A stretch of 64,000 nucleotides of DNA from a bacterium (GTDB taxonomy: Bacteria > Patescibacteriota > Minisyncoccia > Minisyncoccales > UBA10102): assembly GCA_030647485.1 (NCBI GenBank), contig JAUSJT010000004.1:109088-173087 (forward strand), written 5' to 3'. The position numbers were made by a program, and so were the translations under genes. The notes below the pieces were generated by a model. It was not told the DNA's origin. It was given only the letters and a program-made list of their open reading frames with translations, and did not search any database. Below are positions 1-64,000 of the stretch, piece by piece; within the stretch, counting starts at the first letter, position 1, and every line of letters starts with the position of its first letter.

Positions 1-186
1 AAAGCAAAAGGAAGCCTGCTCTTTACTACTATTAGAGTTATCGGTCCGCAGAAGGTATTCCAGGAGGCGGTCCCATCACGTGTCACGATCATTGGCACAT
101 CCGGAAGAAGCGATATCTTCCGCATCTGGTCCAATCAAGAGGAAGTCATGGAATCAGCTCAAGCTGAAGTCGCAGAGCTTCAGTGA
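1..186 (+). CDS. 3' end of an unidentified protein-coding gene (5' part lies outside the window)
   Basis: Frame-1 ORF open from the window edge to TGA 184-186 (...RVTIIGTSGRSDIFRIW...AEVAELQ*), followed by a hairpin terminator. Confidence 0.4.
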   Translation, partial: KAKGSLLFTTIRVIGPQKVFQEAVPSRVTIIGTSGRSDIFRIWSNQEEVMESAQAEVAELQ

Positions 187-200
187 GTGGGTTTGTTAGC

Positions 201-230
201 AGCTCCGCTTTTGCGGGGCTTTTTCTTTTT
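201..230 (+). terminator. intrinsic terminator
   Basis: AGCTCCGC-tttt-GCGGGGCT hairpin followed by TTTTTCTTTTT. Confidence 0.6.
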
Positions 231-279
231 GAAAAGAGGTCGCCAAAAGAGTGGTTTTTTGTTATGCTAGACAGGAAAT

Positions 280-1125
280 ATGAAACATGTGAGCTTTACG
301 CAGCTGATGACCTATGTGAGATGCCCAGAGCATTATTTGTTTCGTTATGTATTAGGTATAAAGCGTCCTCCAGGGAAAGCCCAGAAGCATGGGTTTGCGC
401 TTCACGAGACCTTTGCGTATCACTTTGACCAGAAAAAGAAGGATTCTAAAGGGTTGAATGCACGAGAGGCAAAGGAGTTTTTCGTTGAGGTATTCCGGAG
501 TGCGTTAGAAGAATATGAAACGGAGATGGAGGAGACGAAACGTCTCATCACAAAAGAATTCCTTTCAAAGGAAAAGGGGATTGATGTGAATCAGCTTGTT
601 GCCACGGGCTTGCGGGGCATTGATGTGTATTTCAGGGATATGAATCCGAAGATCTCACCAGATTTAGTTGAGGAACCATTTTCCATCCCAACTGCGAGTA
701 AGGTGGATCTTGTAGGCAGGATAGATATGACTGATAAGAAGGGGGTTATTCACGAGTTAAAGACCACGAGGCGCATGCCCAATGCCCAAGATATTCAACT
801 AGATCAGCAGCTCGCCATTTACCAACTGGCCTACCAATCACTCAAGGGTAAGCTTCCTAAAGGTATTACCAAAGATTACATTGTATTCTCAAAGCGCGAC
901 GCCAAAATAGTTCAGTTTCGCGTGGACAAGCCTTTCTTTGACAAGAACGTGGTGTTCCGGAATATAGCTGTCATCATGGAGGCAGTACGGCGCAACATTT
1001 TTTACTGCATTCACCCTGCAGAGAGCTGGGTATGCTCAAAAGAATGGTGCGGGTTTTACAAACTTCACAAAGAGTTGCGAGAGAAGGGGTTCGCAAAATT
1101 TATGCTACAATACTCAAGGAAATGA
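280..1125 (+). CDS. PD-(D/E)XK nuclease, RecB/Cas4-like, with Cys cluster
   Basis: 281 aa; D...ELK core (GRIDMTD...IHELK), QxxxY (QLAIYQLAY), N-terminal Cys (VRCPEHY) plus C-terminal CX8CX4C as in Cas4/AddB-type nucleases. Confidence 0.75.
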   Translation: MKHVSFTQLMTYVRCPEHYLFRYVLGIKRPPGKAQKHGFALHETFAYHFDQKKKDSKGLNAREAKEFFVEVFRSALEEYETEMEETKRLITKEFLSKEKGIDVNQLVATGLRGIDVYFRDMNPKISPDLVEEPFSIPTASKVDLVGRIDMTDKKGVIHELKTTRRMPNAQDIQLDQQLAIYQLAYQSLKGKLPKGITKDYIVFSKRDAKIVQFRVDKPFFDKNVVFRNIAVIMEAVRRNIFYCIHPAESWVCSKEWCGFYKLHKELREKGFAKFMLQYSRK

Positions 1126-1838
1126 AAAACTCATATACCGTCATTCATCTTGGGGGATCCATTGTGGTCCCCCATATTTCAGACCAAGGGGGAATGAATA
1201 TTCCCTTTTTAAAGAAGTTTCGAGTATTTCTGCAAAAAGAGTTAAAGAAAGGAAGGCGTTTTCTCATTGTTATTGGAGGTGGAAAGACCGCCAGGGCATA
1301 TCAGAAATCAGCATCTAAAGTAGTGAAGATAAAAGATTATGATTTAGATTGGATTGGTATTCACGCAACGAGGTTAAATGCGCATCTCTTGCGCACTATT
1401 TTTGAAAAGGAAGCATATCCTGTTGTTATTGATCACGATCCCGAACAGGAAGAAGTGCAGATGTTAAAGTCTTCAAATAAAAAGCTTTTCTTTGCTTCAG
1501 GATGGAGACCTGGATGGTCAACCGATTATATTGCAGTGGAATTGGCAAGGAAATTTGGAGTACAGGAGGTTATCATCGCAAAAGATACTCCCTTTGTGTA
1601 TGACAAGGACCCTGGAAAATATGCTGACGCAAAGCCGATGCATGCACTATCTTGGAAGGAATACAAAAAGTTTGTCCCCAAAACATGGAGCCCTGGGTTG
1701 TCTTCTCCGGTGGATCCTGTCGCAACCCGCCTTGCAGAAAAGGTGGGCATTACCGCCAAGATTTTACAGGGAACAAATCTTCACAATTTCCAGAAGGCAA
1801 TCCAAGGGAAGTCCTTTGAGGGAACTACAATATCCTGA
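1122..1838 (+). CDS. amino-acid-kinase-fold protein, archaeal-type UMP kinase-like
   Basis: ATG 1122 overlaps the upstream stop (ATGA); MKNSYTVIHLGGSIVV...LIVIGGGKTARAYQ motifs; the ORF-track start at 1032 is an upstream extension. Confidence 0.6.
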   Translation: MKNSYTVIHLGGSIVVPHISDQGGMNIPFLKKFRVFLQKELKKGRRFLIVIGGGKTARAYQKSASKVVKIKDYDLDWIGIHATRLNAHLLRTIFEKEAYPVVIDHDPEQEEVQMLKSSNKKLFFASGWRPGWSTDYIAVELARKFGVQEVIIAKDTPFVYDKDPGKYADAKPMHALSWKEYKKFVPKTWSPGLSSPVDPVATRLAEKVGITAKILQGTNLHNFQKAIQGKSFEGTTIS

Positions 1839-1924
1839 GATAAGGGCAGGGCTTTTCATCCATTGCTTTTTTTCAAGAAATTCTGCATACTTATTACAAT
1901 CTGTGAGATAGAAAGGAGGGGACG

Positions 1925-2629
1925 ATGGTTATTCGGATTACGCCCGTGAACATCGCCCTTGTTGCGGTGTTCATTGGGTTGCCAATCTTGCTGTGGACGA
2001 ATGAAATGCTCTTTGTACGATGGTTTAGCGGGACTTCAGGGTTGCTGGCGATTACAGTGTTAGCTTTTATTGGAAACTTTACAATCCTTTTTCCAGCACC
2101 CGCGCTTGGGCTTATAATGCCTATAGTGTCTCGGCTTGCAGAGCAGAATGGCCTCGTTCTGATTAGCGCGCTCTACGCATTAGGCTCTGCCCTCGGGGAG
2201 ACGAGCGGATATCTTGCAGGGAGAAAAGGGGCCGATATCCCGTTCTTTGGAGATTCTAAATGGCATCAGGCTTTAGAGGGGTGGCTTCGCGGAAAGAAAA
2301 CGGATGTTGCGCTCCTGATTCTTTCGGCGTTTCCAGTTATTCTTCCATTTGATGTGGCGGGAATAATTGCAGGGAGTATGCGGCATCCCTGGTGGCGATT
2401 CGTTGCCTCTACGTTCTTTGGCCGGTTGATCAAGTACGTGATGTTCATCCAGATGTGGCAGACGGTGGACAATCTTTCTGGATATTTCGCATGGGCCGTG
2501 TTTACCTGCGTCTTCGTTGGGTCGTGGATTATCGTATTGCGGTACAGGAAAACACTATGGATGTATCTGTCCGTCTTTTGGATGAATGTCAGAACCAGGC
2601 GCATTCGTATTAAGCTAGCATGGGCTTGA
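1925..2629 (+). CDS. DedA/YqaA-like (SNARE-associated/VTT) integral membrane protein
   Basis: 234 aa, multiple TM segments, GETSGYLAGRKG motif; GGAGG 5 nt upstream of the ATG. Confidence 0.5.
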   Translation: MVIRITPVNIALVAVFIGLPILLWTNEMLFVRWFSGTSGLLAITVLAFIGNFTILFPAPALGLIMPIVSRLAEQNGLVLISALYALGSALGETSGYLAGRKGADIPFFGDSKWHQALEGWLRGKKTDVALLILSAFPVILPFDVAGIIAGSMRHPWWRFVASTFFGRLIKYVMFIQMWQTVDNLSGYFAWAVFTCVFVGSWIIVLRYRKTLWMYLSVFWMNVRTRRIRIKLAWA

Positions 2630-2631
2630 TA

Positions 2632-2665
2632 GGCAGGGTCTAAGACCCTGCCTCTTTTCTTTTCG
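2632..2665 (+). terminator. intrinsic terminator
   Basis: GGCAGGGTC-taa-GACCCTGCC followed by a T-rich run. Confidence 0.8.
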
Positions 2666-2789
2666 TGAAGCTTTAATCGGACTAAGTTTTTTGGTTATGC
2701 TTGCGAAGAAGGGAATTGTACGGTATAGAAGAGATAGCTATCGCAGAGTTTTTCTGCATCTTATATCTAGCATCATTGGAGGTGCAATT

Positions 2790-3494
2790 ATGGCTAAGTT
2801 AGGGACCTACTCTTACCCGGATATCCGCTACGGCGATGCAGTAGAAATCGCCGGACGAATCCTGAGTAAGTTCCGAGGCACAGTGACCGTCAAAGGTCTG
2901 GCCTGGGAGCTGACCATGGCAGAGAACAGCGGCACCCTCTTCGCCAAAATTGCCGCGCTCAGGGACTTTGGCTTGGTAGAGGGGCGGGGAGAGCTAAGGA
3001 TTTCAGACCTGGCCCGTAGGATTATCCATCCCGCCAACCCTGAAGAGAGTCGTCAGGCCCGCATCGAAGCTTTCCATCGGGTGGACCTGCTGCGAGCGCT
3101 CTACGAGAAGTTTGAAGGCGAAGCTCCAGACGACTCTGCCCTGCTGATAACCCTGGAGGAGATTACTAAGGCGCCTCGGGAAGAGATTGTGCGACGATTC
3201 AGTCTTATTCAGAAACATCTGGGTGACGTAGCCCGGGCGATGCGGCCTATATCGGCCCCGATGAGCGCAGAACATCCTCCTAGCAGCCAGCCAAGATTTT
3301 CCGCAACGTCTCCCCAGGAGGAGCATCCGTCCCAGGAACCTTTGGCGGATAGCTCAGTCCTTTATCTGGTTGCCGGCGAGGCCCGCCTCAATGTGCCTCT
3401 GACCCCCGAGTACATAGACGTGGCCATTGGTCTGCTCCGCGCCATGCGGACTTCACTGGAGGCGGCACAGGGGGCAAGGCCTGCCTTAGGTTAG
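2790..3494 (+). CDS. hypothetical protein (visibly GC-richer than its neighbours)
   Basis: ATG 2790 preceded by GGAGGT at 7 nt; 234 aa MAKLGTYSYPDIRYGD...; no family recognised; the ORF-track start at 2691 lacks an RBS. Confidence 0.6.
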   Translation: MAKLGTYSYPDIRYGDAVEIAGRILSKFRGTVTVKGLAWELTMAENSGTLFAKIAALRDFGLVEGRGELRISDLARRIIHPANPEESRQARIEAFHRVDLLRALYEKFEGEAPDDSALLITLEEITKAPREEIVRRFSLIQKHLGDVARAMRPISAPMSAEHPPSSQPRFSATSPQEEHPSQEPLADSSVLYLVAGEARLNVPLTPEYIDVAIGLLRAMRTSLEAAQGARPALG

Positions 3495-3521
3495 GGCAGT
3501 AGGCTCCCCTAGGAGAAAAGC

Positions 3522-3561
3522 AGAGAGGTGTTGTGGCAACAACCCTCTCTTTTATTTTTTT
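3522..3561 (+). terminator. intrinsic terminator
   Basis: AGAGAGG...CCTCTCT hairpin followed by TTTTATTTTTTT. Confidence 0.7.
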
Positions 3562-3596
3562 GTTATTCTCCTATTTTGTGATACACTTTTACTGCT

Positions 3597-3656
3597 ATGA
3601 GTCTTTCTGTTGGCATGGTTGGGACACAACCCGACATGAGGAGGGGGAGAGATTGA
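3597..3656 (+). pseudogene. possible relic of a ychF 5' end
   Basis: ATG AGT CTT TCT GTT GGC ATG GTT GGG... (MSLSVGMVG) mirrors the true YchF N-terminus MASLSVGIVG at 4245, then stops after 19 codons. Confidence 0.25.
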
Positions 3657-3756
3657 TACCGTTTGAGTTTAATATCCAGCTTTCTATAAGATGTTAGACG
3701 TCGTACGTCTAACACTTTACCAAATCGCTAGAAGGTTCCTTATCTCCGCGCGGAGC

Positions 3757-3785
3757 TTGCTTTATTCATTTAGCGATAGTACTAT
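3757..3785 (+). promoter_or_regulatory. sigma70-type promoter of hicBA (leaderless-type spacing)
   Basis: TTGCTT-17 nt-TACTAT, then 6 nt to ATG 3792. Confidence 0.5.
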
Positions 3786-3791
3786 AGATAT

Positions 3792-4010
3792 ATGACATAT
3801 AAATCCACCGCAGTTATTAGAAAAGAAGGCAAATGGTTTATTGCCCGTTCTTTGGAGTTGGGTGTAACCAGTCAGGGCAGAACCATTGAAGAGGCAAAGA
3901 ACAATCTTATAGAGGCAGTTGAGTTATACCTTGAAGATATGCCAAAGAGTAGAAGTGTCCTTACTCGAGAAGCACCCTTGGTTACTTCTATAGAAGTTGG
4001 CCGTGGCTAA
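3792..4010 (+). CDS. hicB: HicB-family antitoxin
   Basis: 72 aa; ...VIRKEGKWFIARSLELGVTSQGRTIEEAKNNLIEAVELYLED, a typical HicB N-terminal fold signature. Confidence 0.75.
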   Translation: MTYKSTAVIRKEGKWFIARSLELGVTSQGRTIEEAKNNLIEAVELYLEDMPKSRSVLTREAPLVTSIEVGRG

Positions 4011-4227
4011 AACGTTCTCTGGAAAAGAAGTGATGAAAGTTTTAATCCGTGAATTCGGATTTTCTTTTGTTTCCCAGAAAGGAAGCCATGCAAAATTGAA
4101 AAAGAAAGTACGAGGGAGAATCGTTACGACGATTGTGCCTATACATAGAGAACTGGCGCATGGGACGCTTCTCGGCGCTTTGGAGCTTGCTGGAATAGAA
4201 GAGCAGGATTTCAGGGAAGCAGTTTAA
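3997..4227 (+). CDS. hicA: HicA-family mRNA interferase toxin
   Basis: 76 aa; GKEVMKVLIREFGFSFVSQKGSHAKL (YcfA/HicA GSH motif); TTG start overlaps the hicB stop (GTG 4003 is an alternative). Confidence 0.75.
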   Translation: MAVAKTFSGKEVMKVLIREFGFSFVSQKGSHAKLKKKVRGRIVTTIVPIHRELAHGTLLGALELAGIEEQDFREAV

Positions 4228-4244
4228 CTCAAAGAATCATCACG

Positions 4245-5309
4245 ATGGCATCATTATCCGTTGGCATTGTGGGCTTGCCTAATGTGGGGAAATCAACCCT
4301 GTTTCAGGCGCTCACGAAAAAGCCGGTGAATATTGCAAATTATCCTTTCTGTACTATTGATCCTAACGTAGGGGTTGTTCAGGTTCCGGATGAACGCGTA
4401 CAGAAGCTTGCTGATTTATTTAAATCAAAAAAAGTAATTCCCGCGGTAGTAGAATTTGTGGATATTGCAGGGTTAGTAAAGGGTGCTTCTAAGGGTGAGG
4501 GTTTGGGGAATCAGTTTCTTTCACATATCCGTGAGACTGACGCTATCTGCCAGGTAGTGCGCTGTTTTGAAGATCCAGACATCATTCATGTGGAGCAATC
4601 TGTGGATCCTGTACGAGACATTGATACGGTAAATACCGAACTCTTGTTAAAAGACTTGGAAACCGTTGAAAAGCGCTTGGGAACCATGGAAAAAGAAGTG
4701 AAGGGAGGGGATAAAGAAGCAATAATCAACTATCCAATCTTGCAGGAGTTCAAAATCACCCTTGAAAGGGGAGTGTCTGCGTTTTTGTATCAAAAAGAAC
4801 ATCCCGAAGCAAAAGCTGTGTTCAAAGAACTTCAGCTTTTGTCTGCAAAGCCTGTTATATATCTTTGCAATACGGACAAAAAAGAAATCTCGGAAGTTCT
4901 TAAAAAGAAGATTGGAGAGCTACACTCTTCTTTTGTTATCTTGAGCGCGAGAGAAGAATTGGATATTGTAAGTCTTTCAGAGCAAGAGGTGTTGGAGCTT
5001 GGCTTGAATTCTAGACTCCCCGCTTTGATTCAGAAAGCGTATGAGATTTTGAATTTGATTACTTTTTTTACAACTGGTCTTGACGAAACAAGGGCATGGA
5101 CGATTGAAAAGGGGATGACAGCGCCCCAGGCAGGAGGGGTTATCCATAGCGACTTTGAAAAGACATTTATCCGCGCAGAAGTCATACCGTGGAACGTACT
5201 ATTGGAAGTGGGAGGGTATACCCAGGCGTACGAAAAAGGTCAGGTCCGTACCGAGGGGAAAGAATACGTGGTGCAAGACGGGGATGTCATTGAAATCAAG
5301 CACGGCTAA
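4245..5309 (+). CDS. ychF: redox-regulated ribosome-binding ATPase YchF
   Basis: 354 aa; GIVGLPNVGKST P-loop, C-terminal TGS-like region ...YVVQDGDVIEIKH. Confidence 0.95.
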   Translation: MASLSVGIVGLPNVGKSTLFQALTKKPVNIANYPFCTIDPNVGVVQVPDERVQKLADLFKSKKVIPAVVEFVDIAGLVKGASKGEGLGNQFLSHIRETDAICQVVRCFEDPDIIHVEQSVDPVRDIDTVNTELLLKDLETVEKRLGTMEKEVKGGDKEAIINYPILQEFKITLERGVSAFLYQKEHPEAKAVFKELQLLSAKPVIYLCNTDKKEISEVLKKKIGELHSSFVILSAREELDIVSLSEQEVLELGLNSRLPALIQKAYEILNLITFFTTGLDETRAWTIEKGMTAPQAGGVIHSDFEKTFIRAEVIPWNVLLEVGGYTQAYEKGQVRTEGKEYVVQDGDVIEIKHG

Positions 5310-5311
5310 TT

Positions 5312-6457
5312 ATGGTATTTTTTGAGGTTGCAAAGAAAAGCAAAAAATCAAAGGCAAGGGCTGGGATTCTCCATACTTTACACGGGGATATTCTTACTCC
5401 TGCGTTTGTTCCCGTTGCGACAAAGGGCACCCTTAAGACTATTCCGCCCAAAGATTTTAAGGATATTGGCACGCAGGTTGCTTTTGTAAATACGTTTCAC
5501 TTAACCCTGCATCCAGGAGTTGATGTTATCAAACAGTTTGGAGGTATTCATGAGTATGCAAAACTACCTATTCCTTTAATAAGCGATTCTGCTGGATTCC
5601 AGGTGTTTTCCTTGGGAGGAAAGAAGAAGATAAAAACAAGGGAAGGAGATGAGGGATTGTTGTTGAGTATAGGTGAAGAGGGAGTACGATTCCGTTCTCC
5701 CCGGGACGGGAAAGAACTCATGTTCACCCCCGAGATTTCCATGCAGAACCAAGAAAAGATAGGAGCAGACATTCTCATGGCTTTTGACGAGTGTATTCCG
5801 TCTGGAGTGAAGTATGAATATTCCAAGCAGGCGACACAGCACACGCACGACTGGCTTTTGCGGTGCATTGCTGCAAAAGGAAGTCCTTCGACTCGCTCAG
5901 CTCGCTCAGGATTGCAGCAATTCCTTTACGGAATTGTGCAAGGTGGAGTGTTTAAAGACTTGAGGGTTCAATCAGCTCAATTTGTGGCGGAGCAGGGCAT
6001 AGACGGTATTGCGATTGGTGGAGTTTCGGTTGGAGAAACAAAAAAAGAGATGAGGGAACAGGTCGGCTGGGTTGCTCCACATCTTCCGCAAGAGCTTCCG
6101 CACCATCTTTTGGGGATTGGGCGTATTGAAGATATACTGGAGTTCGTAAAGCTCGGCATAGATACTTTTGACTGCGTGGAGCCTACGCGACTTGCGAGAA
6201 ACGGAACTGTGTTTCAACGGCAAGAAACAAAATTTCTGCGCATAGATCTTCTAAAATCAAAATACACAAAAGACAAAAACCCCATTCAAAAGAACTGCGG
6301 CTGCTATGCGTGCAAGAATTTTTCCTTGTCGTTTCTGCATCATTTATTTAAAGAACGAGAACTGTTGGGATATTATCTTGCAACATATCATAATCTTTTC
6401 TTTTTTGAGCAGGTCTTCAAAGAACTGCGCCAAAGCATTGCGCAGGGTAAACTATAG
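5312..6457 (+). CDS. tgt: tRNA-guanine transglycosylase (queuine tRNA-ribosyltransferase)
   Basis: 381 aa; ...TPAFVPVATKGT..., DSAGFQVFSL, C-terminal CxCxxC Zn site (CGCYACKNF). Confidence 0.9.
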   Translation: MVFFEVAKKSKKSKARAGILHTLHGDILTPAFVPVATKGTLKTIPPKDFKDIGTQVAFVNTFHLTLHPGVDVIKQFGGIHEYAKLPIPLISDSAGFQVFSLGGKKKIKTREGDEGLLLSIGEEGVRFRSPRDGKELMFTPEISMQNQEKIGADILMAFDECIPSGVKYEYSKQATQHTHDWLLRCIAAKGSPSTRSARSGLQQFLYGIVQGGVFKDLRVQSAQFVAEQGIDGIAIGGVSVGETKKEMREQVGWVAPHLPQELPHHLLGIGRIEDILEFVKLGIDTFDCVEPTRLARNGTVFQRQETKFLRIDLLKSKYTKDKNPIQKNCGCYACKNFSLSFLHHLFKERELLGYYLATYHNLFFFEQVFKELRQSIAQGKL

Positions 6458-7618
6458 AGAGTATTTTTCTTGGTCTACTACAAGCCCGTTCTGGTCCAGA
6501 AGTTCTATGGTATCGAATCTCTGCGTCAGAAGGTTCATATTCATATACACGTGCCACTCGTTTGTTGTAAAGCCAGATTCGTCCGCATGCCTTATAAAAC
6601 AACTGTTATATGTGAACCCAGTTGCCAGATCTGCCAGGTATGAGGTGCATTGGGTGTCCGCTTTTACCGTGATGTCTTTGGAATAATCTGGGAACTCGCA
6701 GGAAGAAAAGTTTATTTTCTTGAATATAAAGTCCTGGCATGCCTGAAGAAAGTAGAGAAGATCTTCTTCCCTCGGTTTGTCTATAGAACAAGAGGCGGGA
6801 ACCGTAAGGGGGAATGCATACCCAGACTTTAAGTACCCCATACATGTGTTTGGCCGAAAATGTTTTCCTAATCCAAACGGGCCCCGGCTGGATGAAAGGT
6901 ATACCGTATCTGATGCCCTCATATTAATAGAATCTCCTGCCTGCAGGGATGAAAATGGATTTATCCGTTCTATGCCTAGGGGGATTTGGAATTCTCCTGC
7001 CCTTCCCCGAATCTTCCATCCCGTGATGCTTATCTCTTCTCCTTGTTTGAGGTTTGCCCTGAGTGTTATAAGCGACGGAGTAGTAGTGCTTAAGGAAGAG
7101 ATTGTCACTTTCTGGAAATAGGGAGAGACGTTGATGGAAAATGTTCTTGAGGCGGGAGTTTGATCAACAACGGTGTTGAGTTTTGCTCGCGCAAAAAGCG
7201 TATATTCCTTTGGCCCTGCTGGTAGATTGAGGATTCTTGCGTTTGAGCTTTGAACCCAGTCAGAATCAATGCCTTGAATTTTACTCTCAAAGCTTATTGA
7301 TCCCTGGGTGTTCAGTGGATTCACAAACCCTGAAAATTCAAAGGTTACCCTAGTATCTGCAATGGATTCTTTCTCTTTTGGCCCTGTCGTAATGACAGTA
7401 TCAAGTACGAAGGAAGGAGGGGCTGGGGTTTGGGATTTCTGAAAAGCAGAAGGCGAGGGGGCTTGTTTTTGCTCTTTTTGATCAGAAGCTTTAGTAGCAA
7501 AGAAATACGGCCGTAGATGAGACAAAGAGTCTCCTACGCCCTTGAGGATGTTTCCTCCTCCACCAGAAAAGACGGTGATGAAAATGACAATAAAGATAGG
7601 GATAAGGAAAGCTATCAT
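6452..7618 (-). CDS. hypothetical membrane-anchored/secreted protein
   Basis: ORF track gives 6452-7687; ATG 7618 opens directly on the TM segment MIAFLIPIFIVIFITVF and lies 9 nt from a TATACT box; no family recognised. Confidence 0.5.
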   Translation of the reverse strand: MIAFLIPIFIVIFITVFSGGGGNILKGVGDSLSHLRPYFFATKASDQKEQKQAPSPSAFQKSQTPAPPSFVLDTVITTGPKEKESIADTRVTFEFSGFVNPLNTQGSISFESKIQGIDSDWVQSSNARILNLPAGPKEYTLFARAKLNTVVDQTPASRTFSINVSPYFQKVTISSLSTTTPSLITLRANLKQGEEISITGWKIRGRAGEFQIPLGIERINPFSSLQAGDSINMRASDTVYLSSSRGPFGLGKHFRPNTCMGYLKSGYAFPLTVPASCSIDKPREEDLLYFLQACQDFIFKKINFSSCEFPDYSKDITVKADTQCTSYLADLATGFTYNSCFIRHADESGFTTNEWHVYMNMNLLTQRFDTIELLDQNGLVVDQEKYSL

Positions 7619-7627
7619 AATAATGTA

Positions 7628-7634
7628 GTATACT
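7628..7634. promoter_or_regulatory. palindromic -10 box (AGTATACT) shared by two divergent genes
   Basis: Reads TATACT on both strands; 6 nt to ATG 7641 (+) and 9 nt to ATG 7618 (-). Confidence 0.4.
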
Positions 7635-7640
7635 GTAGGT

Positions 7641-8054
7641 ATGGGAAAAGGAAAGAGGGTTGTTGTGTTTGGGATATTTGATGGCATTCACGACGGCCAT
7701 CGGAGTTTGTTCTCACAGGCGAAAGAGCACGGTGATGAACTTATCGTTATAGTTGGTAGGAATTCCGCTTCCTTGAGGTGGAAGGGGAAGAAACCGCGAT
7801 ATTCCCAAAAAGAGCGTCTCCAGCTTGTTTCTAAAGAAGGGGGCATTGATCGCGTGGTACTCGGGGATGAAGAACAGTCCTCCTATGGGGTTTTCGAAGA
7901 GTTACATCCTGATGTTGTTTGCGTGGGTTACGACCAAGACGCCCTTTGGAAAGATCTTCAAGAATGGATCGTCAAGGAAAAGAAGGGCATTAAGATCGTT
8001 CGTCTTAAATCTTACTATCCCAAAACCTATCACAACTCAAAACTCCAAAGATAA
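7641..8054 (+). CDS. cytidylyltransferase-fold nucleotidyltransferase (FAD synthetase/RibL-like)
   Basis: 137 aa; VVVFGIFDGIHDGH (HxGH motif) near the N-terminus. Confidence 0.65.
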   Translation: MGKGKRVVVFGIFDGIHDGHRSLFSQAKEHGDELIVIVGRNSASLRWKGKKPRYSQKERLQLVSKEGGIDRVVLGDEEQSSYGVFEELHPDVVCVGYDQDALWKDLQEWIVKEKKGIKIVRLKSYYPKTYHNSKLQR

Positions 8055-8085
8055 ATTTATGCAAGGAAATGGGATTTTGAAGTTC

Positions 8086-8114
8086 TTTACAAATTCTTTT
8101 TCTCAGGGTATAAT
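8086..8114 (+). promoter_or_regulatory. sigma70-type promoter of the atp operon
   Basis: TTTACA-17 nt-TATAAT; 8 nt to the ATG of TATG 8122-8125 (left target copy of the inserted element). Confidence 0.6.
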
Positions 8115-8125
8115 CTCTTTCTATG

Positions 8126-8277
8126 CCCCGTACGAAATTTACACAGGCATAGTCACGCGAAGCGCGAGGGGCGAATAGCCCCATCCTTTCATGGGCGCAG
8201 CGCTTCGCCAATGACAGCATGCACCTATTCGGTGCGCGCACTGCGCAATGTAATAATATGGTAAATTTCTAACGGGG
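8126..8277 (+). mobile_element. 152-bp TIR element, copy A (non-coding relative of the GIY-YIG element)
   Basis: CCCCGTACGAAATTTAC...GTAAATTTCTAACGGGG termini, flanked by TATG on both sides; near-identical to 38754-38905 and 40729-40880. Confidence 0.75.
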
Positions 8278-8278
8278 T

Positions 8279-9022
8279 ATGCATATATCGCTACGGCCAG
8301 AAATTATTGGAACACTCTTTGGCATTCCCATTACCAACAGCTTGATTCTTTCTCTTATAACCGCTTTTCTTCTTGTTGGAGGCGGTTTTTTGCTTGCGCG
8401 TTCTTTGCGGATGATCCCAGGAAAAGCGCAAAATGCCATTGAAACGCTCCTGGAAGGAATCCTCGCCTTCATGGGCCAGACATTAGGGAATAAAGAGCAA
8501 GCGAAGAAATTCTTTCCTCTTGTAGCCACCATATTCTTGTTTATCCTGTTTAATAATTGGATCGGGGTGCTTCCTGGAACCGGGTCTCTGGGATTTTTTG
8601 AAGAAAACCAAGGAGTAAGAACATTTGTTCCTTTGTTTCGTTCTGCGAACAGCGATCTCAATACCACGTTTGCCCTAGCTTTAATCTCCATGGCCGCCAT
8701 TCAGTGGTATGGAATACGAAAGCTGGGGTTCTTGCGCCATATCTCCAAGTTTCTCGTGTTCACCAAGGGCCCGATTGATTTCTTCGTGGGGATATTGGAG
8801 TTGATAGGAGAGTTCGCAAAGATTCTGTCATTCTCGTTTAGGCTATTTGGCAACATATTCGCAGGAGAGGTGCTCCTCATTATTATCATGGCCTTAGTGC
8901 CGGTCATAGTGCCCCTTCCTTTTATCATGCTGGAATTCTTTGTAGGCTTTATTCAGGCCTTGGTTTTTGCTATGCTTACGTTGATATTCTTGAAAATAGC
9001 AACAGCTGAGGTCGAGCATTAG
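8279..9022 (+). CDS. atpB: F0F1 ATP synthase subunit a
   Basis: 247 aa polytopic; ...FSFRLFGNIFAGEVLL... signature. Confidence 0.9.
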   Translation: MHISLRPEIIGTLFGIPITNSLILSLITAFLLVGGGFLLARSLRMIPGKAQNAIETLLEGILAFMGQTLGNKEQAKKFFPLVATIFLFILFNNWIGVLPGTGSLGFFEENQGVRTFVPLFRSANSDLNTTFALALISMAAIQWYGIRKLGFLRHISKFLVFTKGPIDFFVGILELIGEFAKILSFSFRLFGNIFAGEVLLIIIMALVPVIVPLPFIMLEFFVGFIQALVFAMLTLIFLKIATAEVEH

Positions 9023-9033
9023 TATTAAAGGTC

Positions 9034-9290
<257 letters not shown>

Positions 9291-9307
9291 CGCGCCTACG
9301 CATACCG

Positions 9308-9817
9308 ATGACGGAGTTATTCGAAAACCTGGGTGTTGACTGGAAACTCTTGTTTGCGCAGGCAGTGAATTTTCTCTTAGTGTTGTGGCTGCTGAATCGC
9401 TTTGTATTCAGAAAGCTCCTTTCATTGCTGGAAGAGCGTAAAAAGAAGATTGAACAGGGATTGGAGCTGCGAGACCGAGCGGAAAAAGAGGTTGCGCAAA
9501 TTGGAAACGCACGCCATCGTGCATTACAAGAGGTAAAGAAAGAAGCAGAAATCGTGCTGTCTCAAACAAGGGATTTGGCTCGACAAAAAGAGCAAGAATT
9601 ATTAAAAGCCGCTAAAGAACAGCAAGAAACCATACTTTTGAATGCTCGTGCCCAGGGAGAAAAAGACAAGGAAGATATGCTACGGGAAGCGCAGCAGGAG
9701 ATACGCATGAGAGCTTTGTTCTTAGCGGAGCAGGCGTTAGGGAGAACGCTTACCCCTAAAGACGAAGAGAGAATAGCAAAAGAAGTAGTGCAGGCGTTGA
9801 AGAACTATGCAAAGTAA
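9308..9817 (+). CDS. atpF: F0F1 ATP synthase subunit b
   Basis: 169 aa; one N-terminal TM followed by a long charged coiled-coil; operon position. Confidence 0.85.
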   Translation: MTELFENLGVDWKLLFAQAVNFLLVLWLLNRFVFRKLLSLLEERKKKIEQGLELRDRAEKEVAQIGNARHRALQEVKKEAEIVLSQTRDLARQKEQELLKAAKEQQETILLNARAQGEKDKEDMLREAQQEIRMRALFLAEQALGRTLTPKDEERIAKEVVQALKNYAK

Positions 9818-10202
9818 AGTACGAATATACGCAAAGGTATTATATGAAGTCCTGAAGGGAGTTTCTTTAAGCGAGCAGAAAAAAAGGATTCATGCATTAT
9901 ATGGTATCTTAAAAAAGAGGGGAGATATAAAGATAAGCAACGGCATTTTGCAGGAATTTCAACGGTTAGAGAAAGAACAGAAGGGAAAAATAGGGAAAGC
10001 GGTTTCTGCACGGCGTCTGTCCTCATCTGTCAAAGCAACGCTTGTTTCAAAGTTAAAATCCATGAAGTTTGTATTGCAAGATCGAATTGATCCTAGTGTT
10101 ATAGGCGGAGTTGCACTGTTTTTAGGAAATGATTTTTTAATTGATAACACCATCCTTGCAAGATTGAGAAAACTATCCTATGGAAAAAGATTATCTTTTT
10201 GA
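9807..10202 (+). CDS. atpH: F0F1 ATP synthase subunit delta (OSCP), short form
   Basis: 131 aa; C-terminal [31 protein letters not shown] signature; operon position. Confidence 0.75.
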
Positions 10203-11718
10203 CATATTAAAAAAGGAATTAGAAGGCACAAACCTTACTCCCACGAAAGAAGAGGTGGGGCGCGTGGTGAGCGTGGGAGACGGAGTCGTGCAAATTGAAG
10301 GTCTTCCTAATGTGGTGTTTTCTGAAATGGTAGAAATTACCAGGTGGCCGGGTGAGAAGAATGCTCCAGTTCTTCCTGCTCTCGTATTAAACTTGGAAGA
10401 GTACGCCGTAGGAGCAGTTATCTTAGGAGACGATACCTTGGTGCAGGAAGGAGACCTGGTGCGCAGGACAGGAAAAGTATTGTCTGTTCCTGTGGGAGAA
10501 GCATTGCTGGGAAGAGTAGTGAGCCCTTTAGGAGTTCCGTTAGACGGGAAAGGAAGTTTAGACCAAAAAAAGCTTTCATTCTTGCCCATTGAGAGGCCAG
10601 CTCCTGGGGTTATTGACCGAAGCCCGGTGAATATTTCTTTGGCTACAGGCATTAAGGTTATTGATGCCGCCATTCCTATAGGACGGGGACAAAGAGAGCT
10701 TATCATAGGAGACCGGCAAATAGGCAAAACTGCCATGGTGCAAGACACCATTTTGAACCAACTGCACGAGCCAAAAGAGAAGCGCCCTGTCTGCATTTAT
10801 GTTGCCATTGGGCAAAAAGCTTCCAAGGTAGCCCAGTTGGTAAAAGATTTGGAAAGCAGGGGAGCCATGGAATATACCATAGTGGTTGCAGCAGTTGCTT
10901 CAGATCCGGTTCCATTGTGGTTTGTTGCTCCGTATGCCGGATGTTCTATGGGAGAATATTTCAGAGACAAGGGCAAGGACGCTTTGATTATTTATGACGA
11001 TCTTTCCAAACACGCATGGGCATGGCGCCAGATTGCCTTGCTCTTAAGAAGACCGCCAGGAAGAGAGGCGTACCCTGGAGACGTGTTCTATCTCCATTCA
11101 AGGCTGTTGGAACGCGCGGCAAAGCTGTCTGAAGAGAAGGGCGGAGGTTCTCTTACCGCCCTGCCTATTGTGGAAACGCAATTGGGAGACGTGTCAGCAT
11201 ATATCCCCACCAACATCATTTCTATTACCGACGGTCAAATCTATTTGGAATCTGATTTGTTTAGCAAAGGACAAAGGCCTGCGGTGAATATAGGGTTGTC
11301 GGTGTCTCGCGTGGGAAGCTCGGCGCAAACCAAGGCGATGAAGAAAGTTGCTTCTCAACTTAAGCTTGATTTGGCCCAATACCAAGAGCTGGCGGCGTTT
11401 GCTCAATTCAGCCAGGATTTGGATGCGACAACTAAAAAACGCATTGACAGGGGAGCGCGGCTTATGGAGTTGTTGAAACAACCCCAATTTGAGGTTTTGC
11501 CTATGGAACAGCAGGTGTGCGTGTTGTTTGCGGGCAATGCAGGATATTTGGATTCTGTCCCTTTAGAAAAAGTGAGAGAGTTTGAATCAAAACTGTTGGA
11601 ATATATGCAGGCGCATAACCCTGATATTTTAGAATCTATTCAAAAGACAAGAGATTTTTCAGAAGAAACGCAGAATAAACTAAAGCAAGTGTTAGATGAG
11701 TTCAAAGAAACAGCTTAA
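10180..11718 (+). CDS. atpA: F0F1 ATP synthase subunit alpha
   Basis: 512 aa; GDRQIGKT P-loop, ...[21 protein letters not shown]... Confidence 0.97.
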
Positions 11719-12622
11719 AACTAAAATACGCGCGGTGGGGAATATTAAGCAGATAACGCGAGCCATGGAAATGGTGGCTGCAACTAAAATGAGAAAAACT
11801 CAAGAGGTTGCGCTACGTGCCCGTCCTTATGCGAAATACGCGCTTTCACTATTGCGCAGCCTTTTGCTTCTTGAAGGAGGGGAGGAGTTGAGAGCGCAGA
11901 GCCATTTCTTCAAGGAAGTGAACCGAAAGAATCCCTGTCTTGTGGTGGTGACTTCAGATAGGGGCTTGTGCGGAGGGTTCAATAGCCAGGTGTTAAGAGC
12001 TGCACTCAAGTTTAGAGAGGAGTATCCAGAGTTATCTGTTGTGGCTATTGGGAAAAAAGGGAAAGAGTTCTTTGAAAGACGTGATATCCCTGTTTTGAAA
12101 AGCTTCTCTGATTTCTCCGAGGTTGTAACTCTTGCCGATGTTGCTCCCGTAGCAGAGTTTCTTATGACAGAATATGCACAGCATAGGCATGACACCATTG
12201 AGTTTTGTTCCACTCAATTTGTTTCTGCGCTATTCCAAAAAGTGGCGCTGCACAGGGTGTTGCCCATTACGGAAGATGAGCTGGAAAAGACGATTCAAGG
12301 AATTATTCCAAAGTCGGGGAGGTATTCTGATATTCAAAACGTAGAAGAAAAGCAAGAATCCGTTGTGTCGCTCCTAGAACCTGGAGCAAAGAATATCTTT
12401 GAAGAACTGGTAGAAGATTTAGTCAGGGTAGAGATCCTTCATCTTATCTTTGAATCCAATGCGTCAGAACATTCAGCCAGAATGTTTGCCATGAAGAATG
12501 CAACAGACAATGCCGAAGATTTAGAAGAAGATCTCCAACTTCTTTTAAACAAAGCGAGACAGGGAGCCATTACCCAGGAATTGAGCGAGATCGCAAGCGC
12601 AAAAGAAGCATTGATATCATGA
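11696..12622 (+). CDS. atpG: F0F1 ATP synthase subunit gamma
   Basis: 308 aa; [19 protein letters not shown]-terminus, C-terminal ...ITQELSEI... Confidence 0.92.
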
Positions 12623-14117
<1,495 letters not shown>

Positions 14118-14119
<2 letters not shown>

Positions 14120-14138
14120 ACTTAGCTAAGCTAAGTTT
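14118..14138 (+). repeat. AACTTA...TAAGTT-type palindrome after atpD
   Basis: AAACTTAGC-taa-GCTAAGTTT; similar palindromes at 15029-15055 and 34148-34168. Confidence 0.5.
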
Positions 14139-14146
14139 GAACAGAT

Positions 14147-14392
14147 ATGACATTTCCACTTTTGGTATTCGCAATAGACAGGGAAATCTTTGCGGGGAAC
14201 GCGCAGTCCCTTATCGTGCCCGGAGCAGACGGGGAACTTCAGATTTTAGCTGACCACACTCCGCTTATCGTCCAGTTAAAGGAGGGGGACGTGAGAATTG
14301 AGGGAGAAAACGGAATAACAACAAAGCTGCCCATCGCAGGAGGAGTAGTGGAGGTAAAACCCCATGAGGTCGTGGCGCTTGTAAACTTTTAA
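14147..14392 (+). CDS. atpC: F0F1 ATP synthase subunit epsilon, N-terminal beta-sandwich only
   Basis: 81 aa; ...SLIVPGADGELQILADHTPLIVQLKEGDVRI...; no C-terminal helical hairpin is encoded. Confidence 0.8.
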   Translation: MTFPLLVFAIDREIFAGNAQSLIVPGADGELQILADHTPLIVQLKEGDVRIEGENGITTKLPIAGGVVEVKPHEVVALVNF

Positions 14393-14407
14393 AATATCTA
14401 CTATAAT
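14379..14407 (+). promoter_or_regulatory. sigma70-type promoter
   Basis: TTGTAA-17 nt-TATAAT; leader carries GGAAGGAG 10 nt before ATG 14441. Confidence 0.55.
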
Positions 14408-14440
14408 GCCCAGCAGCGTAAAGGAAGGAGCTTTCGTTTT

Positions 14441-14851
14441 ATGACACAGCATGTTCAATGCCCGGCAGTAGTTGTTCATTGCATGGACTTTAGGTTCAGA
14501 GGGTTCCTGAACAGGCATTTTGATGAGCGTTTTCCCGAAGGATATGATTTAGTATCTCTTGCAGGGGGTATTAAATCACTCATCGAAGACGGCCAAATCG
14601 ATAACTTTGAGTTAAGGCAATTGCAGCTTTCAGATCGTCTGCATCACCCGTCCGTAATCGTACTTGTGCAGCATGAGGACTGCGGTGCATACGGTGGGAG
14701 CAAAGGATTTCAAGAAGCTGACCAGGAACTCAACTTCCAAGGTCAAGAACTTGCAAAGGCAAAAATCCTGTTACAAGAGCAGTTGCCGAATCACAAGATC
14801 GAAACCTACTTTATCCGATTGTCAGGCGAAATGGTCTCTCTGCCGGGCTGA
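14441..14851 (+). CDS. beta-carbonic-anhydrase-like small protein
   Basis: 136 aa; CxDxR (HCMDFRF) and HxxC (QHEDCGAYGG) motifs in beta-CA order. Confidence 0.5.
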   Translation: MTQHVQCPAVVVHCMDFRFRGFLNRHFDERFPEGYDLVSLAGGIKSLIEDGQIDNFELRQLQLSDRLHHPSVIVLVQHEDCGAYGGSKGFQEADQELNFQGQELAKAKILLQEQLPNHKIETYFIRLSGEMVSLPG

Positions 14852-14866
14852 AGCCCCCGGCTTTTT
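14842..14866 (+). terminator. intrinsic terminator
   Basis: GCCGGG-ctgaagcc-CCCGGC followed by TTTTT. Confidence 0.7.
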
Positions 14867-14869
14867 CTT

Positions 14870-14898
14870 TTGACAGGAGGTTTTGAAGGGGATATAAT
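14870..14898 (+). promoter_or_regulatory. consensus sigma70 promoter of the micro-ORF unit
   Basis: TTGACA-17 nt-TATAAT, 7 nt to ATG 14906. Confidence 0.7.
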
Positions 14899-14905
14899 AC
14901 ACGAT

Positions 14906-14956
14906 ATGAAAAACACATGCCCCACGTGTGGCAAGGACACTTGTACTGGTTGTTAA
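14906..14956 (+). CDS. 16-aa four-cysteine micropeptide candidate (MKNTCPTCGKDTCTGC)
   Basis: ATG...TAA between a consensus promoter and an intrinsic terminator; CxxC-x5-CxxC; too short for the ORF track. Confidence 0.45.
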   Translation: MKNTCPTCGKDTCTGC

Positions 14957-14977
14957 GCGGTCACGCCACCTCATCAC

Positions 14978-15010
14978 AAAACACCCTCTCTGGAGAGTGT
15001 TTTGTTTTCT
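14978..15010 (+). terminator. intrinsic terminator
   Basis: AAACACCCTCTC-tg-GAGAGTGTTT imperfect hairpin followed by TGTTTTCT. Confidence 0.6.
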
Positions 15011-15028
15011 GCAAGAGACGCCGCATAG

Positions 15029-15055
15029 GTAAAACTTAATTCCATTAAGTTTTAC
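15029..15055. promoter_or_regulatory. perfect 12-bp-arm palindrome abutting the -35 box (operator candidate)
   Basis: GTAAAACTTAAT-tcc-ATTAAGTTTTAC, ends 4 nt before TTGACG at 15060. Confidence 0.45.
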
Positions 15056-15059
15056 AATT

Positions 15060-15088
15060 TTGACGGGAGAATATGGGAAAGGTATAAT
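15060..15088 (+). promoter_or_regulatory. sigma70-type promoter (leaderless-type spacing)
   Basis: TTGACG-17 nt-TATAAT, 6 nt to ATG 15095. Confidence 0.65.
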
Positions 15089-15094
15089 ATTCCT

Positions 15095-15331
15095 ATGCCA
15101 AAAGTTATTATCTATAGCACGCCTTACTGCGTGTATTGCAAAGCAGCAAAAGAATTCTTCCAGGAACACGGAGTTAAGTATGAGGAAAAAGATGTGGCAA
15201 ATGATGAAGAGGCAAGAGAGCGTATGATTCATAAATCAGGCCAGCTTGGGGTCCCCGTTATTGAGATTGGTGACGAGGTTGTTGTTGGATTTGATAAAAA
15301 GAGGTTAGCAGTATTGCTTGCAATAAGATAA
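15095..15331 (+). CDS. glutaredoxin/NrdH-like thiol-disulfide oxidoreductase
   Basis: 78 aa; VIIYSTPYCVYCKAAKEFF (CxxC), ...GQLGVPVIEIGDEVVVGFD. Confidence 0.85.
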   Translation: MPKVIIYSTPYCVYCKAAKEFFQEHGVKYEEKDVANDEEARERMIHKSGQLGVPVIEIGDEVVVGFDKKRLAVLLAIR

Positions 15332-16470
15332 TGGAGAAAGAGCCGCAGTTATACGACGAATGGGGACCAGAAGATGTGGTTCAAGTATCAAGGCCAGAAA
15401 TCAATCTGGTTGGTTTTTTGGTCATAGACAACATGGCCCTTGGTCCTGGAAAGGGAGGTATTCGCATGACTCCGAACGTGACAGAGGAAGAGGTGCGAAG
15501 ACTTGCACGGGCAATGACGTGGAAGAACGCCCTGGCAGGCATCCCATTCGGAGGAGCGAAAGCCGGAATTAGATTTACCGGAACTTCCGTGGAAGAAAAA
15601 AAGAGAGCCATACAGGAGTTTGCAAGAGCAATCAAAATCTTCACTCCTGGAAAATATATCGCAGGGCCTGACGTGAATACCGGAGAACAAGAGATGCAGT
15701 GGTTTGTAGAAGCAACAGGAAACTGGAGGTCAGCTACTGGAAAGCCCGCAAAGCTGTGCATGCTCGTATTCGGAAAAGGGGGAACAAAACAGCAATGCGG
15801 TATTCCTCATGAGTTTGGGAGTACGGGGTTTGGAGTAGCGCATGCAACAAAAGTTGCTGCAGAGCTTCTGAAACTGGATATGAAGGGCGCGAGGGTTTCT
15901 ATCCATGGGTTTGGGAACGTGGGAACATTCACTGCCCAGCATCTTTACAATATGGGGGCTAAAATTGTTGCGGTCGCAGATAAAGACGGAGCGGTATATG
16001 CAAAAGACGGACTAGATCTGAAAAAACTTCTCAAGCTTTCTTCTGCGAGAAAGCCAGTAACAGAATATGGCAAGGGAAGCGTGATACGGCCCGAGGATTT
16101 TTGGGGCGTTCCGGTAGATATCCTTATTCCTGCTTCTGTAACTGATGTGATTAATGAAAAGAATAAAGACCATATCAAGACAAAACTTATTGTAGAGGGG
16201 GCGAACATCCCAATGCGAGAAGAAGTTGAAAGAGAATTGTGGGAGAAGGGAATTTGTATAATCCCTGATTTTGTTGCAAATGCGGGAGGGGTGATTTCTT
16301 CCTATGCCGAGTATCGGGGGTATAACCCAAAGAAAATGTTTGACACAGTGCAAAAGAAGATTATTGCGAGCACTACTCGAGTTATGGGAGAAAGCTTGAA
16401 AAGGGGAATATACCCCAGGCAGGTGGCTCTGGATATTGCCCAGCGTATTATCAAAGAGAAAAAGAGATAA
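15331..16470 (+). CDS. Glu/Leu/Phe/Val-family amino-acid dehydrogenase (glutamate dehydrogenase-like)
   Basis: 379 aa; GPGKGGIRM..., IPFGGAKAGI, GFGNVG Rossmann motif. Confidence 0.88.
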   Translation: MEKEPQLYDEWGPEDVVQVSRPEINLVGFLVIDNMALGPGKGGIRMTPNVTEEEVRRLARAMTWKNALAGIPFGGAKAGIRFTGTSVEEKKRAIQEFARAIKIFTPGKYIAGPDVNTGEQEMQWFVEATGNWRSATGKPAKLCMLVFGKGGTKQQCGIPHEFGSTGFGVAHATKVAAELLKLDMKGARVSIHGFGNVGTFTAQHLYNMGAKIVAVADKDGAVYAKDGLDLKKLLKLSSARKPVTEYGKGSVIRPEDFWGVPVDILIPASVTDVINEKNKDHIKTKLIVEGANIPMREEVERELWEKGICIIPDFVANAGGVISSYAEYRGYNPKKMFDTVQKKIIASTTRVMGESLKRGIYPRQVALDIAQRIIKEKKR

Positions 16471-16474
16471 GAGA

Positions 16475-17620
16475 ATGAAGTCAAACTCTGCATTGAAGGA
16501 ATTATCTATAGCTTCTCATCGCAAACTGAGGGGAAAGATTGGTATTGTCAGCAAGGCGCCATTGCGATCCCAGAATGATCTTAAGATTTATTACACGCCC
16601 GGAGTGGGGGCAGTAGCCGCATACCTTGCAACACACAAGAAGGAAGCAAGGGATTTAACCATGAAAGGGAATGCGGTTGCTGTTATATCAGATGGTTCTC
16701 GCGTGCTGGGATTGGGGAATATTGGACCTGAAGCAGCGCTTCCTGTCATGGAGGGTAAGGCAATGATTTTCAAGGAGTTTGCAGGCATTGACGCCTTTCC
16801 CATTGTTTTAGATACCCAAGATGTAGGAGAAATTGTAAAGACCATACGATACATTTCTCCTGCATTCGGAGCCATTAACCTAGAAGACATTGCCGCTCCT
16901 CGATGTTTTGAGATAGAGAAGCAGCTTCAGAAAATTCTTCCCTTGTTTGTTATGCATGACGACCAGCATGCAACGGCAATTGCCGTCTTAGCAGGGCTTA
17001 TCAATGCTTTTAAGGTTGTAAAGAAGAACCTAAAAACAAGCAAGATCGTGGTTATAGGCGCGGGAGCTGCGGGATCTGCAACTGCAAAGCTCCTTGTTGC
17101 ATACGGAGCGCGCAATGTAGTTGTTGTAGACGAGAAGGGCATTCTTTCTGCCAAGAGGAAGGGGCTCAATCTATATCAGAAAGAGCTTGCAGCCATGACA
17201 AATAAAAAGAATGTGCAAGGGACGCTTCAGGGTGCTCTTTTAGGGGCTGACGCAATGGTGGGGCTTTCTGCGCCCAATATTGTGAAGTCAGGGGATGTGA
17301 AACGCATGGCTGTCAAATCTATTGTGTTCGCCCTTGCAAATCCTGTGCCGGAAATTATGCCCCAAGATGCCAAGGTAGGAGGAGCATTTATTGTGGCGAC
17401 CGGGAGATCTGACTTTGAAAATCAAGTGAACAATGCCCTTGTGTTCCCCGGGGTATTCAGGGGAGCGCTTGATCATAGGGTGAAAAAGATAACATGGGAT
17501 ATGAAGATACGGGCTGCAAAGGTTTTAGCTTCGCTCGTCAAGAAACCGACCCCTCGCGCTATTGTTCCTTCCGTGTTTGACCCTAGGGTGGTAAAGGCAT
17601 TAGCTTCTGTTATACAATAA
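16475..17620 (+). CDS. NAD(P)-dependent malic enzyme (short form)
   Basis: 381 aa from ATG 16475; YTPGVG..., VISDGSRVLGLGNIGP, GAGAAG; the ORF-track start at 16436 overlaps the previous gene. Confidence 0.85.
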   Translation: MKSNSALKELSIASHRKLRGKIGIVSKAPLRSQNDLKIYYTPGVGAVAAYLATHKKEARDLTMKGNAVAVISDGSRVLGLGNIGPEAALPVMEGKAMIFKEFAGIDAFPIVLDTQDVGEIVKTIRYISPAFGAINLEDIAAPRCFEIEKQLQKILPLFVMHDDQHATAIAVLAGLINAFKVVKKNLKTSKIVVIGAGAAGSATAKLLVAYGARNVVVVDEKGILSAKRKGLNLYQKELAAMTNKKNVQGTLQGALLGADAMVGLSAPNIVKSGDVKRMAVKSIVFALANPVPEIMPQDAKVGGAFIVATGRSDFENQVNNALVFPGVFRGALDHRVKKITWDMKIRAAKVLASLVKKPTPRAIVPSVFDPRVVKALASVIQ

Positions 17621-17630
17621 AGCAACAACT

Positions 17631-18554
17631 ATGACGTATGATCTTGTTATCGTGGGGTCGGGGGCTGCGGGGTTGTCTGCGGCCTTGTACGCGAGAAGAT
17701 ATAACATGAATACTCTTGTGTTTGAGGGTGAGTTTGGAGGGGAAACGGCAACCGCAGGAAAGATTGAGAACTACCCTGGCATTATGTCTGTTGATGGGTA
17801 TGATTTAATGAAAACCATGAAAGAACAAGGGAAAGTTCTTGGGGTTCAGTTCTTGGAAGAGAGAGTGCAAAAGATTGAGCGCCAGGAAGCATATTTTCTT
17901 GTGACAGGAGAGAAGGAGACGTTCCAAGCAAAAGCCATTATCTTGGCCATAGGATCCCAAAGAAGGCATTTGGGTCTTTCCAAGGAGCAGGAGCTTACCG
18001 GGCGGGGCGTGCACTACTGCGTAACCTGCGACGGCCCCGTATTCGCGGGCAAGACCGTTGCCATGGTTGGGGGAGGGGATTCTTCTGTAAAGGGAGTGAA
18101 CTTTCTGGGAGAATACGCGCAGAAGATTTATTTCATTGTCCGTGGTAAAGAGATTGTTGCTGAATTTATAAACCTTGCCCAGATGAAGAAACTTGGAGAC
18201 AAGGTAGAGGTGTTGTTAGAAACAGAAGTGAAAGAACTGGTAGGGGATAAGATGCTCGAGAAAGTCGTTCTTTCAAAAGCATATAAGGGATCTGCGGAGC
18301 TTGCCTTAGACGGCATGTTTGTTGAGGTTGGATATGACCCCGATCAAACATTCGTAAAGCAGCTTGGTCTCCAAGTGGATGAAGCGGGATACACAAAAGC
18401 AGACAATATGATGTGCACCAATATTCCTGGGGTTTTTGCCGCAGGAGATTCAACCAATCATTTTGGGAGATTTAAGCAAGATATTACCGCCGCGGCCTTG
18501 GGAGCTGTTGCGGCAACTTCTGCGTACGAGTATAATACAATCTATGGACAATAA
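17631..18554 (+). CDS. trxB: thioredoxin-disulfide reductase
   Basis: 307 aa; VIVGSGAAGLSAA, redox-active CVTCDG, GGGDSS. Confidence 0.9.
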   Translation: MTYDLVIVGSGAAGLSAALYARRYNMNTLVFEGEFGGETATAGKIENYPGIMSVDGYDLMKTMKEQGKVLGVQFLEERVQKIERQEAYFLVTGEKETFQAKAIILAIGSQRRHLGLSKEQELTGRGVHYCVTCDGPVFAGKTVAMVGGGDSSVKGVNFLGEYAQKIYFIVRGKEIVAEFINLAQMKKLGDKVEVLLETEVKELVGDKMLEKVVLSKAYKGSAELALDGMFVEVGYDPDQTFVKQLGLQVDEAGYTKADNMMCTNIPGVFAAGDSTNHFGRFKQDITAAALGAVAATSAYEYNTIYGQ

Positions 18555-19236
18555 ATTTGCTATTCCAGGAGCAATCCTGGCAGGCGCCCTCATTATCGCA
18601 GGAGCAGTAGTATACGGAGATGATATTAGGGAAAGGATGCAGCCGGGGAATACGCCTAGCGTAAGAGAGCAGAGGGGTGATACCCTTGTTGTTCCTACCC
18701 TTGATGTTGCTGTAGCTGCTTCTGACCATATCCGAGGGAACGTGAATGCCCAAATTACCATTGTGGAGTATTCGGATTTGGAATGCACGTTCTGCAAGAG
18801 ATTCCATGAGACTATGAATCAGGTACTTGCAGTGTATGGAGACAAGGTACGCTGGGTATACAGGCATTTCCCCTTAGACCAAATACATACGAAGGCAGAT
18901 AAAGAAGCAGAGGCTGCAGAGTGCGCAGGGGAATTGGGAGGAAACGATGCGTTCTGGGCGTATATTGATAAGATATTTGAAATTACTCCTTCCAATAACG
19001 GATTGGATCTTGCCTTATTGCCTCAAATTGCTCAGGATATGGGTTTGGATAAGGGAAAGTTTGAATCCTGTCTGTCATCAGGAAAATATGCCGAGCTTGT
19101 AGAAGCACAATTTCAGGAAGGAATGAGATTGGGAGTGAACGGAACTCCAGGAAGCTTTATAAACGGTCAACCCGTTCGCGGAGCAGTTCCTTTTGAGGCG
19201 CTTAAGGGCATGATTGACGATCAATTAGCGAAATAG
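18544..19236 (+). CDS. DsbA-like thioredoxin-fold protein with N-terminal membrane anchor
   Basis: ATG 18544 (MDNKFAIPGAILAGALIIAG...); CTFC active site in ...VEYSDLECTFCKRFH; the upstream part of ORF 18436 overlaps trxB. Confidence 0.8.
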   Translation: MDNKFAIPGAILAGALIIAGAVVYGDDIRERMQPGNTPSVREQRGDTLVVPTLDVAVAASDHIRGNVNAQITIVEYSDLECTFCKRFHETMNQVLAVYGDKVRWVYRHFPLDQIHTKADKEAEAAECAGELGGNDAFWAYIDKIFEITPSNNGLDLALLPQIAQDMGLDKGKFESCLSSGKYAELVEAQFQEGMRLGVNGTPGSFINGQPVRGAVPFEALKGMIDDQLAK

Positions 19237-19237
19237 G

Positions 19238-19930
19238 ATGAGAAGGTTTCTTGTTATTTCTCCTCATCCTGACGATGTGGACTTTTCGTGCGCTGGAACC
19301 ATAGCTAAGCTTGTAAAAGAGGGGAATCAGGTAGAAGAGCTTATCGTTTCAGACGGATCTAAAGGAAGCCATGCGGTAGGGTTTGGAGGCAAGAAGCTTG
19401 CAGGGTTGAGGAAAAAAGAACAGAGGAATGCGGGAAAGGTCCTGGGCGTAGCAGATGTTTCTTTCCTTAGTGAAACAGACGGAGAAGTGGAGAATACGAG
19501 AAATCTGCGGAAGAAACTTGTTGTCTTTATGCGGCAAAGAAAACCCGATGTGGTAATGTGTCCAGAGCCATTCTTGTTTCGTTTTGATAGGGCAGGGATT
19601 CTTCATAGAGATCATAGAAATACTGGAGAGGCGGTATTTGATGCGGTGTATCCTGCGGTAGGGAACGCATCATTCTTCCCCGAGCTTTTAAAGAAGAATC
19701 TTAAACCGCATAACGTGCAAGAGTTTTGGTTCTGGGGATCTTCAAAGCCCCAGCTTATTATTGATATATCAAAAACAATAGAGCAGAAGATCCAGGCTCT
19801 TTTCTGTCATAAGAGCCAGATACGAGACATGGAGGCTTTAGAATTGAGAATCAAGGAGTGGGCAAGAACCATGGGAAAGAAAAAGCACATGCGGTACGCA
19901 GAAGCCTTCCGAGTATTGAAGCTGGGATAA
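19238..19930 (+). CDS. PIG-L/LmbE-family deacetylase
   Basis: 230 aa; VISPHPDDVDFSCAGT, ...HRDHRNTGEAV... Confidence 0.8.
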   Translation: MRRFLVISPHPDDVDFSCAGTIAKLVKEGNQVEELIVSDGSKGSHAVGFGGKKLAGLRKKEQRNAGKVLGVADVSFLSETDGEVENTRNLRKKLVVFMRQRKPDVVMCPEPFLFRFDRAGILHRDHRNTGEAVFDAVYPAVGNASFFPELLKKNLKPHNVQEFWFWGSSKPQLIIDISKTIEQKIQALFCHKSQIRDMEALELRIKEWARTMGKKKHMRYAEAFRVLKLG

Positions 19931-20061
19931 GGGACTTGCTCTAAGCTTGTCGAAGGGCTTGACTATACTTTTTGCTTCATTTAGGGTATACTAACATAAG
20001 GAGTTCTTCTGTAAACCAAAAGGTCGCCTGTTAACACACAACATAAAACTTACATTTTTCT

Positions 20062-20226
20062 ATGGCAACTGAAGGATATTGTGTAAAGTGCAAGGCAAAG
20101 AGAGACATGACTGGCGAAAAAGAGGTAGCAATGAAGGGAAAGGGCGGAAAGACAAGAAGAGCTATGACCGGCACCTGCCCAAAGTGCGGAACCAAGATGT
20201 TCCGAATTCTAGGGAACAAGAAATAG
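20062..20226 (+). CDS. small zinc-ribbon protein (DUF5679-like)
   Basis: 54 aa MATEGYCVKCKAKRDM...GTCPKCGTKMFRILG; CxxC...CxxC; below the ORF-track size cutoff; followed by a terminator. Confidence 0.65.
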   Translation: MATEGYCVKCKAKRDMTGEKEVAMKGKGGKTRRAMTGTCPKCGTKMFRILGNKK

Positions 20227-20245
20227 GATAATCGTTCTGCTTTTG

Positions 20246-20282
20246 CCCCCACACTCATATTTGAGTAGTGGGGGTTTGTGTT
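20246..20282 (+). terminator. intrinsic terminator
   Basis: CCCCCACACTCA-tatt-TGAGTAGTGGGGG followed by TTTGTGTT. Confidence 0.7.
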
Positions 20283-20293
20283 ATGCTGAATAT

Positions 20294-21139
20294 ATGCAGA
20301 AGAAAAGGATATACGTTATTGGAGGATTAGCGCTTTTGTTTCTGATTGCTGTTTCTCTTTGGAGCGAAGTCTTGAACGCAGGTTCTTTGGAGGTTACATT
20401 CTTTGACGTGGGTCAGGGAGACGCCTCATTCGTCCGTACTTCCCAAGGGCAGCAAATTGTCATTGACGGAGGGTCAGACAACGCCATCTTGACACAACTT
20501 GCCCAAAAGATTCCTTTTTGGGACAAAACCATTGATCTGCTTATTCTTTCTCATCCTGCGAAAGATCATGTGGCTGGTTTCGTTGACGTCATGGAGAAGT
20601 ACAAGGTGAAGAACATCGTATGGAATGGAATTCGCAAGGATACAGAAATTTTTAAGGCATGGGAACGAGCTTTAGAACAAGAGAAGGCAGAAGGCGCGAT
20701 TGTGTCCGTTGTAAGAGCTCCCGGAAAGATTTCTTTAGAGAGCAAGGGGTGTCCTCAATTTCTTGATATCTTATATCCCATTGATGACATTGCTGGGAAA
20801 ATCTTTGTAGACGACAATGACACAGCTCTTGTAGTTCGCCTTGTTTCATGCGATCACTCCGTGCTTTTCACGGGAGATCTCACTCAAAAAGGAGAGAAAC
20901 AAATCCTTGAGAATACTTATGATGTGAATTCAGATGTGTTGAAGGTAGGGCATCATGGGAGCAAGACCTCAAGTTCCAAAGAGTTTATTGAAGCAGTAAG
21001 TCCGGATATTGCGGTCATCTCTTCAGGGGAGGGGAATTCTTACGGGCATCCCCACGAAGAGGTTCTTGCAAGATTCCTGGAATTTGGTATAGATATATTG
21101 AGAACTGATGAATTAGGAGATATTACTTTACGTTTTTAA
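20294..21139 (+). CDS. ComEC/Rec2-related metallo-beta-lactamase domain protein with N-terminal TM
   Basis: ATG 20294 (MQKKRIYVIGGLALLFL); FFDVGQGDA..., LSHPAKDH, VGHHGSKTSSS. Confidence 0.8.
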   Translation: MQKKRIYVIGGLALLFLIAVSLWSEVLNAGSLEVTFFDVGQGDASFVRTSQGQQIVIDGGSDNAILTQLAQKIPFWDKTIDLLILSHPAKDHVAGFVDVMEKYKVKNIVWNGIRKDTEIFKAWERALEQEKAEGAIVSVVRAPGKISLESKGCPQFLDILYPIDDIAGKIFVDDNDTALVVRLVSCDHSVLFTGDLTQKGEKQILENTYDVNSDVLKVGHHGSKTSSSKEFIEAVSPDIAVISSGEGNSYGHPHEEVLARFLEFGIDILRTDELGDITLRF

Positions 21140-21142
21140 TAT

Positions 21143-21745
21143 ATGCATCCAAAAGAAGAACAAACGCTTGTGCTGATAAAGCCAGATGGTATTCAGCGCT
21201 CTCTCATGGGAGAGATTATTTCGCGCTATGAAAGAGCTGGATTAAAGATGGTTGGGTTAAAGATGCTTGTCCCAACTCCTGACATGATAGAGAAACATTA
21301 TACGTTAGATCCCACATGGAGGCAGAGAAACGGAGAAAAGACCATTGCGAGCTACAAGGCAAAGGGATTGAATCCGCCCTCTGAAGATCCTTTGGAGCTT
21401 TCAGGGAAAACACTAGGGAATCTGAAAAAGTATCTTTCTGCGGGACCCGTCATAGCAATGGTTTGGGAAGGAGCCCATGCCGTGGCCATAGTAAAGAAAC
21501 TCACAGGCACTACAGAGCCCTTAACTTCTGACGTAGGTACCATACGAGGAGACTTTGTGATTGATTCATACGAAATGTCAGATATGGATGGCAGGGCAGT
21601 ACGGAATCTTACGCATATGTCAGGATCTATCAAAGAGGCCGAAGAGGAGATAGGGCTTTGGTTTTCTGAAAAGGAGCTCATTTCTTACAAAGTTATTCAC
21701 GAAAAAATTCTCTACGACGTAAACCTTGACGGCATCCTTGAATGA
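21143..21745 (+). CDS. ndk: nucleoside-diphosphate kinase (long form with internal insertion)
   Basis: 200 aa; TLVLIKPDGIQRSLMGEIISRYERAGLKMVGLKM, ...TIRGDF..., NLTHMSGS. Confidence 0.85.
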   Translation: MHPKEEQTLVLIKPDGIQRSLMGEIISRYERAGLKMVGLKMLVPTPDMIEKHYTLDPTWRQRNGEKTIASYKAKGLNPPSEDPLELSGKTLGNLKKYLSAGPVIAMVWEGAHAVAIVKKLTGTTEPLTSDVGTIRGDFVIDSYEMSDMDGRAVRNLTHMSGSIKEAEEEIGLWFSEKELISYKVIHEKILYDVNLDGILE

Positions 21746-21800
21746 ACTTGTTGAACTTGTTGAAATTAAAAGTCAACAAGTCAAAGTCAATAAGTCAAAG
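21744..21800. repeat. cluster of short direct/inverted repeats downstream of ndk
   Basis: GAACTTGTT x2 in tandem; ACTTGTTGA-aattaaaag-TCAACAAGT hairpin; AGTCAA x4 at 21771, 21779, 21785 and 21793. Confidence 0.6.
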
Positions 21801-21813
21801 AAGATATGGTGTT

Positions 21814-21850
21814 TAAAAAAAAGACCCCTATCTGCCTTCAGACAGGGGTC
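21814..21850 (-). terminator. intrinsic terminator of the minus-strand gene
   Basis: Minus strand reads GACCCCT-gtctgaaggcagat-AGGGGTC followed by T9; the stop codon lies inside the stem. Confidence 0.75.
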
Positions 21851-22229
21851 CTTCTAACTTCTGGAAGTTCCTTAGAGTTTTCTCCCCCGCAGGCGTGATG
21901 GAGAGACATTGTGTTAAATGGCCATCTATATTTTTTCTGGTTACGCGTATTGATCCTTCGTATGCAAGCGCATCTCTAGCTGAGCTCCCCGTGGTGTCAG
22001 TCAACTCCAGTGCCGTATACGCCTGCCCGGAAGGTGTTCCTGGATTTTCGCAAACAAACCTAAGGAACTTTATTTCTTCCTCTGCGTCTCTGTGGAGGCG
22101 TTTCGCCTTTTTTTCTTCTGCTTTTGCTTCCCTCTCCTTTTGCAATTTCAGTCTCTTGGGTTCAATACTTGGACCCCTGCGGTCAGAGGGGACTAGAAGA
22201 GTCCCGCTAAAACTGCTCGTCCTCGGCAT
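21828..22229 (-). CDS. hypothetical protein, Lys/Glu-rich N-terminal half plus possible winged-helix C-terminal half
   Basis: ATG 22229 (MPRTSSF...) preceded by AGGAGGGAG; the ORF-track start at 22268 lacks an RBS. Confidence 0.55.
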   Translation of the reverse strand: MPRTSSFSGTLLVPSDRRGPSIEPKRLKLQKEREAKAEEKKAKRLHRDAEEEIKFLRFVCENPGTPSGQAYTALELTDTTGSSARDALAYEGSIRVTRKNIDGHLTQCLSITPAGEKTLRNFQKLEGPLSEGR

Positions 22230-22348
22230 ATTCTCCCTCCTTTTAGCGATACGATTTTGAAGGTGCAACTATTCTTGCTTCTATTATAGACGTATCCTAT
22301 GAAGATTTTTAACTTTTGTCAAACTTACTTGACTGGTTTCTTGGGCTA

Positions 22349-23515
22349 TCATGGCTCTTTCGATTGGGAGGTTTTTGCCAGCACGCTTCCGAGAGGCGTG
22401 GCAATCAAGAGGAGAACGGCAAGAAGCGTGAGACCCCCGTTGGCCAGAAAGATGTATGAGATGCCGAAGTTCTCTGAGATTACCCCGGAAATGAAGGGTC
22501 CAAGAAGGAATCCTGCGGCATATATAGTTTGGAATATCCCCATTGCTTCATTGCGGTGTTCAATCGGCAGGTCTTCAACGCTCAAGGACATAAGGGTTGA
22601 AAACACGATTCCAAGGCCAGCTCCCACAACAACATGGAGCAGGGAAAGGCCGAGGATGCTGCCAGACAGTGGAATGAGCAGGGTTGCCGCTCCTGCCATT
22701 CCCAAACCGCCAGCAACAATGTTCTTTACTCCAAACTTGTTTCGCGGGACATAGGAGAACCGGATTCCCAGAGCATAGGGCCCAAGCATGGCAAGGGCTA
22801 TGATGCCAAGCTGCAGAGGGGTTGCTCCAAACTCTTGGAACGCGAAGTTCGTGGTGAATCCCCACACTGTGGATGTTCCTAGAAAGAACAGCAGAGCCGC
22901 AAGGAAGGAAACCAGGATGAGCCGTGTATTTTTGAGCTTGGCAAGCAGAAGCTCTCGATGGAAGGAATACGAGAATACCACCTTTTCCTGCTCTGGCAGA
23001 AGAACGGCCATGGAAATGAGCGCGACCGCGAGTCCCGCCCAAAAGGGTGCGTGCCAGCCCCAGTATTCCGCGAGTATGCCCCCTGCTATGCCTCCAATGG
23101 TTATCCCCATGCCGTAGGTCAGCGTTATCTGCGCCATGGCTTTTGGAAGCTCATCCTTCCGGTGGTGGTTTACGTACAGGATGCTGTAGACAATCCAGAA
23201 TCCTGCCCCTGCTCCCAAAATGAATCTTGAGATGAGAAGAGTTGCAGGATGCGGCACAAGGGGAACTATTGCGTTCCCGAGGGCTATGAGGAACAGCCCG
23301 AAAAACAGAAGAGGCTTCTGGTGGAGCATTTTTCCTGAAATGATTCCTATGGGAATGCGCGCCAAGAGCAATGCTCCGCCAAACAGACCGTTCATGACCC
23401 CCACCAAAAGCGGGGAGAGCTCTGCAACTGTTTCTGCTTGCACAGAAACGGTTGATACGCTAAGGTACAGGGCGATCCAGAACAAAAGACCTGAGTTCCA
23501 TAGCCACTTCATCAT
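22349..23515 (-). CDS. MFS transporter
   Basis: 388 aa, about 12 TM segments, typical MFS loop motifs (...LLARIPIGIISGKM...). Confidence 0.8.
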   Translation of the reverse strand: MMKWLWNSGLLFWIALYLSVSTVSVQAETVAELSPLLVGVMNGLFGGALLLARIPIGIISGKMLHQKPLLFFGLFLIALGNAIVPLVPHPATLLISRFILGAGAGFWIVYSILYVNHHRKDELPKAMAQITLTYGMGITIGGIAGGILAEYWGWHAPFWAGLAVALISMAVLLPEQEKVVFSYSFHRELLLAKLKNTRLILVSFLAALLFFLGTSTVWGFTTNFAFQEFGATPLQLGIIALAMLGPYALGIRFSYVPRNKFGVKNIVAGGLGMAGAATLLIPLSGSILGLSLLHVVVGAGLGIVFSTLMSLSVEDLPIEHRNEAMGIFQTIYAAGFLLGPFISGVISENFGISYIFLANGGLTLLAVLLLIATPLGSVLAKTSQSKEP

Positions 23516-23517
23516 GA

Positions 23518-25260
23518 TTATTCTCCTTCGTATGCCCCTTTTGGCATATCTTTCGTTAGAATAGGGAACTGCAAGGTGAAAGTGGTCCCTTTGTCCTCTT
23601 CCGATTCAAACAGGATAACTCCATTATGCCGTTTCACAATTTCATTTGCAATCCATAACCCAAGACCAGATCCTTCGGTTTGGGCGTGAACGGCATTGCG
23701 GGCCCGAAAGAACTTAGTGAAAATGAATTTTTGCTGATCCTTTGGAATTCCAATCCCCGGATCTTTTACATCTAGTGCAATAGAAGATGATCCTTGGTGG
23801 AATGAAATATCAATGGAGCCCTTGCGGGTGTATTTTATGGCATTGTCAATGACGTTGGAGATGGCCATTTTTAGCTTGTTGGGATCTGCAGAAATCGTTT
23901 GCAGCTTCTGTTCTGCCTTATGAAAAGAGACGCGGACCTCTTTTTTATTTTCAATAATGGAAGGCAGGTCCTGCAATGTTTCATTCACCAGAAGTTGGAG
24001 GTCAACATTCCTGAACTTATATCCGAATCGCCCCTCTTCAATGCGGGAAGCGTCAAGGAGGTCGCTGACCAAAGCTATGAGCCTGTCGTTTGCCTCGGCA
24101 GTTTTTCTAAGGAGATTTGCCTGTTCTGCGGTAAGCGTTCCAAGGTCCTTGCTTTGAAGCGTGGAGAGCGACCACTTGATCCCAGAAAGCGGAGTGCGGA
24201 GCTGATGGGAAGCAATGGTGATGAAGCTGGATTTTAATTCCTCTGCTTCTTTTGCAGCTGTAATATCATGGAGAATGCGAATGGATCCTATCTTTTGGTC
24301 CCTTGGATCTCGTACGGGGAGATGGGTTACTTCAAGGGTTATGCGTTGGGGATCTGTCATTTTGAATTCTGCGCTTTGGAATTCTCCAAGTCGAAGACCG
24401 GAGATCTCTTTGAGGTTCTTGATCATGTGCTTTTCTGTTCCCGTTGCATGGATTGTTCGGAGATCTTTTCCTAGAACCAGTTTTTTTTGTATCCAGAGAA
24501 GCTCCTCTGCCCTTGGGTTGAATGCAGTAATGTTATTCTCCAGATCATACATGATGAGCCCGTCTGAAAGGCTATTAAGCATTGCAAGGGTGTTGTTGCG
24601 TTCAGTCGCAAGCTCATTGAAAATCTGGGCATTGGTGATGGAAGTTGCAGCCTGATTTGCCGCCACCGTTACCAGGCGCATCTCAAAATCGGAAAACTCA
24701 TGCACATCGGGATAGTACACGCACATTCCACCAATAGGTCCCCTCTTGCTGATTGTGGGAACGCAAAGAAGTGCGCGATAATCTTGCTTCTTGATTGCCT
24801 TTCCCCACGCAGGTCCAAGATCTGCCACGAAGTTGGGATCGGTTAAGATGTCGTTCGTGCTCCACGCCCTTCCGCTTTTAATTGCTCGTCCAATCCAGGC
24901 CTTTCCGATTTTGATGGGATGAGTGCGTGAATGCTCAATGTAGGATTGCTGCATTCCATACGCGGCTGCAATATACGTAGCTTTTTTATCTGGAGTAAGC
25001 TCCCAGAAGTTAACCCACTTGGCCCCAAGCGTTTTTGCTACAATGGTTGCCATGTCCTCGAGAATTTTTTGGAGCTGTACCTCTACCGTTAATACATGGG
25101 AAACTTTTTCAAGGGCATAGAGAAGTTCTTGCTGTCCCTGGATTTCTTTTTTATCAACGAGATGTTTAGACTCCCTTGGTTTATTAAAAATAGTGCGGGT
25201 ACGTCCTTTACGAGAAAGGGGAGATGTGGATAAGTTGTTTCTTGCGCGGGTAGTATTCAT
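23518..25260 (-). CDS. sensor histidine kinase (GAF-PAS-HisKA-HATPase_c), no adjacent response regulator
   Basis: 580 aa; H-box ASHQLRTPLSGI, N/G boxes ...DNAIKYT..., DPGIGI, GSGLGLWIA. Confidence 0.88.
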   Translation of the reverse strand: MNTTRARNNLSTSPLSRKGRTRTIFNKPRESKHLVDKKEIQGQQELLYALEKVSHVLTVEVQLQKILEDMATIVAKTLGAKWVNFWELTPDKKATYIAAAYGMQQSYIEHSRTHPIKIGKAWIGRAIKSGRAWSTNDILTDPNFVADLGPAWGKAIKKQDYRALLCVPTISKRGPIGGMCVYYPDVHEFSDFEMRLVTVAANQAATSITNAQIFNELATERNNTLAMLNSLSDGLIMYDLENNITAFNPRAEELLWIQKKLVLGKDLRTIHATGTEKHMIKNLKEISGLRLGEFQSAEFKMTDPQRITLEVTHLPVRDPRDQKIGSIRILHDITAAKEAEELKSSFITIASHQLRTPLSGIKWSLSTLQSKDLGTLTAEQANLLRKTAEANDRLIALVSDLLDASRIEEGRFGYKFRNVDLQLLVNETLQDLPSIIENKKEVRVSFHKAEQKLQTISADPNKLKMAISNVIDNAIKYTRKGSIDISFHQGSSSIALDVKDPGIGIPKDQQKFIFTKFFRARNAVHAQTEGSGLGLWIANEIVKRHNGVILFESEEDKGTTFTLQFPILTKDMPKGAYEGE

Positions 25261-25347
25261 GTATAATAAAAAGGTAGAGAGTTCGTTAAAGGTCGTATTC
25301 TGTCTTGTCCTAATTATATCATACCAACTAATACTTGAAAGAATATT

Positions 25348-25902
25348 ATGACATTTGGAAAATTCTTGCCTGTAGCCGTATCGGTTGGGCTTCTTGCCGC
25401 GCTATGGGTTGCGGTGGGATCTGCGTATGCTTTGGTGCTGTGGGTGCCATTTTTGAGCTGGGCTTTGGTATTTGGAGCAGGAGCAGGGAAACTAAGCCGC
25501 GTACCAAAAGAGATTATTGCCTTGATCGGAGGAACCATCGCAGGAGTACTCGTGGTATATTTGCTTCCGAGCTTCAACTCTCTGCTTGGGGATACGCTTG
25601 GTTTGCCAGCGCTGGTATTCCTTGCAGGCACCTCCATTGTGCTCCTCGAACTTACCAATTGGTTTGAACTGGCTCCTGCCTATTTTTATAGCTTTGCCGG
25701 GTTTTTTGCCTATTTGTTTGGAGGTTTCGCAGGGCCTGCCGGGATGACCGTTGCTTCCATTACGATGTACCTCGTGTTGCTTTTCGTGGGAACGGGGTTG
25801 GGAGTTATCACGGTGTTCATGAGAACCTTTTTGCTTGACTTAATGAAGGTTCCTTTGGATCAGCGCCAAACAATTTTTGACAAGGAAAGAAAAGTTTCGT
25901 AG
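25348..25902 (+). CDS. hypothetical integral membrane protein
   Basis: 184 aa, 5-6 hydrophobic segments; family not recognised with confidence. Confidence 0.6.
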   Translation: MTFGKFLPVAVSVGLLAALWVAVGSAYALVLWVPFLSWALVFGAGAGKLSRVPKEIIALIGGTIAGVLVVYLLPSFNSLLGDTLGLPALVFLAGTSIVLLELTNWFELAPAYFYSFAGFFAYLFGGFAGPAGMTVASITMYLVLLFVGTGLGVITVFMRTFLLDLMKVPLDQRQTIFDKERKVS

Positions 25903-25918
25903 TGATACGGGGAGAAAG

Positions 25919-25948
25919 TTGACTGGCTTGTTGACAAAAAGGTATAAT
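25919..25948 (+). promoter_or_regulatory. sigma70-type promoter of the sRNA candidate
   Basis: TTGACT-18 nt-TATAAT. Confidence 0.6.
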
Positions 25949-25954
25949 GAAAGT

Positions 25955-26122
25955 AGCCCTGTGTTCCTTTCTATGTGATTTCTACTATACACTTCTTTAG
26001 GAAACTGGATACAGTGTGTCCACCTTGGTGAACACCTTAGGTTTCCACCTTGGATCTTCGTAGGATAATCTAATAGAAAGGGAGCAGGGTTCAAAAAAGC
26101 ACCGCGAGAGCGGTGTTTTTTT
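25955..26122 (+). ncRNA. candidate small RNA of unknown class (about 165 nt)
   Basis: Promoter upstream, no plausible ORF, closing helix 25956-25974/26073-26090, internal hairpins, TCCACCTTGG x2, and a GCACCGC-gaga-GCGGTG + T7 terminator. Confidence 0.45.
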
Positions 26123-26131
26123 GGTGGTCTG

Positions 26132-26782
26132 CTAATCGTATGTTTTCCCTCCTCCGCTTCCGGGGATAAACTCTGGACCCTTATTCCGCCAGCGGTTTAT
26201 AAAGTCAGTGATGCGTTGTTCGTCCACAGTTCCGTCTGGGTTGAGGCTAAAAGTGTCTAACCTATTCCATGCAGCTAACGCGATATCCATGTCATTTGCA
26301 GATCGCGGAGTGAGCACAGTTCCACCGTACTTTTTGAGAAGTTCTTCAAGAGTTTTTTTCGTTTGTTCGGGTATAGAGGGTTTGTATGAAACCCATACTC
26401 TTCCGTGCTCCAAGCTGTGCACGATTGCCTCGTCTGGCTTTTCTGTGTTATATATTCCGTCTGCCAAGGGCTCTGACCAGTGATTTCCTGAAGTTGGGGG
26501 ATTAGAGTTGTATTCTACCGTGGTTCCTTCCGATAGGTGTGTTCTTCCTTCGTCCGGTATGGCTTTTGAAAAATCAGGTTCAGAAGTTTGCCCTTTGGAA
26601 CCGAAGAGAAAGAACGACCCAATAATTCCTACGATTGCAAGAATACCCAAACCCCACAGCGCTATCTTTTTCATACCCTTTTTGTTTTTCTCCTGGGATT
26701 TTTGTTCTTGTTTTTCTGCTCTCTTAGATGCTCTTCTCTCTTTTCTGGTGAGAGGTTGCATAGGTGTAGTTTCTTGTTCCAT
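26132..26782 (-). CDS. DUF3105-like membrane-anchored protein
   Basis: 216 aa; N-terminal Lys-rich tail plus TM; ...PPTSGNHW..., VHSLEHGRVWVSY. Confidence 0.55.
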   Translation of the reverse strand: MEQETTPMQPLTRKERRASKRAEKQEQKSQEKNKKGMKKIALWGLGILAIVGIIGSFFLFGSKGQTSEPDFSKAIPDEGRTHLSEGTTVEYNSNPPTSGNHWSEPLADGIYNTEKPDEAIVHSLEHGRVWVSYKPSIPEQTKKTLEELLKKYGGTVLTPRSANDMDIALAAWNRLDTFSLNPDGTVDEQRITDFINRWRNKGPEFIPGSGGGKTYD

Positions 26783-26789
26783 AGAATGA

Positions 26790-27101
26790 TTATACCACGC
26801 CAGTTGTTATTTGTTGAATACGTTTTGCTTCTCTTTCTACAACTGGTCCGTCATACTCTCCGCTATGCGCACGAGAACCTTGGTAGCTGGGTTGTTTTTG
26901 GTCTAGGTGCAGTTCAAGCGTTGCCCTCGTATTATCTGGAGATATTCTTGAGTAGATATGGAAACGTGGATAGCGCCTGCCCATGAGGGGACGAGTCCAC
27001 TTCTGTTCTCCTGTGCTTTCATCTGCGCCTTCTGGAGCGTATCCGCAGTGCCGCATGATCGAAAGTATATTGTCTCTTGAGAGCGTGATTTCAATCCTCA
27101 T
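26790..27101 (-). CDS. hypothetical protein
   Basis: ATG 27101 (MRIEITLSRDNILSIMRH...); the longer ORF-track version would run into the tRNA gene. Confidence 0.5.
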   Translation of the reverse strand: MRIEITLSRDNILSIMRHCGYAPEGADESTGEQKWTRPLMGRRYPRFHIYSRISPDNTRATLELHLDQKQPSYQGSRAHSGEYDGPVVEREAKRIQQITTGVV

Positions 27102-27129
27102 GATAAAGCATTGAGTTATGCTCAATATG

Positions 27130-27201
27130 TCGGGGCAGTGGGAGTCGGACCCACCGTCACATTCACCCCAAGAATGCATGTTGCCGCTACACTATGCCCC
27201 G
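27130..27201 (-). tRNA. tRNA-Pro (anticodon GGG)
   Basis: Hand-folded cloverleaf: acceptor CGGGGCA/TGCCCCG, D arm GTGT/ACAT with GG loop, anticodon stem CATTC/GAATG with loop TTGGGGT, T arm GTGGG/CCCAC; no encoded CCA; T-loop TCCGACT is atypical. Confidence 0.75.
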
Positions 27202-27245
27202 CATTGGATTCTTTTTCAATGCAATTTCTAGTATAATAGATAAAC

Positions 27246-28025
27246 ATGAATAATGGAAGAAGGCATCCACAAGTGGTAAAAATAAGGGCACGTGAGTTGC
27301 GTAAAAATGGGTATACGCACAGAGAGATTGCAAAAACATTAGGAATCAGTAAGGGTTCTGCGCATTTATGGGCTACAGGCATTGTTTTAACATTTCATCA
27401 AAAAGAAGCGGTTGAACGAAGAAAGAATCAGCATGTTTACACTGAACAGGAGAAACAGGTGCTTCGGGAAAATCTCCGTAAAAACGTATGGCCACGCAAC
27501 ATCAAATATACAAGAGACTCATTGCTCCAGCTTATTCGAACTTTCTATAAAAAGAATGGAAGAATACCCCTGAAGAGAGAATTTAATATGTGGGGTGAGT
27601 ATAGAAGGCATTTTCAAGGATGGAACGATGCCATTAAAACAGCAGGATTTGAGCCGAATCAAGCCATTTTCTCAAAGAGGTGTTATGCGTGTGATGGTCA
27701 TATCTGCGATTCTTTTGTGGAAAAGATTTTGGATGATTGGCTTTCTTCGAAAAAGGTTCTCCATGAGAAAAATGCTCCATACGTTGGGACAAAAATGACA
27801 GCGGATTTTGCGATTGGCAACCTGCGTATTGAATATTTTGGTCTTGCAAAAGAAATGGACGGGTATGACGAGGCAATCAAAAAGAAAAGAACCCTATGTA
27901 GAAAGGAAGGGCTCAGACTTTTAGAAATATATCCCAAAGACCTTTTTTCCTCGTCGAGGGGATTCAAAAAATGTCTTGGTCAAATCCTACGAGCAGTAAG
28001 AGGCGGAACCTTATCTTTTACCTAA
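27246..28025 (+). CDS. HTH + homing-endonuclease-associated-repeat-like + nuclease-like C-terminal domain protein
   Basis: 259 aa; N-terminal RELRKNGYTHREIAKTLGISKGSAHLW (HTH); ...GRIPLKREFNMWGEYRRHFQGWNDAIKTAGFEPN; C-terminal DSFVEKILDDWL...ADFAIGNLRIEYFG resembles a restriction-endonuclease fold. Confidence 0.5.
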   Translation: MNNGRRHPQVVKIRARELRKNGYTHREIAKTLGISKGSAHLWATGIVLTFHQKEAVERRKNQHVYTEQEKQVLRENLRKNVWPRNIKYTRDSLLQLIRTFYKKNGRIPLKREFNMWGEYRRHFQGWNDAIKTAGFEPNQAIFSKRCYACDGHICDSFVEKILDDWLSSKKVLHEKNAPYVGTKMTADFAIGNLRIEYFGLAKEMDGYDEAIKKKRTLCRKEGLRLLEIYPKDLFSSSRGFKKCLGQILRAVRGGTLSFT

Positions 28026-28217
28026 AGACTTCATGCATTTAGTGCATGCTTTGATTCTAGCGCCCATATCAAAACCAAACTTCTTAAATGGTAAGGTAAG
28101 CCACTGGAGATTAGGTTTCTGGTGTTGCTTCACCGTTGGATTATATTTCCCCCTTAGCTTTGAGTGCCTCATAATGGGGTTTTTATGTTTTCCGCATATC
28201 GCGCATTCTTGTGCCAT
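28011..28217 (-). CDS. rpmB: 50S ribosomal protein L28
   Basis: 68 aa from ATG 28217: MAQECAICGKHKNPIMRHSKLRGKYNPTVKQHQKPNLQ... Confidence 0.75.
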   Translation of the reverse strand: MAQECAICGKHKNPIMRHSKLRGKYNPTVKQHQKPNLQWLTLPFKKFGFDMGARIKACTKCMKSLGKR

Positions 28218-28274
28218 AGAGCATAGTGTAGCAGGATTATTTTTCTTTTGCAAGGAGTATGGTACAATAAGTTC

Positions 28275-28892
28275 ATGGAGTTCATCTTTCTTATTGCCAT
28301 TCTTGTATTTTCGGTTGTGTTCCACGAGGTTTCTCATGGAGTAGTTGCAAATTCTCTTGGAGACACTACCGCTAGGGATGCAGGACGTTTAACCCTGAAT
28401 CCCTTGCCCCACCTTGATCCCTTGGGATCTATTATTGTCCCCGCGTTCCTTATTCTTATGAATCAGATTGCAGGAGGAGGCATTATCTTTGGATGGGCAA
28501 AGCCGGTCCCAGTGAATCCCCAGTATCTCCGCGACCGCAAGTTCGGGGAGGCAAAGGTAAGCTTGGCTGGCCCTGCTTCTAACTTTGCCTTGGCCCTCGT
28601 ATTTGGATTAGCGTTGAGGTTTCTCCCCATAGGAGATATTCATCCCAGCCTTGTGGTTATATTCCAGTCCATTGTGTACATTAATCTTTTGTTGGCCGCA
28701 TTCAACCTTCTTCCCATTCCTCCCCTGGATGGTTCCCATATTTTGTTCTCCCTTCTCCCGCGCTCCATGCACAAGGTGAAGACATTCTTGCAGCAGTACG
28801 GCCTTATGCTTCTTTTCATTCTCATTTTCTTCTTCTTTGACTTTATCTCTCTCTTCGTAGACCTGGTGTTCCGCCTTATTGTCGGAGTGTAG
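28275..28892 (+). CDS. site-2 protease (M50) family zinc metalloprotease
   Basis: HEVSHG (HExxH) in the first TM segment; ...NLLPIPPLDGSHIL; the ORF-track TTG 28248 is an alternative start. Confidence 0.8.
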   Translation: MEFIFLIAILVFSVVFHEVSHGVVANSLGDTTARDAGRLTLNPLPHLDPLGSIIVPAFLILMNQIAGGGIIFGWAKPVPVNPQYLRDRKFGEAKVSLAGPASNFALALVFGLALRFLPIGDIHPSLVVIFQSIVYINLLLAAFNLLPIPPLDGSHILFSLLPRSMHKVKTFLQQYGLMLLFILIFFFFDFISLFVDLVFRLIVGV

Positions 28893-28904
28893 TCGTTTTG
28901 TTTG

Positions 28905-28933
28905 TTGACAAACAAGCGTTCTTTTGATAGAGT
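28905..28933 (+). promoter_or_regulatory. sigma70-type promoter of the str cluster
   Basis: TTGACA-17 nt-TAGAGT. Confidence 0.55.
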
Positions 28934-28951
28934 TTATTTTGATATTGCATG

Positions 28952-29036
28952 ATAAATTTTCTTTGAAAATTTTCGGTTTCCCCCGTGTAGGAAAACAGGT
29001 CGCCTAAGGCGACCGTTAGAAACCGTGTGAGCGTAT
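28952..29036 (+). repeat. structured repeat family 2, copy 2 (rpsL leader)
   Basis: Begins after ATG 28949-28951 and ends at ATG 29037; CGGTTTC...GAAACCG outer stem, CCCCGTGTAGGAAA, variant inner hairpin GGTCGCC-taa-GGCGACC, ...GTGTGAGCGTAT. Confidence 0.7.
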
Positions 29037-29447
29037 ATGCCTACTATTCATCAGCTTTTAAAGCATCCAAGAGTAAAAGGGAAAAAGAAAGACAAAACTC
29101 CTGCCTTGACGTTTGGTTTTAACACAAAAATGAATCAGCCTTCAGAGTATGCGTCTCCTTTCAAGCGCGGGGTATGCGTGAAGGTGTTTACCACCACGCC
29201 CAAGAAGCCAAACTCTGCATTGAGAAAAGTTGCGAGAGTCAGGCTGTCTAACGGCATGGAAGTGACCGCATATATCCCTGGAGAAGGGCATAATCTCCAA
29301 GAGCACTCTGTGGTTCTGATCAGGGGAGGGAGGGTGAAAGACCTTCCTGGGGTGAGATATCACATTGTGCGCGGCGTATTGGATGCCGCGGGCATTGAAA
29401 CAAGAAAACAAACACGATCAAAGTATGGAACAAAGAGACCGAAATAG
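29037..29447 (+). CDS. rpsL: 30S ribosomal protein S12
   Basis: 136 aa; MPTIHQLLK..., ...[21 protein letters not shown]... Confidence 0.97.
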
Positions 29448-29859
29448 TGAAATGGTGGTGAAACTGGTGAACCAGGTCATGAAGGAGGGAAAGAAATCAA
29501 TCGCACGGAAGATTGTTTCTGGCGCCTTTGACATTATTGCAGAAAAGCTTAAGAAAGATCCCGTGGAGGTCTATGAGCAAAGCATTCAGAATGTTTCTCC
29601 CATGGTGGAGGTGCGTTCAAAACGAGTGGGAGGCGCAACCTACCAGGTTCCCGTAGAGGTAAAAGGAAGCAGGGCGTTGAGTTTGGCCTTGAGATGGGTT
29701 CTTGGCGCCGCACGGTCTAAAAAGGGAAAGCCCATGGCAGAGAAACTCGCAGAAGAGCTCATGCTAGCGTACAAGAAAGAGGGGACCGCTTTTAAAAAGA
29801 AAGAAGATACTCATCGCATGGCAGAGGCGAACCGCGCCTTTGCCCACTTTGCCTGGTGA
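29425..29859 (+). CDS. rpsG: 30S ribosomal protein S7 (short N-terminus)
   Basis: ...[24 protein letters not shown]... aligns with the S7 core; start at 29425 (overlaps rpsL) or 29452. Confidence 0.9.
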
Positions 29860-30180
29860 GGTATGCTCGGCAACAAACCACGAAAGTACCGAGCCTCAAA
29901 ATCCCTGCGAGATTTTGGGCTCTGCGTTCTCAACTCGCTATCCTCGTTTTACTCGGAACCATGCTAGCGAGTTTCCGAAAGCTACTTTCATGATTTATTG
30001 CCTCGCATTCTCAAACGCGAAGATTCTGCAGTAAGGTTTTTCACGAGCTTTCGCAGGTCTGTCAGCATGGTCCCCGAGTGTATCGAGGGGTGACAGACCG
30101 AGAAGGCAACCCGCAAACATTCGCTGGAATGTTTGACGAGGTGGTCGTAGAAAACCTTACTACAGAATCTTATTGAACAT
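29860..30180 (+). other. unusually long, GC-richer, highly structured rpsG-fusA spacer (candidate cis-regulatory RNA or embedded ncRNA)
   Basis: 19-bp long-range helix 30022-30040/30151-30169 enclosing hairpins 30056-30099 and 30114-30135; competing helices 29865-29894 versus 29891-29922. Confidence 0.45.
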
Positions 30181-32286
30181 ATGCCACGACAATATCCTAT
30201 TGAGAAATATCGGAACATTGGCATTATTGCCCATATTGACGCTGGGAAAACAACCACGACCGAGCGTATTTTGTTTTACACGGGCGTGTCGCACAAGATA
30301 GGGGACATTGATGAAGGAAACACGGTTATGGACTGGATGGTGCAGGAGCGAGAGCGGGGAATTACCATTACCTCGGCTGCTACCACATGCTTCTGGACTC
30401 CAACATATCTTCCAAAGACCAAAGAGAATGAATACCGAATTAATATCATTGATACTCCAGGACACATTGACTTTACCGTGGAAGTGCAGCGTTCCTTGAG
30501 GGTGCTGGACGGAGCCGTGGTGCTCTTTGACGGAGTAGCAGGAGTGGAACCCCAGTCTGAAACCGTATGGCGCCAGGCAGACAAGTTTGGGGTTCCCCGC
30601 ATGTGCTTTATCAACAAGCTAGACCGCATGGGAGCTTCATTTGAGAAGAGCTTAGATTCCATACTCCAAAAGCTTACTCCTAACGCGGTTGCTCTTCAAA
30701 TCCCCGTAGGGGAAGAAGAGAACTTTCAAGGAGTCATTGATCTCTTTTCAATGAAGCTTTTGGTGTTTGAGGGAGACTTTGGAGAAACGGTGACAGAAAA
30801 AGAAATTCCAGCAGACATGCAAGAGAAGGCAAAAGAATGGAGGAATAAAATGCTAGAGAAGATTGCAGCGGAAGACGAGCAATTATTGACCAAGTATTTG
30901 GAAGGCAAAGAATTAGACATACAGGCAGTGAAAGCGGTGTTGAGAAAAGCAACGCTCGCGAATAAGTTAGTTCCCGTGTTCACCGGGTCTTCCTTAAAGA
31001 ATAAAGGAGTGCAGCCCATGCTAGACGGCGTTGTCGCGTATCTTCCCAGCCCAGCTGATCTTCCTCCGGTAAAAGGCATTGACCCTAAAACTTCAGGGGA
31101 GATTGAGCGAAAGCCCTTAGACGCAGAACCTTTTTCTGCACTTGCTTTTAAGATTGCCACTGACCCATACGTTGGCACGCTTACATTCTTTCGATTGTAT
31201 TCAGGCAGTTTGCAGAAGGGTTCGTATGTTTTGAACGCTACCACAGGAGAAAAAGAAAGAATAAGCAGAATTTTGCAAATGCATGCGAACGAGAGAGAAG
31301 ACGTAGACGAGCTGTTTGCGGGAGACATTGCCGCAACCGTAGGATTGAAGAGCACAAGCACTGGCCACACGCTGTGCGACGAAAACCAGCCTATTGTTCT
31401 AGAACAGATTTCCTTTCCAGAGCCTGTTATTTCCGTACGCATTGAGCCTAACACCAAGGTAGATCAAGAAAAGATGGGTATGGCCTTGAAACGCTTGTCT
31501 GACGAAGACCCTACCTTTAGGATAAAGTCTGACATGGAGACAGGAGAAACTATTATTTCTGGCATGGGAGAACTGCACTTGGATATTATCGTAGACCGCA
31601 TGAAGCGGGAATTTGGGGTTTCCGCGAACGTGGGCAGGCCCCAGGTTGCGTACAAGGAAACCATTAAAGGTGAGGCAGAGGCAGAGGGAAAGTACATTCG
31701 CCAATCAGGGGGTAAGGGACAGTATGGCCACGTATACTTGAGGGTAGCTCCCAGGGAAAGGGGCCAGGGCTTTGAGTTCCTTAATGAGATTAGAGGAGGA
31801 ACAATACCTCAAGAATTCATTCCAGCAGTGGAAAAGGGAGTGAAGGAGGCCTTAGATAAAGGCGTACTCGCAGGGTATCCTTTGGTGGACCTTGAGGTTG
31901 CGCTCTTTGACGGATCATTCCACGATGTTGACTCTTCAGAGTTCGCCTTTAAGATAGCCGCATCCATGGCTCTTCAAGACGCAACAAAGAGAGCCAAGCT
32001 TATATTGCTAGAACCTATTATGAAATTAGAAGTGGTTATCCCTTCCCAGTTCTTGGGGGATACTATTGGAGATCTTTCTGCAAGGAGAGGGAGGATTGAG
32101 GAAACGTATGACCGCATGAATCTTAAGGTTATTGACGCTAAAATCCCATTGGCCGAGATGTTTGGATACGCAACCTCTTTGCGGTCTCTCACAGAAGGAA
32201 GGGGAACCTTTACCATGGAGTTTGACAAATACGAGGAGATACCCCAGAATATAACCACGGAGATTATAGAAGGGAAACGACGGTAA
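30181..32286 (+). CDS. fusA: elongation factor G
   Basis: 701 aa; [23 protein letters not shown], full five-domain length. Confidence 0.98.
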
Positions 32287-32312
32287 TCCTTCGATAAACT
32301 CAGGATCAAGAT

Positions 32313-32522
32313 ATGGATTTCAACGAAATCAAGAATTTAATACAGCAGGAAGGCGGGAAAATCATTGTAGTGGAGAATGGGAAACCCGTTATGGTCGTCC
32401 TGTCTTTTGAAGACTTTAAGGCAAGGAATGCCAAGAAGGTACAGGCGCAAACTCCTGTTCCGTTTCCTCAAGAAGAGTTGCAGGGCGAGGAGGAATTGAC
32501 AATTGATGATTTGCCGCTATAA
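32313..32522 (+). CDS. Phd/YefM-like antitoxin-fold protein, no cognate toxin adjacent
   Basis: 69 aa; ...GGKIIVVENGKPVMVVLSFEDFKA... matches the Phd/YefM core; acidic C-terminal tail. Confidence 0.55.
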   Translation: MDFNEIKNLIQQEGGKIIVVENGKPVMVVLSFEDFKARNAKKVQAQTPVPFPQEELQGEEELTIDDLPL

Positions 32523-32555
32523 TAGTAAACATTGCGTCGATATTAACAACTAATA

Positions 32556-32575
32556 ACTACAAACTATAAACTAAA
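32556..32575 (+). promoter_or_regulatory. G-less 20-nt leader motif ACTACAAACTATAAACTAAA (copy 2, upstream of tuf)
   Basis: Identical to 9034-9053; ends 3 nt before ATG 32579. Confidence 0.5.
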
Positions 32576-32578
32576 TCT

Positions 32579-33772
32579 ATGGCAGAAAAATTCGACAGAA
32601 CAAAACCGCATATCAACATCGGCACCATTGGCCACGTTGATCACGGGAAAACTACCCTTTCTGCAGCCATTTTGCATGTGCTGAAGTTAAAGGGCATGAA
32701 TGTCACAGAGAAGTCTGTTGACCAGATAGACGCAGCTCCAGAAGAGAAGCAGAGAGGCATTACTATTAATATCTCGCATTTGGAGTATGAGACCGAGAAG
32801 CGCCACTATGCGCACATTGACGCTCCAGGACATGCAGACTATATCAAGAACATGATCACAGGAGCCGCTCAAATGGACGGCGCTATTTTGGTTGTTTCAG
32901 CTCCTGACGGCCCTATGCCTCAAACCAGAGAGCACATTCTCTTGGCTCGTCAAGTAGGGTTGCCTAATATCATAGTATTCTTAAACAAGTGCGATGCGGT
33001 GGATGACCCTGAAATCATTGATCTTGTAGAGTCTGAAGTCAGAGAGCTCTTAAAGAAGTATAACTTCCCAGGAGATACCACGCCTATTATCAGAGGATCT
33101 GCATTGAAAGCGTTGGAGGTGAAGTCCGCAGATGAGGAAGCCGCAAAGCCCATTCTAGAACTCATGAAGACGGTTGATGAATACTTCCCGCAACCGGTGA
33201 GAGAATTGGATAAGCCATTCTTAATGGCGGTGGAAGACGTCTTCTCTATTGAAGGGAGAGGAACCGTTGCAACAGGAAGAGTGGAACGAGGAATCGTAAA
33301 GGCAAACGAAGAAGTGGAATTGGTTGGATTAAAACCAACGTCCAAGACCGTTGCCGTGAGCATGGAAATGTTTAACAAGACCTTAGATCAGGCGCAAGCA
33401 GGAGACAATGTTGGTATTCTTTTAAGAGGAACAAAGAAAGAAGAGATTGAAAGGGGACAGGTGCTGGCAAAACCCGGAACTGTGACTCCTCACACCGAGT
33501 TTGACGCTGAAGTCTACATTCTTGCAAAAGAAGAAGGCGGAAGGCATACCCCGTTCTTTACCGGATACAAGCCACAGTTCTACTTTAGAACTACTGACGT
33601 GACAGGAGACGTTACCTTGTCTACGGGAGTAGAAATGGTTATGCCAGGGGATACAGTGAACGTGAAAGTAAAGCTTTTGGTGCCTATAGCCATGGAAGAG
33701 AAACAGAGATTTGCTATCCGTGAAGGAGGAAAGACAGTAGGAGCTGGAGTGGTTGCAAAGATCAACAACTAA
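32579..33772 (+). CDS. tuf: elongation factor Tu
   Basis: 397 aa; [22 protein letters not shown]. Confidence 0.98.
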
Positions 33773-33800
33773 AAGAAAGAATAGCTCCTTCACACTTACA

Positions 33801-34145
33801 ATGCCCGCAAAAAAAGCAGTCATGGAAAAAGAGGCCCCAGTTCAGCCCAAGATCCGCATTCGGATTTCTGCCTATGACCATAAGGTTATAGACGCATCGT
33901 GCAAGCAAATCATAGACACGGTGGTGCGCCAGGGATGCGAGCTGTTGGGTCCCATACCTTTGCCCACCGAGATACGAAAGTACACGGTGAACAGGTCTTC
34001 TTTTGTCCATAAAGACGCGAGGGAGCAGTATGAAATGCGGGTGCACAAAAGATTGATTGACATACTTTCTCCTAACCCCAAGGTGATAGACGCTTTAACA
34101 AATCTGAACTTGCCTGCGGGAGTGGATATTGAAATCAAAATGTAG
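33801..34145 (+). CDS. rpsJ: 30S ribosomal protein S10
   Basis: ...[25 protein letters not shown]...[24 protein letters not shown]...; start at 33801 or 33822. Confidence 0.93.
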
Positions 34146-34193
34146 TGTAACTTAGCTTAGTTAAGTTATCCACACCTTAGTGAGATTAAGGAG

Positions 34194-34229
34194 CCAAAGA
34201 ACCGCCACGGAGGCGGTTTTTGGTATAGT
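34194..34229 (+). repeat. 36-bp direct repeat, left copy (contains the rpsJ terminator hairpin)
   Basis: CCAAAGAACCGCCACGGAGGCGGTTTTTGGTATAGT; 34/36 identical to 35330-35365; AACCGCC...GGCGGTT + T-run. Confidence 0.8.
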
Positions 34230-34240
34230 AGGCCTAAATC

Positions 34241-34289
34241 TGCATAGTTTTAGTATATACTTGCATAGTTTCTAGGATTATGTTAAGCT
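34241..34289 (+). promoter_or_regulatory. cassette promoter with duplicated TGCATAGTTT operator-like boxes
   Basis: TGCATAGTTT at 34241 and 34262 (21-bp spacing); TTGCAT-17 nt-TAAGCT, 6 nt to ATG 34296. Confidence 0.45.
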
Positions 34290-34295
34290 AGCAAT

Positions 34296-35015
34296 ATGAA
34301 CGGAAAACTTTTAAATATAAGGGAAGCTACCAAATTTCTTGGAGTTTCCGTTGATACGCTTAGACGCTGGGATAAAAGCGGCAAGTTAGTTGCGGTTAGA
34401 AAACCTGGGGGAACCCATCGCTATTACGCAATAAAGGATTTGGAGATGTTTTCCAGTGACTTGATAAAGCTTGCGAATGAGTGGGCGCTTTCTGGAAAAG
34501 AAATATCGCCGGATTTATATTGCTCCAATAGCGCGGTTTTCCAGACAAAATTGATGAGAATGCAAGATGAGATGCTTGTCCTCGGAAAGGAGCGGGGGTT
34601 GGTTTCACTTATGGGCGCCGTTGCAGGAGAAATCGGCAATAACTCGTATGATCACAACTTGGGAAATTGGCCAGATGTGCCCGGAGTGTTTTTTGGTTAT
34701 GATATTCAAAAGGGCACAATCGTACTTGCTGACAGGGGATTAGGTATTTTAAAAACTTTGAGCAGGGTGAAACCTTCGCTCATCTCTCATGAGGAAGCTG
34801 TTAGAGCGGCATTTACTGAAACAATCTCGGGGCGCGCGCCAGAGAAACGGGGTAACGGTTTGAAGTTTGTTCGCAAGATTATTGCTCAAAATCCCATTAG
34901 TCTGTCTTTCCAGACTGGGGACGTGGAATTGCAAATAGAAAAAGAGAGCGGTGATCTGCGCATTGTAAAAACAAAAGACAAAATCCAGGGATGTCTTGCA
35001 ATAATCAAATTCTAA
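34296..35015 (+). CDS. excisionase/MerR-type HTH fused to a GHKL (RsbW/SpoIIAB-like) ATPase/kinase domain
   Basis: 239 aa; N-terminal LLNIREATKFLGVSVDTLRRWDKSGKLVAVRKPGGTHRYY; N-box EIGNNSYDH, G1 LADRGLGI, G2 RGNGLKFV. Confidence 0.65.
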   Translation: MNGKLLNIREATKFLGVSVDTLRRWDKSGKLVAVRKPGGTHRYYAIKDLEMFSSDLIKLANEWALSGKEISPDLYCSNSAVFQTKLMRMQDEMLVLGKERGLVSLMGAVAGEIGNNSYDHNLGNWPDVPGVFFGYDIQKGTIVLADRGLGILKTLSRVKPSLISHEEAVRAAFTETISGRAPEKRGNGLKFVRKIIAQNPISLSFQTGDVELQIEKESGDLRIVKTKDKIQGCLAIIKF

Positions 35016-35025
35016 CTACGATTCT

Positions 35026-35286
35026 ATGATCATCAAACTTAGTAAATTTGGGACTACTCTCGTATCCAGACAAGCCGGGCGGGAAGCTTGGGCTGCTTTT
35101 CAACCAGCCCTGCAATCCGTTGGCCTTAAAGAAAACATTGAAGTTAGTTTTGATGAAGTTTTGACTCTTTCTCCTTCTTGGGCAGACGAGTTTATTACGT
35201 TGCTCAAAAAAGAGTATGGCAGCCGAGTTGTTTTACGCGCAAGCGGTAATCCTTCTGTGAAAGCAACGTTGGATATCCTTGAGTGA
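35026..35286 (+). CDS. STAS-like small protein (DUF4325-type)
   Basis: 86 aa; ...LVSRQAGREAW...IEVSFDEVLTLSPSWADEFI... pattern as I recall it for the DUF4325 STAS-like family; 10 nt after the GHKL gene. Confidence 0.5.
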   Translation: MIIKLSKFGTTLVSRQAGREAWAAFQPALQSVGLKENIEVSFDEVLTLSPSWADEFITLLKKEYGSRVVLRASGNPSVKATLDILE

Positions 35287-35329
35287 AAATAGGGTTAGTC
35301 TTATTCATGCCTTGGCGAGACCCAAGAAT

Positions 35330-35365
35330 CCAAAGAACCGCCACGGAGGCGGTTTTGGGTAGAGT
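35330..35365 (+). repeat. 36-bp direct repeat, right copy (terminator hairpin)
   Basis: CCAAAGAACCGCCACGGAGGCGGTTTTGGGTAGAGT; weaker similarity extends about 25 bp upstream in both copies. Confidence 0.8.
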
Positions 35366-35395
35366 GATCATGGGGTATTGAACCATGGTACGAAC

Positions 35396-35426
35396 TTGAC
35401 ATTTTGGAGATTTTTAGTATTATACT
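35396..35426 (+). promoter_or_regulatory. sigma70-type promoter
   Basis: TTGACA followed at 16-19 nt by overlapping TATTAT/ATTATA/TATACT boxes. Confidence 0.5.
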
Positions 35427-35473
35427 ATAGTTCAATAAGTTGGCAGTCCATTAGTATCAATAGGAGGTGACAC

Positions 35474-35734
35474 GTGGCTAAGCAGATGGCGATTATCAGG
35501 GATGTTCAATGGTCCCCCAACGATGAGCGGAATCCTGGTTTGCGTCTCAACGTGGCCCTCTATGAGGCTAGCGGAACACATCTCACTATTCCTCCGCATG
35601 AAACGTGGAGTCTCTTCCAGAGCTACGAGCTTATCTCTCCTGAGGGTATCCGTTTCGCAGATCTCAATGGTAAGCCCGTATGGGTTGAGGAAGAGGATGG
35701 GATTATTAGGTTCATAGGTCCTTGTGTTGTCTAA
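35474..35734 (+). CDS. hypothetical 86-aa protein (ORFan inside the rpsJ-rplC island)
   Basis: GTG start 4 nt after a strong SD (GGAGGTGA); own promoter and terminator; preferred over the antisense ORF 35432-35821. Confidence 0.6.
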   Translation: MAKQMAIIRDVQWSPNDERNPGLRLNVALYEASGTHLTIPPHETWSLFQSYELISPEGIRFADLNGKPVWVEEEDGIIRFIGPCVV

Positions 35735-35756
35735 TTCAAGGGTTCCGTAATAAAGT

Positions 35757-35790
35757 CCTCCAAGGCGCATGCCAAGGAGGTTTTTCTTTC
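35757..35790 (+). terminator. intrinsic terminator
   Basis: CCTCCaaGGC-gcat-GCCaaGGAGG followed by TTTTTCTTTC. Confidence 0.6.
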
Positions 35791-35793
35791 CTG

Positions 35794-35822
35794 TTGACAT
35801 TTGTTTTAGGGTAGGGTACACT
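35794..35822 (+). promoter_or_regulatory. sigma70-type promoter for rplC and downstream r-protein genes
   Basis: TTGACA-17 nt-TACACT. Confidence 0.6.
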
Positions 35823-35889
35823 GGTTGGTATGAGGATAAGGAGCGTCACCTCATAAAAAACACAGAAAGAGTACTACCCGTGAAATACA

Positions 35890-35915
35890 CGAGGGTTGGT
35901 ACCCTCGTTTTTGTT
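35890..35915 (+). promoter_or_regulatory. terminator-like hairpin in the rplC leader (attenuator candidate)
   Basis: CGAGGGT-tggt-ACCCTCG followed by TTTTTGTT, 11 nt before ATG 35926. Confidence 0.45.
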
Positions 35916-35925
35916 GGAAAAGAAC

Positions 35926-36519
35926 ATGAAAGCGATTCTCGGAAAAAAGATAGGCATGACCCAGATGTTCCAAAATGATAAGGTTATACCCGTAACCCTT
36001 ATTGAAGCTGGTCCATGCAAGGTGATAGACAGAAAGACTGTCGCTCGTGACGGATACGAAGCCTTGCAGGTAGGGTATGAGGCATTACCCGATAAGAGGA
36101 AATTGAAATCCCAGAAAGGAAAAGAGTTTAGATACGTGCGTGAGTTTCCCGTGTCCGCAGGAGATACAATCTTGGAGGCGCAAGACCTTACCGTTGCCTT
36201 ATTCCAGGAGGGAGACGTAGTGAAGGTTTCTGGAACCTCAAAAGGAAAGGGATATGCTGGCGCAGTAAAGAAATGGGGGGTTCATGGAAGGGGCGCAAGC
36301 CATGGAATGAAACATGAGGAACGCACCATTGGGTCTATTGGTACATCTTTCCCAGAACGGGTTACTCCTGGCAAGAAAATGGCAGGGCGCATGGGATCTG
36401 ACCGGGTAACGTTAAAAAGCGTGAAAATCGTGAAAATAGATCCAGAGAACAATATGTTAATAGTCCGCGGAGCAATTCCCGGACGGCCAGGGACGCTGTT
36501 GGAAATTAGAACCGTATAA
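35926..36519 (+). CDS. rplC: 50S ribosomal protein L3
   Basis: MKAILGKKIGMTQMF...; GKGYAGAVKKWG; the ORF-track start at 35896 is a leader extension. Confidence 0.95.
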   Translation: MKAILGKKIGMTQMFQNDKVIPVTLIEAGPCKVIDRKTVARDGYEALQVGYEALPDKRKLKSQKGKEFRYVREFPVSAGDTILEAQDLTVALFQEGDVVKVSGTSKGKGYAGAVKKWGVHGRGASHGMKHEERTIGSIGTSFPERVTPGKKMAGRMGSDRVTLKSVKIVKIDPENNMLIVRGAIPGRPGTLLEIRTV

Positions 36520-36521
36520 CC

Positions 36522-37154
36522 ATGAAAGTTCAAGCATACAGCCAAGAGGGAAAGAAGTTAGAAGAGGTTGCGTTGCCTTCTGCCGTTTTTGATATCCCTT
36601 GGAACGCTGACCTTGTCCATCAGGTTGTAGTTTCCCAGCAGTCCAACAGGAGAGTGGTGAGGGCGAATACGAAAGGAAGGGGAGAGGTAAGAGGTGGAGG
36701 AAAGAAGCCATGGGCGCAAAAACATACAGGCCGTGCTCGCCATGGCAGCATACGTTCTCCTTTATGGAAAGGAGGAGGAGTAACATTTGGCCCTACCAAA
36801 GAGCGGGTGTTTACAAAGAAAATAAACAAAAAGATGAGGATAGGCGCGCTTTTCGCGCTGCTTTCTGCAAAAGCGAGAGAGAATGCTCTTGTGGTGTTAG
36901 ACACCCTTGAAGTTGCAGGACGCAAGACAAAAACCTTGAAAGGGATGTTTACTAAACTGCCTTCAGATACAAGGCCCACCTTGCTTGTCCTGCCTTCTAT
37001 GGAGCGCAATCTTATTTCTGCCGCGTCAAATATCCCATTCGTGCAGACCATACAGGCAAAGGATTTGAACGCATTGGATGTAGCAACCTATCAATACTTG
37101 GTACTGCCTCAAAAGTCCATTGAGGTTATTGAAAAAACATTCCATAAGGCATAA
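36522..37154 (+). CDS. rplD: 50S ribosomal protein L4
   Basis: 210 aa; ...RGEVRGGGKKPWAQKHTGRARHGSIRSPLWKGGGVTFGP. Confidence 0.95.
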   Translation: MKVQAYSQEGKKLEEVALPSAVFDIPWNADLVHQVVVSQQSNRRVVRANTKGRGEVRGGGKKPWAQKHTGRARHGSIRSPLWKGGGVTFGPTKERVFTKKINKKMRIGALFALLSAKARENALVVLDTLEVAGRKTKTLKGMFTKLPSDTRPTLLVLPSMERNLISAASNIPFVQTIQAKDLNALDVATYQYLVLPQKSIEVIEKTFHKA

Positions 37155-37156
37155 TC

Positions 37157-37555
37157 ATGGCATTCAATATTTTTAAAAAGAAAGAGGAGGTAAAGAAAAC
37201 TCCTATCAAGAAACAAGAGGAGACAAAAGCAGTTGTCGTGAAGACTGCTAGTGCTCCTGCGAAGAAAGAGAAACGGAAGATATCTTCTTTTGCTCTTTCT
37301 CTGCCGCATATCACCGAAAAGGCAGGCATGCTCCAAGCACAGAATCAGTATGTGTTCAGGGTTGTCCCCGGATCAACGAAGTATGGGGTAAGGGATTCTG
37401 TAGAGGCGCAGTATGGCGTTGAGGTTGAGAAAGTGCGCATGATCACTGTTTCTTCAAAGTCCATTCGGGTTGGCAAAAGAATGGGGAAAAGGCCAGGGTA
37501 CAAAAAAGCGGTGATTACCCTCGCAGAGGGGCATAAGATAGAAATAGGCGCGTAA
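37157..37555 (+). CDS. rplW: 50S ribosomal protein L23 (Lys-rich N-terminal extension)
   Basis: 132 aa; ...YVFRVVPGSTKYGVRDSVEAQYGVEVEKVRMI...; gene order. Confidence 0.9.
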   Translation: MAFNIFKKKEEVKKTPIKKQEETKAVVVKTASAPAKKEKRKISSFALSLPHITEKAGMLQAQNQYVFRVVPGSTKYGVRDSVEAQYGVEVEKVRMITVSSKSIRVGKRMGKRPGYKKAVITLAEGHKIEIGA

Positions 37556-37559
37556 TACC

Positions 37560-38345
37560 ATGAAGACCGTCTTGTCAAAAAAAGAGCCAGAGAGATCTTT
37601 GCTCATATCTATTAGCAAAACCGGAGGGCGAGGGTCTTCAGGCCGCATTACCTCATGGCAGAAAGGAGGAGGAATGCGCCAGATGTACCGCATGGTAGAT
37701 TTTGGCCAAGAGCATATGGGTGTTAAAGGAAAAGTTCTTGCTCTTGAGTATGACCCTTATAGAAATGCATTTATTATTTTGATTCAGTATGAAGACGCAA
37801 AGAAAGGATATCTTGTAGCTCCCGATGGGATTACAGTAGGAGATGAGATTGTATGTCAGGAAAAGGCAGAGATAAAACCAGGGAATAGGATGCTGTTGGA
37901 GAATATTCCCATTGGTACTGTGGTGTATAATGTTGAGCTGGATCCAGGACGCGGAGGAAAACTCGTGCGGGGAGCTGGGGTAGGAGCACGTGTGCTTGCT
38001 CTTGAAGGAGGGTATGTGCATTTGCAGCTTCCTTCCACGGAAATTAGGAAGGTTCCTGCAAAGTGTTTTGCAAGCATTGGCATGGTGTCTAATCCAGGGT
38101 TTATGTATGAAAAAGACCACAAGGCAGGCACCACAAGATGGAAAGGAGTGAGGCCTCATGTGCGAGGCACGGTAATGAACCCAGTTGATCATCCTCATGG
38201 AGGGGGAGAAGGACGCCAGCCCTTGGGCATGCATCCTAAAACTCCTTGGGGCAAACCAGCGTTTGGAGTCAAAACAAGAAACAAGAAGAAATGGAGCACC
38301 AAGCTTATTCTGCAAAGGCGAGCCAAAAAGAAAAAGACCGCATAA
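37560..38345 (+). CDS. rplB: 50S ribosomal protein L2
   Basis: 261 aa; ...GGRGSSGRITSWQKGGG..., VRGTVMNPVDHPHGGGEG. Confidence 0.97.
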   Translation: MKTVLSKKEPERSLLISISKTGGRGSSGRITSWQKGGGMRQMYRMVDFGQEHMGVKGKVLALEYDPYRNAFIILIQYEDAKKGYLVAPDGITVGDEIVCQEKAEIKPGNRMLLENIPIGTVVYNVELDPGRGGKLVRGAGVGARVLALEGGYVHLQLPSTEIRKVPAKCFASIGMVSNPGFMYEKDHKAGTTRWKGVRPHVRGTVMNPVDHPHGGGEGRQPLGMHPKTPWGKPAFGVKTRNKKKWSTKLILQRRAKKKKTA

Positions 38346-38348
38346 CCT

Positions 38349-38747
38349 ATGACACGTTCACTTAAAAAAGGCCCATTTATTGACGAGAATCTTTTAAAGA
38401 AGATTCAAGGAACAAAACCCTTAGGGAAAGCCCCGGTAAATACCTGGTCTCGAAGGGCGACCATCACCCCTGAAATGGTGGGGTTTACCTTTGGAGTATA
38501 CAATGGAAAACAATTTATTCCAGTGCTGGTGGCAGAAGATATGGTGGGGCATAAGCTAGGAGAATTTTCTCCTACCACAAAGTTTGTACGGCATGGAGGA
38601 AGAATGCAGAAAGACATAGAACAGGGAGCAACAGCAGCTGCGGCTCCAGGAGCCGTTAGCGCACCCGCCTCCGCTGGACCTGCCCGTCCGGCAGGCGGGG
38701 CTACGGCGGGCAAGGCAGGGAAAACAGAGAAACCAACAGCGAAATAG
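38349..38747 (+). CDS. rpsS: 30S ribosomal protein S19 with about 40-aa Ala/Gly/Pro-rich C-terminal extension
   Basis: [12 protein letters not shown]...[25 protein letters not shown]...; tail ...[36 protein letters not shown]. Confidence 0.95.
38664..38714 (+). repeat. 51-nt GC-rich palindromic segment inside the rpsS tail (in frame)
   Basis: CCCGCCTCCGCTG + 23 nt (CCTGCC...GGCAGG) + GCTACGGCGGGCAAG; flanking 13-mer and 15-mer identical to atpD 12824-12853. Confidence 0.6.
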
Positions 38748-38753
38748 CCTATG

Positions 38754-38905
38754 CCCCGTATGAAATTTACAAAGGTCTATACACGCGAAGCGCGAGGGGC
38801 GAATAGCCCCATCCTTTCATGGGCGCAGCGCTTCGCCAATGACAGCATGCACCTATTCGGTGCGCGCGCTGCGCTTTATAATAATATGGTAAATTTCTAA
38901 CGGGG
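38754..38905 (+). mobile_element. 152-bp TIR element, copy B (rpsS-rplV junction)
   Basis: Flanked by TATG 38750-38753 and 38906-38909; termini CCCCGTATGAAATTTAC / GTAAATTTCTAACGGGG. Confidence 0.75.
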
Positions 38906-38906
38906 T

Positions 38907-39419
38907 ATGCAAACATTGATGAGGTTACAACGAATACGAATTGCGCCCAGAAAGATGAGAATGGTTATTGATCTGGTGCGAGGAAAGAAAGTTGCTCTTG
39001 CAAGGGATGTGTTGCGTTTTAAGACAAACAAGGGAGCTAGGATTCTTTCAAAGCTTCTAGACTCTGCGATTGCGACAGCCAAGTCATTGGGACAGGGAGA
39101 CGAGTCAAATCTTATGGTATTGAAAATAGCAGTGGACGAGGGTCCAAAGTTAAAACGCTGGAGAGCTCGGGCTAAAGGATCAGCCTATGAAATCCAAAAG
39201 AAAGTTTCTCACATTACGCTTATCTTAGACGAGGTGAAGGGTGCAAAATCCGCATCAGTATCCAGGAAAGAGATAAAAACAGGACAAGAAGCTGTGAAGA
39301 AAGATCAAGTTGCGATAAAGACAGAAAAGCCTAAGTTTAAGGCTGTATCTAGCGAGCTCAAGACTTCAAGGACTGAAAAAGGAGTTCAGAGATTCTTTAG
39401 GAAATCAGGAGAAAAGTAG
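38907..39419 (+). CDS. rplV: 50S ribosomal protein L22 with Lys-rich C-terminal extension
   Basis: 170 aa; ...RIAPRKMRMVIDLVRGKKVALARDVLRF..., ...RWRARAKGSAYEIQKKVSHITLIL. Confidence 0.93.
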   Translation: MQTLMRLQRIRIAPRKMRMVIDLVRGKKVALARDVLRFKTNKGARILSKLLDSAIATAKSLGQGDESNLMVLKIAVDEGPKLKRWRARAKGSAYEIQKKVSHITLILDEVKGAKSASVSRKEIKTGQEAVKKDQVAIKTEKPKFKAVSSELKTSRTEKGVQRFFRKSGEK

Positions 39420-39429
39420 TTTAATGATG

Positions 39430-39499
39430 GAATGTAGAAATGTTAGACTGTTGGAATGAACATTCTAACATTCTGACAAAGCGAATCGTTCAAACATTC
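39430..39499. repeat. AACATTC / GAATGTT short-repeat cluster in the rplV-rpsC spacer
   Basis: AACATTC at 39459, 39467 and 39493; GAATGT(T) at 39430 and 39438-region; the same motif forms hairpin 30114-30135. Confidence 0.5.
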
Positions 39500-39509
39500 A
39501 AACATAGCA

Positions 39510-40151
39510 ATGGCACACAAAGTACACCCAAAAGCATTTCGCATGAAAGAGATGAAGGACTGGAGTTCCCGATGGATTGAGAAAAAGAATTATGCAAAAA
39601 CCCTGCAGGAAGATTTTGTGATCCGCGAGTTTCTTCTTAAGAAATTGAAAGAAGCAAGCGTTGAGAGCATTGATATTGAACGCATTCTTGGTAAAATCAT
39701 GGTTATTGTGACTTCGGGAAGGCCTGGTTTGATCATAGGCCGCGCAGGAGCTGGCATTGAAATCCTGCGAAAATCTATTGAGGGCATTGTAGGAAAAGCA
39801 AAGGCAAAAGAAGTACGGCTGGAGGTTCGCGAGATAAAAAACCCATGGGAGTCCGCAACCCTTACCGCGCAGTTCGTGGCCCAGCAGCTAGAGAAGCGCA
39901 TGCCTCCCAGAAGGGTGTTAAAGCAGACCTTGCAAAAGGCCATGGCAACCAAGGGCATAGAGGGTGTGAAGGTGGAGATTGCAGGCCGCTTGGGAGGAGC
40001 TGAGATAGCAAGACGCGAATGGCTGAAATTGGGCCGACTTCCGCTTGCAACATTGAGAGCCAGGATTGATTACGGTTTTGCAGAGGCCTTAACTACTTTT
40101 GGGACCATAGGAGTGAAAGTTTGGATGTTTAAGGGTGAAGAATTCAAGTAA
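39510..40151 (+). CDS. rpsC: 30S ribosomal protein S3
   Basis: 213 aa; MAHKVHPKAFR..., KH domain ...GRPGLIIGRAGAGIE... Confidence 0.96.
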   Translation: MAHKVHPKAFRMKEMKDWSSRWIEKKNYAKTLQEDFVIREFLLKKLKEASVESIDIERILGKIMVIVTSGRPGLIIGRAGAGIEILRKSIEGIVGKAKAKEVRLEVREIKNPWESATLTAQFVAQQLEKRMPPRRVLKQTLQKAMATKGIEGVKVEIAGRLGGAEIARREWLKLGRLPLATLRARIDYGFAEALTTFGTIGVKVWMFKGEEFK

Positions 40152-40152
40152 T

Positions 40153-40557
40153 ATGTTAACACCAAAACGCGTAAAACATAGGAAGTGGCAGAGGGGAACG
40201 TCAAAGGGCAACGAAGTCCGAGGCACGGAGTTGGCTTTTGGAAGTTTTGGATTAAAGTGTTTTGAAACAAAGTGGATTTCCGCAAAAGAATTGGAAGCGG
40301 CTAGGAGAACCATTATCCGGTATTTGAGAAAGGGGGGAAAGGTATGGTTGAGAGTTTTTACAGACAAGCCTTTTACTACGAAGGGAGCTGAAACTCCCAT
40401 GGGAGGAGGGAAGGGGAATGTTGACCATTATGTCTTTCCCATTCGCCCAGGAAGAATCATTTTTGAAATAGAAGGGATAAAAGAAGATATGGCGAGAGCG
40501 GCATTAAAAGAGGCGGCCTCAAAATTAAGCGTAAAAACCAAGTTTATCAAAGAATAG
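40153..40557 (+). CDS. rplP: 50S ribosomal protein L16
   Basis: MLTPKRVKHRKWQRG...; ATG 40153 directly follows the rpsC stop. Confidence 0.96.
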   Translation: MLTPKRVKHRKWQRGTSKGNEVRGTELAFGSFGLKCFETKWISAKELEAARRTIIRYLRKGGKVWLRVFTDKPFTTKGAETPMGGGKGNVDHYVFPIRPGRIIFEIEGIKEDMARAALKEAASKLSVKTKFIKE

Positions 40558-40558
40558 C

Positions 40559-40738
40559 ATGAACATCGCTGAACTGCGGCAAAAATCAAAAGGGGAGTTG
40601 CAGGAGTTCCTTCAAGGGCAGAAAGAAACACTGCGTCAACTTAGGTTTGATCTTGCTGCGGGAAAAGTAAAAAACGTGCGTCAGATAAGACAATTGAAAA
40701 AAACAATAGCACAAATACTAACCGTATGCCCCGTATGA
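40559..40738 (+). CDS. rpmC: 50S ribosomal protein L29 (stop codon supplied by the inserted element)
   Basis: 59 aa MNIAELRQKSKGELQEFLQGQKETLRQLRFDLAAGKVKNVRQIRQLKKTIAQILTVCPV*; below the ORF-track cutoff. Confidence 0.88.
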   Translation: MNIAELRQKSKGELQEFLQGQKETLRQLRFDLAAGKVKNVRQIRQLKKTIAQILTVCPV

Positions 40739-40880
40739 AATTTACAAAGGTCTATACACGCGAAGCGCGAGTGGCGAATAGCCACATCCATACAGGGGCG
40801 CAGCGCTTCGCCAATGACAGTATGCACCTATTCGGTGCGCGCACTGCGCTATGTAATAATATGGTAAATTTCTAACGGGG
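40729..40880 (+). mobile_element. 152-bp TIR element, copy C (rpmC-rpsQ junction)
   Basis: Flanked by TATG 40725-40728 and 40881-40884; carries the compensatory GTGGC...GCCAC variant of the GGGGC...GCCCC hairpin. Confidence 0.75.
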
Positions 40881-40881
40881 T

Positions 40882-41115
40882 ATGCCCAAAAAACAATTAA
40901 CTGGCATTGTGGTGTCAGACAAAATGCAAAAGACCATTGTGGTAGAGGTTGAACAATGGCATGTGAACTCAAAGTACAAGAGGAGATTTCGCATGCACAA
41001 AAAGTACAAAGCCCATGATGAGAAAGGAGAATACAAAATAGGAGACACGGTTGTTATTGAGGAATCAGTCCCTATTTCAAAAGATAAGAAGTGGAGAGTT
41101 ATTTCCAAGGCGTAA
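40882..41115 (+). CDS. rpsQ: 30S ribosomal protein S17
   Basis: 77 aa; ...LTGIVVSDKMQKTIVVEVE...HKKYKAHDE...GDTVVIEESVPISK. Confidence 0.95.
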   Translation: MPKKQLTGIVVSDKMQKTIVVEVEQWHVNSKYKRRFRMHKKYKAHDEKGEYKIGDTVVIEESVPISKDKKWRVISKA

Positions 41116-41124
41116 GCACCCTAT

Positions 41125-41493
41125 ATGATACAGCCACGCACCATGTTGAACGTAGCGGATAACACAGGAGCAAAGCTTCTGCAGTGTTTTCGCATATTGG
41201 GAGGATCAAAACGGCATTATGGAGTTATTGGGGATATTATTGTTGCTACCGTAAAAGATGCTGAACCAAGAAAACTTGTGAAGAAACATGAAGTGGTAAA
41301 AGCGGTCATAGTGCGAACCCGCAGCGTATACCGCAGGGCAGATGGCTCTTATATCCGTTTTGACGAGAACAGCGCAGTCATTTTAGAAAAAGACAAGGAG
41401 CCCAAGGGAACCCGCATGTTCGGTCCCTTTCCACGGGAAATCAGGGAAAAAGGATATACCAAGATAGCGGCGCTTGCCCCCGAGATTTTGTAA
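41125..41493 (+). CDS. rplN: 50S ribosomal protein L14
   Basis: 122 aa; [17 protein letters not shown]... Confidence 0.97.
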
Positions 41494-41496
41494 CCT

Positions 41497-41808
41497 ATGA
41501 AAATCAAGAAAGGCGACAACGTTATAGTGCTGAAAGGAAAAGATAGGGGAAAGAAGGGAAAGGTTCAGCAAGTGTTTCCCAAAGAGGGGAAGCTTGTTGT
41601 TGAAGGAATGAACATTCGAAAGAAACACATTAAACCAAGGAAGGCTGGAGAAAAAGGGCAGGTCGTTTCCACGGCAGGCCGCATGTCCAGCTCAAACGTT
41701 GCTCTTGTGTGCCCTAAATGTTCAAAGCCTGCGAGAATAGGGCATGTCATGCAAGGTTCAAAGAAATACCGCTCTTGCAAGAACTGCAAGGCAACCATTG
41801 ATATATAA
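41497..41808 (+). CDS. rplX: 50S ribosomal protein L24 (KOW) with CxxC...CxxC C-terminal segment
   Basis: 103 aa; MKIKKGDNVIVLKGKDRGKKGKV...; CPKC...CKNC. Confidence 0.93.
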   Translation: MKIKKGDNVIVLKGKDRGKKGKVQQVFPKEGKLVVEGMNIRKKHIKPRKAGEKGQVVSTAGRMSSSNVALVCPKCSKPARIGHVMQGSKKYRSCKNCKATIDI

Positions 41809-41812
41809 CACC

Positions 41813-42367
41813 ATGATGTTACTGAAAGAAACATACGAAAAGAAGGCAGTGCCTGCCATGCAAAAGCAATTCCATTACAAGAGCGTCATGGCTGTTCCTC
41901 GTATTGAGAAAGTGACTCTTAACACCGGCATAGGAAGATTCGTAGGAGGGAAATCAACAGAAGAGCAGAAAAAGATTGCAGTTGACATTGCAGGAGATAT
42001 GTCTCTCATTGCGGGGCAAAAGGCCGTGCCGACCCTTGCGAAAACCTCCATTGCATCCTTTAAATCAAGGCAGGGCATGCCCATTGGCGTTAAGGTAACG
42101 CTTCGTGGACAGAGAATGTATGATTTTCTTGACCGCTTGGTCAATGTGGTGCTTCCCAGATCCCGCGACTTTCAAGGGTTAGATCCAAAATCCCTTGACA
42201 AAGAAGGGAATATGTCTATAGGAATAAAGGAGCATATCTTCTTTCCTGAAATCAGCCCCGAGAAGGTAAAACATATGATAGGGTTGGAGATTACGGTAAC
42301 GACAAGCGCAAAGACAAGAGAAGAATGCTCGGTATTATTGAAACTTCTCGGATTTCCTTTGAGATAA
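41813..42367 (+). CDS. rplE: 50S ribosomal protein L5
   Basis: ATG 41813 ([20 protein letters not shown]...); the ORF-track start at 41744 overlaps rplX. Confidence 0.95.
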
Positions 42368-42371
42368 CGTT

Positions 42372-42557
42372 ATGGCCACAAAAGCACAGATTGAAAAATC
42401 AAAGAAAAAGCCGAAGTTTAGCTCGCGTTCCACTCGAAGGTGTTTTCGCTGCGGCAGAAAGCGCGGGTATTTGAGGGACTTTGGTTTGTGCAGGATTTGC
42501 TTTCGAGAAATGGCGAACAAGGGATTAATTCCTGGAATTACAAAAAGCAGCTGGTAA
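42372..42557 (+). CDS. rpsN: 30S ribosomal protein S14, zinc-ribbon (type Z) form
   Basis: 61 aa; [24 protein letters not shown]. Confidence 0.95.
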
Positions 42558-42566
42558 TATTCAACT

Positions 42567-42956
42567 ATGGATCCTTTAGTAGACATGTTTAATAGGATAC
42601 GGAACGCGCTAGCTGTTGGAAAAGAACAGGTGGAGGTTCCGTATTCCATGATGAAGCTTGATATCGCCAAAATCTTGGAGCGTTTGGGATTTGTGAAAAG
42701 CGTGGATTCAAAAGGGAGGAAAGTGAAAAGGACCATTGAGATTGTATTGAAATATCATGATAAGGAGCCCGCGATTGGGGGGTTGAGAAAAATATCCAAA
42801 CAGGGTAACCGCGTGTATGCGTCTGCCTTGAAACTCTTTCGGATAAAAAAGAGAAACGCGGTTGCCATATTCTCAACGTCAAAGGGTATTATGACAGACG
42901 GAGAGGCAAGAGAACAAAAGATAGGAGGGGAAGTATTGTGTGAAGTTTGGGGCTAA
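42567..42956 (+). CDS. rpsH: 30S ribosomal protein S8
   Basis: 129 aa; MDPLVDMFNRIRNA...; ...GIMTDGEAREQKIGGEVLCEVW. Confidence 0.96.
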   Translation: MDPLVDMFNRIRNALAVGKEQVEVPYSMMKLDIAKILERLGFVKSVDSKGRKVKRTIEIVLKYHDKEPAIGGLRKISKQGNRVYASALKLFRIKKRNAVAIFSTSKGIMTDGEAREQKIGGEVLCEVWG

Positions 42957-42969
42957 GTCAACAAAAAAT

Positions 42970-43545
42970 ATGAGTAGAATAGGAAAAAAACCAATAGAAA
43001 TACCCACAGGAGTCACGGTTGACATCACAGCTAGTGAGATTAAAGTTGCAGGCCCCAAAGGGGAGCTTTCAAGATCTTTGCCCTATCAGGTGAGCGTGAA
43101 GAAAGAGGGGAATCAGATTATGGTTTCCTTGAATGAGCATACGGGAGCACGGGAACTTTTGAATATACGGGCGCTCTGGGGATTGGTTCGTGCTCTCATT
43201 GCGAACATGATAGAAGGAGTGACCAAGGGATACTCAATAAAGCTGGAGATTGAAGGGGTGGGGTATAAGGCGGAAGTGCAGGGGAACGACTTGGTCTTAG
43301 ATGTCGGATTTTCCCATACCGTGAAGATTCCTGCACTTTTTGGGGTAACATTCTTAGTTGAAAAGAATATCATCACTGTTTCTGGCATTGATAAGGAAGC
43401 CGTGGGCCAGGTTGCTGCATCCGTCAGAAAAACAAAGCCAGTGGAACCCTACAAAGGGAAGGGCATTAAATATCAAGGAGAATACGTGCGTAGGAAATTA
43501 GGCAAAAGAGTGGCAGGAGCTACGGGAGCTGCTGCGGCAAAATAA
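42970..43545 (+). CDS. rplF: 50S ribosomal protein L6
   Basis: MSRIGKKPIEIPTGV...; ...PYKGKGIKYQGE. Confidence 0.95.
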   Translation: MSRIGKKPIEIPTGVTVDITASEIKVAGPKGELSRSLPYQVSVKKEGNQIMVSLNEHTGARELLNIRALWGLVRALIANMIEGVTKGYSIKLEIEGVGYKAEVQGNDLVLDVGFSHTVKIPALFGVTFLVEKNIITVSGIDKEAVGQVAASVRKTKPVEPYKGKGIKYQGEYVRRKLGKRVAGATGAAAAK

Positions 43546-43554
43546 TATTTTTCT

Positions 43555-43908
43555 ATGGATAGTACTGCAAAACAACAGAAAAGAAAGGCAAGACAAAGGC
43601 GCATACGTTCTCGTGTTTCAGGTTCAAAAGAGCGTCCTAGGCTTGCGGTTTTTCGTTCAAACAAGCATCTTTTCATTCAGATTATTGATGACACAAAGCA
43701 TGTGACTTTAGTTTCTCTTGCAGATACGGGCATTACAAAGGGCAAGGGGAAAAGAGTTGAGAGGGCAAAAGAATTAGGAAAGTCTCTTGCAAAAAAAGCA
43801 AAAGAAGCGAAGATTACCAAAGTCGTGTTTGATCGTCGAGGATACGCATATCATGGTATTGTACAGGCAGTTGCCCAAGGGGCCCGAGAGGGCGGGCTAG
43901 AATTTTAA
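43555..43908 (+). CDS. rplR: 50S ribosomal protein L18
   Basis: 117 aa; ...RPRLAVFRSNKHLFIQIIDD..., ...FDRRGYAYHGIVQAVAQGAREGGLEF. Confidence 0.96.
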   Translation: MDSTAKQQKRKARQRRIRSRVSGSKERPRLAVFRSNKHLFIQIIDDTKHVTLVSLADTGITKGKGKRVERAKELGKSLAKKAKEAKITKVVFDRRGYAYHGIVQAVAQGAREGGLEF

Positions 43909-43917
43909 TATATACAT

Positions 43918-44466
43918 ATGCCACTTCAATCTCAAAGAAATTCTGGAAGGCCCCAACGATTTGAAAAGAAAAGCGAGTTTGATTCCAAGCTCGTTGATTT
44001 GGCTCGCGTCACCAGGGTGGCTGCAGGAGGCAAGCATTTCAGGTTCCGCGCAACGATGGTTATAGGAGACGGAAAGGGCAGGGTTGGAATTGGGGTTGCC
44101 AAGGGTCTTGATGTAGCCCAGGCCATAGAAAAGGGCACCAAAGCTGCCCAAAGAAAGATGATTACCGTCCCCATAGTAAACGAGACCATTCCTCATGAGG
44201 TAGAGGCGCATTTTGGAGCTTCCCATGTGCTTTTAAAACCTCAAAAAACAGGACGGGGATTGGTGGCAGGAGGAGTCACGAGAATTATATGCGAGAAAGC
44301 GGGTATTAAGAATGTTTCCGCAAAATTATTGTCTAAGACGCACAATAAACTAAACAACGCGTTGGCAACCATAAAAGCACTGCAGAAGTTAAAGATAAAA
44401 AAGTCTGGGGTAGCCCCAGTTGAAGAACAAAGCAATGCAACTCCATCAAATCCAACCCAAGCATAG
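43918..44466 (+). CDS. rpsE: 30S ribosomal protein S5
   Basis: 182 aa; ...LARVTRVAAGGKHFRFRATMVIGDGKGRVGIGVAKG... Confidence 0.96.
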   Translation: MPLQSQRNSGRPQRFEKKSEFDSKLVDLARVTRVAAGGKHFRFRATMVIGDGKGRVGIGVAKGLDVAQAIEKGTKAAQRKMITVPIVNETIPHEVEAHFGASHVLLKPQKTGRGLVAGGVTRIICEKAGIKNVSAKLLSKTHNKLNNALATIKALQKLKIKKSGVAPVEEQSNATPSNPTQA

Positions 44467-44869
44467 TTTACAGAGAAAGCACAGGATAGGAAGGGGGGGG
44501 AAGAAGGGCACCTATTCTGGGCGCGGCATGAAAGGGCAGAAAGCAAGGGCTGGAGCCAAGTTTTTGCCTATCATCAGAAGTTTGATTAAACGGTATCCAA
44601 AAATGCGTGGTTATCGTGTTCAGAAAACATTCCCTGCGTTCCAGATAGTTTCGCTTCTGGCAGTAGAAAAGGCATTCAAAGTCAACGAAGTCGTGAGTCC
44701 TGCCTCGTTGCTGGAAAAACAGGTGGTTTCGCGTTTTGGAGGAAAATTGCTCCCGATAAAGATTCTGGCTTCAGAGACAATGGCAAAGGCGTTGACCTTT
44801 GAGGGATGCAAGGTTTCCAAGAATGCAAAAATCCTTATTGAAAAAGCAGGCGGCACAGTAAAGGCATGA
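44435..44869 (+). CDS. rplO: 50S ribosomal protein L15 (follows S5 directly; no L30 gene)
   Basis: MQLHQIQPKHSLQRKHRIGRGGKKGTYSGRGMKGQKAR...; overlaps the rpsE end. Confidence 0.92.
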   Translation: MQLHQIQPKHSLQRKHRIGRGGKKGTYSGRGMKGQKARAGAKFLPIIRSLIKRYPKMRGYRVQKTFPAFQIVSLLAVEKAFKVNEVVSPASLLEKQVVSRFGGKLLPIKILASETMAKALTFEGCKVSKNAKILIEKAGGTVKA

Positions 44870-46143
44870 ACTGGAAAAATATCATTCGTATATTTCAGAT
44901 CCGAGACCTTAGAAATAAGCTTCTCTTTGTCTTGGGAATTTTTCTCGTATTCCGTTTGATGGCTAATATTCCCATCCCCAGCATTGACGCAGAAAAACTG
45001 CAGGCATTTTTCGGAGGAAATCAGCTCTTGGGATTACTTAACCTATTTACAGGAGGCGCATTAGATAATCTTTCTATTGCCATGTTGGGAGTCGGGCCGT
45101 ATATTACAGCTACCATTATACTCCAGCTTTTGACCATGATTTTCCCGGCTCTGAATAAAATGTACAAAGAGGAAGGAGAAGCGGGAAGACAGAAATTCAA
45201 TCAGTATGGGCGCCTCCTTTCCGTTCCTTTTGCATTCGTGCAGGGATACGGGCTTCTTACGCTTCTTGTACGGCAACAAATCATAGAACCCCTTGCGTTT
45301 CTTCCCACCATTGCGGTGCTCCTTACCGTTACTGCGGGGACGATATTCTTAATGTGGTTAGGTGAATTGATTTCAGAAAAGGGGATAGGCAACGGAGTGT
45401 CGCTCATCATTTTTGCGGGTATCGTTGCCGAGTTTCCTACGTCTATACGGCAGCTTTTTCTTGCTTGGGATCCATCAAAGCTTCTCCCTACAGTTGCCTT
45501 TTTTGTCATGGCTTTGTTTATTATTGCCGCAGTTGTGTTTATTACCGAGGCAAGGAGAAACGTTCCAGTATCATACGCAAAGAGAGTGCGTGGGAATAGG
45601 GTGTATGGGGGGGTCTCCACATACTTGCCCCTCCAACTCAATCCCGCAGGCGTGATTCCTATTATCTTTGCTTTGTCCATACTGACGTTTCCTTCCATGA
45701 TTGCTTCGTTCTTTGCGGGATCTGGAGGACTGGTAGGGAATATCGCCAATTCCATACAGAATTTCTTTTTAAACCCATGGAGCTATGGCATTCTCTATTT
45801 TCTTTTAGTTGCGATGTTTACTTTCTTTTATACCGCAGTGACGTTTGATCCCAAAGCCGTAGCTACCAATCTTCAAAAGTCAGGAGGATTTATTCCTGGC
45901 GTAAGGCCTGGGATTTCAACCTCTTCTTTTCTCTCTTATATTCTTAATCGCATTTTGCTGGTTGGTGCCTTGTTCCTTGGAACCATAGCAGTGCTTCCTT
46001 CTGTGATCCAGGGATCCACGGGGATTCAAACCTTCCAATTTTTGGTTGGCGGTGCCGCGCTCTTAATCGTGGTGAACGTGGTGCTCGACACCATACGCCA
46101 GATTAGATCACAGCTTCAAATGAGAGATTATGACAGTTTCTAA
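44866..46143 (+). CDS. secY: preprotein translocase subunit SecY
   Basis: 425 aa, 10 TM; ...ALGVGPYITATIILQLL..., ...LMWLGELISEKGIGNG. Confidence 0.97.
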   Translation: MNWKNIIRIFQIRDLRNKLLFVLGIFLVFRLMANIPIPSIDAEKLQAFFGGNQLLGLLNLFTGGALDNLSIAMLGVGPYITATIILQLLTMIFPALNKMYKEEGEAGRQKFNQYGRLLSVPFAFVQGYGLLTLLVRQQIIEPLAFLPTIAVLLTVTAGTIFLMWLGELISEKGIGNGVSLIIFAGIVAEFPTSIRQLFLAWDPSKLLPTVAFFVMALFIIAAVVFITEARRNVPVSYAKRVRGNRVYGGVSTYLPLQLNPAGVIPIIFALSILTFPSMIASFFAGSGGLVGNIANSIQNFFLNPWSYGILYFLLVAMFTFFYTAVTFDPKAVATNLQKSGGFIPGVRPGISTSSFLSYILNRILLVGALFLGTIAVLPSVIQGSTGIQTFQFLVGGAALLIVVNVVLDTIRQIRSQLQMRDYDSF

Positions 46144-46729
46144 AGCTAAGGAGTTTAAGTTTATCTCCTTGCTAGGGAAGCCAGGTTCTGGCAAGGGCAC
46201 TCAAGCAGAGTTGCTGGAGAGCAAGTTTCCTTTTGAACATATCAGCACAGGAGAACTTCTTCGTGAGCGTGTCAAAAAGAGAGATTTTATTGCCAAGCGA
46301 TTGCATGAAATTATGGAAACAGGGGGTCTAGTGCCTACTCCTTCGGTATTTCAGCTCTGGATGCCAAGGCTAGAACATTTGAGAAAGCAGAAGACCTTTC
46401 AAGGTCTTGTATTTGATGGCAGTCCTCGCAAACTCTACGAGGCCCAGATGTTAGATGAACTTTTACAGCTGTATGACTGGGATAAGAATTTTAAGGTATT
46501 ACACATTAAAATCTCAGACAAAGAATCGCTTAAAAGATTGCAAAAGCGCGCCAGATCTGATGATGACAAAAAAGACGTCCTCTATCGATTGAGAGTATTC
46601 AAAAAAGAAGTGCTTCCCGCCCTCGCCTATTACAAGAAAAAAGGAGAGGTTGTTGAGATCAACGGGGAACAATCTGTAGAGAATGTGCATAAAGAGATTC
46701 TTAGGAAATTGAAAACGTTCTTGAAATGA
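46130..46729 (+). CDS. adk: adenylate kinase
   Basis: 199 aa; LLGKPGSGKGTQAELL, ...FDGSPR... Confidence 0.9.
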   Translation: MTVSKAKEFKFISLLGKPGSGKGTQAELLESKFPFEHISTGELLRERVKKRDFIAKRLHEIMETGGLVPTPSVFQLWMPRLEHLRKQKTFQGLVFDGSPRKLYEAQMLDELLQLYDWDKNFKVLHIKISDKESLKRLQKRARSDDDKKDVLYRLRVFKKEVLPALAYYKKKGEVVEINGEQSVENVHKEILRKLKTFLK

Positions 46730-47475
46730 TTTCTTTAAAATCGCTTCAGGAGATTTCTGTCATGAGAGAAGGGGGAAGAAAGCTTGCCCAAGTTATGGCG
46801 CAGCTTATCTCTCTTGTAAGGCCAGGGATTCCTACAAGAGAATTAGACAGGGCCGCACGGGCCCTTATTTTAGATTCTGGGGGCGAATTGGCTTTCGAGG
46901 GATATGATGGGTTCCCTGGGGCAATATGTACCTCGATAAACGAGGAAGTGGTGCATTCTGTGCCCTCCTCGCGCGTATTGAAAGAAGGGGACATCGTCAC
47001 CTTGGACATCGGTCTTACATGGCAGGGATGGTTTTTAGATATGGCTCGTACCGTTCCTGTAGGAAACATTGATAAGGCAACCATGCGTCTTTGCAAGGTT
47101 ACACAGGAGTCTTTAGACATTGGTATGAAAAAAGCAAAGGCAGGAAATAAGGTTGGAGGCATCGGATACGCGGTACAGCAGTTTGTGGAGAAAAATGGGT
47201 ATAACGTGGTGCGGGAATTATGCGGACATGGCATAGGAAAGAATCTTCATGAAGATCCTAAGGTGCTCAATTATGGAGAAAGAGATACGGGGTTGGTATT
47301 GAAAGAAGGCATGGTTATTTGCATAGAACCTATGGTGACAGTAGGGGATTGGAAGTTAAAGAGGTCAAAAGACGGCCACGGCTTTGAAACAAAAGACGGT
47401 TCTTTGTCCTGTCATTTTGAAGACACCGTTGCCATCACTTCCTCTGGCCCCCAGGTGTTGACGAGAAGCGAGTAA
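46726..47475 (+). CDS. map: type I methionyl aminopeptidase
   Basis: 249 aa; ...HSVPSSRVLKEGDIVTLDIG..., ...CGHGIGKNLHEDP..., ...FEDTVAIT. Confidence 0.95.
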   Translation: MISLKSLQEISVMREGGRKLAQVMAQLISLVRPGIPTRELDRAARALILDSGGELAFEGYDGFPGAICTSINEEVVHSVPSSRVLKEGDIVTLDIGLTWQGWFLDMARTVPVGNIDKATMRLCKVTQESLDIGMKKAKAGNKVGGIGYAVQQFVEKNGYNVVRELCGHGIGKNLHEDPKVLNYGERDTGLVLKEGMVICIEPMVTVGDWKLKRSKDGHGFETKDGSLSCHFEDTVAITSSGPQVLTRSE

Positions 47476-47492
47476 GACGGGATGATAGAAGA

Positions 47493-47942
47493 ATGTTTGA
47501 ACTGAAAACATTTCTCATTGCCATGTCTCCGGTGGTGGAGTTGCGGGGATCTATCCCTATTGCCTTAGAAATGTTCCATTTGCCTTTGTGGTCTGCGTAT
47601 TTCTTCTCTGTGTTGGGGAATATGGTTCCCGTGCTTCTTCTGCCATTTCTGGGAGTTGTGAGTAGTGAGCTTTCCCGTCGTTTTTCTTTTTTGGAAAGGT
47701 TTCTCTCATGGCTCTTTTTGTATACAAGAAAAAAACATGAGAGATCATTTGAACTCTTTCGAGATTTTGCTTTGGTGATATTCGTGGCAATCCCTCTGCC
47801 TCTCACAGGAGCATGGACTGCAACCCTTGTTGCGTTTGTTTTTGGGATTCCTCTTCGCAAGGCATTTCCACTTATCCTTCTTGGGGTTATAATAGCTGGA
47901 GTAACGGTAACCTTGATTACTTTAGGAATCACAAGCATATGA
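47493..47942 (+). CDS. small multi-drug-export-like membrane protein (COG2426-type)
   Basis: 149 aa; ...SPVVELRGSIPIAL..., 4 TM segments. Confidence 0.5.
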   Translation: MFELKTFLIAMSPVVELRGSIPIALEMFHLPLWSAYFFSVLGNMVPVLLLPFLGVVSSELSRRFSFLERFLSWLFLYTRKKHERSFELFRDFALVIFVAIPLPLTGAWTATLVAFVFGIPLRKAFPLILLGVIIAGVTVTLITLGITSI

Positions 47943-48631
47943 GGCCACTTATTATCGCAAATTGGAAAATGAATCCTGCAAACTCAAAGGATGCCTTTGA
48001 TCTTGCAAGAGCCGTTGTGCGGGGGTTGGAGGGCGTAGAGGCTGACGTAGTGCTGTGCCCGCCTTTTGTGTATGTTCCCCAGCTACTGCCTTCTCCAAAC
48101 GTCTTTATTGGCTCCCAGGATGCTTTCTGGGAACAGGAAGGGGCGTATACGGGAGAGGTTTCTCCCCTAATGCTCAAGAATCTTGGATGTTCTTATGTAA
48201 TTCTTGGGCATTCAGAACGGAGGAAGTTGGGAGAAACTTCCCAAATGGTTGCAAAAAAGATTCAGGCCGTTCTCGACGCCGTCCTTGTCCCAGTCGTGTG
48301 CATCGGAGAAGATATTGAGCGCGAGATGAACATAACCCTCAAAGATATCAAGGAGACAGATGTCTCAAAGATTGTGTTCGTGTATGAACCTGAAGGAGCA
48401 ATTAGTACGGAACCTAACGCAAAGCCAGCTTCCCTAGAACAACTAGAGCGTGCATTGAACAGAATGCGTACTCTTCTTCCTAAAACCGCTACCATCCTGT
48501 ACGGAGGGAGCGTGAACAGCAGGAATATTCAGGGGTTTATGGGAAAGGGCGTCCAGGGAGCTCTTGTGGGAGCAGTCTCCCTAGATGCGCAGGAATTCAT
48601 CCAGCTTGTAAAAAATGCAGTTTCCATGTAG
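47939..48631 (+). CDS. tpiA: triose-phosphate isomerase
   Basis: MRPLIIANWKMN...; ILGHSERR; ATGA overlap with the previous gene; the ORF-track start at 47813 is an extension. Confidence 0.93.
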   Translation: MRPLIIANWKMNPANSKDAFDLARAVVRGLEGVEADVVLCPPFVYVPQLLPSPNVFIGSQDAFWEQEGAYTGEVSPLMLKNLGCSYVILGHSERRKLGETSQMVAKKIQAVLDAVLVPVVCIGEDIEREMNITLKDIKETDVSKIVFVYEPEGAISTEPNAKPASLEQLERALNRMRTLLPKTATILYGGSVNSRNIQGFMGKGVQGALVGAVSLDAQEFIQLVKNAVSM

Positions 48632-48645
48632 AATATTCTCTTATG

Positions 48646-48734
48646 ACGATCACATGGTTTCCCCCGACCCCCCTCTTTTCACAACCCTTGGTTTTGAATA
48701 ATTTCCTACACGGGGGAAACCACAAATTTATTAC
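48646..48734 (-). repeat. structured repeat family 2, copy 3 (inverted orientation, tpiA 3' flank)
   Basis: Reverse complement reads GTAATAAATTTGTGGTTTCCCCCGTGTAGGAAATTATTCAAAACCAAGGGTTGTGAAAAGAGGGGGGTCGGGGGAAACCATGTGATCGT. Confidence 0.75.
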
Positions 48735-48741
48735 ATAAATT

Positions 48742-49257
48742 ATGGATATTTTTCTGCAAGATACATTCTTTAATCCAACCAAGGGAGCAATGAAGCTTTC
48801 CGAGGTGCTGGATGAAATGGTGGGGTATATGAGAGAGAAGCCCCACTATAAGTACGAGGTTATTGTTGGATGCGATTCTTCTCCTTCTGAAGAGCCTACG
48901 TTTCCTGTGGTTATAGTCGTCTTAAGAAAGGGAGAAGGGGGAAGATTCTTTTTAAAGAAGGTGCATTATCAGCCCACCATAAAGAGATTTTACAATATCC
49001 ATGACAGGATTTTAGAAGAAGTTTGGCTTTCTTGCCAGTTAGCTTTGTGGTTGAGGGAGAACTTTGCGCTACGCGTGAAGCAAGAAAAGAGCCCATTGGA
49101 ATATCAGTTTGAATACATTCATGCGGACGTAGGGGAGAACGGTTTAACGAGAGACATGATCAAAGAGGTTACCGGCCTTATCAAGGGAAACGGGTTTGAG
49201 GCAAGGATCAAACCGTACTCTTTTGCTGCTTCTTGTGTGGCAGACAGGTATTCTTGA
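48742..49257 (+). CDS. YkuK/DUF458-like RNase-H-fold protein
   Basis: 171 aa; ...YEVIVGCDSS...FPVVIVVLRKGEGGRFF...YIHADVG... Confidence 0.6.
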   Translation: MDIFLQDTFFNPTKGAMKLSEVLDEMVGYMREKPHYKYEVIVGCDSSPSEEPTFPVVIVVLRKGEGGRFFLKKVHYQPTIKRFYNIHDRILEEVWLSCQLALWLRENFALRVKQEKSPLEYQFEYIHADVGENGLTRDMIKEVTGLIKGNGFEARIKPYSFAASCVADRYS

Positions 49258-49259
49258 TT

Positions 49260-49823
49260 ATGATGGGCTCGATTGTAACTCTTACGGGTGCTTCTGGGGT
49301 AGGGAAGACAACCATTACAGATAAGCTTCTTTTGAGTATTCCAGATATAAAGTTTATTGGAACCCTTAATACTCGAGAGAGAAGGAAAATCGATCGTCCA
49401 GAAGATTCTTACAGCGTTTCTCAACAGGAGTTTGAAAAGAGGAAACAAGCAGGGGAGTTTTTGTGGACGGTAAAAGTTCATGAACATTGGAAAGGAACCC
49501 TTAAGTCAGCAGTAGACGATGCGCTTTTGCGTCCAAGCTCCTCTCTTATCATTCTCGTTCCAGAAATCGTCCCAATTCTTCTTAAGTATGCGCCAAACCA
49601 TGTTTTTTCTTTCTTCATCCCCTCTCCTTCGGAAGAGATTTTAAGGGCACGACTTTTAAAGCGAGGTGATTCTTCGCAGGATATTGAACAAAGAATTAAC
49701 GACTGCAAGCGGTGGGATGATGCAGCGAAGGCATCTGGTCTCCCGTATATTTTTATAACTAACGAGGGTCCGATAGAGGATACGGTCTCGCAAATTCTCC
49801 GTAATCTTCCTCGAGGGTATTGA
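49260..49823 (+). CDS. guanylate-kinase-like P-loop kinase
   Basis: MMGSIVTLTGASGVGKTTI...TRERR...YSVSQQEFE...GEFLW... Confidence 0.6.
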   Translation: MMGSIVTLTGASGVGKTTITDKLLLSIPDIKFIGTLNTRERRKIDRPEDSYSVSQQEFEKRKQAGEFLWTVKVHEHWKGTLKSAVDDALLRPSSSLIILVPEIVPILLKYAPNHVFSFFIPSPSEEILRARLLKRGDSSQDIEQRINDCKRWDDAAKASGLPYIFITNEGPIEDTVSQILRNLPRGY

Positions 49824-49830
49824 ACATTGT

Positions 49831-50877
49831 ATGCCGAAGAGAAAGGAAAAAGTATACGTGGGAATGTCAGGCGGCGTTGATAGTTCAGTTGCGGCGGCTC
49901 TTCTAAAAAGAGACGGTTTTGACGTTGTAGGAGTATATATGAAGTGCTGGACAGAAGGCGTCGCTTGCACGTCTCAAGACGATGAGAGGTCTGCCAGACT
50001 TGCAGCCGATCACCTTAATATCCCTTTCTATACCTGGAACTTTCTTAAAGAATACAAAGAGAAAGTGGTGGACTATATGCTCAAGGGGTATAGCCAGGGC
50101 ATTACTCCAAATCCAGATATTATGTGCAATAAAGAGATTAAATTTGGGTTGTTCTATGACCGGGCAATGAAGCTGGGAGCTGACTATGTTGCAACTGGGC
50201 ACTATGTAAGGAAAGAAAAGAGGGGAGATAGTTTTGCCTTGCTAAAAGGAAAGGATCCAGACAAGGATCAGTCCTATTTTCTTTCCTTTATCCGTCCCTC
50301 GGTGTTAGCAAGCCTTATATTTCCCGTTGGTAACCATTTAAAATCTGAAGTGCGCGCTTATGCAAAAAAGATAGGGCTGCCCAATGCGGAAAGAAAAGAC
50401 AGTCAAGGAATATGTTTTGTGGGGAAGGTTGAGATGGGAGATTTTTTAAGAGAGCATATACCAACTCAAGAAGGGGATATTGTCTCTGTTGACGGAAAAC
50501 TCCTGGGAAAGCATGATGGTGCTTTTTACTACACCATTGGGCAGAGAGAGGGGATTGGGTTGAGCGGTGGCCCATATTATGTGGTACAAAAAGAGTTCAA
50601 AACCAATCGCTTGGTGGTGAGTACAGAAATGAAGGATATTCTTGAAGAAGAGATTACGGTTAAGGATATTAACTGGTTCTCAAAACCAACAGAAAACCCA
50701 GCAAAAGTTTCTGCAAAATTCAGGTATCGTCAGCCAGATGTGGAAGTGACAATTGATTGCAAGACCGGTGGTATATGCATAGTAAAACCAGATATTCCGC
50801 AACGTGCTATAACCCCAGGGCAATTTGCCGTTTTGTACCAGAACGAAACTCTCATTGGCGGAGGCGTGATTCAGTGA
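49831..50877 (+). CDS. mnmA: tRNA 2-thiouridine(34) synthase MnmA
   Basis: 348 aa; VYVGMSGGVDSSVAA, ...GITPNPDIMCNKEIKF..., ...KDQSYFL. Confidence 0.95.
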   Translation: MPKRKEKVYVGMSGGVDSSVAAALLKRDGFDVVGVYMKCWTEGVACTSQDDERSARLAADHLNIPFYTWNFLKEYKEKVVDYMLKGYSQGITPNPDIMCNKEIKFGLFYDRAMKLGADYVATGHYVRKEKRGDSFALLKGKDPDKDQSYFLSFIRPSVLASLIFPVGNHLKSEVRAYAKKIGLPNAERKDSQGICFVGKVEMGDFLREHIPTQEGDIVSVDGKLLGKHDGAFYYTIGQREGIGLSGGPYYVVQKEFKTNRLVVSTEMKDILEEEITVKDINWFSKPTENPAKVSAKFRYRQPDVEVTIDCKTGGICIVKPDIPQRAITPGQFAVLYQNETLIGGGVIQ

Positions 50878-50889
50878 TATAATTTTGAT

Positions 50890-52728
50890 ATGGATTCTGG
50901 TTCATTGCGTCACGCGTTCCTTAATTTTTTCAAAGAGAGGGGGCATACGATTGTGCCATCCTCTTCTTTGGTCCCAGATGATCCTTCCGTACTCCTTACG
51001 ACTGCAGGAATGCAGCAATTCAAGCCCTATTACACTGGGGCTGTAGACCCTTTCGTTTCTCCTCATCCTACGTTAGGGGGTAAGTCCCTGGGAAGCAAGA
51101 ATGCTGCCTCCATTCAAAAGAGTTTTCGCACCTCTGATATTGATGAAGTAGGGGATGAACGGCACCTCACGTTTTTTGAGATGATGGGAAACTTTTCCTT
51201 TGGAGGATATTTTAAGGAAGAAGCTATCAGGTATGCGTATGATTTTATTGTGAAAGAAGTGGGGTTAAAGATTGATTATGTGAGCGTATTCGGAGGAGAA
51301 AGTTCGGTACCCGTTGATGAGGAATCCGAACGGATATGGAAATCTATTGATTCTGACCTTGTGGTGAAAAGATTCGGAAGAGCAGATAATTTTTGGGGGC
51401 CCACGGGCAACGAAGGGCCATGCGGTCCAACCACGGAAATTTATGTGAACGGCATTGAGATTTGGAATATTGTTTTTAACCAGTATTTCCAGGACCGCAA
51501 CGGGAATCTGGAACCCTTGAAAACTCCTGGCATTGATACTGGTATGGGTTTGGAGCGATTGGCAATGGTTTCGCAGGACAAGTCTCATGTATTTGAGACA
51601 GATTTATTCAGCTCGCTACAATCTTTTTTACCTTCAGGAACGCACTCTGTCGCATTTAGGCGAACACTTGATCATATGCGTGCAGTATCATTTTTACTTG
51701 CAGACGGTGTTCGTCCATCTAATAAAGAGGCCGGATATGTACTTCGCCGCCTCATAAGGAAAACGGTACTTTATGAAGATAGATATAAGTTTTCTGAAGA
51801 TGCACTTCGTAATATATTGTCGGTTATTACCCAAGAGTACGGTGATTTTTATAGAGAACTGATAGAAAACCAAAATGTTATTCTTGAAGCATTCGCAGGT
51901 GAACAGCAGAAGTTCAGAAAACTTGTTAGCGAGGGCCGGAAACGAATTCATGACCTCATTAAGAAAAAAGAAGAGCAGTCGCACTTTGCGGTGCGTGTTA
52001 AAGAGGATTTTGGTTCAAAAAGCGAGCATTTTATTAACTTGATTTCCGGAGATGAGGCCTTTGATATCTATCAGACGTTTGGCTTCCCACCCGAACTTAT
52101 TGAAGATGAACTTGCGCAGTATGCTTATAGTTATCACAAAGAAGAGTTTAAGCAGGCATTTGAAAGGGCGCAACAGAAGCACCAAGAAATTTCTCGCGCA
52201 GGACTCGAGAGGAAATTCGGGGGACACGGCCTTCTTCTTGATACGGGAGAATTGAAAGCTGCAAACGAAGAAGAGTTGCAGATTGTTACAAGACTCCATA
52301 CCGCAACTCATCTTTTGCAGGCAGGCCTCAGGAAAGTACTTGGGGAAACGGTTCATCAGGCAGGTTCCGATATTACGGTCGAGCGTACTCGATTCGATTT
52401 CACATACGATCGAAAGCTCACTCCAGAAGAGTTGAAGAGCGCAGAACAGCTTGTCAACGAAGCAATTGAAAAAGATTTAAGCATGGAGTACAAGGAAATG
52501 TCTTTCCAGGAAGCCATAGCTACAGGAGCTTTGTATTCTCCCAAAGAAAAGTATCCAGCGCGAGTAAAGGTATACTCAGCATGGAATCCTCAAACAAAGG
52601 AGGTATTTTCGAGAGAGCTTTGCGGAGGTCCCCATGTAACCCATACAGGGGAGATAGGGAAAGTGAAAATCATTAAAGAAGAGGGGGTCGCTGCAGGGGT
52701 GAGAAGAATACGAGCCGTTTTAGAATAA
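50890..52728 (+). CDS. alaS: alanine--tRNA ligase, short form lacking the C-terminal (C-Ala) region
   Basis: 612 aa; ...FLNFFKERGHTIVPSSSLVP.DPSVLLTTAGMQQFKPYY; editing-domain HTATHLL...CGGPHV. Confidence 0.9.
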   Translation: MDSGSLRHAFLNFFKERGHTIVPSSSLVPDDPSVLLTTAGMQQFKPYYTGAVDPFVSPHPTLGGKSLGSKNAASIQKSFRTSDIDEVGDERHLTFFEMMGNFSFGGYFKEEAIRYAYDFIVKEVGLKIDYVSVFGGESSVPVDEESERIWKSIDSDLVVKRFGRADNFWGPTGNEGPCGPTTEIYVNGIEIWNIVFNQYFQDRNGNLEPLKTPGIDTGMGLERLAMVSQDKSHVFETDLFSSLQSFLPSGTHSVAFRRTLDHMRAVSFLLADGVRPSNKEAGYVLRRLIRKTVLYEDRYKFSEDALRNILSVITQEYGDFYRELIENQNVILEAFAGEQQKFRKLVSEGRKRIHDLIKKKEEQSHFAVRVKEDFGSKSEHFINLISGDEAFDIYQTFGFPPELIEDELAQYAYSYHKEEFKQAFERAQQKHQEISRAGLERKFGGHGLLLDTGELKAANEEELQIVTRLHTATHLLQAGLRKVLGETVHQAGSDITVERTRFDFTYDRKLTPEELKSAEQLVNEAIEKDLSMEYKEMSFQEAIATGALYSPKEKYPARVKVYSAWNPQTKEVFSRELCGGPHVTHTGEIGKVKIIKEEGVAAGVRRIRAVLE

Positions 52729-52734
52729 AAAGAT

Positions 52735-53811
52735 ATGCTGCTTGTTGATTTTGGAGAAAGCACCTGCAAGTTCGCTCTTGTGAAAGAATATGAAAAGAGC
52801 CTCGAGGTGCAAGAATGGGGGATAGAGGATATCCGCTCTTTAGAGTATGCAGCAGAGCATATCCTTGAGAGGATGAAAGGCGTGCATGGAGATATGGAGC
52901 CCGTCTTTGTAAGCTTGCCCGCCACCCTATGGAGATCGCGTGTATTGTATGAGGGAATAGAGAGGAAGAACGCGGCCTTGCGCATTGACTCTGCAGAAAA
53001 AGAAACCATCCTCGAAGGTCTTTTTGCGAGGACGCGCTCATCGCTCAAGGAACAGGTGCAAGATTCCTCTGGAATCCTCGCAGAGGACGTAAGTATCCAA
53101 AAGTTGCAGATCCTTAAGTACACGATTGATGGATACCATGTGCAAGACATTTTGGGCTTTCCGGGAACACACCTGGATGTTCAGATTATGGCAGTGTTTG
53201 CTCTTGTAAAGCATCTCCCTATCGTGGATAATATAATACAGAGGTTCTCTAGTATCTCTTCCCCCCGTATTGTTCATCTTGCAGAAGCCCTTGAGGGCTT
53301 TTCTCAAACGAGACCGCAGGACGCAATATACATTGATATGGGGGATGCATTCACCCGGATTATCGCGACGCAGCAAAAACGTGTTGCATTCGTTGACGAA
53401 GTTTCTCGCGGAGGCAGGGATTTCACGCTCTATCTTCAAGAGACCCTTTCTCTGGGAGAGAATACTGCAAAAGATTTTAAAGAACGGTATGCCTCAGGCG
53501 ACTTCTCGTTTCCCTTGAGGGAAGCGGTAAAGGAAGGATTCCTAGCCATAGCAGAAGATCTTGCACGTCTTGTATGTAAGAGTTTGCGCAGTACCAGGGT
53601 ATCTCTTCCTTCTTCTATTTTCCTTTTTGGAGAAGCCAGCAAGCTTCCAGAAATTGAAAAAGCCTTTCTAGGCAACATCTTTGAAGGATTGCCATTCCAC
53701 GAGAAGCCCCGCATCTCGTTCTTGCTGCCAAAGGATCTCTGGACCTTGGAGTTCCCCGGCAAAACAAATCCCGTCTTCACTCCATTATTTTTCTTGCCTT
53801 ATGCCCCGTAA
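52735..53811 (+). CDS. divergent FtsA/PilM-like actin-fold ATPase (stop codon supplied by the GIY-YIG element TIR)
   Basis: 358 aa; phosphate-1-like LLVDFGESTCKF, phosphate-2-like IYIDMGDAFTRI, SRGGRDFT, IFLFGEASKLPEI. Confidence 0.5.
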   Translation: MLLVDFGESTCKFALVKEYEKSLEVQEWGIEDIRSLEYAAEHILERMKGVHGDMEPVFVSLPATLWRSRVLYEGIERKNAALRIDSAEKETILEGLFARTRSSLKEQVQDSSGILAEDVSIQKLQILKYTIDGYHVQDILGFPGTHLDVQIMAVFALVKHLPIVDNIIQRFSSISSPRIVHLAEALEGFSQTRPQDAIYIDMGDAFTRIIATQQKRVAFVDEVSRGGRDFTLYLQETLSLGENTAKDFKERYASGDFSFPLREAVKEGFLAIAEDLARLVCKSLRSTRVSLPSSIFLFGEASKLPEIEKAFLGNIFEGLPFHEKPRISFLLPKDLWTLEFPGKTNPVFTPLFFLPYAP

Positions 53812-54088
53812 CATTACATCGGTAGTGTTCTTCTACGTCTATGTACTTTTGAGTTTGAAAGATGGAAACCATTATGTAGGATATACTACTGACTTGAGAA
53901 AGAGAATAGAAGAACACAAGAAGGGGCTGGTGTTCTCGACAAAAACACGAAGGCCCCTCACACTTATCTATTTTGAGGGTTGTCGAAATGAACAAGATGC
54001 TAAACAGCGCGAGCGATACCTCAAGATGACTATTGGTCGCAGATGGCTTGGCACAAGATTGAGGAATTTTAATAAAAAACTGATGTAA
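53801..54088 (+). CDS. stand-alone GIY-YIG nuclease-domain protein (95 aa)
   Basis: MPRNITSVVFFYVYVLLSLKDGNHYVGYTTDLRKRIEEHKKG...ERYLK; ATG is the left TATG copy and TAA lies inside the right TIR; the ORF-track start at 53681 is an extension into the upstream gene. Confidence 0.8.
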   Translation: MPRNITSVVFFYVYVLLSLKDGNHYVGYTTDLRKRIEEHKKGLVFSTKTRRPLTLIYFEGCRNEQDAKQRERYLKMTIGRRWLGTRLRNFNKKLM

Positions 54089-54098
54089 TGTTACGGGG
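53804..54098 (+). mobile_element. 295-bp GIY-YIG element with perfect 17-bp TIRs and TATG target duplication
   Basis: CCCCGTAACATTACATC (53804-53820) / GATGTAATGTTACGGGG (54082-54098); TATG at 53800-53803 and 54099-54102. Confidence 0.7.
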
Positions 54099-54099
54099 T

Positions 54100-55356
54100 A
54101 TGCAAAAAAAGAAAGTTCGTGATATTCTTCCTCCCAGGCGTGTCAAGGCGCACGAGCCTGAAAAAGCAACTCCATCTTCTCTCGTGCAGCGTTCCCCACA
54201 AAGAACCCCTAGGAGAATGCTGTTTTTTCTACTCTTTGTCGTGCTCATAGGAGGAATTACAGGGGTGCTTAGCCTCCACTTCTTTTTTGCCAAGGTCTGG
54301 ATTATCGTCCACCCGTACACAAGAGAGGTAACTGCCAAAGCGTCTATGACTGCCCGTGCAGGAATTGAGGGAACAGATATTGAAAAGAGTATCTCCGCAT
54401 TGATTATTAATGAAGAGAAGTCATTGACCAGACTATTTCCTGCGACAGGGATATCTACCGAGGAAGGAAGAGCTCGGGGCACCATACGGGTATTCAACGG
54501 ATTCTCCACGTTTCCTCAAAAATTAGTCGCGCAGACACGATTTCTTTCAGAAGACGGGAAGCTATTCCGTTCTCCAGGAGCCGTGGTGGTACCCGCAGGG
54601 CGTATGGAAGGAGGTAGCATTATTGCGGGATTCCTTGATATTGAGGTTGTAGCCGCAGAATCCAAAGAGGAATACAATATTGGACCTTCTAATTTTTCCC
54701 TTCCTGGACTCTTTGGGAATCCCGCATATACGACCATAACTGGAAAATCATCTGAACCTATGACTGGCGGGTCAAAAACGGAAGTTTCCGTTGTAACAGA
54801 ATCTGATTTGAATGCTGCACGGGATGCTCTTATGGCAGAGTTGCAGCAAGACGTGCGAGAATCCCTGGAGGGCAAGGTGCCAGAGGGTATGATATTGCTT
54901 TCTGACGCAGTAGACCTCCGGGTTGTTCAGGCGTCTTCACCTATCAAGGCAGCAGCTCCGTTAGACAATTTTAATTTCTCTGTGAAAGTCCAGGGAGTAG
55001 CCATAGTTTTTTCCAAGGCCGATGTTGAGAACGCAGCCAAAACGCTTCTTGCCAACCTTACAGAAGGGGGAGAAAAAATAGCCGAACGGGCCGATTCAAT
55101 AGAGTACGAAAACGTGGAAATGAATATGAGCGCCCAGAGCCTTTCTTTTGACATGAGAGCGTCCACGAGGACCTACAAAGAGATTGACCCTGTTGAATTC
55201 AAGGCGCGCTTAGCGGGGATATCAAAGGATGAGGCGGCTTTAGCGCTTTCCTTAAATCCCAGCCTGCAAAAAGCAGAGATTCTTTTATTTCCCTTCTGGC
55301 TTACATATCTCCCCCAAGACCCCAATAAGGTGGAGGTTAGCATAGTTATTGACTAG
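54100..55356 (+). CDS. hypothetical membrane-anchored protein
   Basis: ATG of the right TATG copy (MQKKKVRD...); one N-terminal TM ([20 protein letters not shown]); no family recognised. Confidence 0.6.
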
Positions 55357-55393
55357 CAGAATGATTCCTGCTAGAATAGGCCAAGTCGAGTTC

Positions 55394-55618
55394 ATGAGAA
55401 ATTCTACACAAGGAGACCTTGTAAAAATGGGGGAGGTCACAGAAGCCTTGCCTTCTGTTCAATTTCGCGTGAAACTTGAGGACGGAAAGGAAGTATTGGC
55501 CTACCTTTCTGGCAAGCTGCGGATGTTCAAAATTCGCATTCTTCCCGGAGATAAGGTGACCGTTGAATTGAGCCCGTACGACCTAACCAAAGGAAGAATT
55601 ACATATAGGAACAAATGA
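55394..55618 (+). CDS. infA: translation initiation factor IF-1
   Basis: 74 aa from ATG 55394; ...[58 protein letters not shown]. Confidence 0.93.
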
Positions 55619-55728
55619 AGATACGCTCTTCTTTAAAAAAAGTGTGCAAGGACTGCCAAATCGTGAAGAGGGAGGGAAGGCTGTATGTGCGATGTAAAAA
55701 CCCGAAACATAAACAACGTCAAGGATGA
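55615..55728 (+). CDS. rpmJ: 50S ribosomal protein L36
   Basis: 37 aa [37 protein letters not shown]; ATGA overlap with infA; below the ORF-track cutoff. Confidence 0.93.
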
Positions 55729-55797
55729 GCGAGCTTTTAGCTTGTAGCTGGTAGGCAGATTCTACAAGCTATTTTCTATAAGCTACAACCTAACTTT

Positions 55798-56187
55798 ATG
55801 CCTCGCATTTCAGGGGTTCCAATCCCAGACAATAAAAGTATTTCTGTCGCATTAACCTACATCTACGGTATTGGCTCTTCTTTGAGTGCTAAAATCTTAA
55901 AGGAGGCTCAGATAAAGCCCGATGTAAAGGCATCCTTGCTCAAGCCAGAGGAACTCAACCTCATCAAGGATATTATTGAGAAGAACTACAAGATAGAAGG
56001 AGGGTTGCGAAGAGAAATCATGACCCATATCAAGCGTCTGAAAGACATTGGATCATGGAGGGGCATGAGACATATGAAGAAACTTCCGGTTCGAGGCCAG
56101 ACTACGCGCACGAACACGAGAACCGTGAAAGGAAACGTACGCAAGACCATGGGTTCAGGACGAAAACCAGCCGCTACACCTACATAA
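55798..56187 (+). CDS. rpsM: 30S ribosomal protein S13
   Basis: 129 aa; MPRISGVPIPDNK...; ...SWRGMRHMKKLPVRGQTTRTN. Confidence 0.96.
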   Translation: MPRISGVPIPDNKSISVALTYIYGIGSSLSAKILKEAQIKPDVKASLLKPEELNLIKDIIEKNYKIEGGLRREIMTHIKRLKDIGSWRGMRHMKKLPVRGQTTRTNTRTVKGNVRKTMGSGRKPAATPT

Positions 56188-56200
56188 TAGTTATTGGTAT

Positions 56201-56653
56201 ATGGGAAAGAAACGTATCATTGCAAAAAGTGAAGAAACATCGCAAAAGCAATCTTCTAATGCTAATCCTGAAGGAGAGGTTTTGGGCGTGCAAGAAACCC
56301 ACAAAACAAGAAAGGAAGGCCGCATATACATCTTTTCTTCATATAACAATACAAAGATGTCTTTGACGGATCCTGCTGGAAACGTAATTGTCAATGTGAG
56401 CGCAGGAGCCATAGGATTCAAGGGAGCACGAAAGTCAACTCCATTTGCCGCATCTAAAGTTGCAGAAACGTTAAGCACTGCCGCTAAAAACAAGGGAATT
56501 GACAGAGTGGATATTTTAATAAAAGGGATAGGGTCGGGGCGAGAGAGCGCCTTGCGGTCGTTTGCTACAAAAGGCATGGAGATTCTTTCTATTAAAGATA
56601 TTACTCCTGTCCCGCATAATGGGCCTCGTCCTCGTAAAGTAAGAAGAGTATAA
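56201..56653 (+). CDS. rpsK: 30S ribosomal protein S11 (N-terminal extension)
   Basis: 150 aa; ...GRIYIFSSYNNTKMSLTD..., ...ITPVPHNGPRPRKVRRV. Confidence 0.95.
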   Translation: MGKKRIIAKSEETSQKQSSNANPEGEVLGVQETHKTRKEGRIYIFSSYNNTKMSLTDPAGNVIVNVSAGAIGFKGARKSTPFAASKVAETLSTAAKNKGIDRVDILIKGIGSGRESALRSFATKGMEILSIKDITPVPHNGPRPRKVRRV

Positions 56654-56657
56654 TCAT

Positions 56658-57188
56658 ATGCAAAAAGCAGTAGTACGAAAAAGAAGGCCAACCCCTCTTT
56701 CAGAATACGGCAGGCAGCTTGCGCAGAAGCAAGAGTTGCGAAACCAGTACAACCTGAAAGAGCACCAGTTCGCAAAATACGTTAAAGAAACCCTCGCCAA
56801 AAAAATCAAGGGGGATGTTACTGCAGCTCAAGTATTTATAGAGAGGCTAGAACGACGCCTAGATAACATCGTTTTTCGTTCGGGCATAGCCGATACAAGA
56901 TCCCATGCGCGCCAAATGGTGTCCCACGGGCATTTTATGGTTAACGGAAAGCGCACGAGAATCCCTTCCTATGAAACGCATGTGGGCAACGTGATTTCCG
57001 TAGTTCCTTCTGCTCTTGGCAGAACGCTATTCAAGAACATTCTTTTGAAAATCAAGAAGTACAACCCTCCTGCGTGGCTGGAGGTGAATAAAGAAACATT
57101 AGAAATTACAAGAAAAGGGGTGCCAAGCTTGCAGGAGTTGGGCTTGGCCGTCGAAGTTCCCCTCATATTCGAATTTTATTCAAGATAA
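56658..57188 (+). CDS. rpsD: 30S ribosomal protein S4 (short form)
   Basis: 176 aa; ...LERRLDNIVFRSGIADTRSHARQMVSHGHFMVNGKR... Confidence 0.93.
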   Translation: MQKAVVRKRRPTPLSEYGRQLAQKQELRNQYNLKEHQFAKYVKETLAKKIKGDVTAAQVFIERLERRLDNIVFRSGIADTRSHARQMVSHGHFMVNGKRTRIPSYETHVGNVISVVPSALGRTLFKNILLKIKKYNPPAWLEVNKETLEITRKGVPSLQELGLAVEVPLIFEFYSR

Positions 57189-57236
57189 CAGAATAAAATG
57201 AGAATACATCAGTAGATGATATTCGAATTTTATTCA
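57165..57236 (+). repeat. 18-bp direct repeat pair around the rpsD stop
   Basis: ATATTCGAATTTTATTCA at 57165-57182 and 57219-57236; ATTTTATTC-aagataaca-GAATAAAAT hairpin in between. Confidence 0.7.
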
Positions 57237-57252
57237 CGGTAAACATTTATTT

Positions 57253-58029
57253 ATGATTCCTTTCCCAAAGCCAGTTACAATTAAAGAAGAAGCAGGAAAT
57301 AGGGGAGTATTCGAAATTGAAGAATTATACCCCGGGTACGGAGCTACCATAGGGAATAGCTTGCGCCGTGTTCTTCTCTCTTCCCTTGAGGGAGCTGCGG
57401 TGACGCAGGCAAAAATTAAGGGAGTCGCCCACGAATTTTCCACGATTCCCGGCATAGCGGAAGATGTTATTACCATTATGCTGAATCTCAAGCAGATGAG
57501 GTTTAAAATGTATGGAACAGAACCCCAGCTAGCAACACTCAAAATAAAAGGGGAAAAGGAAATACGGGGTTCTGATTTTAAATTGTCCAGCCAGCTTGAG
57601 CTCGTCAATAAAGATATTGTGATTGCGCACCGCACCGAAAAGAGCGGAGAGTTTGAAATGGAGCTTCAGATTGAACGGGGAGTTGGGTATGTTCCAATAT
57701 TGCAACAAAAGAAAGAAAAGAGCGAAATCGGAACACTTCCCTTAGACGGCATCTTTACTCCTGTGCAGAACGTAAGCTTTAGGGTTGAGCATATGCGCGT
57801 TGGAGAGAAAACTGATTTCGATAGGGTCATTCTGGAAATTGAAACAGACGGAACTATGAGTCCTGCAATAGCCGTTCAGACAGCGATAGAAATCCTTCAA
57901 AAGCATTTTGAGCGAATCGGAGAAGGATTGAAAGATGTGAAAGAAGAGGAGCCAAAGGAAGAGAAAAAATCTCCCAAGGAGAAAAAAGAAAAGAAACCGT
58001 CAAAGAAAAAGGAGGCAAAGAAGAAATGA
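57253..58029 (+). CDS. rpoA: DNA-directed RNA polymerase subunit alpha, N-terminal domain only plus Lys/Glu-rich tail
   Basis: 258 aa; ...YGATIGNSLRRVLLSSLEGAAVT...; ends ...EEEPKEEKKSPKEKKEKKPSKKKEAKKK with no alpha-CTD sequence. Confidence 0.9.
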   Translation: MIPFPKPVTIKEEAGNRGVFEIEELYPGYGATIGNSLRRVLLSSLEGAAVTQAKIKGVAHEFSTIPGIAEDVITIMLNLKQMRFKMYGTEPQLATLKIKGEKEIRGSDFKLSSQLELVNKDIVIAHRTEKSGEFEMELQIERGVGYVPILQQKKEKSEIGTLPLDGIFTPVQNVSFRVEHMRVGEKTDFDRVILEIETDGTMSPAIAVQTAIEILQKHFERIGEGLKDVKEEEPKEEKKSPKEKKEKKPSKKKEAKKK

Positions 58030-58376
58030 GAAAGCGAAAGAAAGGGAGAAAATTTTCAATGAAGGCAGATCCCAGGCGGGCGCTCTTGCATTCTCTTTTG
58101 CGGGCTCTTATGGACAAAGAGAAGATTGAAACTACGGAGGCAAAGGCAAAAGAAATGAGGTCGTTTGCAGAGAAGCTTATCACAAGGGCAAAGCAGGGGA
58201 ATTTGGCGGACAGGAGGCATATCACAAAAACATTAGGAGACGACCTTGCAAAAAAGCTTATTGAGAAAATCGCTCCTACTTTTAAAGAGCGCAAGGGAGG
58301 GTATACTCGTGTGATTAAGCTTGGGCAGAGAAAAAGCGACAGCGCAAAATTGGCAATTATTGAATTGGTAAAGTAG
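58026..58376 (+). CDS. rplQ: 50S ribosomal protein L17
   Basis: 116 aa; ...LLRALMDKEKIETTEAKAKEMRSFAEKLIT..., GGYTRVIKLG. Confidence 0.95.
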   Translation: MRKRKKGRKFSMKADPRRALLHSLLRALMDKEKIETTEAKAKEMRSFAEKLITRAKQGNLADRRHITKTLGDDLAKKLIEKIAPTFKERKGGYTRVIKLGQRKSDSAKLAIIELVK

Positions 58377-58377
58377 C

Positions 58378-58728
58378 ATGGAACGAATTACCCATACAGT
58401 TGACGCAAAAGGACAAAGCCTTGGCAGGTTGGCAACAAGAGTTGCTTTGCTGCTCCGGGGGAAAGGAAAGTCCGCATACGAGCATCACATTGACAGCGGT
58501 GACGCTGTTATTGTCACGAATTTCAAGCATGTGCGCATAACTGGAAAGAAAATGGAGCAAAAGACGTACTATCGCCATTCAGCATACCTTGGAGGGTTAA
58601 AATCCAGGACTCTCAAGGAATCTTTTGCGATAGCACCCAAAGAAATTCTGAGAAAAGCGGTATGGGGCATGCTGCCAAAGAATAAGTTGAGACCAGAGCA
58701 GATAAAACGCTTGCGCATTGAACTATGA
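58378..58728 (+). CDS. rplM: 50S ribosomal protein L13 (short form)
   Basis: 116 aa; ...DAKGQSLGRLATRVALLLRGK..., ...YYRHSAYLGGLK. Confidence 0.93.
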   Translation: MERITHTVDAKGQSLGRLATRVALLLRGKGKSAYEHHIDSGDAVIVTNFKHVRITGKKMEQKTYYRHSAYLGGLKSRTLKESFAIAPKEILRKAVWGMLPKNKLRPEQIKRLRIEL

Positions 58729-59189
58729 AGGCATTAAAGGGCACAAAGAAAAAGAAAACACAGCGTGCAAAAAAACAAGAAATTCCAGCCCTGGTAGGTA
58801 AGTACCAAGAAGGCATAGGAAGACGAAAAACAGCAGTGGCCCGCGTGAGGATTACAGAGCAAGAAAAGGACGGACTTTTTGTTGTTAATGGAAAGCCTGT
58901 GAAAGAGTACTTTCAGGATGTGGAGTGTCAGCACATTGCACAAGAAATATTTGAAAAGATTACTCTAGCAAAGCCGCTTGGCATTTCCGTATATGTACAG
59001 GGCGGAGGGATACAAGCCCAGGCAGAGGCTGTGCGCCACGGTTTGGCCAGGGCTCTTGTTAAACTTGATCAAACCCTCCGGCCGCAGTTGAGAGCTCTAA
59101 AAGTTTTGACCCGCGATCCCAGAATGCGAGAGAGGAAGAAATTTGGGTTGAAGCGCGCCCGAAGAGCCAGACAATGGAGAAAACGTTAG
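58725..59189 (+). CDS. rpsI: 30S ribosomal protein S9 (N-terminal extension)
   Basis: 154 aa; ...GIGRRKTAVARVRI..., ...TRDPRMRERKKFGLKRARRARQWRKR. Confidence 0.95.
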   Translation: MKALKGTKKKKTQRAKKQEIPALVGKYQEGIGRRKTAVARVRITEQEKDGLFVVNGKPVKEYFQDVECQHIAQEIFEKITLAKPLGISVYVQGGGIQAQAEAVRHGLARALVKLDQTLRPQLRALKVLTRDPRMRERKKFGLKRARRARQWRKR

Positions 59190-59208
59190 TTTTTGACATT
59201 GTCTGTAC

Positions 59209-59273
59209 AGAGGGGGTCGGGGAGATTGGGTATCTCCCCGTGTAGGAAATTATTCAAAACCGAGGGTTTTGAA
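59209..59273 (+). repeat. structured repeat family 2, copy 4 (permuted: 3' half precedes 5' half)
   Basis: AGAGGGGGTCGGGGA + gattgggtatc + TCCCCGTGTAGGAAATTATTCAAAACCGAGGGTTTTGAA. Confidence 0.65.
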
Positions 59274-59315
59274 GGAGCGAAGCGACACGACATTGGAGAA
59301 AGAGATAAAACAGTG

Positions 59316-59345
59316 CGTCTCGGATTTTTCCGAGACGTTTTGTTT
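59316..59345. terminator. bidirectional intrinsic terminator between rpsI (+) and the convergent gene (-)
   Basis: CGTCTCGG-attttt-CCGAGACG flanked by AAAA upstream and TTTTGTTTT downstream. Confidence 0.75.
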
Positions 59346-60736
59346 TACTTCACTAATATTTCTGAAACATAGAGATTCCCTTGAGATAGTACCGTCAGTA
59401 CTTTTGAGGCTTCCTGCCAGAAGAGCTTTGGGTCTGGGAATTTGATCAAGTGCGCCGTATTGACGGTATCTCTCTCGTCAATCTCTATCGTTTGTATATC
59501 CGTACCAGCTGAGAATACGAGATAGTGGGAGCTTATCCAGAGAAGATTATCTATATTATTGCTTAATCTGGTAAGGAATACCTTGTCTCCTGCGAGATGA
59601 TATGGCTGGTCTTCTGAATCCTGCAGATACAGAACCCATATTTCAGATCCGCTTGAGACCGCAAGTTTCTTGCCGTCAGGGCTTTCTGCAATCATGTGTG
59701 CTTGAGAAAAGACCTCTTTCATGTTTTTCTCTCGCGTATCTACGGAAAGAAGGCGTGTCCCTTCCCTGAGAAATAGAGCATCTCCAAAGCCGTGGATACT
59801 GTATTCTGTTTCTTCCTGTAGAGGGGTAGGTAGGGAGGATATCATTTGAGGGGGATTTTGCGGCGTATCTTTCTGCCACAATTTCCCTGAGCTTTCAAGC
59901 CAGAGCAATATTGACCCTTGTGTTGTAAAGGTTATGACATTATTTGCAAAGGTCGCAAGCATCTCTTTCTGTATAAAGTTTGCTTCTCTTAAAACAATGG
60001 AATTACGTACGTATTTTGAAAAGATAACTCGGTCTTCCTCCGTATTAGAAAACAGTAGCGTATCTAAGGGCTTTCCCAGGAAATCGAGAGAACAGGGTGT
60101 AGCGTTGCACGGCTGGCCCTTTTCCAGTGCAAGAATAAACGAGTAGATATCCTCTCTTCGTACGAGCGAAAGGAGAATCTGCTTCTGGCTAGGGGACCAT
60201 TGGATATCCCAGAGAGTTTCTTTCGTTTCAGACGTGAATATCGTTTCCTCCCGCAGCGTTTCCGTATTGAAAAGAACAAGTTTCCAGAATTTTGAGGTAT
60301 TCTTTTGAAGCAAGAGCGTGTTTTCTTTCGGGGTCTTCCAGATTTGCTGTACGTTGTCTGCTGCAATGGTGAATTCCGGTTTCTCGGGGAACAGAATGAC
60401 GTTCTTCGCGTCGGTCACCTGCTTTTCCTGAATTTCCAGTTGCTTTGTCCATGGTTGGTATCCTTCCTTGGAGATTTGGATCTTGTGGGATCCTGGGAAT
60501 AGGTTTCCCAGAAGCGCTGAACCAAAAAAGAAGTCCGTTGTCTTGGGGGTTTTGCCGTCTACAGTAATGTCTGTTCTTGTTGGAATAATCTTAAAGTACA
60601 GGGCTCCTGTTTGGACTACCTGTTTTAACTTCCAGTCAATTCGATATCCTTGAGAATAGAGGATAAGAGAGGGTACAGCAAAGAGGAATGCGGCAGCTAA
60701 AAAAAGAAACAAAATCGTTCTCGTGCGTTTTGTCAT
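59345..60736 (-). CDS. membrane-anchored PEGA-domain plus beta-propeller-like protein
   Basis: 463 aa; N-terminal TM; ...TDITVDGKTPKTT...GSHKIQISKEGYQPW (PEGA-like); repetitive beta-rich C-terminal part. Confidence 0.55.
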   Translation of the reverse strand: MTKRTRTILFLFLAAAFLFAVPSLILYSQGYRIDWKLKQVVQTGALYFKIIPTRTDITVDGKTPKTTDFFFGSALLGNLFPGSHKIQISKEGYQPWTKQLEIQEKQVTDAKNVILFPEKPEFTIAADNVQQIWKTPKENTLLLQKNTSKFWKLVLFNTETLREETIFTSETKETLWDIQWSPSQKQILLSLVRREDIYSFILALEKGQPCNATPCSLDFLGKPLDTLLFSNTEEDRVIFSKYVRNSIVLREANFIQKEMLATFANNVITFTTQGSILLWLESSGKLWQKDTPQNPPQMISSLPTPLQEETEYSIHGFGDALFLREGTRLLSVDTREKNMKEVFSQAHMIAESPDGKKLAVSSGSEIWVLYLQDSEDQPYHLAGDKVFLTRLSNNIDNLLWISSHYLVFSAGTDIQTIEIDERDTVNTAHLIKFPDPKLFWQEASKVLTVLSQGNLYVSEILVK

Positions 60737-60819
60737 AATGAGGTAGTATAGTGTTTTTACTCGTATACTTCAAGGAGTTGCCAAAGCACAAGGTTTCAGA
60801 TAGAATGAAGCAGACTCAT

Positions 60820-62094
60820 ATGGATAAATTTGTCATTCAAGGGAGAAAATCGCTAGAGGGGGAGATTGAGGCAAGGGGGGCAAAGAATGCTGCTTTTCCT
60901 CTTTTAGCCGCCACCATTCTTACCACAGAAGACTGCATTATAAGCAATCTTCCATTGGTGGAAGATGTATACCGGAGTATTGAGATTTTACAAAGTATGG
61001 GCGCTACGGTTGAATGGCTGGAAGAGAGAACGGTGAAGATAAATACAAAAGATTTAAATCCTGCAACGTTGAATCGCGATCTCATGCTCAAGCTGCGCGG
61101 TTCCGTGTTGTTTGCAGGTCCCTTGCTTGCCAGATTTGGGCAAGTTAACTTGCCTCAGCCAGGAGGAGATGTCATTGGAGCCCGCCCCATTAACACGCAT
61201 CTGGACGCATTTTCTCAATTAGGGGTGAATGTGGAGCCGCATAACGGGTTTCACATGGAGTTTAAAGGAAGTTTCAAAAAGAAAGAGGTGGTATTGAGCG
61301 AATTCTCGGTTACTGCGACAGAGAATCTCCTGCTTTTTGCAAGCGTTTTTGAGGGTTCCATAACGATAAAGATTGCGGATCAAGACTATCAAGTGCAAGA
61401 GTTAATGGCCGTGCTCTCAAAAATGGGAGTGATTTTTCATACTCCTAAACTCCATACAATTATCATTGAAGGGAAAAAGAACCTCAAGGGGTTTTCCCAT
61501 CGTCTTATGTACGACCCCATTGAAGCGGGGACATTCGTATTGCTTGGGGCTACTACAGGAGGGAATATTACCGTAAAGAATGTAGAGTTCAGATTTCTAG
61601 ATCTCTTCTTTAAGAAATTGCAGGATTCCAAGATTCTATTTGATATATTAAAAGAACAAGAGGGGGTGGGAGACGTGAGGATTCTTCCTTCTCCCGACAT
61701 GGTTATTGATAAAATTCAGAGTTGGATCTATCCTGGCGTTCATTCTGATCTTCAGAGTGCCTTTGGGGTTCTTGCAACCCAGACTCCAGGCTCTACGCTT
61801 TTGCATGATCCCTTGTACGAAGGAAGATTGAAGTATTTAGAGGAGCTCACCAAGATGGGAGCTGAAATTTACTTTGCAGATCCTCACCGAGCAATCATCA
61901 ATGGTCCTTCTCGACTTTATGGAACAAATCTTGGAGCGTTTGACTTGCGGGGAGGCGCAGCGCTTATCATCGCAGCTTTGATTGCAGAGGGGACAAGCAC
62001 GATTTCAAACATCTACCAAGTAGACAGAGGATATGAGAAGATAGAAGAACGACTGGGGAAGCTTGGAGCTGACATTACAAGGGTAACGGCATAA
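60820..62094 (+). CDS. murA: UDP-N-acetylglucosamine 1-carboxyvinyltransferase
   Basis: MDKFVIQGRKSLEGEIEARGAKNAAFPLLAATIL...; start at 60820 (60805 is an alternative); the ORF-track start at 60751 is an extension. Confidence 0.93.
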   Translation: MDKFVIQGRKSLEGEIEARGAKNAAFPLLAATILTTEDCIISNLPLVEDVYRSIEILQSMGATVEWLEERTVKINTKDLNPATLNRDLMLKLRGSVLFAGPLLARFGQVNLPQPGGDVIGARPINTHLDAFSQLGVNVEPHNGFHMEFKGSFKKKEVVLSEFSVTATENLLLFASVFEGSITIKIADQDYQVQELMAVLSKMGVIFHTPKLHTIIIEGKKNLKGFSHRLMYDPIEAGTFVLLGATTGGNITVKNVEFRFLDLFFKKLQDSKILFDILKEQEGVGDVRILPSPDMVIDKIQSWIYPGVHSDLQSAFGVLATQTPGSTLLHDPLYEGRLKYLEELTKMGAEIYFADPHRAIINGPSRLYGTNLGAFDLRGGAALIIAALIAEGTSTISNIYQVDRGYEKIEERLGKLGADITRVTA

Positions 62095-62102
62095 CCTTAT
62101 TC

Positions 62103-63116
62103 ATGTCTCTATTCGTCACAAAAATTGGCATTGACCTTGGGACAAAGAATTCTTTGGTGTTTGTGCCAAAGAAAGGCATTGTGCTCAGGGAGCCCTCGGT
62201 GGTTGCGGTATCTCTTAATGAAAATGCAATTCTAGCGGTCGGGGAAGCAGCAAAAGAAATGACAGGCAGAACTCCAGACAGCATAAGGGTGTATCGCCCC
62301 ATGAGAGACGGAGTTATCGCAGATTTTAGGGTTACCCTGGCAATGCTCCGATATTTCTTAAAACGGGTTATTCCACGATACCAGTTTTTCAAGCCAGAAG
62401 TGCTGGTGGCGGTGCCTGCCGGGGTTAGTTCTACTGAACGCCGGGCAGTGATTGAGGCAACGGTGCGTGCCGGGGCAAAGGCGGCATATGTGGCTAAAGA
62501 ACCTATTTTAGCCGCCATTGGAGCTGGCATACCCATCAACTCTTCTTCCGGGCATATGATCGTGGACATTGGGGGAGGCACCACAGAGGCTGCCGTTATT
62601 TCCCTGGGAGGCATTGTATCGTGTACCTCTATTCGTGTTGCAGGAGATAAAATGGACCAGGCCATTTCAGACTTCATCAAGAAAAAGTACAATCTTGCCA
62701 TTGGAGAAAATACGGCAGAAGAGATAAAAATAAAGATAGGATCTGCTATTCCTGCAAAACAGGAGGAAAGTATGGAAATCCGAGGCAGAGACTTGGTATT
62801 GGGATTGCCAAAGAATATGAAGATATCTTCCAATGAAGTATGCCAGGCGCTAGGGGAGGCATTGCAAGAGATTATTCAGATTATAAAGATTTTGCTTCGT
62901 GATACCCCTCCGGAGCTTTCTGCAGACGTTATGGATAAGGGCATGATTATATCTGGGGGAGGATCATTGCTCAAGAATATTGACCAGCTTATTTCCCAAT
63001 CAACCGGAGTGCCTTGTTTTGTGGCAAATGATCCCTTAACCTGCGTTGCCAGGGGTACTGGGGTGGTCTTAGATAACCTGGAAGTATACAAGAGAAGTAT
63101 TTTGAATAAGAAATAA
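62103..63116 (+). CDS. mreB: rod-shape-determining actin homologue MreB
   Basis: 337 aa; IGIDLGTKNSLVF..., MIVDIGGGTTEAAVISLGG... Confidence 0.96.
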   Translation: MSLFVTKIGIDLGTKNSLVFVPKKGIVLREPSVVAVSLNENAILAVGEAAKEMTGRTPDSIRVYRPMRDGVIADFRVTLAMLRYFLKRVIPRYQFFKPEVLVAVPAGVSSTERRAVIEATVRAGAKAAYVAKEPILAAIGAGIPINSSSGHMIVDIGGGTTEAAVISLGGIVSCTSIRVAGDKMDQAISDFIKKKYNLAIGENTAEEIKIKIGSAIPAKQEESMEIRGRDLVLGLPKNMKISSNEVCQALGEALQEIIQIIKILLRDTPPELSADVMDKGMIISGGGSLLKNIDQLISQSTGVPCFVANDPLTCVARGTGVVLDNLEVYKRSILNKK

Positions 63117-63898
63117 TGAGGTACGAAACTCACTGGGAATTCTTAAAGAATTCTGCATTACTAGGCAAGCTTTCGCATGCGTATGTGTTTTCGGGAAACG
63201 ATGAAACAGGGCAGCTACGTCTTGCCCTTAAGCTTTCTCAACTGCTGAATTGTGAGTCAAGGAAAGGAGGGGAACCGTGCCAAGTGTGCGCGTCGTGCAG
63301 AGGTATCACAGAGAGGACGCATCCTGATGCAGTGTGGATTGCGGAAACGCGAGAGATCCCTATAGGCGCAATCCGCGAGCTTCGCCATCATTTTAGCTTA
63401 AGCTCTTGGCAATCTTCTTTCAAGATTGCGGTTATAGAGAAAGCTCATGTAATGAATATAGAGGCGCAGTCAGCCCTTCTCAAGCTTCTTGAAGAACCAA
63501 GGCAAAATGCCATTCTGTTTCTTTGTACCAAGCATCCTGACCTCTTGCTAGACACCATACGGTCTCGCGCCCAGGAAATACGATGGTATGTTTTCCCTGC
63601 AGTTTTAAAGGGAAATTCAAAGAATGTAGAGGATCTCAAACGTTTGAAGGGATCTTTACTTCAGGAACGCTTTGACTACGCAAAGAAAGCAGCAGAAACT
63701 CCAGAAGATGCAGTACGAATTCTTGAGGAGTGGATGCGAACACAGCGATCCATTCTTCTAAAAACCGTTTCTGATTCTTCTGAAAATATTATGCAAGAAG
63801 AACGCGTGTTAAAAACAATGCAAGAGATGTTGCAAGTTATACAAACCACTAATGTAACGCCACGATTAGCTATAGAACAAGTACTTGTAGAACTCTAA
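63116..63898 (+). CDS. holB: DNA polymerase III subunit delta'
   Basis: 260 aa; LSHAYVFSGNDETGQ..., CQVCASCRGI..., HPD; ATGA-type junction with mreB. Confidence 0.8.
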   Translation: MRYETHWEFLKNSALLGKLSHAYVFSGNDETGQLRLALKLSQLLNCESRKGGEPCQVCASCRGITERTHPDAVWIAETREIPIGAIRELRHHFSLSSWQSSFKIAVIEKAHVMNIEAQSALLKLLEEPRQNAILFLCTKHPDLLLDTIRSRAQEIRWYVFPAVLKGNSKNVEDLKRLKGSLLQERFDYAKKAAETPEDAVRILEEWMRTQRSILLKTVSDSSENIMQEERVLKTMQEMLQVIQTTNVTPRLAIEQVLVEL

Positions 63899-63910
63899 TA
63901 TATAATAGGC

Positions 63911-64000
63911 ATGAAAGAAATTATAGAAAAAACAAAACGAGAGTTAGACAAGGTTGTGGATTTTTTCACAAAAGAGGTATCAAAGATCCGTACGGGCCAG
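63911..64000 (+). CDS. frr: ribosome recycling factor, 5' part (continues beyond the window)
   Basis: MKEIIEKTKRELDKVVDFFTKEVSKIRTGQ... resembles the RRF N-terminus. Confidence 0.7.
   Translation, partial: MKEIIEKTKRELDKVVDFFTKEVSKIRTGQ

Follow-up and report, generated by a model that had tools for sequence, protein, structure and literature searches.

Why should a short repeat that sits exactly on the start codons of ribosomal protein genes carry a reading frame running through it from end to end? The question is raised by the window analysed here (the whole stretch of DNA under study, 64,000 nucleotides long), a genome stretch of CPR (Patescibacteria) type with an atp operon and the rpsL-to-rpsI ribosomal protein operons. 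Within it, a 160-nt repeat, both flanking TATGs included, is present three times (copies A, B and C; Table 1). An earlier note on this DNA had proposed that the frame is open only in the copies lying inside operons, where it would be kept as a relay that hands ribosomes from the upstream cistron on to the host start codon.

Anatomy of the three copies

All three copies share the layout TATG, CCCCGTA(T/C)GAAATTTAC ... GTAAATTTCTAACGGGG, TATG, in which the right ATG is the host start codon (rplV at 38907 for copy B, rpsQ at 40882 for copy C). TATG flanks the repeat on both sides in 3/3 cases, and the 17-nt terminal arms (CCCCGTATGAAATTTAC and GTAAATTTCTAACGGGG) have two mismatches. The rpsS stop codon (TAG, 38745-38747) lies just ahead of copy B, with the left ATG 3 nt downstream, and the rpmC frame terminates inside copy C (TGA, 40736-40738). 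From the left ATG of copies B and C a frame of 49 codons spans the element and ends as TTC TAA CGGGGT ATG, the last triplet being that of the host. In copy A the corresponding frame holds one TAG, which is codon 10 (8150-8152), and is open for the rest. Copies B and C are 94% identical and differ at 9 nt, with 7 of the differences changing the amino acid. The earlier note had described the two 49-codon frames stopping 6 nt before the host ATG, the early closure of copy A and the B/C differences in the same terms, and our coordinates and ORFs agree with it on each.

Table 1. Coordinates of the repeat copies, the GIY-YIG element and associated features in the window
Feature	Position	Strand	Remarks
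sigma-70-like promoter match TTTACA-17-TATAAT	8086..8114	+	consensus match only, 11/12 positions
copy A, foldback element	8122..8281	+	in front of atpB (ATG 8279)
copy B, foldback element	38750..38909	+	between rpsS and rplV; TATG, CCCCGTATGAAATTTAC ... GTAAATTTCTAACGGGG, TATG
copy B frame, 49 codons	38751..38900	+	ATG start; TAA 38898-38900, 6 nt before rplV ATG
copy C, foldback element	40725..40884	+	between rpmC and rpsQ
copy C frame, 49 codons	40726..40875	+	ATG start; TAA 6 nt before rpsQ ATG
GIY-YIG element	53800..54102	+	TATG, CCCCGTAACATTACATC ... GATGTAATGTTACGGGG, TATG; host ATG 54100
GIY-YIG ORF, 95 aa, whole interior	53801-54088	+	TAA 54086-54088 in right inverted repeat

In front of copy A, the promoter match ends 8 nt upstream of the left ATG, which would place the original atpB start at or very near the transcript 5′ end. 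That start was probably leaderless, and copy A appears to be promoter-proximal.

The S19 protein encoded upstream of copy B has an Ala/Pro/Gly-rich C-terminal tail of ~35 aa (38640-38747), and L22, encoded downstream, has a Lys-rich C-terminal extension of ~60 aa (39230-39419); each is unusual for the protein concerned. Between rpsJ and rplC, a 42-nt direct repeat (34188-34229 and 35324-35365, 90% identical) with a terminator-like hairpin (CCGCCACGGAGGCGGTTTTT) brackets a 1.1-kb insert that encodes a MerR-type HTH protein (34296-35015) and a DUF4325/STAS-like protein (35026-35286) and looks like a cassette inserted within the S10 operon.

A superfamily of foldback elements on start codons

The 150-nt repeat is a MITE, a foldback transposable element of the non-autonomous kind: it is short, has no transposase gene, is bounded by terminal inverted repeats and a target duplication, and occurs in many dispersed copies. 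The 49-aa ORF is its only ORF and has no Pfam match. Searches of Rfam returned nothing relevant for the whole window at the gathering threshold, nor for the element at E values up to 10. Elements of this kind form a superfamily, TATG/CCCCGT...ACGGGG/TATG, that is found across the CPR and is inserted on start codons.

A scan for the fixed ends only (TATGCCCCGT, a gap of 125-155 nt, ACGGGGTATG) matched 111 stretches in one-genome-per-species contigs and at least 120 further stretches in metagenomes, giving at least 231 loci for the superfamily. Nearly all genome-scan matches that bear an organism name are Patescibacteria MAGs. Among the matches listed, 188 elements were retained after duplicates and chance matches had been dropped, and it is to these listed elements that the counts below refer. 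Their extreme ends are constant, and their stems of ~20 nt vary between subfamilies yet remain complementary, that is, they covary (for example AATACAAC.../...GTTGATAT, AGAGAAATTTTG.../...ATTCTTCT and ATGGCAAC...). In 166 of the 188, a host ORF starts at the right ATG and either extends for 60 codons or more or is cut by the end of the contig, and just one element (L056) appears inverted relative to its host gene. C is found at the two positions 3′ of the right TATG in 39% and 43% of cases, in DNA that is AT-rich, which makes TATGCC the preferred target.

Target-site duplication is confirmed by comparison with an empty site: relative to an uninterrupted rpmC/rpsQ junction (L078, TCTATGCCCAAAAAAC), the filled one (L190) has gained the insertion and a duplicated TATG. 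Recent activity is indicated by tandem copies with a shared TATG (L004 and L136). Exact-protein look-ups for strain-level empty sites of copies B and C gave none for S17 and, for L22, only a contig broken at the repeats. A short-read Logan contig from another dataset (SRR13727527; L112) encodes identical L22, S3 and L16 proteins; it starts 25 nt upstream of rplV and stops at the next element, so that assemblies evidently break on the repeat at copies B and C. At one orthologous site in different genomes (L185/L202) the flanks are 81-84% identical and the elements 97%; at another (L194/L198) the elements are only 62% identical. These patterns suggest that one start codon was hit repeatedly or that gene conversion took place.

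The window's own subfamily (ATGAA) has a single further member, a fourth copy found in L234 at 91% identity. Directly upstream of it, and divergently transcribed, lies a gene for a 223-aa Y1_Tnp protein (IS200/RAYT-like; 9180-9945) with REP-like hairpins of its own (CCAACTTACACCCCGGGGGTGTTAAGTTGG and CCACTTTACACCCCCGGGGTGTAAAGTGG). A link to RAYT/REP systems suggested by this neighbour was rejected, as the gene has its own distinct flanking hairpins. REP/REPIN sequences, which RAYT (a Y1 transposase) mobilises, are defined by an associated Y1_Tnp gene and the lack of a target duplication, and elements of the window family do carry such a duplication.

Other repeats occur in the window. A second foldback (30020-30171) lies between rpsG and fusA and ends ~10 nt before the fusA ATG (ATGCCACGA); its arms, of 27 nt and with 89% complementarity, are separated by 98 nt, and it does not have the ends of the CCCCGT family. 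A 38-nt repeat (CCCCGTGTAGGAAATTATTCAAAACCGAGGGTTTTGAA) is found in identical form upstream of atpD (12655-12692) and downstream of rpsI (59236-59273), both times adjoining a GAGGGGGTCGGGG motif. It begins like the CCCCGTAGGAAAT subfamily and may be a related or partial element.

A GIY-YIG element with the same architecture

The window also holds a longer element whose whole interior is a GIY-YIG ORF (Table 1) matching PF01541 (E = 1e-15). It was located via its inverted repeat, having been missed by a regular-expression motif search over ORFs. The frame opens at the left ATG and closes in the right repeat at a TAA that precedes the host ATG by 11 nt; the likeness in layout to copies B and C, which the earlier note had pointed out, is upheld. 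In sequence, this element and copies A-C have only TATGCCCCGTA...TTACGGGGTATG in common, and copies A-C encode no GIY-YIG domain.

A closer connection between the two forms is seen elsewhere in the superfamily. The 316-bp element of L136 is along its entire length a 100-aa GIY-YIG ORF (MPRNTTSS...) that runs from the captured ATG to the TGA of GTTGATAT. It has ~30 nt on the left and ~45 nt on the right in common with the MITEs L043, L074 and L089, which use the same inverted-repeat stop, and their interiors are unrelated to its own. Homologues of the window GIY-YIG protein typically start with MPSNTTSS or MPRNTTSS and end with FG(S/T/A)G(S/R), which indicates that the inverted repeats are translated as the N and C termini of the protein; the MPSNTT N-termini imply that the ends also exist as CCCAGT/ACTGGG variants. 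On sequence grounds, then, the window repeat appears to be a foldback, MITE-like offshoot of a family that targets start codons and is associated with GIY-YIG genes. The best explanation for the frame architecture of the family, which opens at a captured ATG and closes in the right repeat 6-11 nt ahead of the host ATG, is descent from the ~300-bp GIY-YIG relatives.

The idea that the MITE interior is an in-frame deletion relic of the GIY-YIG gene was rejected, the alignment of L043 with L136 matching at the ends only. Interior peptides compared by blastp with 120 GIY-YIG proteins scored no better than a reversed-sequence control, so the interiors are not simply such relics. A scan of a viral collection for 300-bp elements gave one unrelated match.

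In the AATAC subfamily (e.g. L011, L043 and L136) a conserved subterminal hairpin, CAAACGnn-loop-nnCGTTTG, lies immediately interior to the right repeat. It is common to the MITEs and the full-length GIY-YIG element and may be a recognition structure. A 259-aa ORF elsewhere in the window (27246-28025) combines an HTH domain with a homing-endonuclease-associated repeat (PF18780, E = 5e-11) and could be a further selfish gene.

Open frames in the window are compatible with chance

Being 94% identical, copies B and C count as one lineage and one observation. When element interiors were shuffled, the left-ATG frame came out open in 24-26% of trials (P ~0.25). The interior of the subfamily of copies A-C has 55-58% GC vs 35% for the superfamily, and a second forward frame is also nearly open. 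The open frame in the window's own copies is thus compatible with chance and, taken alone, weak evidence; three copies are insufficient to carry the inference of a relay.

Figures of this kind are also what a by-product of nucleotide or structural constraint would give. Openness would then follow from few stop codons and recent common ancestry in a GC-rich subfamily whose conserved multi-hairpin interior matters as DNA or RNA and has no translational role. The element is predicted to fold into a stem with several internal hairpins (~-70 kcal/mol, z = -4.5), with the left AUG and the host AUG both within its base. Alignment columns 37-126, the core, hardly vary among A, B, C and the L234 copy, and the one double change in them is compensatory (GC to UA). 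Aligned with its own reverse complement, the element as a whole is 71% identical; with the GC content, the shuffles and two of three forward frames nearly open, these observations favour the by-product account.

The inverted repeats argue the other way. Left and right repeats of the window copies are unequal: the left reads CGT ATG where the counterpart would read CGT TAG, and the right retains an in-frame TAA. The asymmetry falls exactly where, were the repeats perfect, the left arm would acquire a TAG and the right arm would lose its TAA. The L234 copy argues similarly. Its target duplication differs (TGAA or ATGAAT), so that the host ATG sets a different element frame; this frame is open too, with its TGA overlapping the regenerated host ATG (ATGA overlap). 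AT-rich sister subfamilies, moreover, stay open against strong odds, as set out below. We hold the by-product account, one of the two main rivals, to be less likely than a relay.

Selection for openness in a sister subfamily

Of the 188 listed elements, 43 have a left-ATG frame that stays open from end to end, vs 14.7 expected from shuffles, and five control frames gave 6-24. The remaining 145 are closed, including 74 that adjoin an upstream ORF. The excess is confined to certain subfamilies. In AATAC/ACTAC (67 listed elements) the right-repeat TGA ends 10 nt before the host ATG: when the element length puts this TGA in frame, 28/33 are open vs 3.5 expected (the other two forward frames of the same 33 are open in 1 and 0), and in the other length phases 2/34 vs 3.6 expected. 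We de-replicated the subfamily by drawing one random representative per sequence cluster at thresholds of 65-90% identity (single-linkage at 60% merged almost everything). At the cluster level 8.9/17 were open vs 2.1 expected (P = 4e-4), 14/27 vs 3.2 (P = 4e-7) and 19.4/34 vs 3.9 (P = 5e-10). Intact copies are 146, 149, 152, 155, 158 or 161 nt long, in steps that are multiples of 3.

The AATAC frames are selected for translatability and not for the peptide (see below), and the evidence is strong in this sister subfamily. For the window's own subfamily the evidence of such selection is weak. In the AGAGA subfamily 0/31 listed copies are open, and in TAGAA the frame is stopped by a TAG at codon 4; both facts count against a relay, as does the single lineage of B and C with its shuffle openness of ~25%. 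Open copies recur before rplV (copy B of the window, L011 and L224), rpsS, rpsP, rplR, rplQ and nusG.

Position and age of the copies

The earlier note had held that the frame is open only in operon-internal copies. We took as operon-internal those elements for which a same-strand ORF of at least 60 codons ends between positions -45 and +15 relative to the left ATG. Open frames occur in 29/103 listed copies beside an upstream ORF vs 10/76 others, and equal rates of interruption, the outcome that would have told against the proposal, were not seen in the survey (Table 2). With one representative per cluster the odds ratio is 3.4-4.2 and p ranges from 0.02 to 0.2.

Table 2. Open and closed left-ATG frames in operon-internal and other copies
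Elements	Open, internal/other	Closed, internal/other	OR	p
all 188 listed elements	29/10	74/66	2.6	0.018
subfamilies with right-repeat stop	28/8	19/21	3.9	0.009
AATAC only	20/6	19/15	2.6	0.11
all, tighter definition (stop within 16 nt)	21/18	54/86	1.9	0.10

Exceptions run in both directions. At least eight open copies sit 60-190 nt from any upstream ORF, and the L234 copy, located behind a TATAAT box and a divergently transcribed gene and hence promoter-proximal, is open; conversely, the closed copies include the 74 with an upstream ORF mentioned above. The operon-internal preference of open frames is therefore only a trend: a tendency survives from the original claim, the word "only" does not, and significance is lost over part of the range upon de-replication.

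Open and closed copies might instead differ merely in age. Under such a birth-and-decay history, frames would be intact at birth, having been made from source copies modelled on the GIY-YIG gene, and would then decay neutrally locus by locus, so that openness would reflect neither position nor benefit to the host. The AATAC copies do form a decay series, with 28 intact, 25 one lesion away (22 by a single frameshift, 3 by a single stop) and 13 with more lesions, from which it follows that the frame is often lost while the insertion persists. In closed copies, the frame leading to the terminal TGA has stayed open, and the positional association, as just described, loses significance upon de-replication. 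Yet intact frames persist across clusters whose interiors are less than 65-70% identical, where neutral decay should approach the 10% shuffle level, and intact lengths from 146 to 161 differ by multiples of 3; both indicate that openness is still selected in the source lineages. The direction of the positional trend, too, is stable on de-replication. We hold neutral decay, the other main rival, to be unlikely.

The peptide is not conserved

A functional small protein of 49 aa is so improbable as to be essentially excluded, and was rejected: the ORF has an ATG and sits where translation would occur, but pN/pS comes to 1.09 when B and C are compared and to 1.03 for related intact open pairs elsewhere, peptides of different open copies have only the residues from the inverted repeats in common (interior peptides differ between clusters), no Pfam family is matched, and the lone 50-aa homologue in the protein collection (P0121) is the same DNA element called from another start codon, in L234. 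The absence of purifying selection on the product, expected from the earlier note, is borne out by these values, and the conservation as a protein that it had named as contrary evidence was not found.

A proposed ribosome relay at SD-less starts

No Shine-Dalgarno (SD)-like motif at functional spacing was found at 33 gene starts of the window (0/33; e.g. 36522, 37157, 37560, 38349 and 41497), among them the three behind the element and those of tuf, the atp genes and the r-protein genes. Eight r-protein genes begin 2-4 nt after the preceding stop (e.g. TAA CCT ATG). With no SD motifs and such short spacers, stop-restart coupling looks native inside these operons, which makes a relay through the element plausible. 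The r-protein starts that closely follow a stop often have T at -1.

Insertion takes place at TATG, preferably TATGCC, on a start codon, and duplicates the TATG. The left ATG then keeps the native initiation context of the host gene, which in copies B and C is the stop of the upstream cistron (TAG CCT ATG in copy B), and the true host ATG is displaced by ~156 nt to the 3′ base of a strong hairpin. For what follows we propose that ribosomes leaving rpsS or rpmC would most likely restart at the left ATG of copy B or C, translate through the element frame, unwinding the hairpin as they go, terminate at the TAA and restart at the host ATG, by which the SD-free stop-restart coupling native to the operon would be re-created. 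Two features expected of coupling are present in copies B and C, namely a stop near the downstream start (TAA-CGGGGT-ATG) and a downstream start with no ribosome-binding signal of its own. As the in-frame TAA stands two codons before the host ATG, host proteins keep their normal N-termini. We infer that the element frame is translated and that its translation benefits the host gene.

Copy A speaks against such a relay, its frame being closed even though its host start looks leaderless; the logic of the relay does not exempt it, since the near-leaderless atpB start is now displaced too. The proposal of the earlier note that the frame is kept open as a ribosome relay accordingly stands in part: selection in the sister subfamily supports it and the mechanism is coherent, but the window copies alone do not bear it. 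Our preferred reading is that the relay frame was inherited from the GIY-YIG architecture and is useful but dispensable, and that it is not restricted to operon-internal sites; we put its probability at about 0.45.

Relation to known systems

The closest known analogues are prokaryotic MITEs and Rickettsia palindromic elements. Like the MITEs and foldback repeats that are transcribed along with operons (Correia, ERIC, RUP and BOX), the elements described here are short, non-autonomous and dispersed, have inverted repeats and a target duplication, and form a long hairpin within mRNAs. Unlike them, they insert precisely on start codons (TATG, preferably TATGCC), combine constant ends with stems that covary between subfamilies, and have a partner that encodes only a GIY-YIG domain of 95-100 aa and no known transposase; some subfamilies, besides, keep an element-spanning frame.

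Coupling by termination and reinitiation, with opening of structure, is known from the MS2 coat to replicase junction and from overlapping stop-start junctions in r-protein operons. Here likewise, an upstream frame ends a few nt before an SD-less start buried in structure, and its translation would expose and feed that start. The difference is that the upstream frame comes from a mobile element and has no coding function, and that the case is known from sequence alone. Free-standing GIY-YIG homing endonuclease genes (I-TevI and the Seg proteins) resemble the longer form of the family in having a GIY-YIG catalytic domain in a small selfish insert between host genes. Unlike these, the window protein consists of the catalytic domain only (53801-54088), with no second, DNA-binding domain in its 95 aa; its insert is bounded by inverted repeats and a target duplication, its ends recur at numerous unrelated sites, and derivatives in the form of non-coding MITEs belong to the family.

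Rickettsia palindromic elements (RPEs; Ogata et al. 2000), as summarised in PMC10969869, are inserted in-frame inside genes and translated within the host protein, with a conserved peptide. They share with our elements a palindromic nature, a size of ~150 bp, an open frame and being tolerated in or at protein-coding genes. Unlike an RPE, the window element is not inserted in-frame in a host CDS: its frame ends ahead of the host ATG and leaves the host protein as it was, and the peptide is unconserved (pN/pS ~1).

Implications for CPR genomes

Full-text literature searches found no description of GIY-YIG elements with inverted repeats, nor of start-codon MITEs in the CPR. A minimal GIY-YIG protein in inverted-repeat elements with a target duplication may point to a mechanism of mobility likewise not met in those searches. 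A broader reading, which we put forward tentatively and would not bet on, is that Patescibacteria carry undescribed ultra-compact elements homing to start codons, with a 300-bp autonomous form that is a single GIY-YIG ORF and 150-bp non-coding derivatives that act as pure ribosome relays. The GIY-YIG form would borrow the start codon of the host together with its context and return the ribosomes via the right-repeat stop; the derivatives would be selected for translatability with the peptide unconstrained, preserving stop-restart coupling in SD-less genomes.

In practice, so abundant a repeat family breaks short-read assemblies, as with the L112 contig that ends at B/C, and seeds spurious small-ORF calls in CPR genomes. 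If the relay is true, the family would offer a clean natural case of a reading frame selected for being translated and not for its product, and a selfish element could occupy the start codons of essential genes under tight coupling while costing the host little. The relay would also bear on translation initiation in CPR bacteria, where the genes looked at here have no SD motifs.

Follow-up and report, generated by a model that had tools for sequence, protein, structure and literature searches.

A MITE on the rpsQ start codon of a Patescibacterial ribosomal operon, and its relatives that encode a GIY-YIG nuclease

Introduction

Ribosomal protein genes in compact bacterial operons leave little room for foreign sequence, and yet a 152-nt stretch, rich in predicted hairpins, runs from the end of rpmC, the gene for L29, to the working start of rpsQ in the DNA considered here. 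This DNA, a 64-kb stretch of a Patescibacteriota contig (JAUSJT010000004.1) that we call the window, holds three copies of the same sequence. How could such a sequence enter the junction of two ribosomal genes with neither being broken, and what keeps its hairpins intact? An earlier note on the window had claimed that the third copy, copy C, rewrites the C-terminus of L29, and that two coordinated substitutions in one hairpin betray selection on its stem. Its account of the element stands; what it did not see is that the wider family has members coding for a GIY-YIG nuclease, one of them in the same window.

A MITE in the rpmC/rpsQ overlap

Copy C is 152 nt long, occupies positions 40729-40880, and is bounded by 17-bp TIRs, with TATG duplicated on both sides. 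The junction is laid out as follows.

40725-40728, + strand: left TATG target duplication, whose ATG at 40726 was the start of rpsQ before the insertion and retains its native context
40729-40745, + strand: left TIR of copy C, CCCCGTATGAAATTTAC, which supplies the last codon and the stop of L29
40746-40863, + strand: structured interior of copy C (118 nt)
40864-40880, + strand: right TIR of copy C, GTAAATTTCTAACGGGG, which holds the TAA (40873-40875) closing a 49-codon frame
40881-40884, + strand: right TATG, whose ATG at 40882 is the working start of rpsQ (40882-41115)
40726-40875, + strand: open frame of 49 codons that begins at the left ATG, closes with the right-TIR TAA, and stops 6 nt short of the start of rpsQ

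The two TIRs are complementary at 15 of 17 positions and differ at a central TA/AT dinucleotide. The 3' end of rpmC (40559-40738) reads CTA ACC GTA TGC CCC GTA TGA, or ...LTVCPV*, such that the last codon, GTA, spans the boundary between TATG and TIR and the stop codon (TGA, 40736-40738) lies inside the left TIR. Removal of copy C and one TATG in silico yields an L29 ending ...VCPKNN* that overlaps the rpsQ ATG at 40882. The ancestral terminus predicted in this way by the earlier note is the one seen in relatives whose L29 is 86-91% identical: these proteins are 61 aa long and end ...VCPKNN or ...CPKDN. The predicted duplication and overlapping junction are likewise borne out by DNA, since in two relatives (L140 and L142) the rpmC/rpsQ junction is ...ATACTAACCGTATGCCCAAAAAACAATTAACTGG, corresponding to the two flanks in the window joined via a single TATG, with the genes overlapping; copy C is therefore an insertion with a 4-bp target duplication.

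Relatives with L29 proteins ending CPV... do exist (P0046, P0052, and P0055), as would be awkward if they lacked an element. The CPV-ending loci that were read, those of P0046 (L143) and P0052 (L146), both carry one, in each case an 82-nt superfamily member distinct from copy C and sitting at the identical TATG, so these proteins do not refute the insertion reading. The TATG site at rpmC/rpsQ has been hit repeatedly by superfamily elements, in L143, in L146, and in the window.

Copy C is short and without a transposase gene, has TIRs, a target duplication, and a matching empty site, and belongs to a family found at several unrelated loci; it is a MITE inserted in the rpmC/rpsQ overlap. Neither gene is broken by it: L29 takes its new final codon and its stop from the left TIR, and the right TATG regenerates the rpsQ ATG. 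Copies B and C, and L001 in the other orientation, keep the 49-codon frame open, but a TAG interrupts it in copy A; the frame also matches no protein family, and on these two grounds we rejected it as a real protein.

The two further copies in the window are these.

8126-8277, + strand: MITE copy A, directly upstream of the gene for ATP synthase subunit a (ATG 8279), with TATG at 8122-8125 and 8278-8281
38754-38905, + strand: MITE copy B, between rpsS (stop 38745-38747) and rplV (ATG 38907), with TATG at 38750-38753 and 38906-38909

The three copies are 93-94% identical (blastn against copy B), and in each the right-hand ATG is the start of the next gene, be it that of ATP synthase subunit a, rplV, or rpsQ. 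Elsewhere, copies of the family came from a metagenome scan (L001, L003, and L005) and from a TIR scan of genome contigs (L041), with L002 and L004 forming a more distant subfamily. The 152-nt family also occurs in reverse orientation to its host gene (L001) and in intergenic sites. A scan for more hairpins with a GAATA loop gave no further family members.

A TIR superfamily in Patescibacteria

The TIR of copy C (CCCCGTTAGAAATTTAC) is widespread in Patescibacteria, where it bounds elements of 46-303 nt with unrelated interiors. A scan of genome contigs for single TIRs gave 117 loci, many but not all of them in Patescibacteria MAGs, and 37 paired elements; an earlier scan of the genome contigs, which demanded both TIRs 103-133 nt apart, had found none, most relatives being shorter. 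Matches on viral contigs were lone and unpaired only and were taken as chance. Exact 4-bp direct repeats flank 35 of the 50 elements examined, with a perfect duplication absent in the other 15; the duplications seen across the superfamily are TGAA/TTCA, TAAA/TTTA, TATG, ATGA, and TGGA/TCCA.

Presence and absence can be compared directly at a second ribosomal junction. A polymorphic MITE of ~150 nt lies between rplN and rplX in L147 (6930-7090) and is absent from L146 (6920-6940). Its TIR is TCCCGATAGTGTC and its duplication TGAA, and the end of the element, ...GGGA, rebuilds an ATG when followed by TGAA. The filled allele of L147 also has an extra TCATGAA alongside, resembling an excision footprint.

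The cargo of such ends can be more than a hairpin. In L023 (1143-1277) a whole tRNA-Glu(CTC) gene (1173-1247, minus strand) lies inside a superfamily TIR pair, which indicates that these ends can carry RNA genes. No autonomous element of 0.8-4 kb with these TIRs was found: the long pairs (L051, L089, and L091) are each two separate MITEs, and TIR pairs 1.2-3.2 kb apart are the ends of separate MITEs only. Two elements, in L111 (879-979) and L124 (4430-4564), are flanked by TTCA to the left and TGAA to the right, with no direct repeat; L111 has long opposite-strand ORFs with GTG starts at both element ends, and L124 has one such ORF only.

Insertion on start codons

The regenerated start codon of rpsQ is an instance of a general pattern. 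Elements with TATG, ATGA, TGAA, or TGGA duplications abut the start of an ORF of at least 50 codons in 20 of 20 cases, adjacency being defined as an element offset of -1, 0, or +1 from the ORF start, against a lenient null for the start-codon 4-mers of at most 12.5%. Superfamily members with ATG-compatible duplications are, in other words, always on start codons. The start is regenerated in one of two ways, either as the ATG contained in TATG or ATGA, or by the last G or A of the TIR, which makes GTG or ATG with the following TGAA. The TATG targets read TATGC in eight of ten cases, a bias that points to a short target motif in addition to purifying selection. A preference for short motifs (TATGC, ATGAA), together with purifying selection in gene-dense genomes, could then give rise to the start-codon pattern.

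Coding relatives with a GIY-YIG nuclease

A small ORF fills two 303-nt elements of the superfamily (L067 and L069), and tblastn with that ORF leads back to a homologue in the window.

53804-54098, + strand: 295-bp coding element with perfect 17-bp TIRs (CCCCGTAACATTACATC) and TATG at 53800-53803 and 54099-54102

From 53800 to 54102 the order is TATG, CCCCGTAACATTACATC, the GIY-YIG ORF, GATGTAATGTTACGGGG, and TATG. The ORF runs from an ATG at 53801 to a TAA at 54086-54088 and encodes 95 aa, with the GIY-YIG core beginning at a GTG at 53825. As with copy C, the neighbours are fitted around the insertion: the left TIR contains the stop of the upstream gene, and the right TATG contains the ATG (54100) of the next one. 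The upstream FtsA-like protein (52735-53811) ends ...LPYAP* in the left TIR, and its relatives end ...LPYANKESS. The empty site for this element is found in L155, and at the same site in L156 (1680-1710) a remnant, CCCCGTAGTAAAAA, stands alone between two TATGs, being a decayed or imprecisely excised element.

Nine independent GIY-YIG genes are bounded by TIRs in this manner (the window, L067/L069, L079, L130, L132, L137, L149, L152, and L154). The coding elements span ~292-303 bp, and their sole gene is a GIY-YIG nuclease of 87-95 aa. Six further homologues with contigs are all bounded by TIRs of 17-20 bp, with exact TATG or ATGA repeats in five; in L130 the left duplication is degenerate, TATAG versus TATG. 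The link with the MITE is closest in L137 and L067/L069, whose GIY-YIG genes are bounded by the MITE's own TIR (CCCCGTTAGAAATTT). In the 64-kb window no GIY-YIG gene has the MITE's exact TIR, and the TIR of the window's coding element shares 9 of 17 positions with it. The gene of L079 (reverse strand of 3900-4450) has a different TIR again, CCCCACACCA(T)AACGAGCTT, and across the set the TIR sequence varies together with the GIY-YIG protein. About 130 nt from that gene, L079 also holds a 32-nt "element" that consists of two TIRs back to back (CCCCGTTAGAAATTTAC/AAATTTCTAACAGGG).

The GIY-YIG ORF is always co-oriented with the downstream host gene, and in the TATG-type junctions that were read (the window, L132, and L149) the left host ATG is in frame, through the TIR, with the nuclease. 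This arrangement accounts for the TIR-encoded peptide MP[SRG]xxT[SP], which stands at the start, or just after a short leader, in 22 of 40 homologues. The right TIR contains the nuclease stop codon in three of the elements, those of L137, L149, and the window.

The protein itself (53801-54088) is assigned by its sequence to the GIY-YIG nuclease superfamily, as a UPF0213/Slx1-like member with intact predicted catalytic residues. It matches the Pfam GIY-YIG family PF01541 with E = 7e-16, and the residues conserved in the nuclease are Y, Y-x-G, R, H, E, and N. The AlphaFold2 model, of pLDDT 90.5, shows the alpha/beta fold of the superfamily and has as its closest matches UPF0213 BH0048 (PDB 1zg2) and the nuclease domains of Slx1, with I-TevI and UvrC less similar. 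The family is a large one, with 931 cluster representatives at E <= 1e-10.

What moves the elements

Given that the nuclease is the sole gene of the coding elements and varies with their ends, the simplest proposal is that it cleaves both ends and targets, and that it would in this way mobilize coding elements and MITEs alike. Slx1-like enzymes cut branched or folded DNA, and the TIRs, together with a MITE that is quasi-palindromic (the whole 152-nt element is ~70% identical to its own reverse complement), could present such structures. A folded MITE that served as a nuclease substrate would, moreover, give a reason for its conserved hairpins.

In its fullest form this proposal holds that the Slx1/UPF0213-like nuclease of 87-95 residues, with no other enzyme, drives a new class of DNA transposon, at ~295 bp the smallest autonomous one known. 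Such a transposon would insert on start codons, borrow the ribosome-binding site and ATG of its host gene, and hand a start codon back, and the 152-nt copies would be its non-autonomous derivatives, with hairpins kept since the nuclease, or the mRNA, needs a folded strand. We advance this full version tentatively and give it slightly less than even credence. To our knowledge, no GIY-YIG enzyme transposes on its own. The 87-aa catalytic domain has no obvious DNA-binding module, which counts against the nuclease as mobilizer, and each exact GIY-YIG protein was found at one locus only, so that multi-copy behavior is documented for the MITEs alone.

The most durable alternative is that these are ordinary MITEs moved by an unseen conventional transposase encoded elsewhere, with the GIY-YIG genes as passengers or as independent selfish genes. 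Duplications of 4 bp and short TIRs, as found here, are typical of DDE elements, transposition by a GIY-YIG enzyme alone is undocumented, and the TIR pair around a whole tRNA-Glu gene in L023 makes the capture of cargo possible. In Tsy transposons, furthermore, the encoded GIY-YIG nuclease is a dispensable accessory, and tyrosine recombinases carry out transposition (PMC10293859). Against this reading, nine independent GIY-YIG genes fit TIR pairs precisely, with ORF starts and stops that overlap the TIRs, and a different protein goes with a different TIR sequence. Nor was a transposase found between any of the TIR pairs examined, in which GIY-YIG was the only gene. We therefore regard a hidden transposase as unlikely, if the strongest of the alternatives.

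Hairpins in the interior of the MITE

Three features of the predicted fold matter for the question of selection.

40771-40785, + strand: hairpin H1, GTGGC-GAATA-GCCAC, with a T:A pair (40772 with 40784) that is G:C in copies A and B
40823-40837, + strand: hairpin H3, GCACC-TATTC-GGTGC, whose loop is complementary to that of H1
40760-40768 with 40803-40811, + strand: predicted 9-bp helix of GCGAAGCGC with GCGCTTCGC, within the interior of copy C

As RNA, the interior of copy C has a minimum free energy of -69.5 kcal/mol (z = -5.6). H1 reads GGGGC-GAATA-GCCCC in copies A and B and GTGGC-GAATA-GCCAC in copy C, and two of the six substitutions private to copy C form its T:A pair. By chance, 0.002 such pairs would be expected in this hairpin and 0.02 anywhere among the 43 predicted pairs; the double change reported in the earlier note is real and exceeds chance.

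Copies outside the window extend the pattern. The second pair of H1, G:C in copies A and B, is T:A in copy C, L001, L003, and L041 and C:G in L005, and the third pair is T:A in L001, giving stems of GTTGC/GCAAC, GTGGC/GCCAC, and GCGGC/GCCGC in the related copies; L041 has a long insertion in the H1 loop and retains the stem. Double changes thus affect two of the five pairs of H1, and an uncompensated change is present in no copy. None of 500 shuffles reaches the observed covariation score, a statistic that ignores relatedness. In the family alignment, which holds 6-7 sequences only, 7 of 52 paired interior columns are variable versus 42 of 67 unpaired ones (Fisher p = 4e-8), and most stem pairs of the 152-nt family never vary. 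The contention that the stem is constrained gains support both from this lower variability and from the compensated changes in independent copies.

H3 is invariant in the 152-nt family and reads GGCC-TATTC-GGCC in the L002 subfamily. A single long hairpin joining H1 and H3 was rejected because the stems of H1 vary while H3 does not, and no covariation between the H1 and H3 loops, as for a kissing interaction, was detected, L001 and L003 altering the H1 loop only. More distantly, a module of ~70 nt that resembles a cloverleaf, built of an outer stem plus three hairpins, is common to L002 (1520-1600), of the L002/L004 subfamily, and L098 (2760-2830, reverse strand), although their TIR families differ; it has four compensated pairs and the conserved loops CGAATAR and YATTC. 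This module has no Rfam family match and no tRNA call, L002 having been compared with Rfam at both gathering and permissive thresholds. Each half of the MITE has one copy of the motif GCGAAGC, which forms a highly stable mini-hairpin in DNA; the two are on opposite strands (40760-40766, +; 40805-40811, -), at the same positions in copies A and B. The motif, in either half, is well kept: it is invariant on the left arm in all seven family copies and on the right arm in six, L041 being the exception.

We infer that what maintains the interior hairpins is selection on a single strand in its folded form, whether of mobilizing DNA or of operon mRNA. All changes in H1 are strictly Watson-Crick and accordingly fit RNA and single-stranded DNA, and either strand, equally well. 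MITEs with unrelated interiors exist in the superfamily, so such hairpins are not strictly needed for mobility.

Paired substitutions can also arise without selection on the stem, through hairpin-templated mutation, in which template switching within a quasi-palindrome at replication copies one arm from the other. Quasi-palindrome correction is an established mutational route, and the strictly Watson-Crick changes, the lack of G:U intermediates in H1, and the element's resemblance to its own reverse complement all suit it. Templated mutation alone, however, fails to explain why stems are less variable than unpaired columns, and the L002/L098 module keeps both loops and stems across different TIR families. 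We judge it improbable that this process produced the pattern on its own.

More doubtful still is a role mainly at the RNA level, in which the element would act as a folded spacer within the operon transcript, to be processed or excised, or as a regulator of the cistron that follows. It draws on the position of copy C in a transcribed essential operon, on the strength of the RNA folds (z-scores of about -5.6 to -6.0) with the downstream AUG paired in the predicted structure, and on a few terminal U:G pairs that fit the + strand only. Against it, the family lies opposite to its host gene in L001 and in intergenic sites as well, and presence or absence with target duplication is the mark of DNA mobility. 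Rfam 15 gives no match in the window at the gathering threshold, and chance-level matches only under permissive settings (E up to 10); promoter- and terminator-like matches in the operon segment show no excess over shuffles. A related notion is that ribosomes starting at the left ATG may read through the element, melt its structure, and restart at the regenerated ATG; since a TAG closes the frame in copy A, such a translational bridge is not general and is at most a partial explanation.

That the element is neutral repeated junk and its compensatory pair a coincidence is disfavored to the point of being barely credible, for while the window has three copies only and most stem pairs never vary, the chance expectation is small, no shuffle matches the covariation score, and independent compensated changes recur in L001, L005, L002, and L098.

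Copy C is, then, a MITE of the superfamily described here, and the best explanation of the whole is probably that a GIY-YIG nuclease serves as mobilizer and that the hairpins are under selection.

Relation to known systems

As a MITE, copy C is of a known kind; its family appears to be undescribed, is linked to GIY-YIG genes, and targets and rebuilds start codons. In literature searches we found no description of MITEs in Patescibacteria, none of GIY-YIG elements with TIRs, and none of UPF0213 or Slx1 within a TIR-bounded element with target duplications.

Among the closest parallels are the Correia elements of Neisseria, the ERIC elements of enterobacteria, and the palindromic elements of Rickettsia, which are bacterial MITEs co-transcribed with host genes. 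Like the MITE here, they are short, non-coding, and multicopy, with TIRs and with stable hairpins in host transcripts, and those of Rickettsia are tolerated inside coding sequences. The present elements differ in their TIR, in a 4-bp duplication (TATG, TGAA, ATGA) rather than TA, in insertion on start codons with regeneration, and in having coding relatives with a GIY-YIG gene and no known transposase. A Correia- or IS630-type MITE was rejected on the duplication, TA being expected and 4 bp found (TATG, TGAA, ATGA, TAAA, and others). Tn3-derived TIMEs have TIRs of ~38 bp and a 5-bp duplication; with TIRs of 17-20 bp, and a 4-bp duplication in 35 of 50 elements, this assignment too was set aside.

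Mobility by way of folded single-strand hairpins with covarying stems is a feature of IS200/IS605 derivatives (PATEs) and of REP/RAYT systems. These have subterminal hairpins but no TIRs and no duplication and depend on a Y1 HUH transposase, whereas the MITE here has both TIRs and duplications; a PATE or REP was rejected on this basis, and the TIRs examined neither enclose nor adjoin a Y1 gene.

On the side of the protein, the closest in sequence and fold are UPF0213 (BH0048, PDB 1zg2; EF2693, PDB 1ywl) and Slx1. UPF0213 proteins are about the size of the partner protein, conserve the GIY, YIG, Arg, and Glu residues, and have no assigned role, while Slx1 is a repair enzyme that depends on Slx4. 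Free-standing GIY-YIG homing endonuclease genes, such as the seg genes of phage T4 and the I-TevI family, resemble the coding elements in being wedged between host genes, in borrowing expression signals, and in recurring at the same site. Homing genes, by contrast, which spread when an empty allele is cleaved and the gene copied in during repair, have no TIRs or duplications, encode long DNA-binding domains (~250 aa), and are not known to be accompanied by MITEs at unrelated loci; with TIRs and duplications bounding all nine GIY-YIG genes, a homing gene was rejected, the same-site recurrence being the homing-like trait. Tsy transposons share with the coding elements a GIY-YIG nuclease within a bacterial transposon (PMC10293859), with the difference that the nuclease here is the only gene.

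Implications

Should the nuclease prove to move these elements, it would represent a new catalytic class beside the DDE, HUH, serine, and tyrosine enzymes of bacterial transposons, and the UPF0213 family, with all of its 931 cluster representatives, would gain a function. It would also illustrate how selfish DNA can persist in the essential, packed operons of reduced genomes, namely by rebuilding the start codons on which it lands. For those who work with Patescibacteria bins, the insertions alter protein ends, as in L29 and the FtsA-like protein, and the spacing of genes, and annotation pipelines take the TIR-encoded peptides for genuine N- or C-termini.

Other repeats in the window

A second repeat family, GTTTCCCCCGTGTAGGAAATTATTCAAAACCGAGGGTTTTGAAAAGAGGGGGGTCGGGGGAAAC, is present at 12648-12715 (+) and 48655-48722 (-), with a partial copy at 59236-59273. 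It has 10-bp inverted ends and also begins CCCCGT, and two of its three copies lie just upstream of an ATG. Lastly, a terminator-like hairpin, AAGGAGCCAAAGAACCGCCACGGAGGCGGTTTTTGG, occurs as two 42-nt copies (34188-34229 and 35324-35365) that are 90% identical and 1.1 kb apart.

Follow-up and report, generated by a model that had tools for sequence, protein, structure and literature searches.

A 295-bp unit that lies on the start codon of a gene, in the 64-kb window studied here (the whole stretch of DNA that was analysed), was identified by comparison with related loci as a mobile element, as a sequence-only reading of the window had proposed. It belongs to a large and apparently undescribed family of elements in ultra-small (CPR) bacteria. 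We consider it probable that these are very small, insertion sequence (IS)-like elements which settle on start codons, whose ends pair with each other, and which are moved by their own GIY-YIG protein, with miniature (MITE) copies moved in trans. In the full-text literature searched, no account was found of bacterial elements in which inverted ends enclose a GIY-YIG gene, and the phrases "GIY-YIG transposase" and "GIY-YIG transposon" are absent from it.

Anatomy of the nuclease element and its empty site

Direct reading showed that all coordinates given for the perfect 17-bp terminal inverted repeats, the TATG on both sides and the 295-bp unit were correct (Table 1). The two repeats match at 17 of 17 bases and are the sole such pair in the window, against 0.12 expected by chance. 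The ATG of the left TATG (53801-53803) is the former host start codon and now initiates the nuclease ORF. Translation also agreed with the earlier description of a 95-aa ORF with GIY-YIG hallmarks that runs from this ATG to a TAA in the right repeat (54086-54088, 11 nt upstream of the host ATG), and of a host gene, a 418-aa ORF, that begins at the ATG of the right TATG. The RNA fold of the 295-bp element is very stable (z = -7.7).

The upstream host gene, whose label is provisional (no Pfam match and a marginal PilM match, E=0.9), ends at a TAA that comes from CCCCG-TAA in the left inverted repeat. Through the insertion the C-terminus of its protein changes from ...LPYAKKESS* to ...LPYAP*, an ending that had been proposed and that translation reproduced. 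Furthermore, it had been predicted that deletion of the unit plus one TATG would restore a junction of overlapping genes; this junction was found exactly in two orthologous loci (L085 and L087), which read ...TTTTTCTTGCC(G/T)TATGCAAACAAAGAA... with a single TATG, and in which the two host genes overlap by 23 nt. In L085 the orthologue of the upstream gene has 361 aa and overlaps the next gene. Among exact-protein look-ups for presence/absence polymorphism or longer context, two proteins were without a record and two led to short Logan contigs.

Table 1. Positions of the nuclease element, its flanking host genes and the 152-bp MITEs in the window.
Feature	Position	Strand	Remarks
MITE, 152 bp, non-coding	8126..8277	+	TATG 8122-8125 and 8278-8281; right ATG starts atpB-like gene
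MITE, 152 bp	38754..38905	+	TATG 38750-38753 and 38906-38909; right ATG starts rplV (L22)
MITE, 152 bp	40729..40880	+	TATG 40725-40728 and 40881-40884; right ATG starts rpsQ (S17)
Upstream host gene, 358 aa, possibly PilM/FtsA-like	52735..53811	+	Direct translation
Left target copy, TATG	53800..53803	+	Direct reading; single TATG in empty sites L085 and L087
Nuclease ORF, 95 aa, stand-alone GIY-YIG, UPF0213/Slx1-like clade	53801..54088	+	Pfam, PDB and Foldseek matches
Element body, 295 bp	53804..54098	+	Missing from orthologous loci
Left terminal inverted repeat, CCCCGTAACATTACATC	53804..53820	+	Encodes nuclease residues 2-7 (PRNITS)
Right terminal inverted repeat, GATGTAATGTTACGGGG	54082..54098	+	Perfect reverse complement of left end
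Right target copy, TATG	54099..54102	+	ATG 54100-54102 is the downstream host gene start
Downstream host gene, 418 aa	54100..55356	+	Start codon is the insertion target; orthologues 72-84% identical without element

Profile search of the 95-aa protein gave the GIY-YIG family, Pfam PF01541, well above its cut-off (E=1e-15, 58.3 bits against 22.6). Invariant columns among 38 homologues include Y14, G27, R35, H39, and E71, which by homology would be residues of the GIY-YIG motif and the catalytic site. Sequence matches in PDB were 1zg2 (E=7e-12), 1ywl (E=4e-8) and SLX1 (E=2e-5), and the AlphaFold2 model (pLDDT 91.6) found 1zg2 and Slx1 as top Foldseek matches, with UvrC and I-TevI ranking lower. 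Its nearest relatives are thus the UPF0213/YhbQ proteins and the Slx1 structure-specific nucleases, to whose clade the protein belongs. It has no extra domain and no evident DNA-binding module, and T-ATG alone is conserved at the targets, observations that count against nuclease-driven movement. Its relatives form 931 clusters (50% identity) at E<=1e-10 and 6,654 at E<=0.001. In viral contigs only four weak partial relatives were found, with 21-31 residues aligned, and the family is therefore not phage-borne.

Recurrence in relatives and use of start codons

Related loci were searched with an alignment of 14 closer sequences, and the genomic sample consisted of the best 80 loci. The same anatomy was present in 67 of these 80 relatives, a proportion biased upward because the query includes the end-encoded N-terminus, and in four metagenome contigs: a (T)ATG, inverted ends of 17-24 bp beginning CCCnGTA, a second (T)ATG, and an ORF that runs from the left ATG to a stop codon some 10 nt ahead of the host ATG. 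The inverted repeats and the duplicated (T)ATG are hence a recurrent property of the gene family, and none of the outcomes that the sequence-only reading had named as refuting it was observed.

Flanks were TATG in 37 elements, ATG in 11, ATGA in three, and TGTG, TGGA, TGCAA, and TGGG in one each. Since they vary between insertions and nearly always match within one, they represent a true target duplication. The sequence-only reading had described a 4-bp duplication of a TATG target; the duplication is real and usually TATG, but its length ranges between 3 and 5 bp across relatives, and start codons are indeed hit, mostly as TATG, but GTG starts are used as well (L015). In duplications that open with TG, a GTG start is re-formed with the last G of the right end (L071, L076, and L079).

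In 47 of the 50 complete cases, the ORF that opens with the right-hand ATG is 60 aa or longer (median 272 aa), and the nuclease ORF is full length (92-106 aa) from the left ATG in 42 of the 47 loci with a (T)ATG flank. Both counts fit the earlier suggestion that the ORF may use the host start and hand an intact ATG back to the host gene. In 32 of 47 relatives, 7-13 nt separate the nuclease stop from the host ATG. Around the insertions T-ATG is the sole conserved feature, and the target genes, dozens of them, are otherwise unrelated. All four elements of the window lie on start-codon TATGs, with 83 of its 538 TATG sites being intergenic. Copies at different start codons of one genome are 97.7% (L036 and L042) or 94.6% identical (L070 and L073), and the former pair differs in duplication length. 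In addition, tandem and nested insertions with a common TATG were found (L007 and L081), and the nuclease elements are oriented as their host gene. Relatives in Bacteroidota show different inverted repeats and no clear duplication, which also counts against nuclease-driven movement.

Miniature copies and proposed pairing of the ends

The three 152-bp elements with a CCCCGTA terminus and a TATG target, which had been noticed before, are all real, and in each the right ATG is a host start. The likeness among them ends exactly at the TATGs. The copy at 8126-8277 has a fold z-score of -5.9, and an independent assembly breaks within the copy at 38754-38905. At 40729-40880, the upstream rpmC now ends at a TGA in the left end, and the internal hairpin shows a compensatory change from GGGGC/GCCCC to GTGGC/GCCAC. 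These three copies and related metagenome elements are small and non-coding, with inverted ends and a duplication, as MITEs are, whereas the 295-bp element is coding. The part common to the 152-bp MITEs and the window nuclease element is only the terminal CCCCGTA / ACGGGG, and the MITEs are of another end-sequence subfamily; that they share just seven terminal bases is a further point against nuclease-driven movement. In L031 and L043, the MITE and the nuclease element of one genome share lineage-specific end variants, with unrelated interiors. With respect to the host gene, MITEs are found in either orientation (L140 versus the window copies).

The pattern CCCCGTWNGAAATTTAC gave many chance single matches in metagenomes and only elements with both ends were used, among the matches listed. 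Paired matches 671-2,403 bp apart showed no duplication and were treated as chance, as was a ACGGGGTATG match at 33545, which falls in coding sequence, within a long minus-strand ORF. In 120 metagenome loci among the matches listed, no convincing IS-sized element was found that combines these ends with a target duplication, and all coding elements that were seen to have such ends carry a GIY-YIG gene. A tblastn search of GIY-YIG proteins against the 120 MITE-bearing metagenome loci, among the matches listed, gave no match.

The two ends of the elements change together. Changes on both sides were seen at 20 of 22 end positions, in 131 cells compared to 38+-5 in shuffles (none of 500 shuffles reached 131), and at position 4, which varies freely, the two ends are complementary in 49 of 50 elements. 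Few G-T intermediates occur and there is no excess of G-U pairs. The two ends are thus coupled through Watson-Crick changes, even at a free position, which implies that they would pair with each other.

Movement of the element and comparison with known systems

In the mechanism that we propose, the two ends would pair, either by fold-back of one strand or in a cruciform. The 95-aa GIY-YIG protein, which is related to Slx1, would cut the base of the stem and make a short staggered cut at the target, and host ligation and gap repair would complete excision and insertion, creating the duplication. The same protein would move the MITEs in trans. The nuclease ORF and the host gene would form two tightly coupled cistrons, with the host gene in second place, and insertion would therefore do little harm. 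That the GIY-YIG protein itself drives movement is what we infer from comparison; it counts against this that GIY-YIG enzymes are not known as DNA transposases. Since they hydrolyze DNA and do not rejoin strands, one has to assume that host ligase or repair takes part. A stem of paired ends would agree with the substrates of Slx1, which are branched and stem-loop DNA.

Alternatively, this could be a real transposable element that a conventional transposase encoded elsewhere moves in trans. Such a transposase could be a Y1 HUH enzyme or a DDE enzyme of the kind that leaves 4-5-bp duplications, and the GIY-YIG ORF would be a long-standing passenger or a selfish helper whose product, for example, cuts empty alleles to favor copying of the element. 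Inverted ends with short duplications are the classic DDE signature, strand joining is not known for GIY-YIG enzymes, and MITEs show that ends alone suffice in cis; furthermore, one related locus (L086) contains a Y1_Tnp gene, and the inspected part of the source genome amounts to 64 kb. However, a transposase-sized element with these ends and duplication was found neither in the metagenome loci, among the matches listed, nor in the best 80 genomic loci, and no transposase was found among the 10 otherwise unassigned window ORFs scanned. The ORF is fused with the ends, both of which are coding, and this arrangement is intact across about 70 genomes, which is unusual for cargo. Duplications of 3, 4 or 5 bp, which differ even between L036 and L042, also speak against a conventional enzyme, and the strict complementarity at the free position fits end-to-end pairing better than separate recognition by a protein. 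We regard a conventional transposase as a possible but rather improbable agent.

GIY-YIG is also the classic fold of homing endonucleases, and a free-standing gene of this kind could spread solely by cutting the empty allele at the corresponding locus in the DNA of another cell, followed by homologous repair, the inverted repeat being an expression or insulation signal. TIGR01453, a model of group I intron endonucleases, gave a weak match that points in this direction (23.5 bits, below the cut-off of 56). Free-standing GIY-YIG genes sit between genes in T-even phages (PMC2677866); the fractured genes treated in that paper are arranged differently from the start-codon elements. Nevertheless, dozens of unrelated target genes with (T)ATG as sole common feature, a protein of 95 aa in all which lacks the DNA-binding domain of the homing enzymes of the family, and the near absence of viral relatives make homing very unlikely, and varying duplications, MITEs that share the ends, and nearly identical copies at several places in a single genome are not homing products. 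An origin as a host-serving cassette, in which the repeat stem is a signal for mRNA processing or translation control, or the nuclease a domesticated repair enzyme, and the repeats act at the RNA level in either case, would accord with a unit that is always co-transcribed with a host gene, with the very stable RNA folds of element and MITE, and with the constant stop-to-start gap of about 10 nt, suggestive of tuned translational coupling. This explanation is difficult to reconcile with presence and absence at the same locus in close relatives and with insertions before unrelated genes, and an RNA-level structure is unlikely because G-U pairs are almost lacking in the covariation of the ends and MITEs lie in both orientations. 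Searches of Rfam 15 were negative both for the whole window (gathering scores) and for the MITE (E<=10), and no known RNA family is therefore involved. We consider a host-serving cassette very improbable. An integron attC cassette was rejected, as the repeats stand on both sides of the ORF instead of behind it, and the element is not part of an array at an attI site.

The element, which we favor as moved by its own nuclease, resembles bacterial ISs and MITEs (Correia/NEMIS; IS630, IS5, and IS1380, with 2-5-bp duplications) in its terminal inverted repeats, short duplications, empty sites, MITEs with the same ends and, in relatives, several copies per genome. Unlike ISs, its only ORF is a 95-aa GIY-YIG protein and not a transposase of a recognized class (DDE, DEDD, HUH, serine or tyrosine), the start codon of this ORF comes in most copies from the target duplication, the duplication is 3-5 bp and the ends co-vary as if pairing. 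The smallest known autonomous ISs have about 0.6-0.7 kb, whereas the whole coding element has about 0.3 kb. IS200/IS605 and REP/RAYT (REPIN) elements are likewise very small, with recognition of DNA secondary structure and abundant hairpin derivatives (REP/REPIN), and IS200/IS605 has a short tetra- or pentanucleotide target; however, they use a Y1 HUH transposase and a hairpin per end, with neither inverted ends nor a target duplication, whereas in the new element the ends are mutually complementary, the flanks are duplicated with varying sequence and no Y1 gene is present. With I-TevI-type, Seg and Mob genes of T4-like phages it shares a selfish GIY-YIG gene between co-transcribed host genes; it differs in its inverted ends, its 3-5-bp duplications, its many unrelated targets instead of a single long homologous one, its MITEs and the lack of a C-terminal DNA-binding domain, and it is chromosomal in CPR bacteria, not phage- or intron-borne. 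UPF0213/YhbQ (1zg2 and 1ywl) and the Slx1 nuclease domain are closest in sequence, fold and small stand-alone size. These proteins are seen as serving housekeeping or repair, and to our knowledge no description has them bounded by inverted repeats; Slx1 requires Slx4 and has an extra RING/PHD domain. Penelope-like retroelements, the only well-known mobile elements with a GIY-YIG integration nuclease that we know of, also show duplications of variable length, which in their case come from staggered nicks, but they are eukaryotic and encode a reverse transcriptase, whereas the new element has none and has DNA inverted repeats as ends.

A broader proposal, for and against which we find the case evenly balanced, is that the family is a new class of prokaryotic transposons, in which a sole nuclease of about 95 aa of the Slx1/UPF0213 type would act on the fold-back or cruciform of its own ends and host repair would do the rest. 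With a length of about 0.3 kb, these would be smaller than all other known autonomous mobile elements. They would be specialists of start codons, taking over the initiation signal of the host and returning it by translational coupling, and the UPF0213 family of small "hypothetical" nucleases would in large part be made up of them or of domesticated forms derived from them. If the nuclease is the mobilizing enzyme, GIY-YIG would join DDE, HUH, serine, tyrosine, and Cas1 as a chemistry of DNA transposition in prokaryotes, and a new lower size limit would be set for an autonomous element; thousands of small genes annotated as "GIY-YIG nuclease family protein" or UPF0213 would gain a function. A short-site, orientation-specific insertion system might serve as a tool, and relatives in cultivable Bacteroidota (Galbibacter, Tangfeifania, and Psychroflexus) make experiments feasible. 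Annotation of CPR genomes is systematically distorted in its start-codon calls and N-terminal extensions, and assemblies break at these repeats. Regardless of the enzyme, the elements represent a strategy for compact genomes: the start codon is borrowed and duplicated, and the element's own ORF ends about 10 nt upstream of the host start, so that the host gene would still be translated.

The nuclease element and its empty site

The coordinates given for the ends, the TATGs and the ORF of the 295-bp nuclease element by the sequence-only reading all agree with the window sequence. With up to 3 mismatches allowed, the 17-mer end CCCCGTAACATTACATC has its sole match pair in the 64-kb window here (0.12 expected by chance), and 11 nt separate the stop of the nuclease ORF from the ATG at 54100, which opens the 418-aa ORF of the host gene.

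Positions of elements, repeats and selected ORFs in the window
Feature	Position	Remarks
Left TATG	53800-53803	direct sequence reading
Left 17-nt end	53804-53820	CCCCGTAACATTACATC; direct sequence reading
Right end	54082-54098	perfect reverse complement of left end; direct sequence reading
Right TATG	54099-54102	direct sequence reading
Nuclease ORF, 95 aa	53801-54088	opens on ATG of left TATG; TAA stop within right end
Upstream ORF	52735-53811	terminated by TAA arising from CCCCG-TAA
152-bp element	8126-8277	TATG both sides; then start of atpB-like gene
152-bp element	38754-38905	TATG both sides; then start of rplV
152-bp element	40729-40880	TATG both sides; then start of rpsQ
GTTTCCCCCGTGTAGGAAA...GGGGGAAAC repeat	12631-12724
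GTTTCCCCCGTGTAGGAAA...GGGGGAAAC repeat	28967-29040
GTTTCCCCCGTGTAGGAAA...GGGGGAAAC repeat	48646-48739	minus strand
GTTTCCCCCGTGTAGGAAA...GGGGGAAAC repeat	59236-59273	partial copy
Nucleoside diphosphate kinase ORF	21143-21745	200 aa, over usual length; Pfam NDK match in two stretches; may have N-terminal extension or insertion
ORF with Pfam HNH_repeat domain	27246-28025	homing-endonuclease-associated domain
TATGCCCCGCA	27193-27203	divergent intergenic region adjoining HNH_repeat ORF; resembles decayed left element end

For the empty-site search, homologues of the downstream 418-aa protein were sought and their contigs were fetched. Two of these loci, L085 (84% identity) and L087 (72%), show the gene order of the window (alaS, 360-aa gene, 418-aa gene, infA) with only one TATG at the junction, ...TTTTTCTTGCC(G/T)TATGCAAACAAAGAA..., where the 360-aa and 418-aa genes overlap by 23 nt. 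The window equals this junction plus the 295-bp unit and one additional TATG, and the upstream protein has 361 aa in L085 versus 358 aa, with an altered C-terminus, in the window. The pre-insertion junction that had been reconstructed, including the changed upstream C-terminus, is matched exactly by both empty sites. The 295-bp unit is an insertion.

Two pairs of elements, each pair from a single genome bin, are 97.7% (L036/L042) and 94.6% (L070/L073) identical, and the host genes differ within each pair. At locus L007, a nuclease element and a miniature element of 138 bp form a tandem with one TATG common to both, and the nuclease ORF of L081 carries a nested miniature element. Repeats cause assemblies to break, and in an independently made assembly of the source population such a break falls within a miniature element, 25 nt before rplV. 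In the 77%-identity relative L086, the upstream 358-aa gene is absent and a relic, TATGCCCCGTACTGAAAATATG, precedes the downstream gene (2460-2500), which may be a footprint or what a deletion between two elements left behind; the margin of this locus (1-99) holds a Y1 transposase gene (PF01797).

Recurrence at start codons

The four closest metagenomic homologues (L001-L004; 79-92% identity) each precede a different gene and all show TATG-CCCCGTAnnATTACATCAr ... yTGATGTAATnnTACGGGG-TATG, with end-to-end differences that are partly compensatory. A scan in which each species was represented by a single genome gave no fewer than 566 relatives; the best 80 loci, mainly from Patescibacteria (CPR) bins, were retained and classified by script and manual reading. 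Inverted ends with a duplicated start-codon flank, proposed from the single window copy, were recurrent in this larger sample: 67 of the best 80 have ends beginning with CCCnGTA and a directly adjoining start-codon duplication, a sample biased because the query alignment took in the N-terminus encoded by the left end. Two of these 80 loci were ambiguous, and the remaining 11, mostly from Bacteroidota, Ignavibacteriota and Nitrospirota bins, have another inverted repeat and no clear duplication.

Flanks were tallied in 60 script-scored CPR-type loci (56 of the 80, the window and L001-L003): TATG was found in 37, ATG in 11, ATGA in three, TGGA, TGCAA and TGGG in one each, and an imperfect flank in six. 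TGTG lies on either side of the L015 element, therefore a GTG start codon was duplicated there. Since the flank varies among insertions and matches within each, it is a genuine 3-5 bp target duplication and no fixed part of the element.

Of 50 complete cases, 47 show an ORF of 60 aa or more beginning at the start codon on the right (median 272 aa). Where the duplication starts with TG (L071, L076 and L079), this TG joins the last G of the right end in a new GTG start, with ORFs of 167, 151, and 52 aa behind it, respectively. Among the 47 loci with a (T)ATG flank, the nuclease ORF from the left ATG reaches full length (92-106 aa) in 42, and its stop lies inside the right end, 7-13 nt (mostly 9-11 nt) ahead of the host ATG, in 32. 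As this ORF runs from the left ATG to the right-end stop, the N-terminal MPRNITS/MPSNTTS and the C-terminal ...AGS before the stop are translated ends. The stop codon of the commonest subfamily is the TGA in GTTGATATAC, which may account for the conserved 3-nt end mismatch at positions 8-10.

Genes of the window show few Shine-Dalgarno sequences and many have a TATAAT box about 7 nt ahead of the ATG, an arrangement like that of leaderless mRNAs; TATG opens 30 of the 72 predicted genes, and 60 of the 72 lie on one strand. We infer that insertion makes a tightly coupled nuclease-then-gene pair, hence the host gene would still be translated. Only T-ATG is conserved around insertions and 83 of the 538 TATG sites in the window are intergenic, yet all four elements occupy start codons. 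Much of this bias, perhaps not all, would come from sequence preference and from the survival of those insertions that are harmless and expressed.

The mutM (MPELPEVE...) start codon holds a GIY-YIG element in three different bins (L026, L034, L067), which could reflect ancient vertical inheritance or a recurrent target. In Bacteroidota, the nuclease relatives of L063 and L065 (Galbibacter sp. EGI 63066, about 2430-2860) have another inverted repeat, ACCCATGAAAT.../...ATTTCATAGGT, and are bordered on one side by an NAD-dependent epimerase gene fragment, its N-terminal part (..ILITGGAGF), and on the other by the whole gene. In two further Bacteroidota loci, L069 and L084, the C-terminal ..FTG and the stop are encoded by the right repeat. 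No simple duplication was seen at these four loci.

Miniature elements and probable pairing of the ends

The three 152-bp elements, noted in the sequence-only reading as sharing the TATG target, are real: their flanks were confirmed in the window, the gene behind each is a conserved one, and the copies are 89-93% similar, with the likeness stopping exactly at the TATGs. A metagenome scan with the end of this element gave many chance matches and at least 66 pairings with a complementary partner, the genuine ones being elements of about 46-166 bp, most with duplications of 4-5 bp; five larger pairings showed no duplication and were treated as chance. Duplications of TGAA lie at ATGAA starts (L110, L125, L136, L140, L142, L180, L197), and GTG takes over as the host start there; several copies also contribute an in-frame ATG, which yields an N-terminal extension ending in ..ISNG-V. 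Those of TTGA lie at TTGACA -35 boxes (L116, L134, L153), and the right-hand copy restores TTGACA. Those of TTTA/TAAA lie in type IV pilin genes, where the element provides a new MKK..FLTG leader; six such elements with ends CCCCGTTAGAAATTTAC (L092, L104, L111, L159, L171, L194) are inserted exactly between G and FT(L/V)IE of the prepilin site, with duplication of TTTA, and in L171 the right end supplies the in-frame leader MKKTKKFLTG. L140 belongs to the same family as the window copies but has the opposite orientation, therefore orientation is fixed only in coding elements.

In L031 and L043, miniature and nuclease elements of the same genome have common lineage-specific end variants (CAACCCC; GTAAGACCAACTTTG) and unrelated interiors, which is the usual relation between a MITE and its autonomous partner. 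No convincing IS-sized element with these ends and a target duplication was found in 120 metagenome loci, and no transposase among the 10 otherwise unassigned window ORFs scanned.

Two other repeats were observed. The first three copies of the GTTTCCCCCGTGTAGGAAA...GGGGGAAAC family are followed by a conserved tgtgtgatcgt-type tail right before a start codon (atpD, rpsL and one minus-strand ORF); this repeat could be a common leader/promoter module or another hairpin element with a CCCCG stem core. In L003 (330-440) and L004 (1-100), a palindrome resembling a miniature element, ACCCCGATAGTGTT...AACACTATCGGGGT, has GC-rich hairpins inside and lies directly upstream of the promoter preceding a GIY-YIG element.

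Covariation was analyzed in the first 22 nt of each end across 50 distinct aligned elements. Changes on both sides occur at 20 of the 22 positions, and the 131 covarying cells (38±5 in shuffles) were reached by none of 500 shuffles; shifting the partner by 1-3 columns lowers pairing from 79% to 24-47%. Free variation is seen at position 4 (A-T 34, C-G 8, G-C 7), which is complementary in 49 of the 50 elements. Since this position need not be read by any protein and is always matched, the pattern is most simply explained by ends that would base-pair in an intermediate, either a one-strand fold-back or a cruciform. The 152-bp elements are predicted to fold into a panhandle whose interior forms GC-rich hairpins (z = -5.9), one of which shows a compensatory change between copies.

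The nuclease and a proposed mode of movement

Against Pfam GIY-YIG the 95-aa protein scores 58 bits (cut-off 22.6); its score with the model for group I intron endonucleases is far under the cut-off. A profile built from 38 homologues retrieved the UPF0213 proteins BH0048 (1zg2, E=7e-12) and EF2693 (1ywl), then SLX1, and the AlphaFold2 model (pLDDT 91.6) is nearest to 1zg2 and Slx1 nuclease domains, before UvrC and I-TevI. Invariant residues include Y14, G27, R35, H39, and E71. Clustered at 50% identity, the family is large, with 6,654 clusters for E<=0.001 and 931 for E<=1e-10, and it is essentially absent from viral contigs.

The coding elements combine start-codon insertion, inverted ends and a 3-5 bp duplication with co-orientation, a borrowed start codon and constant stop-to-start spacing; their two ends co-vary as pairing partners would, and miniature copies share these ends. 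A Slx1-like nuclease would recognise the stem of the paired ends, cut the stem base and nick the target with a short stagger, and host ligase and repair would complete insertion, a joint proposal to which we give an even or slightly better than even chance. The length of the duplication varies even in near-identical copies, and nuclease-driven integration therefore fits better than a fixed transposase synapse. A conventional transposase working in trans could move the element instead, since GIY-YIG enzymes do not join DNA, the view of the genome is confined to part of it, and L086 carries the Y1 gene; we consider this unlikely. Pure homing by the nuclease is highly improbable, given that the targets are many and unrelated and that duplications and miniature copies occur. 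G-T combinations at the ends are not more frequent than other mismatches, which speaks against an RNA helix as the object of selection. A role in host regulation or at the RNA level, at odds with this absence of G-U pairs and with presence/absence polymorphism, is hardly credible.

In the full-text literature open without subscription, no description was found of bacterial GIY-YIG genes within inverted repeats, nor of GIY-YIG transposons or start-codon-targeting elements. The anatomy of the GIY-YIG element is the same as that of an insertion sequence, and whether it forms a categorically new class of transposon is evenly balanced in our judgement; what is new is its enzyme, together with its size and its life on start codons.
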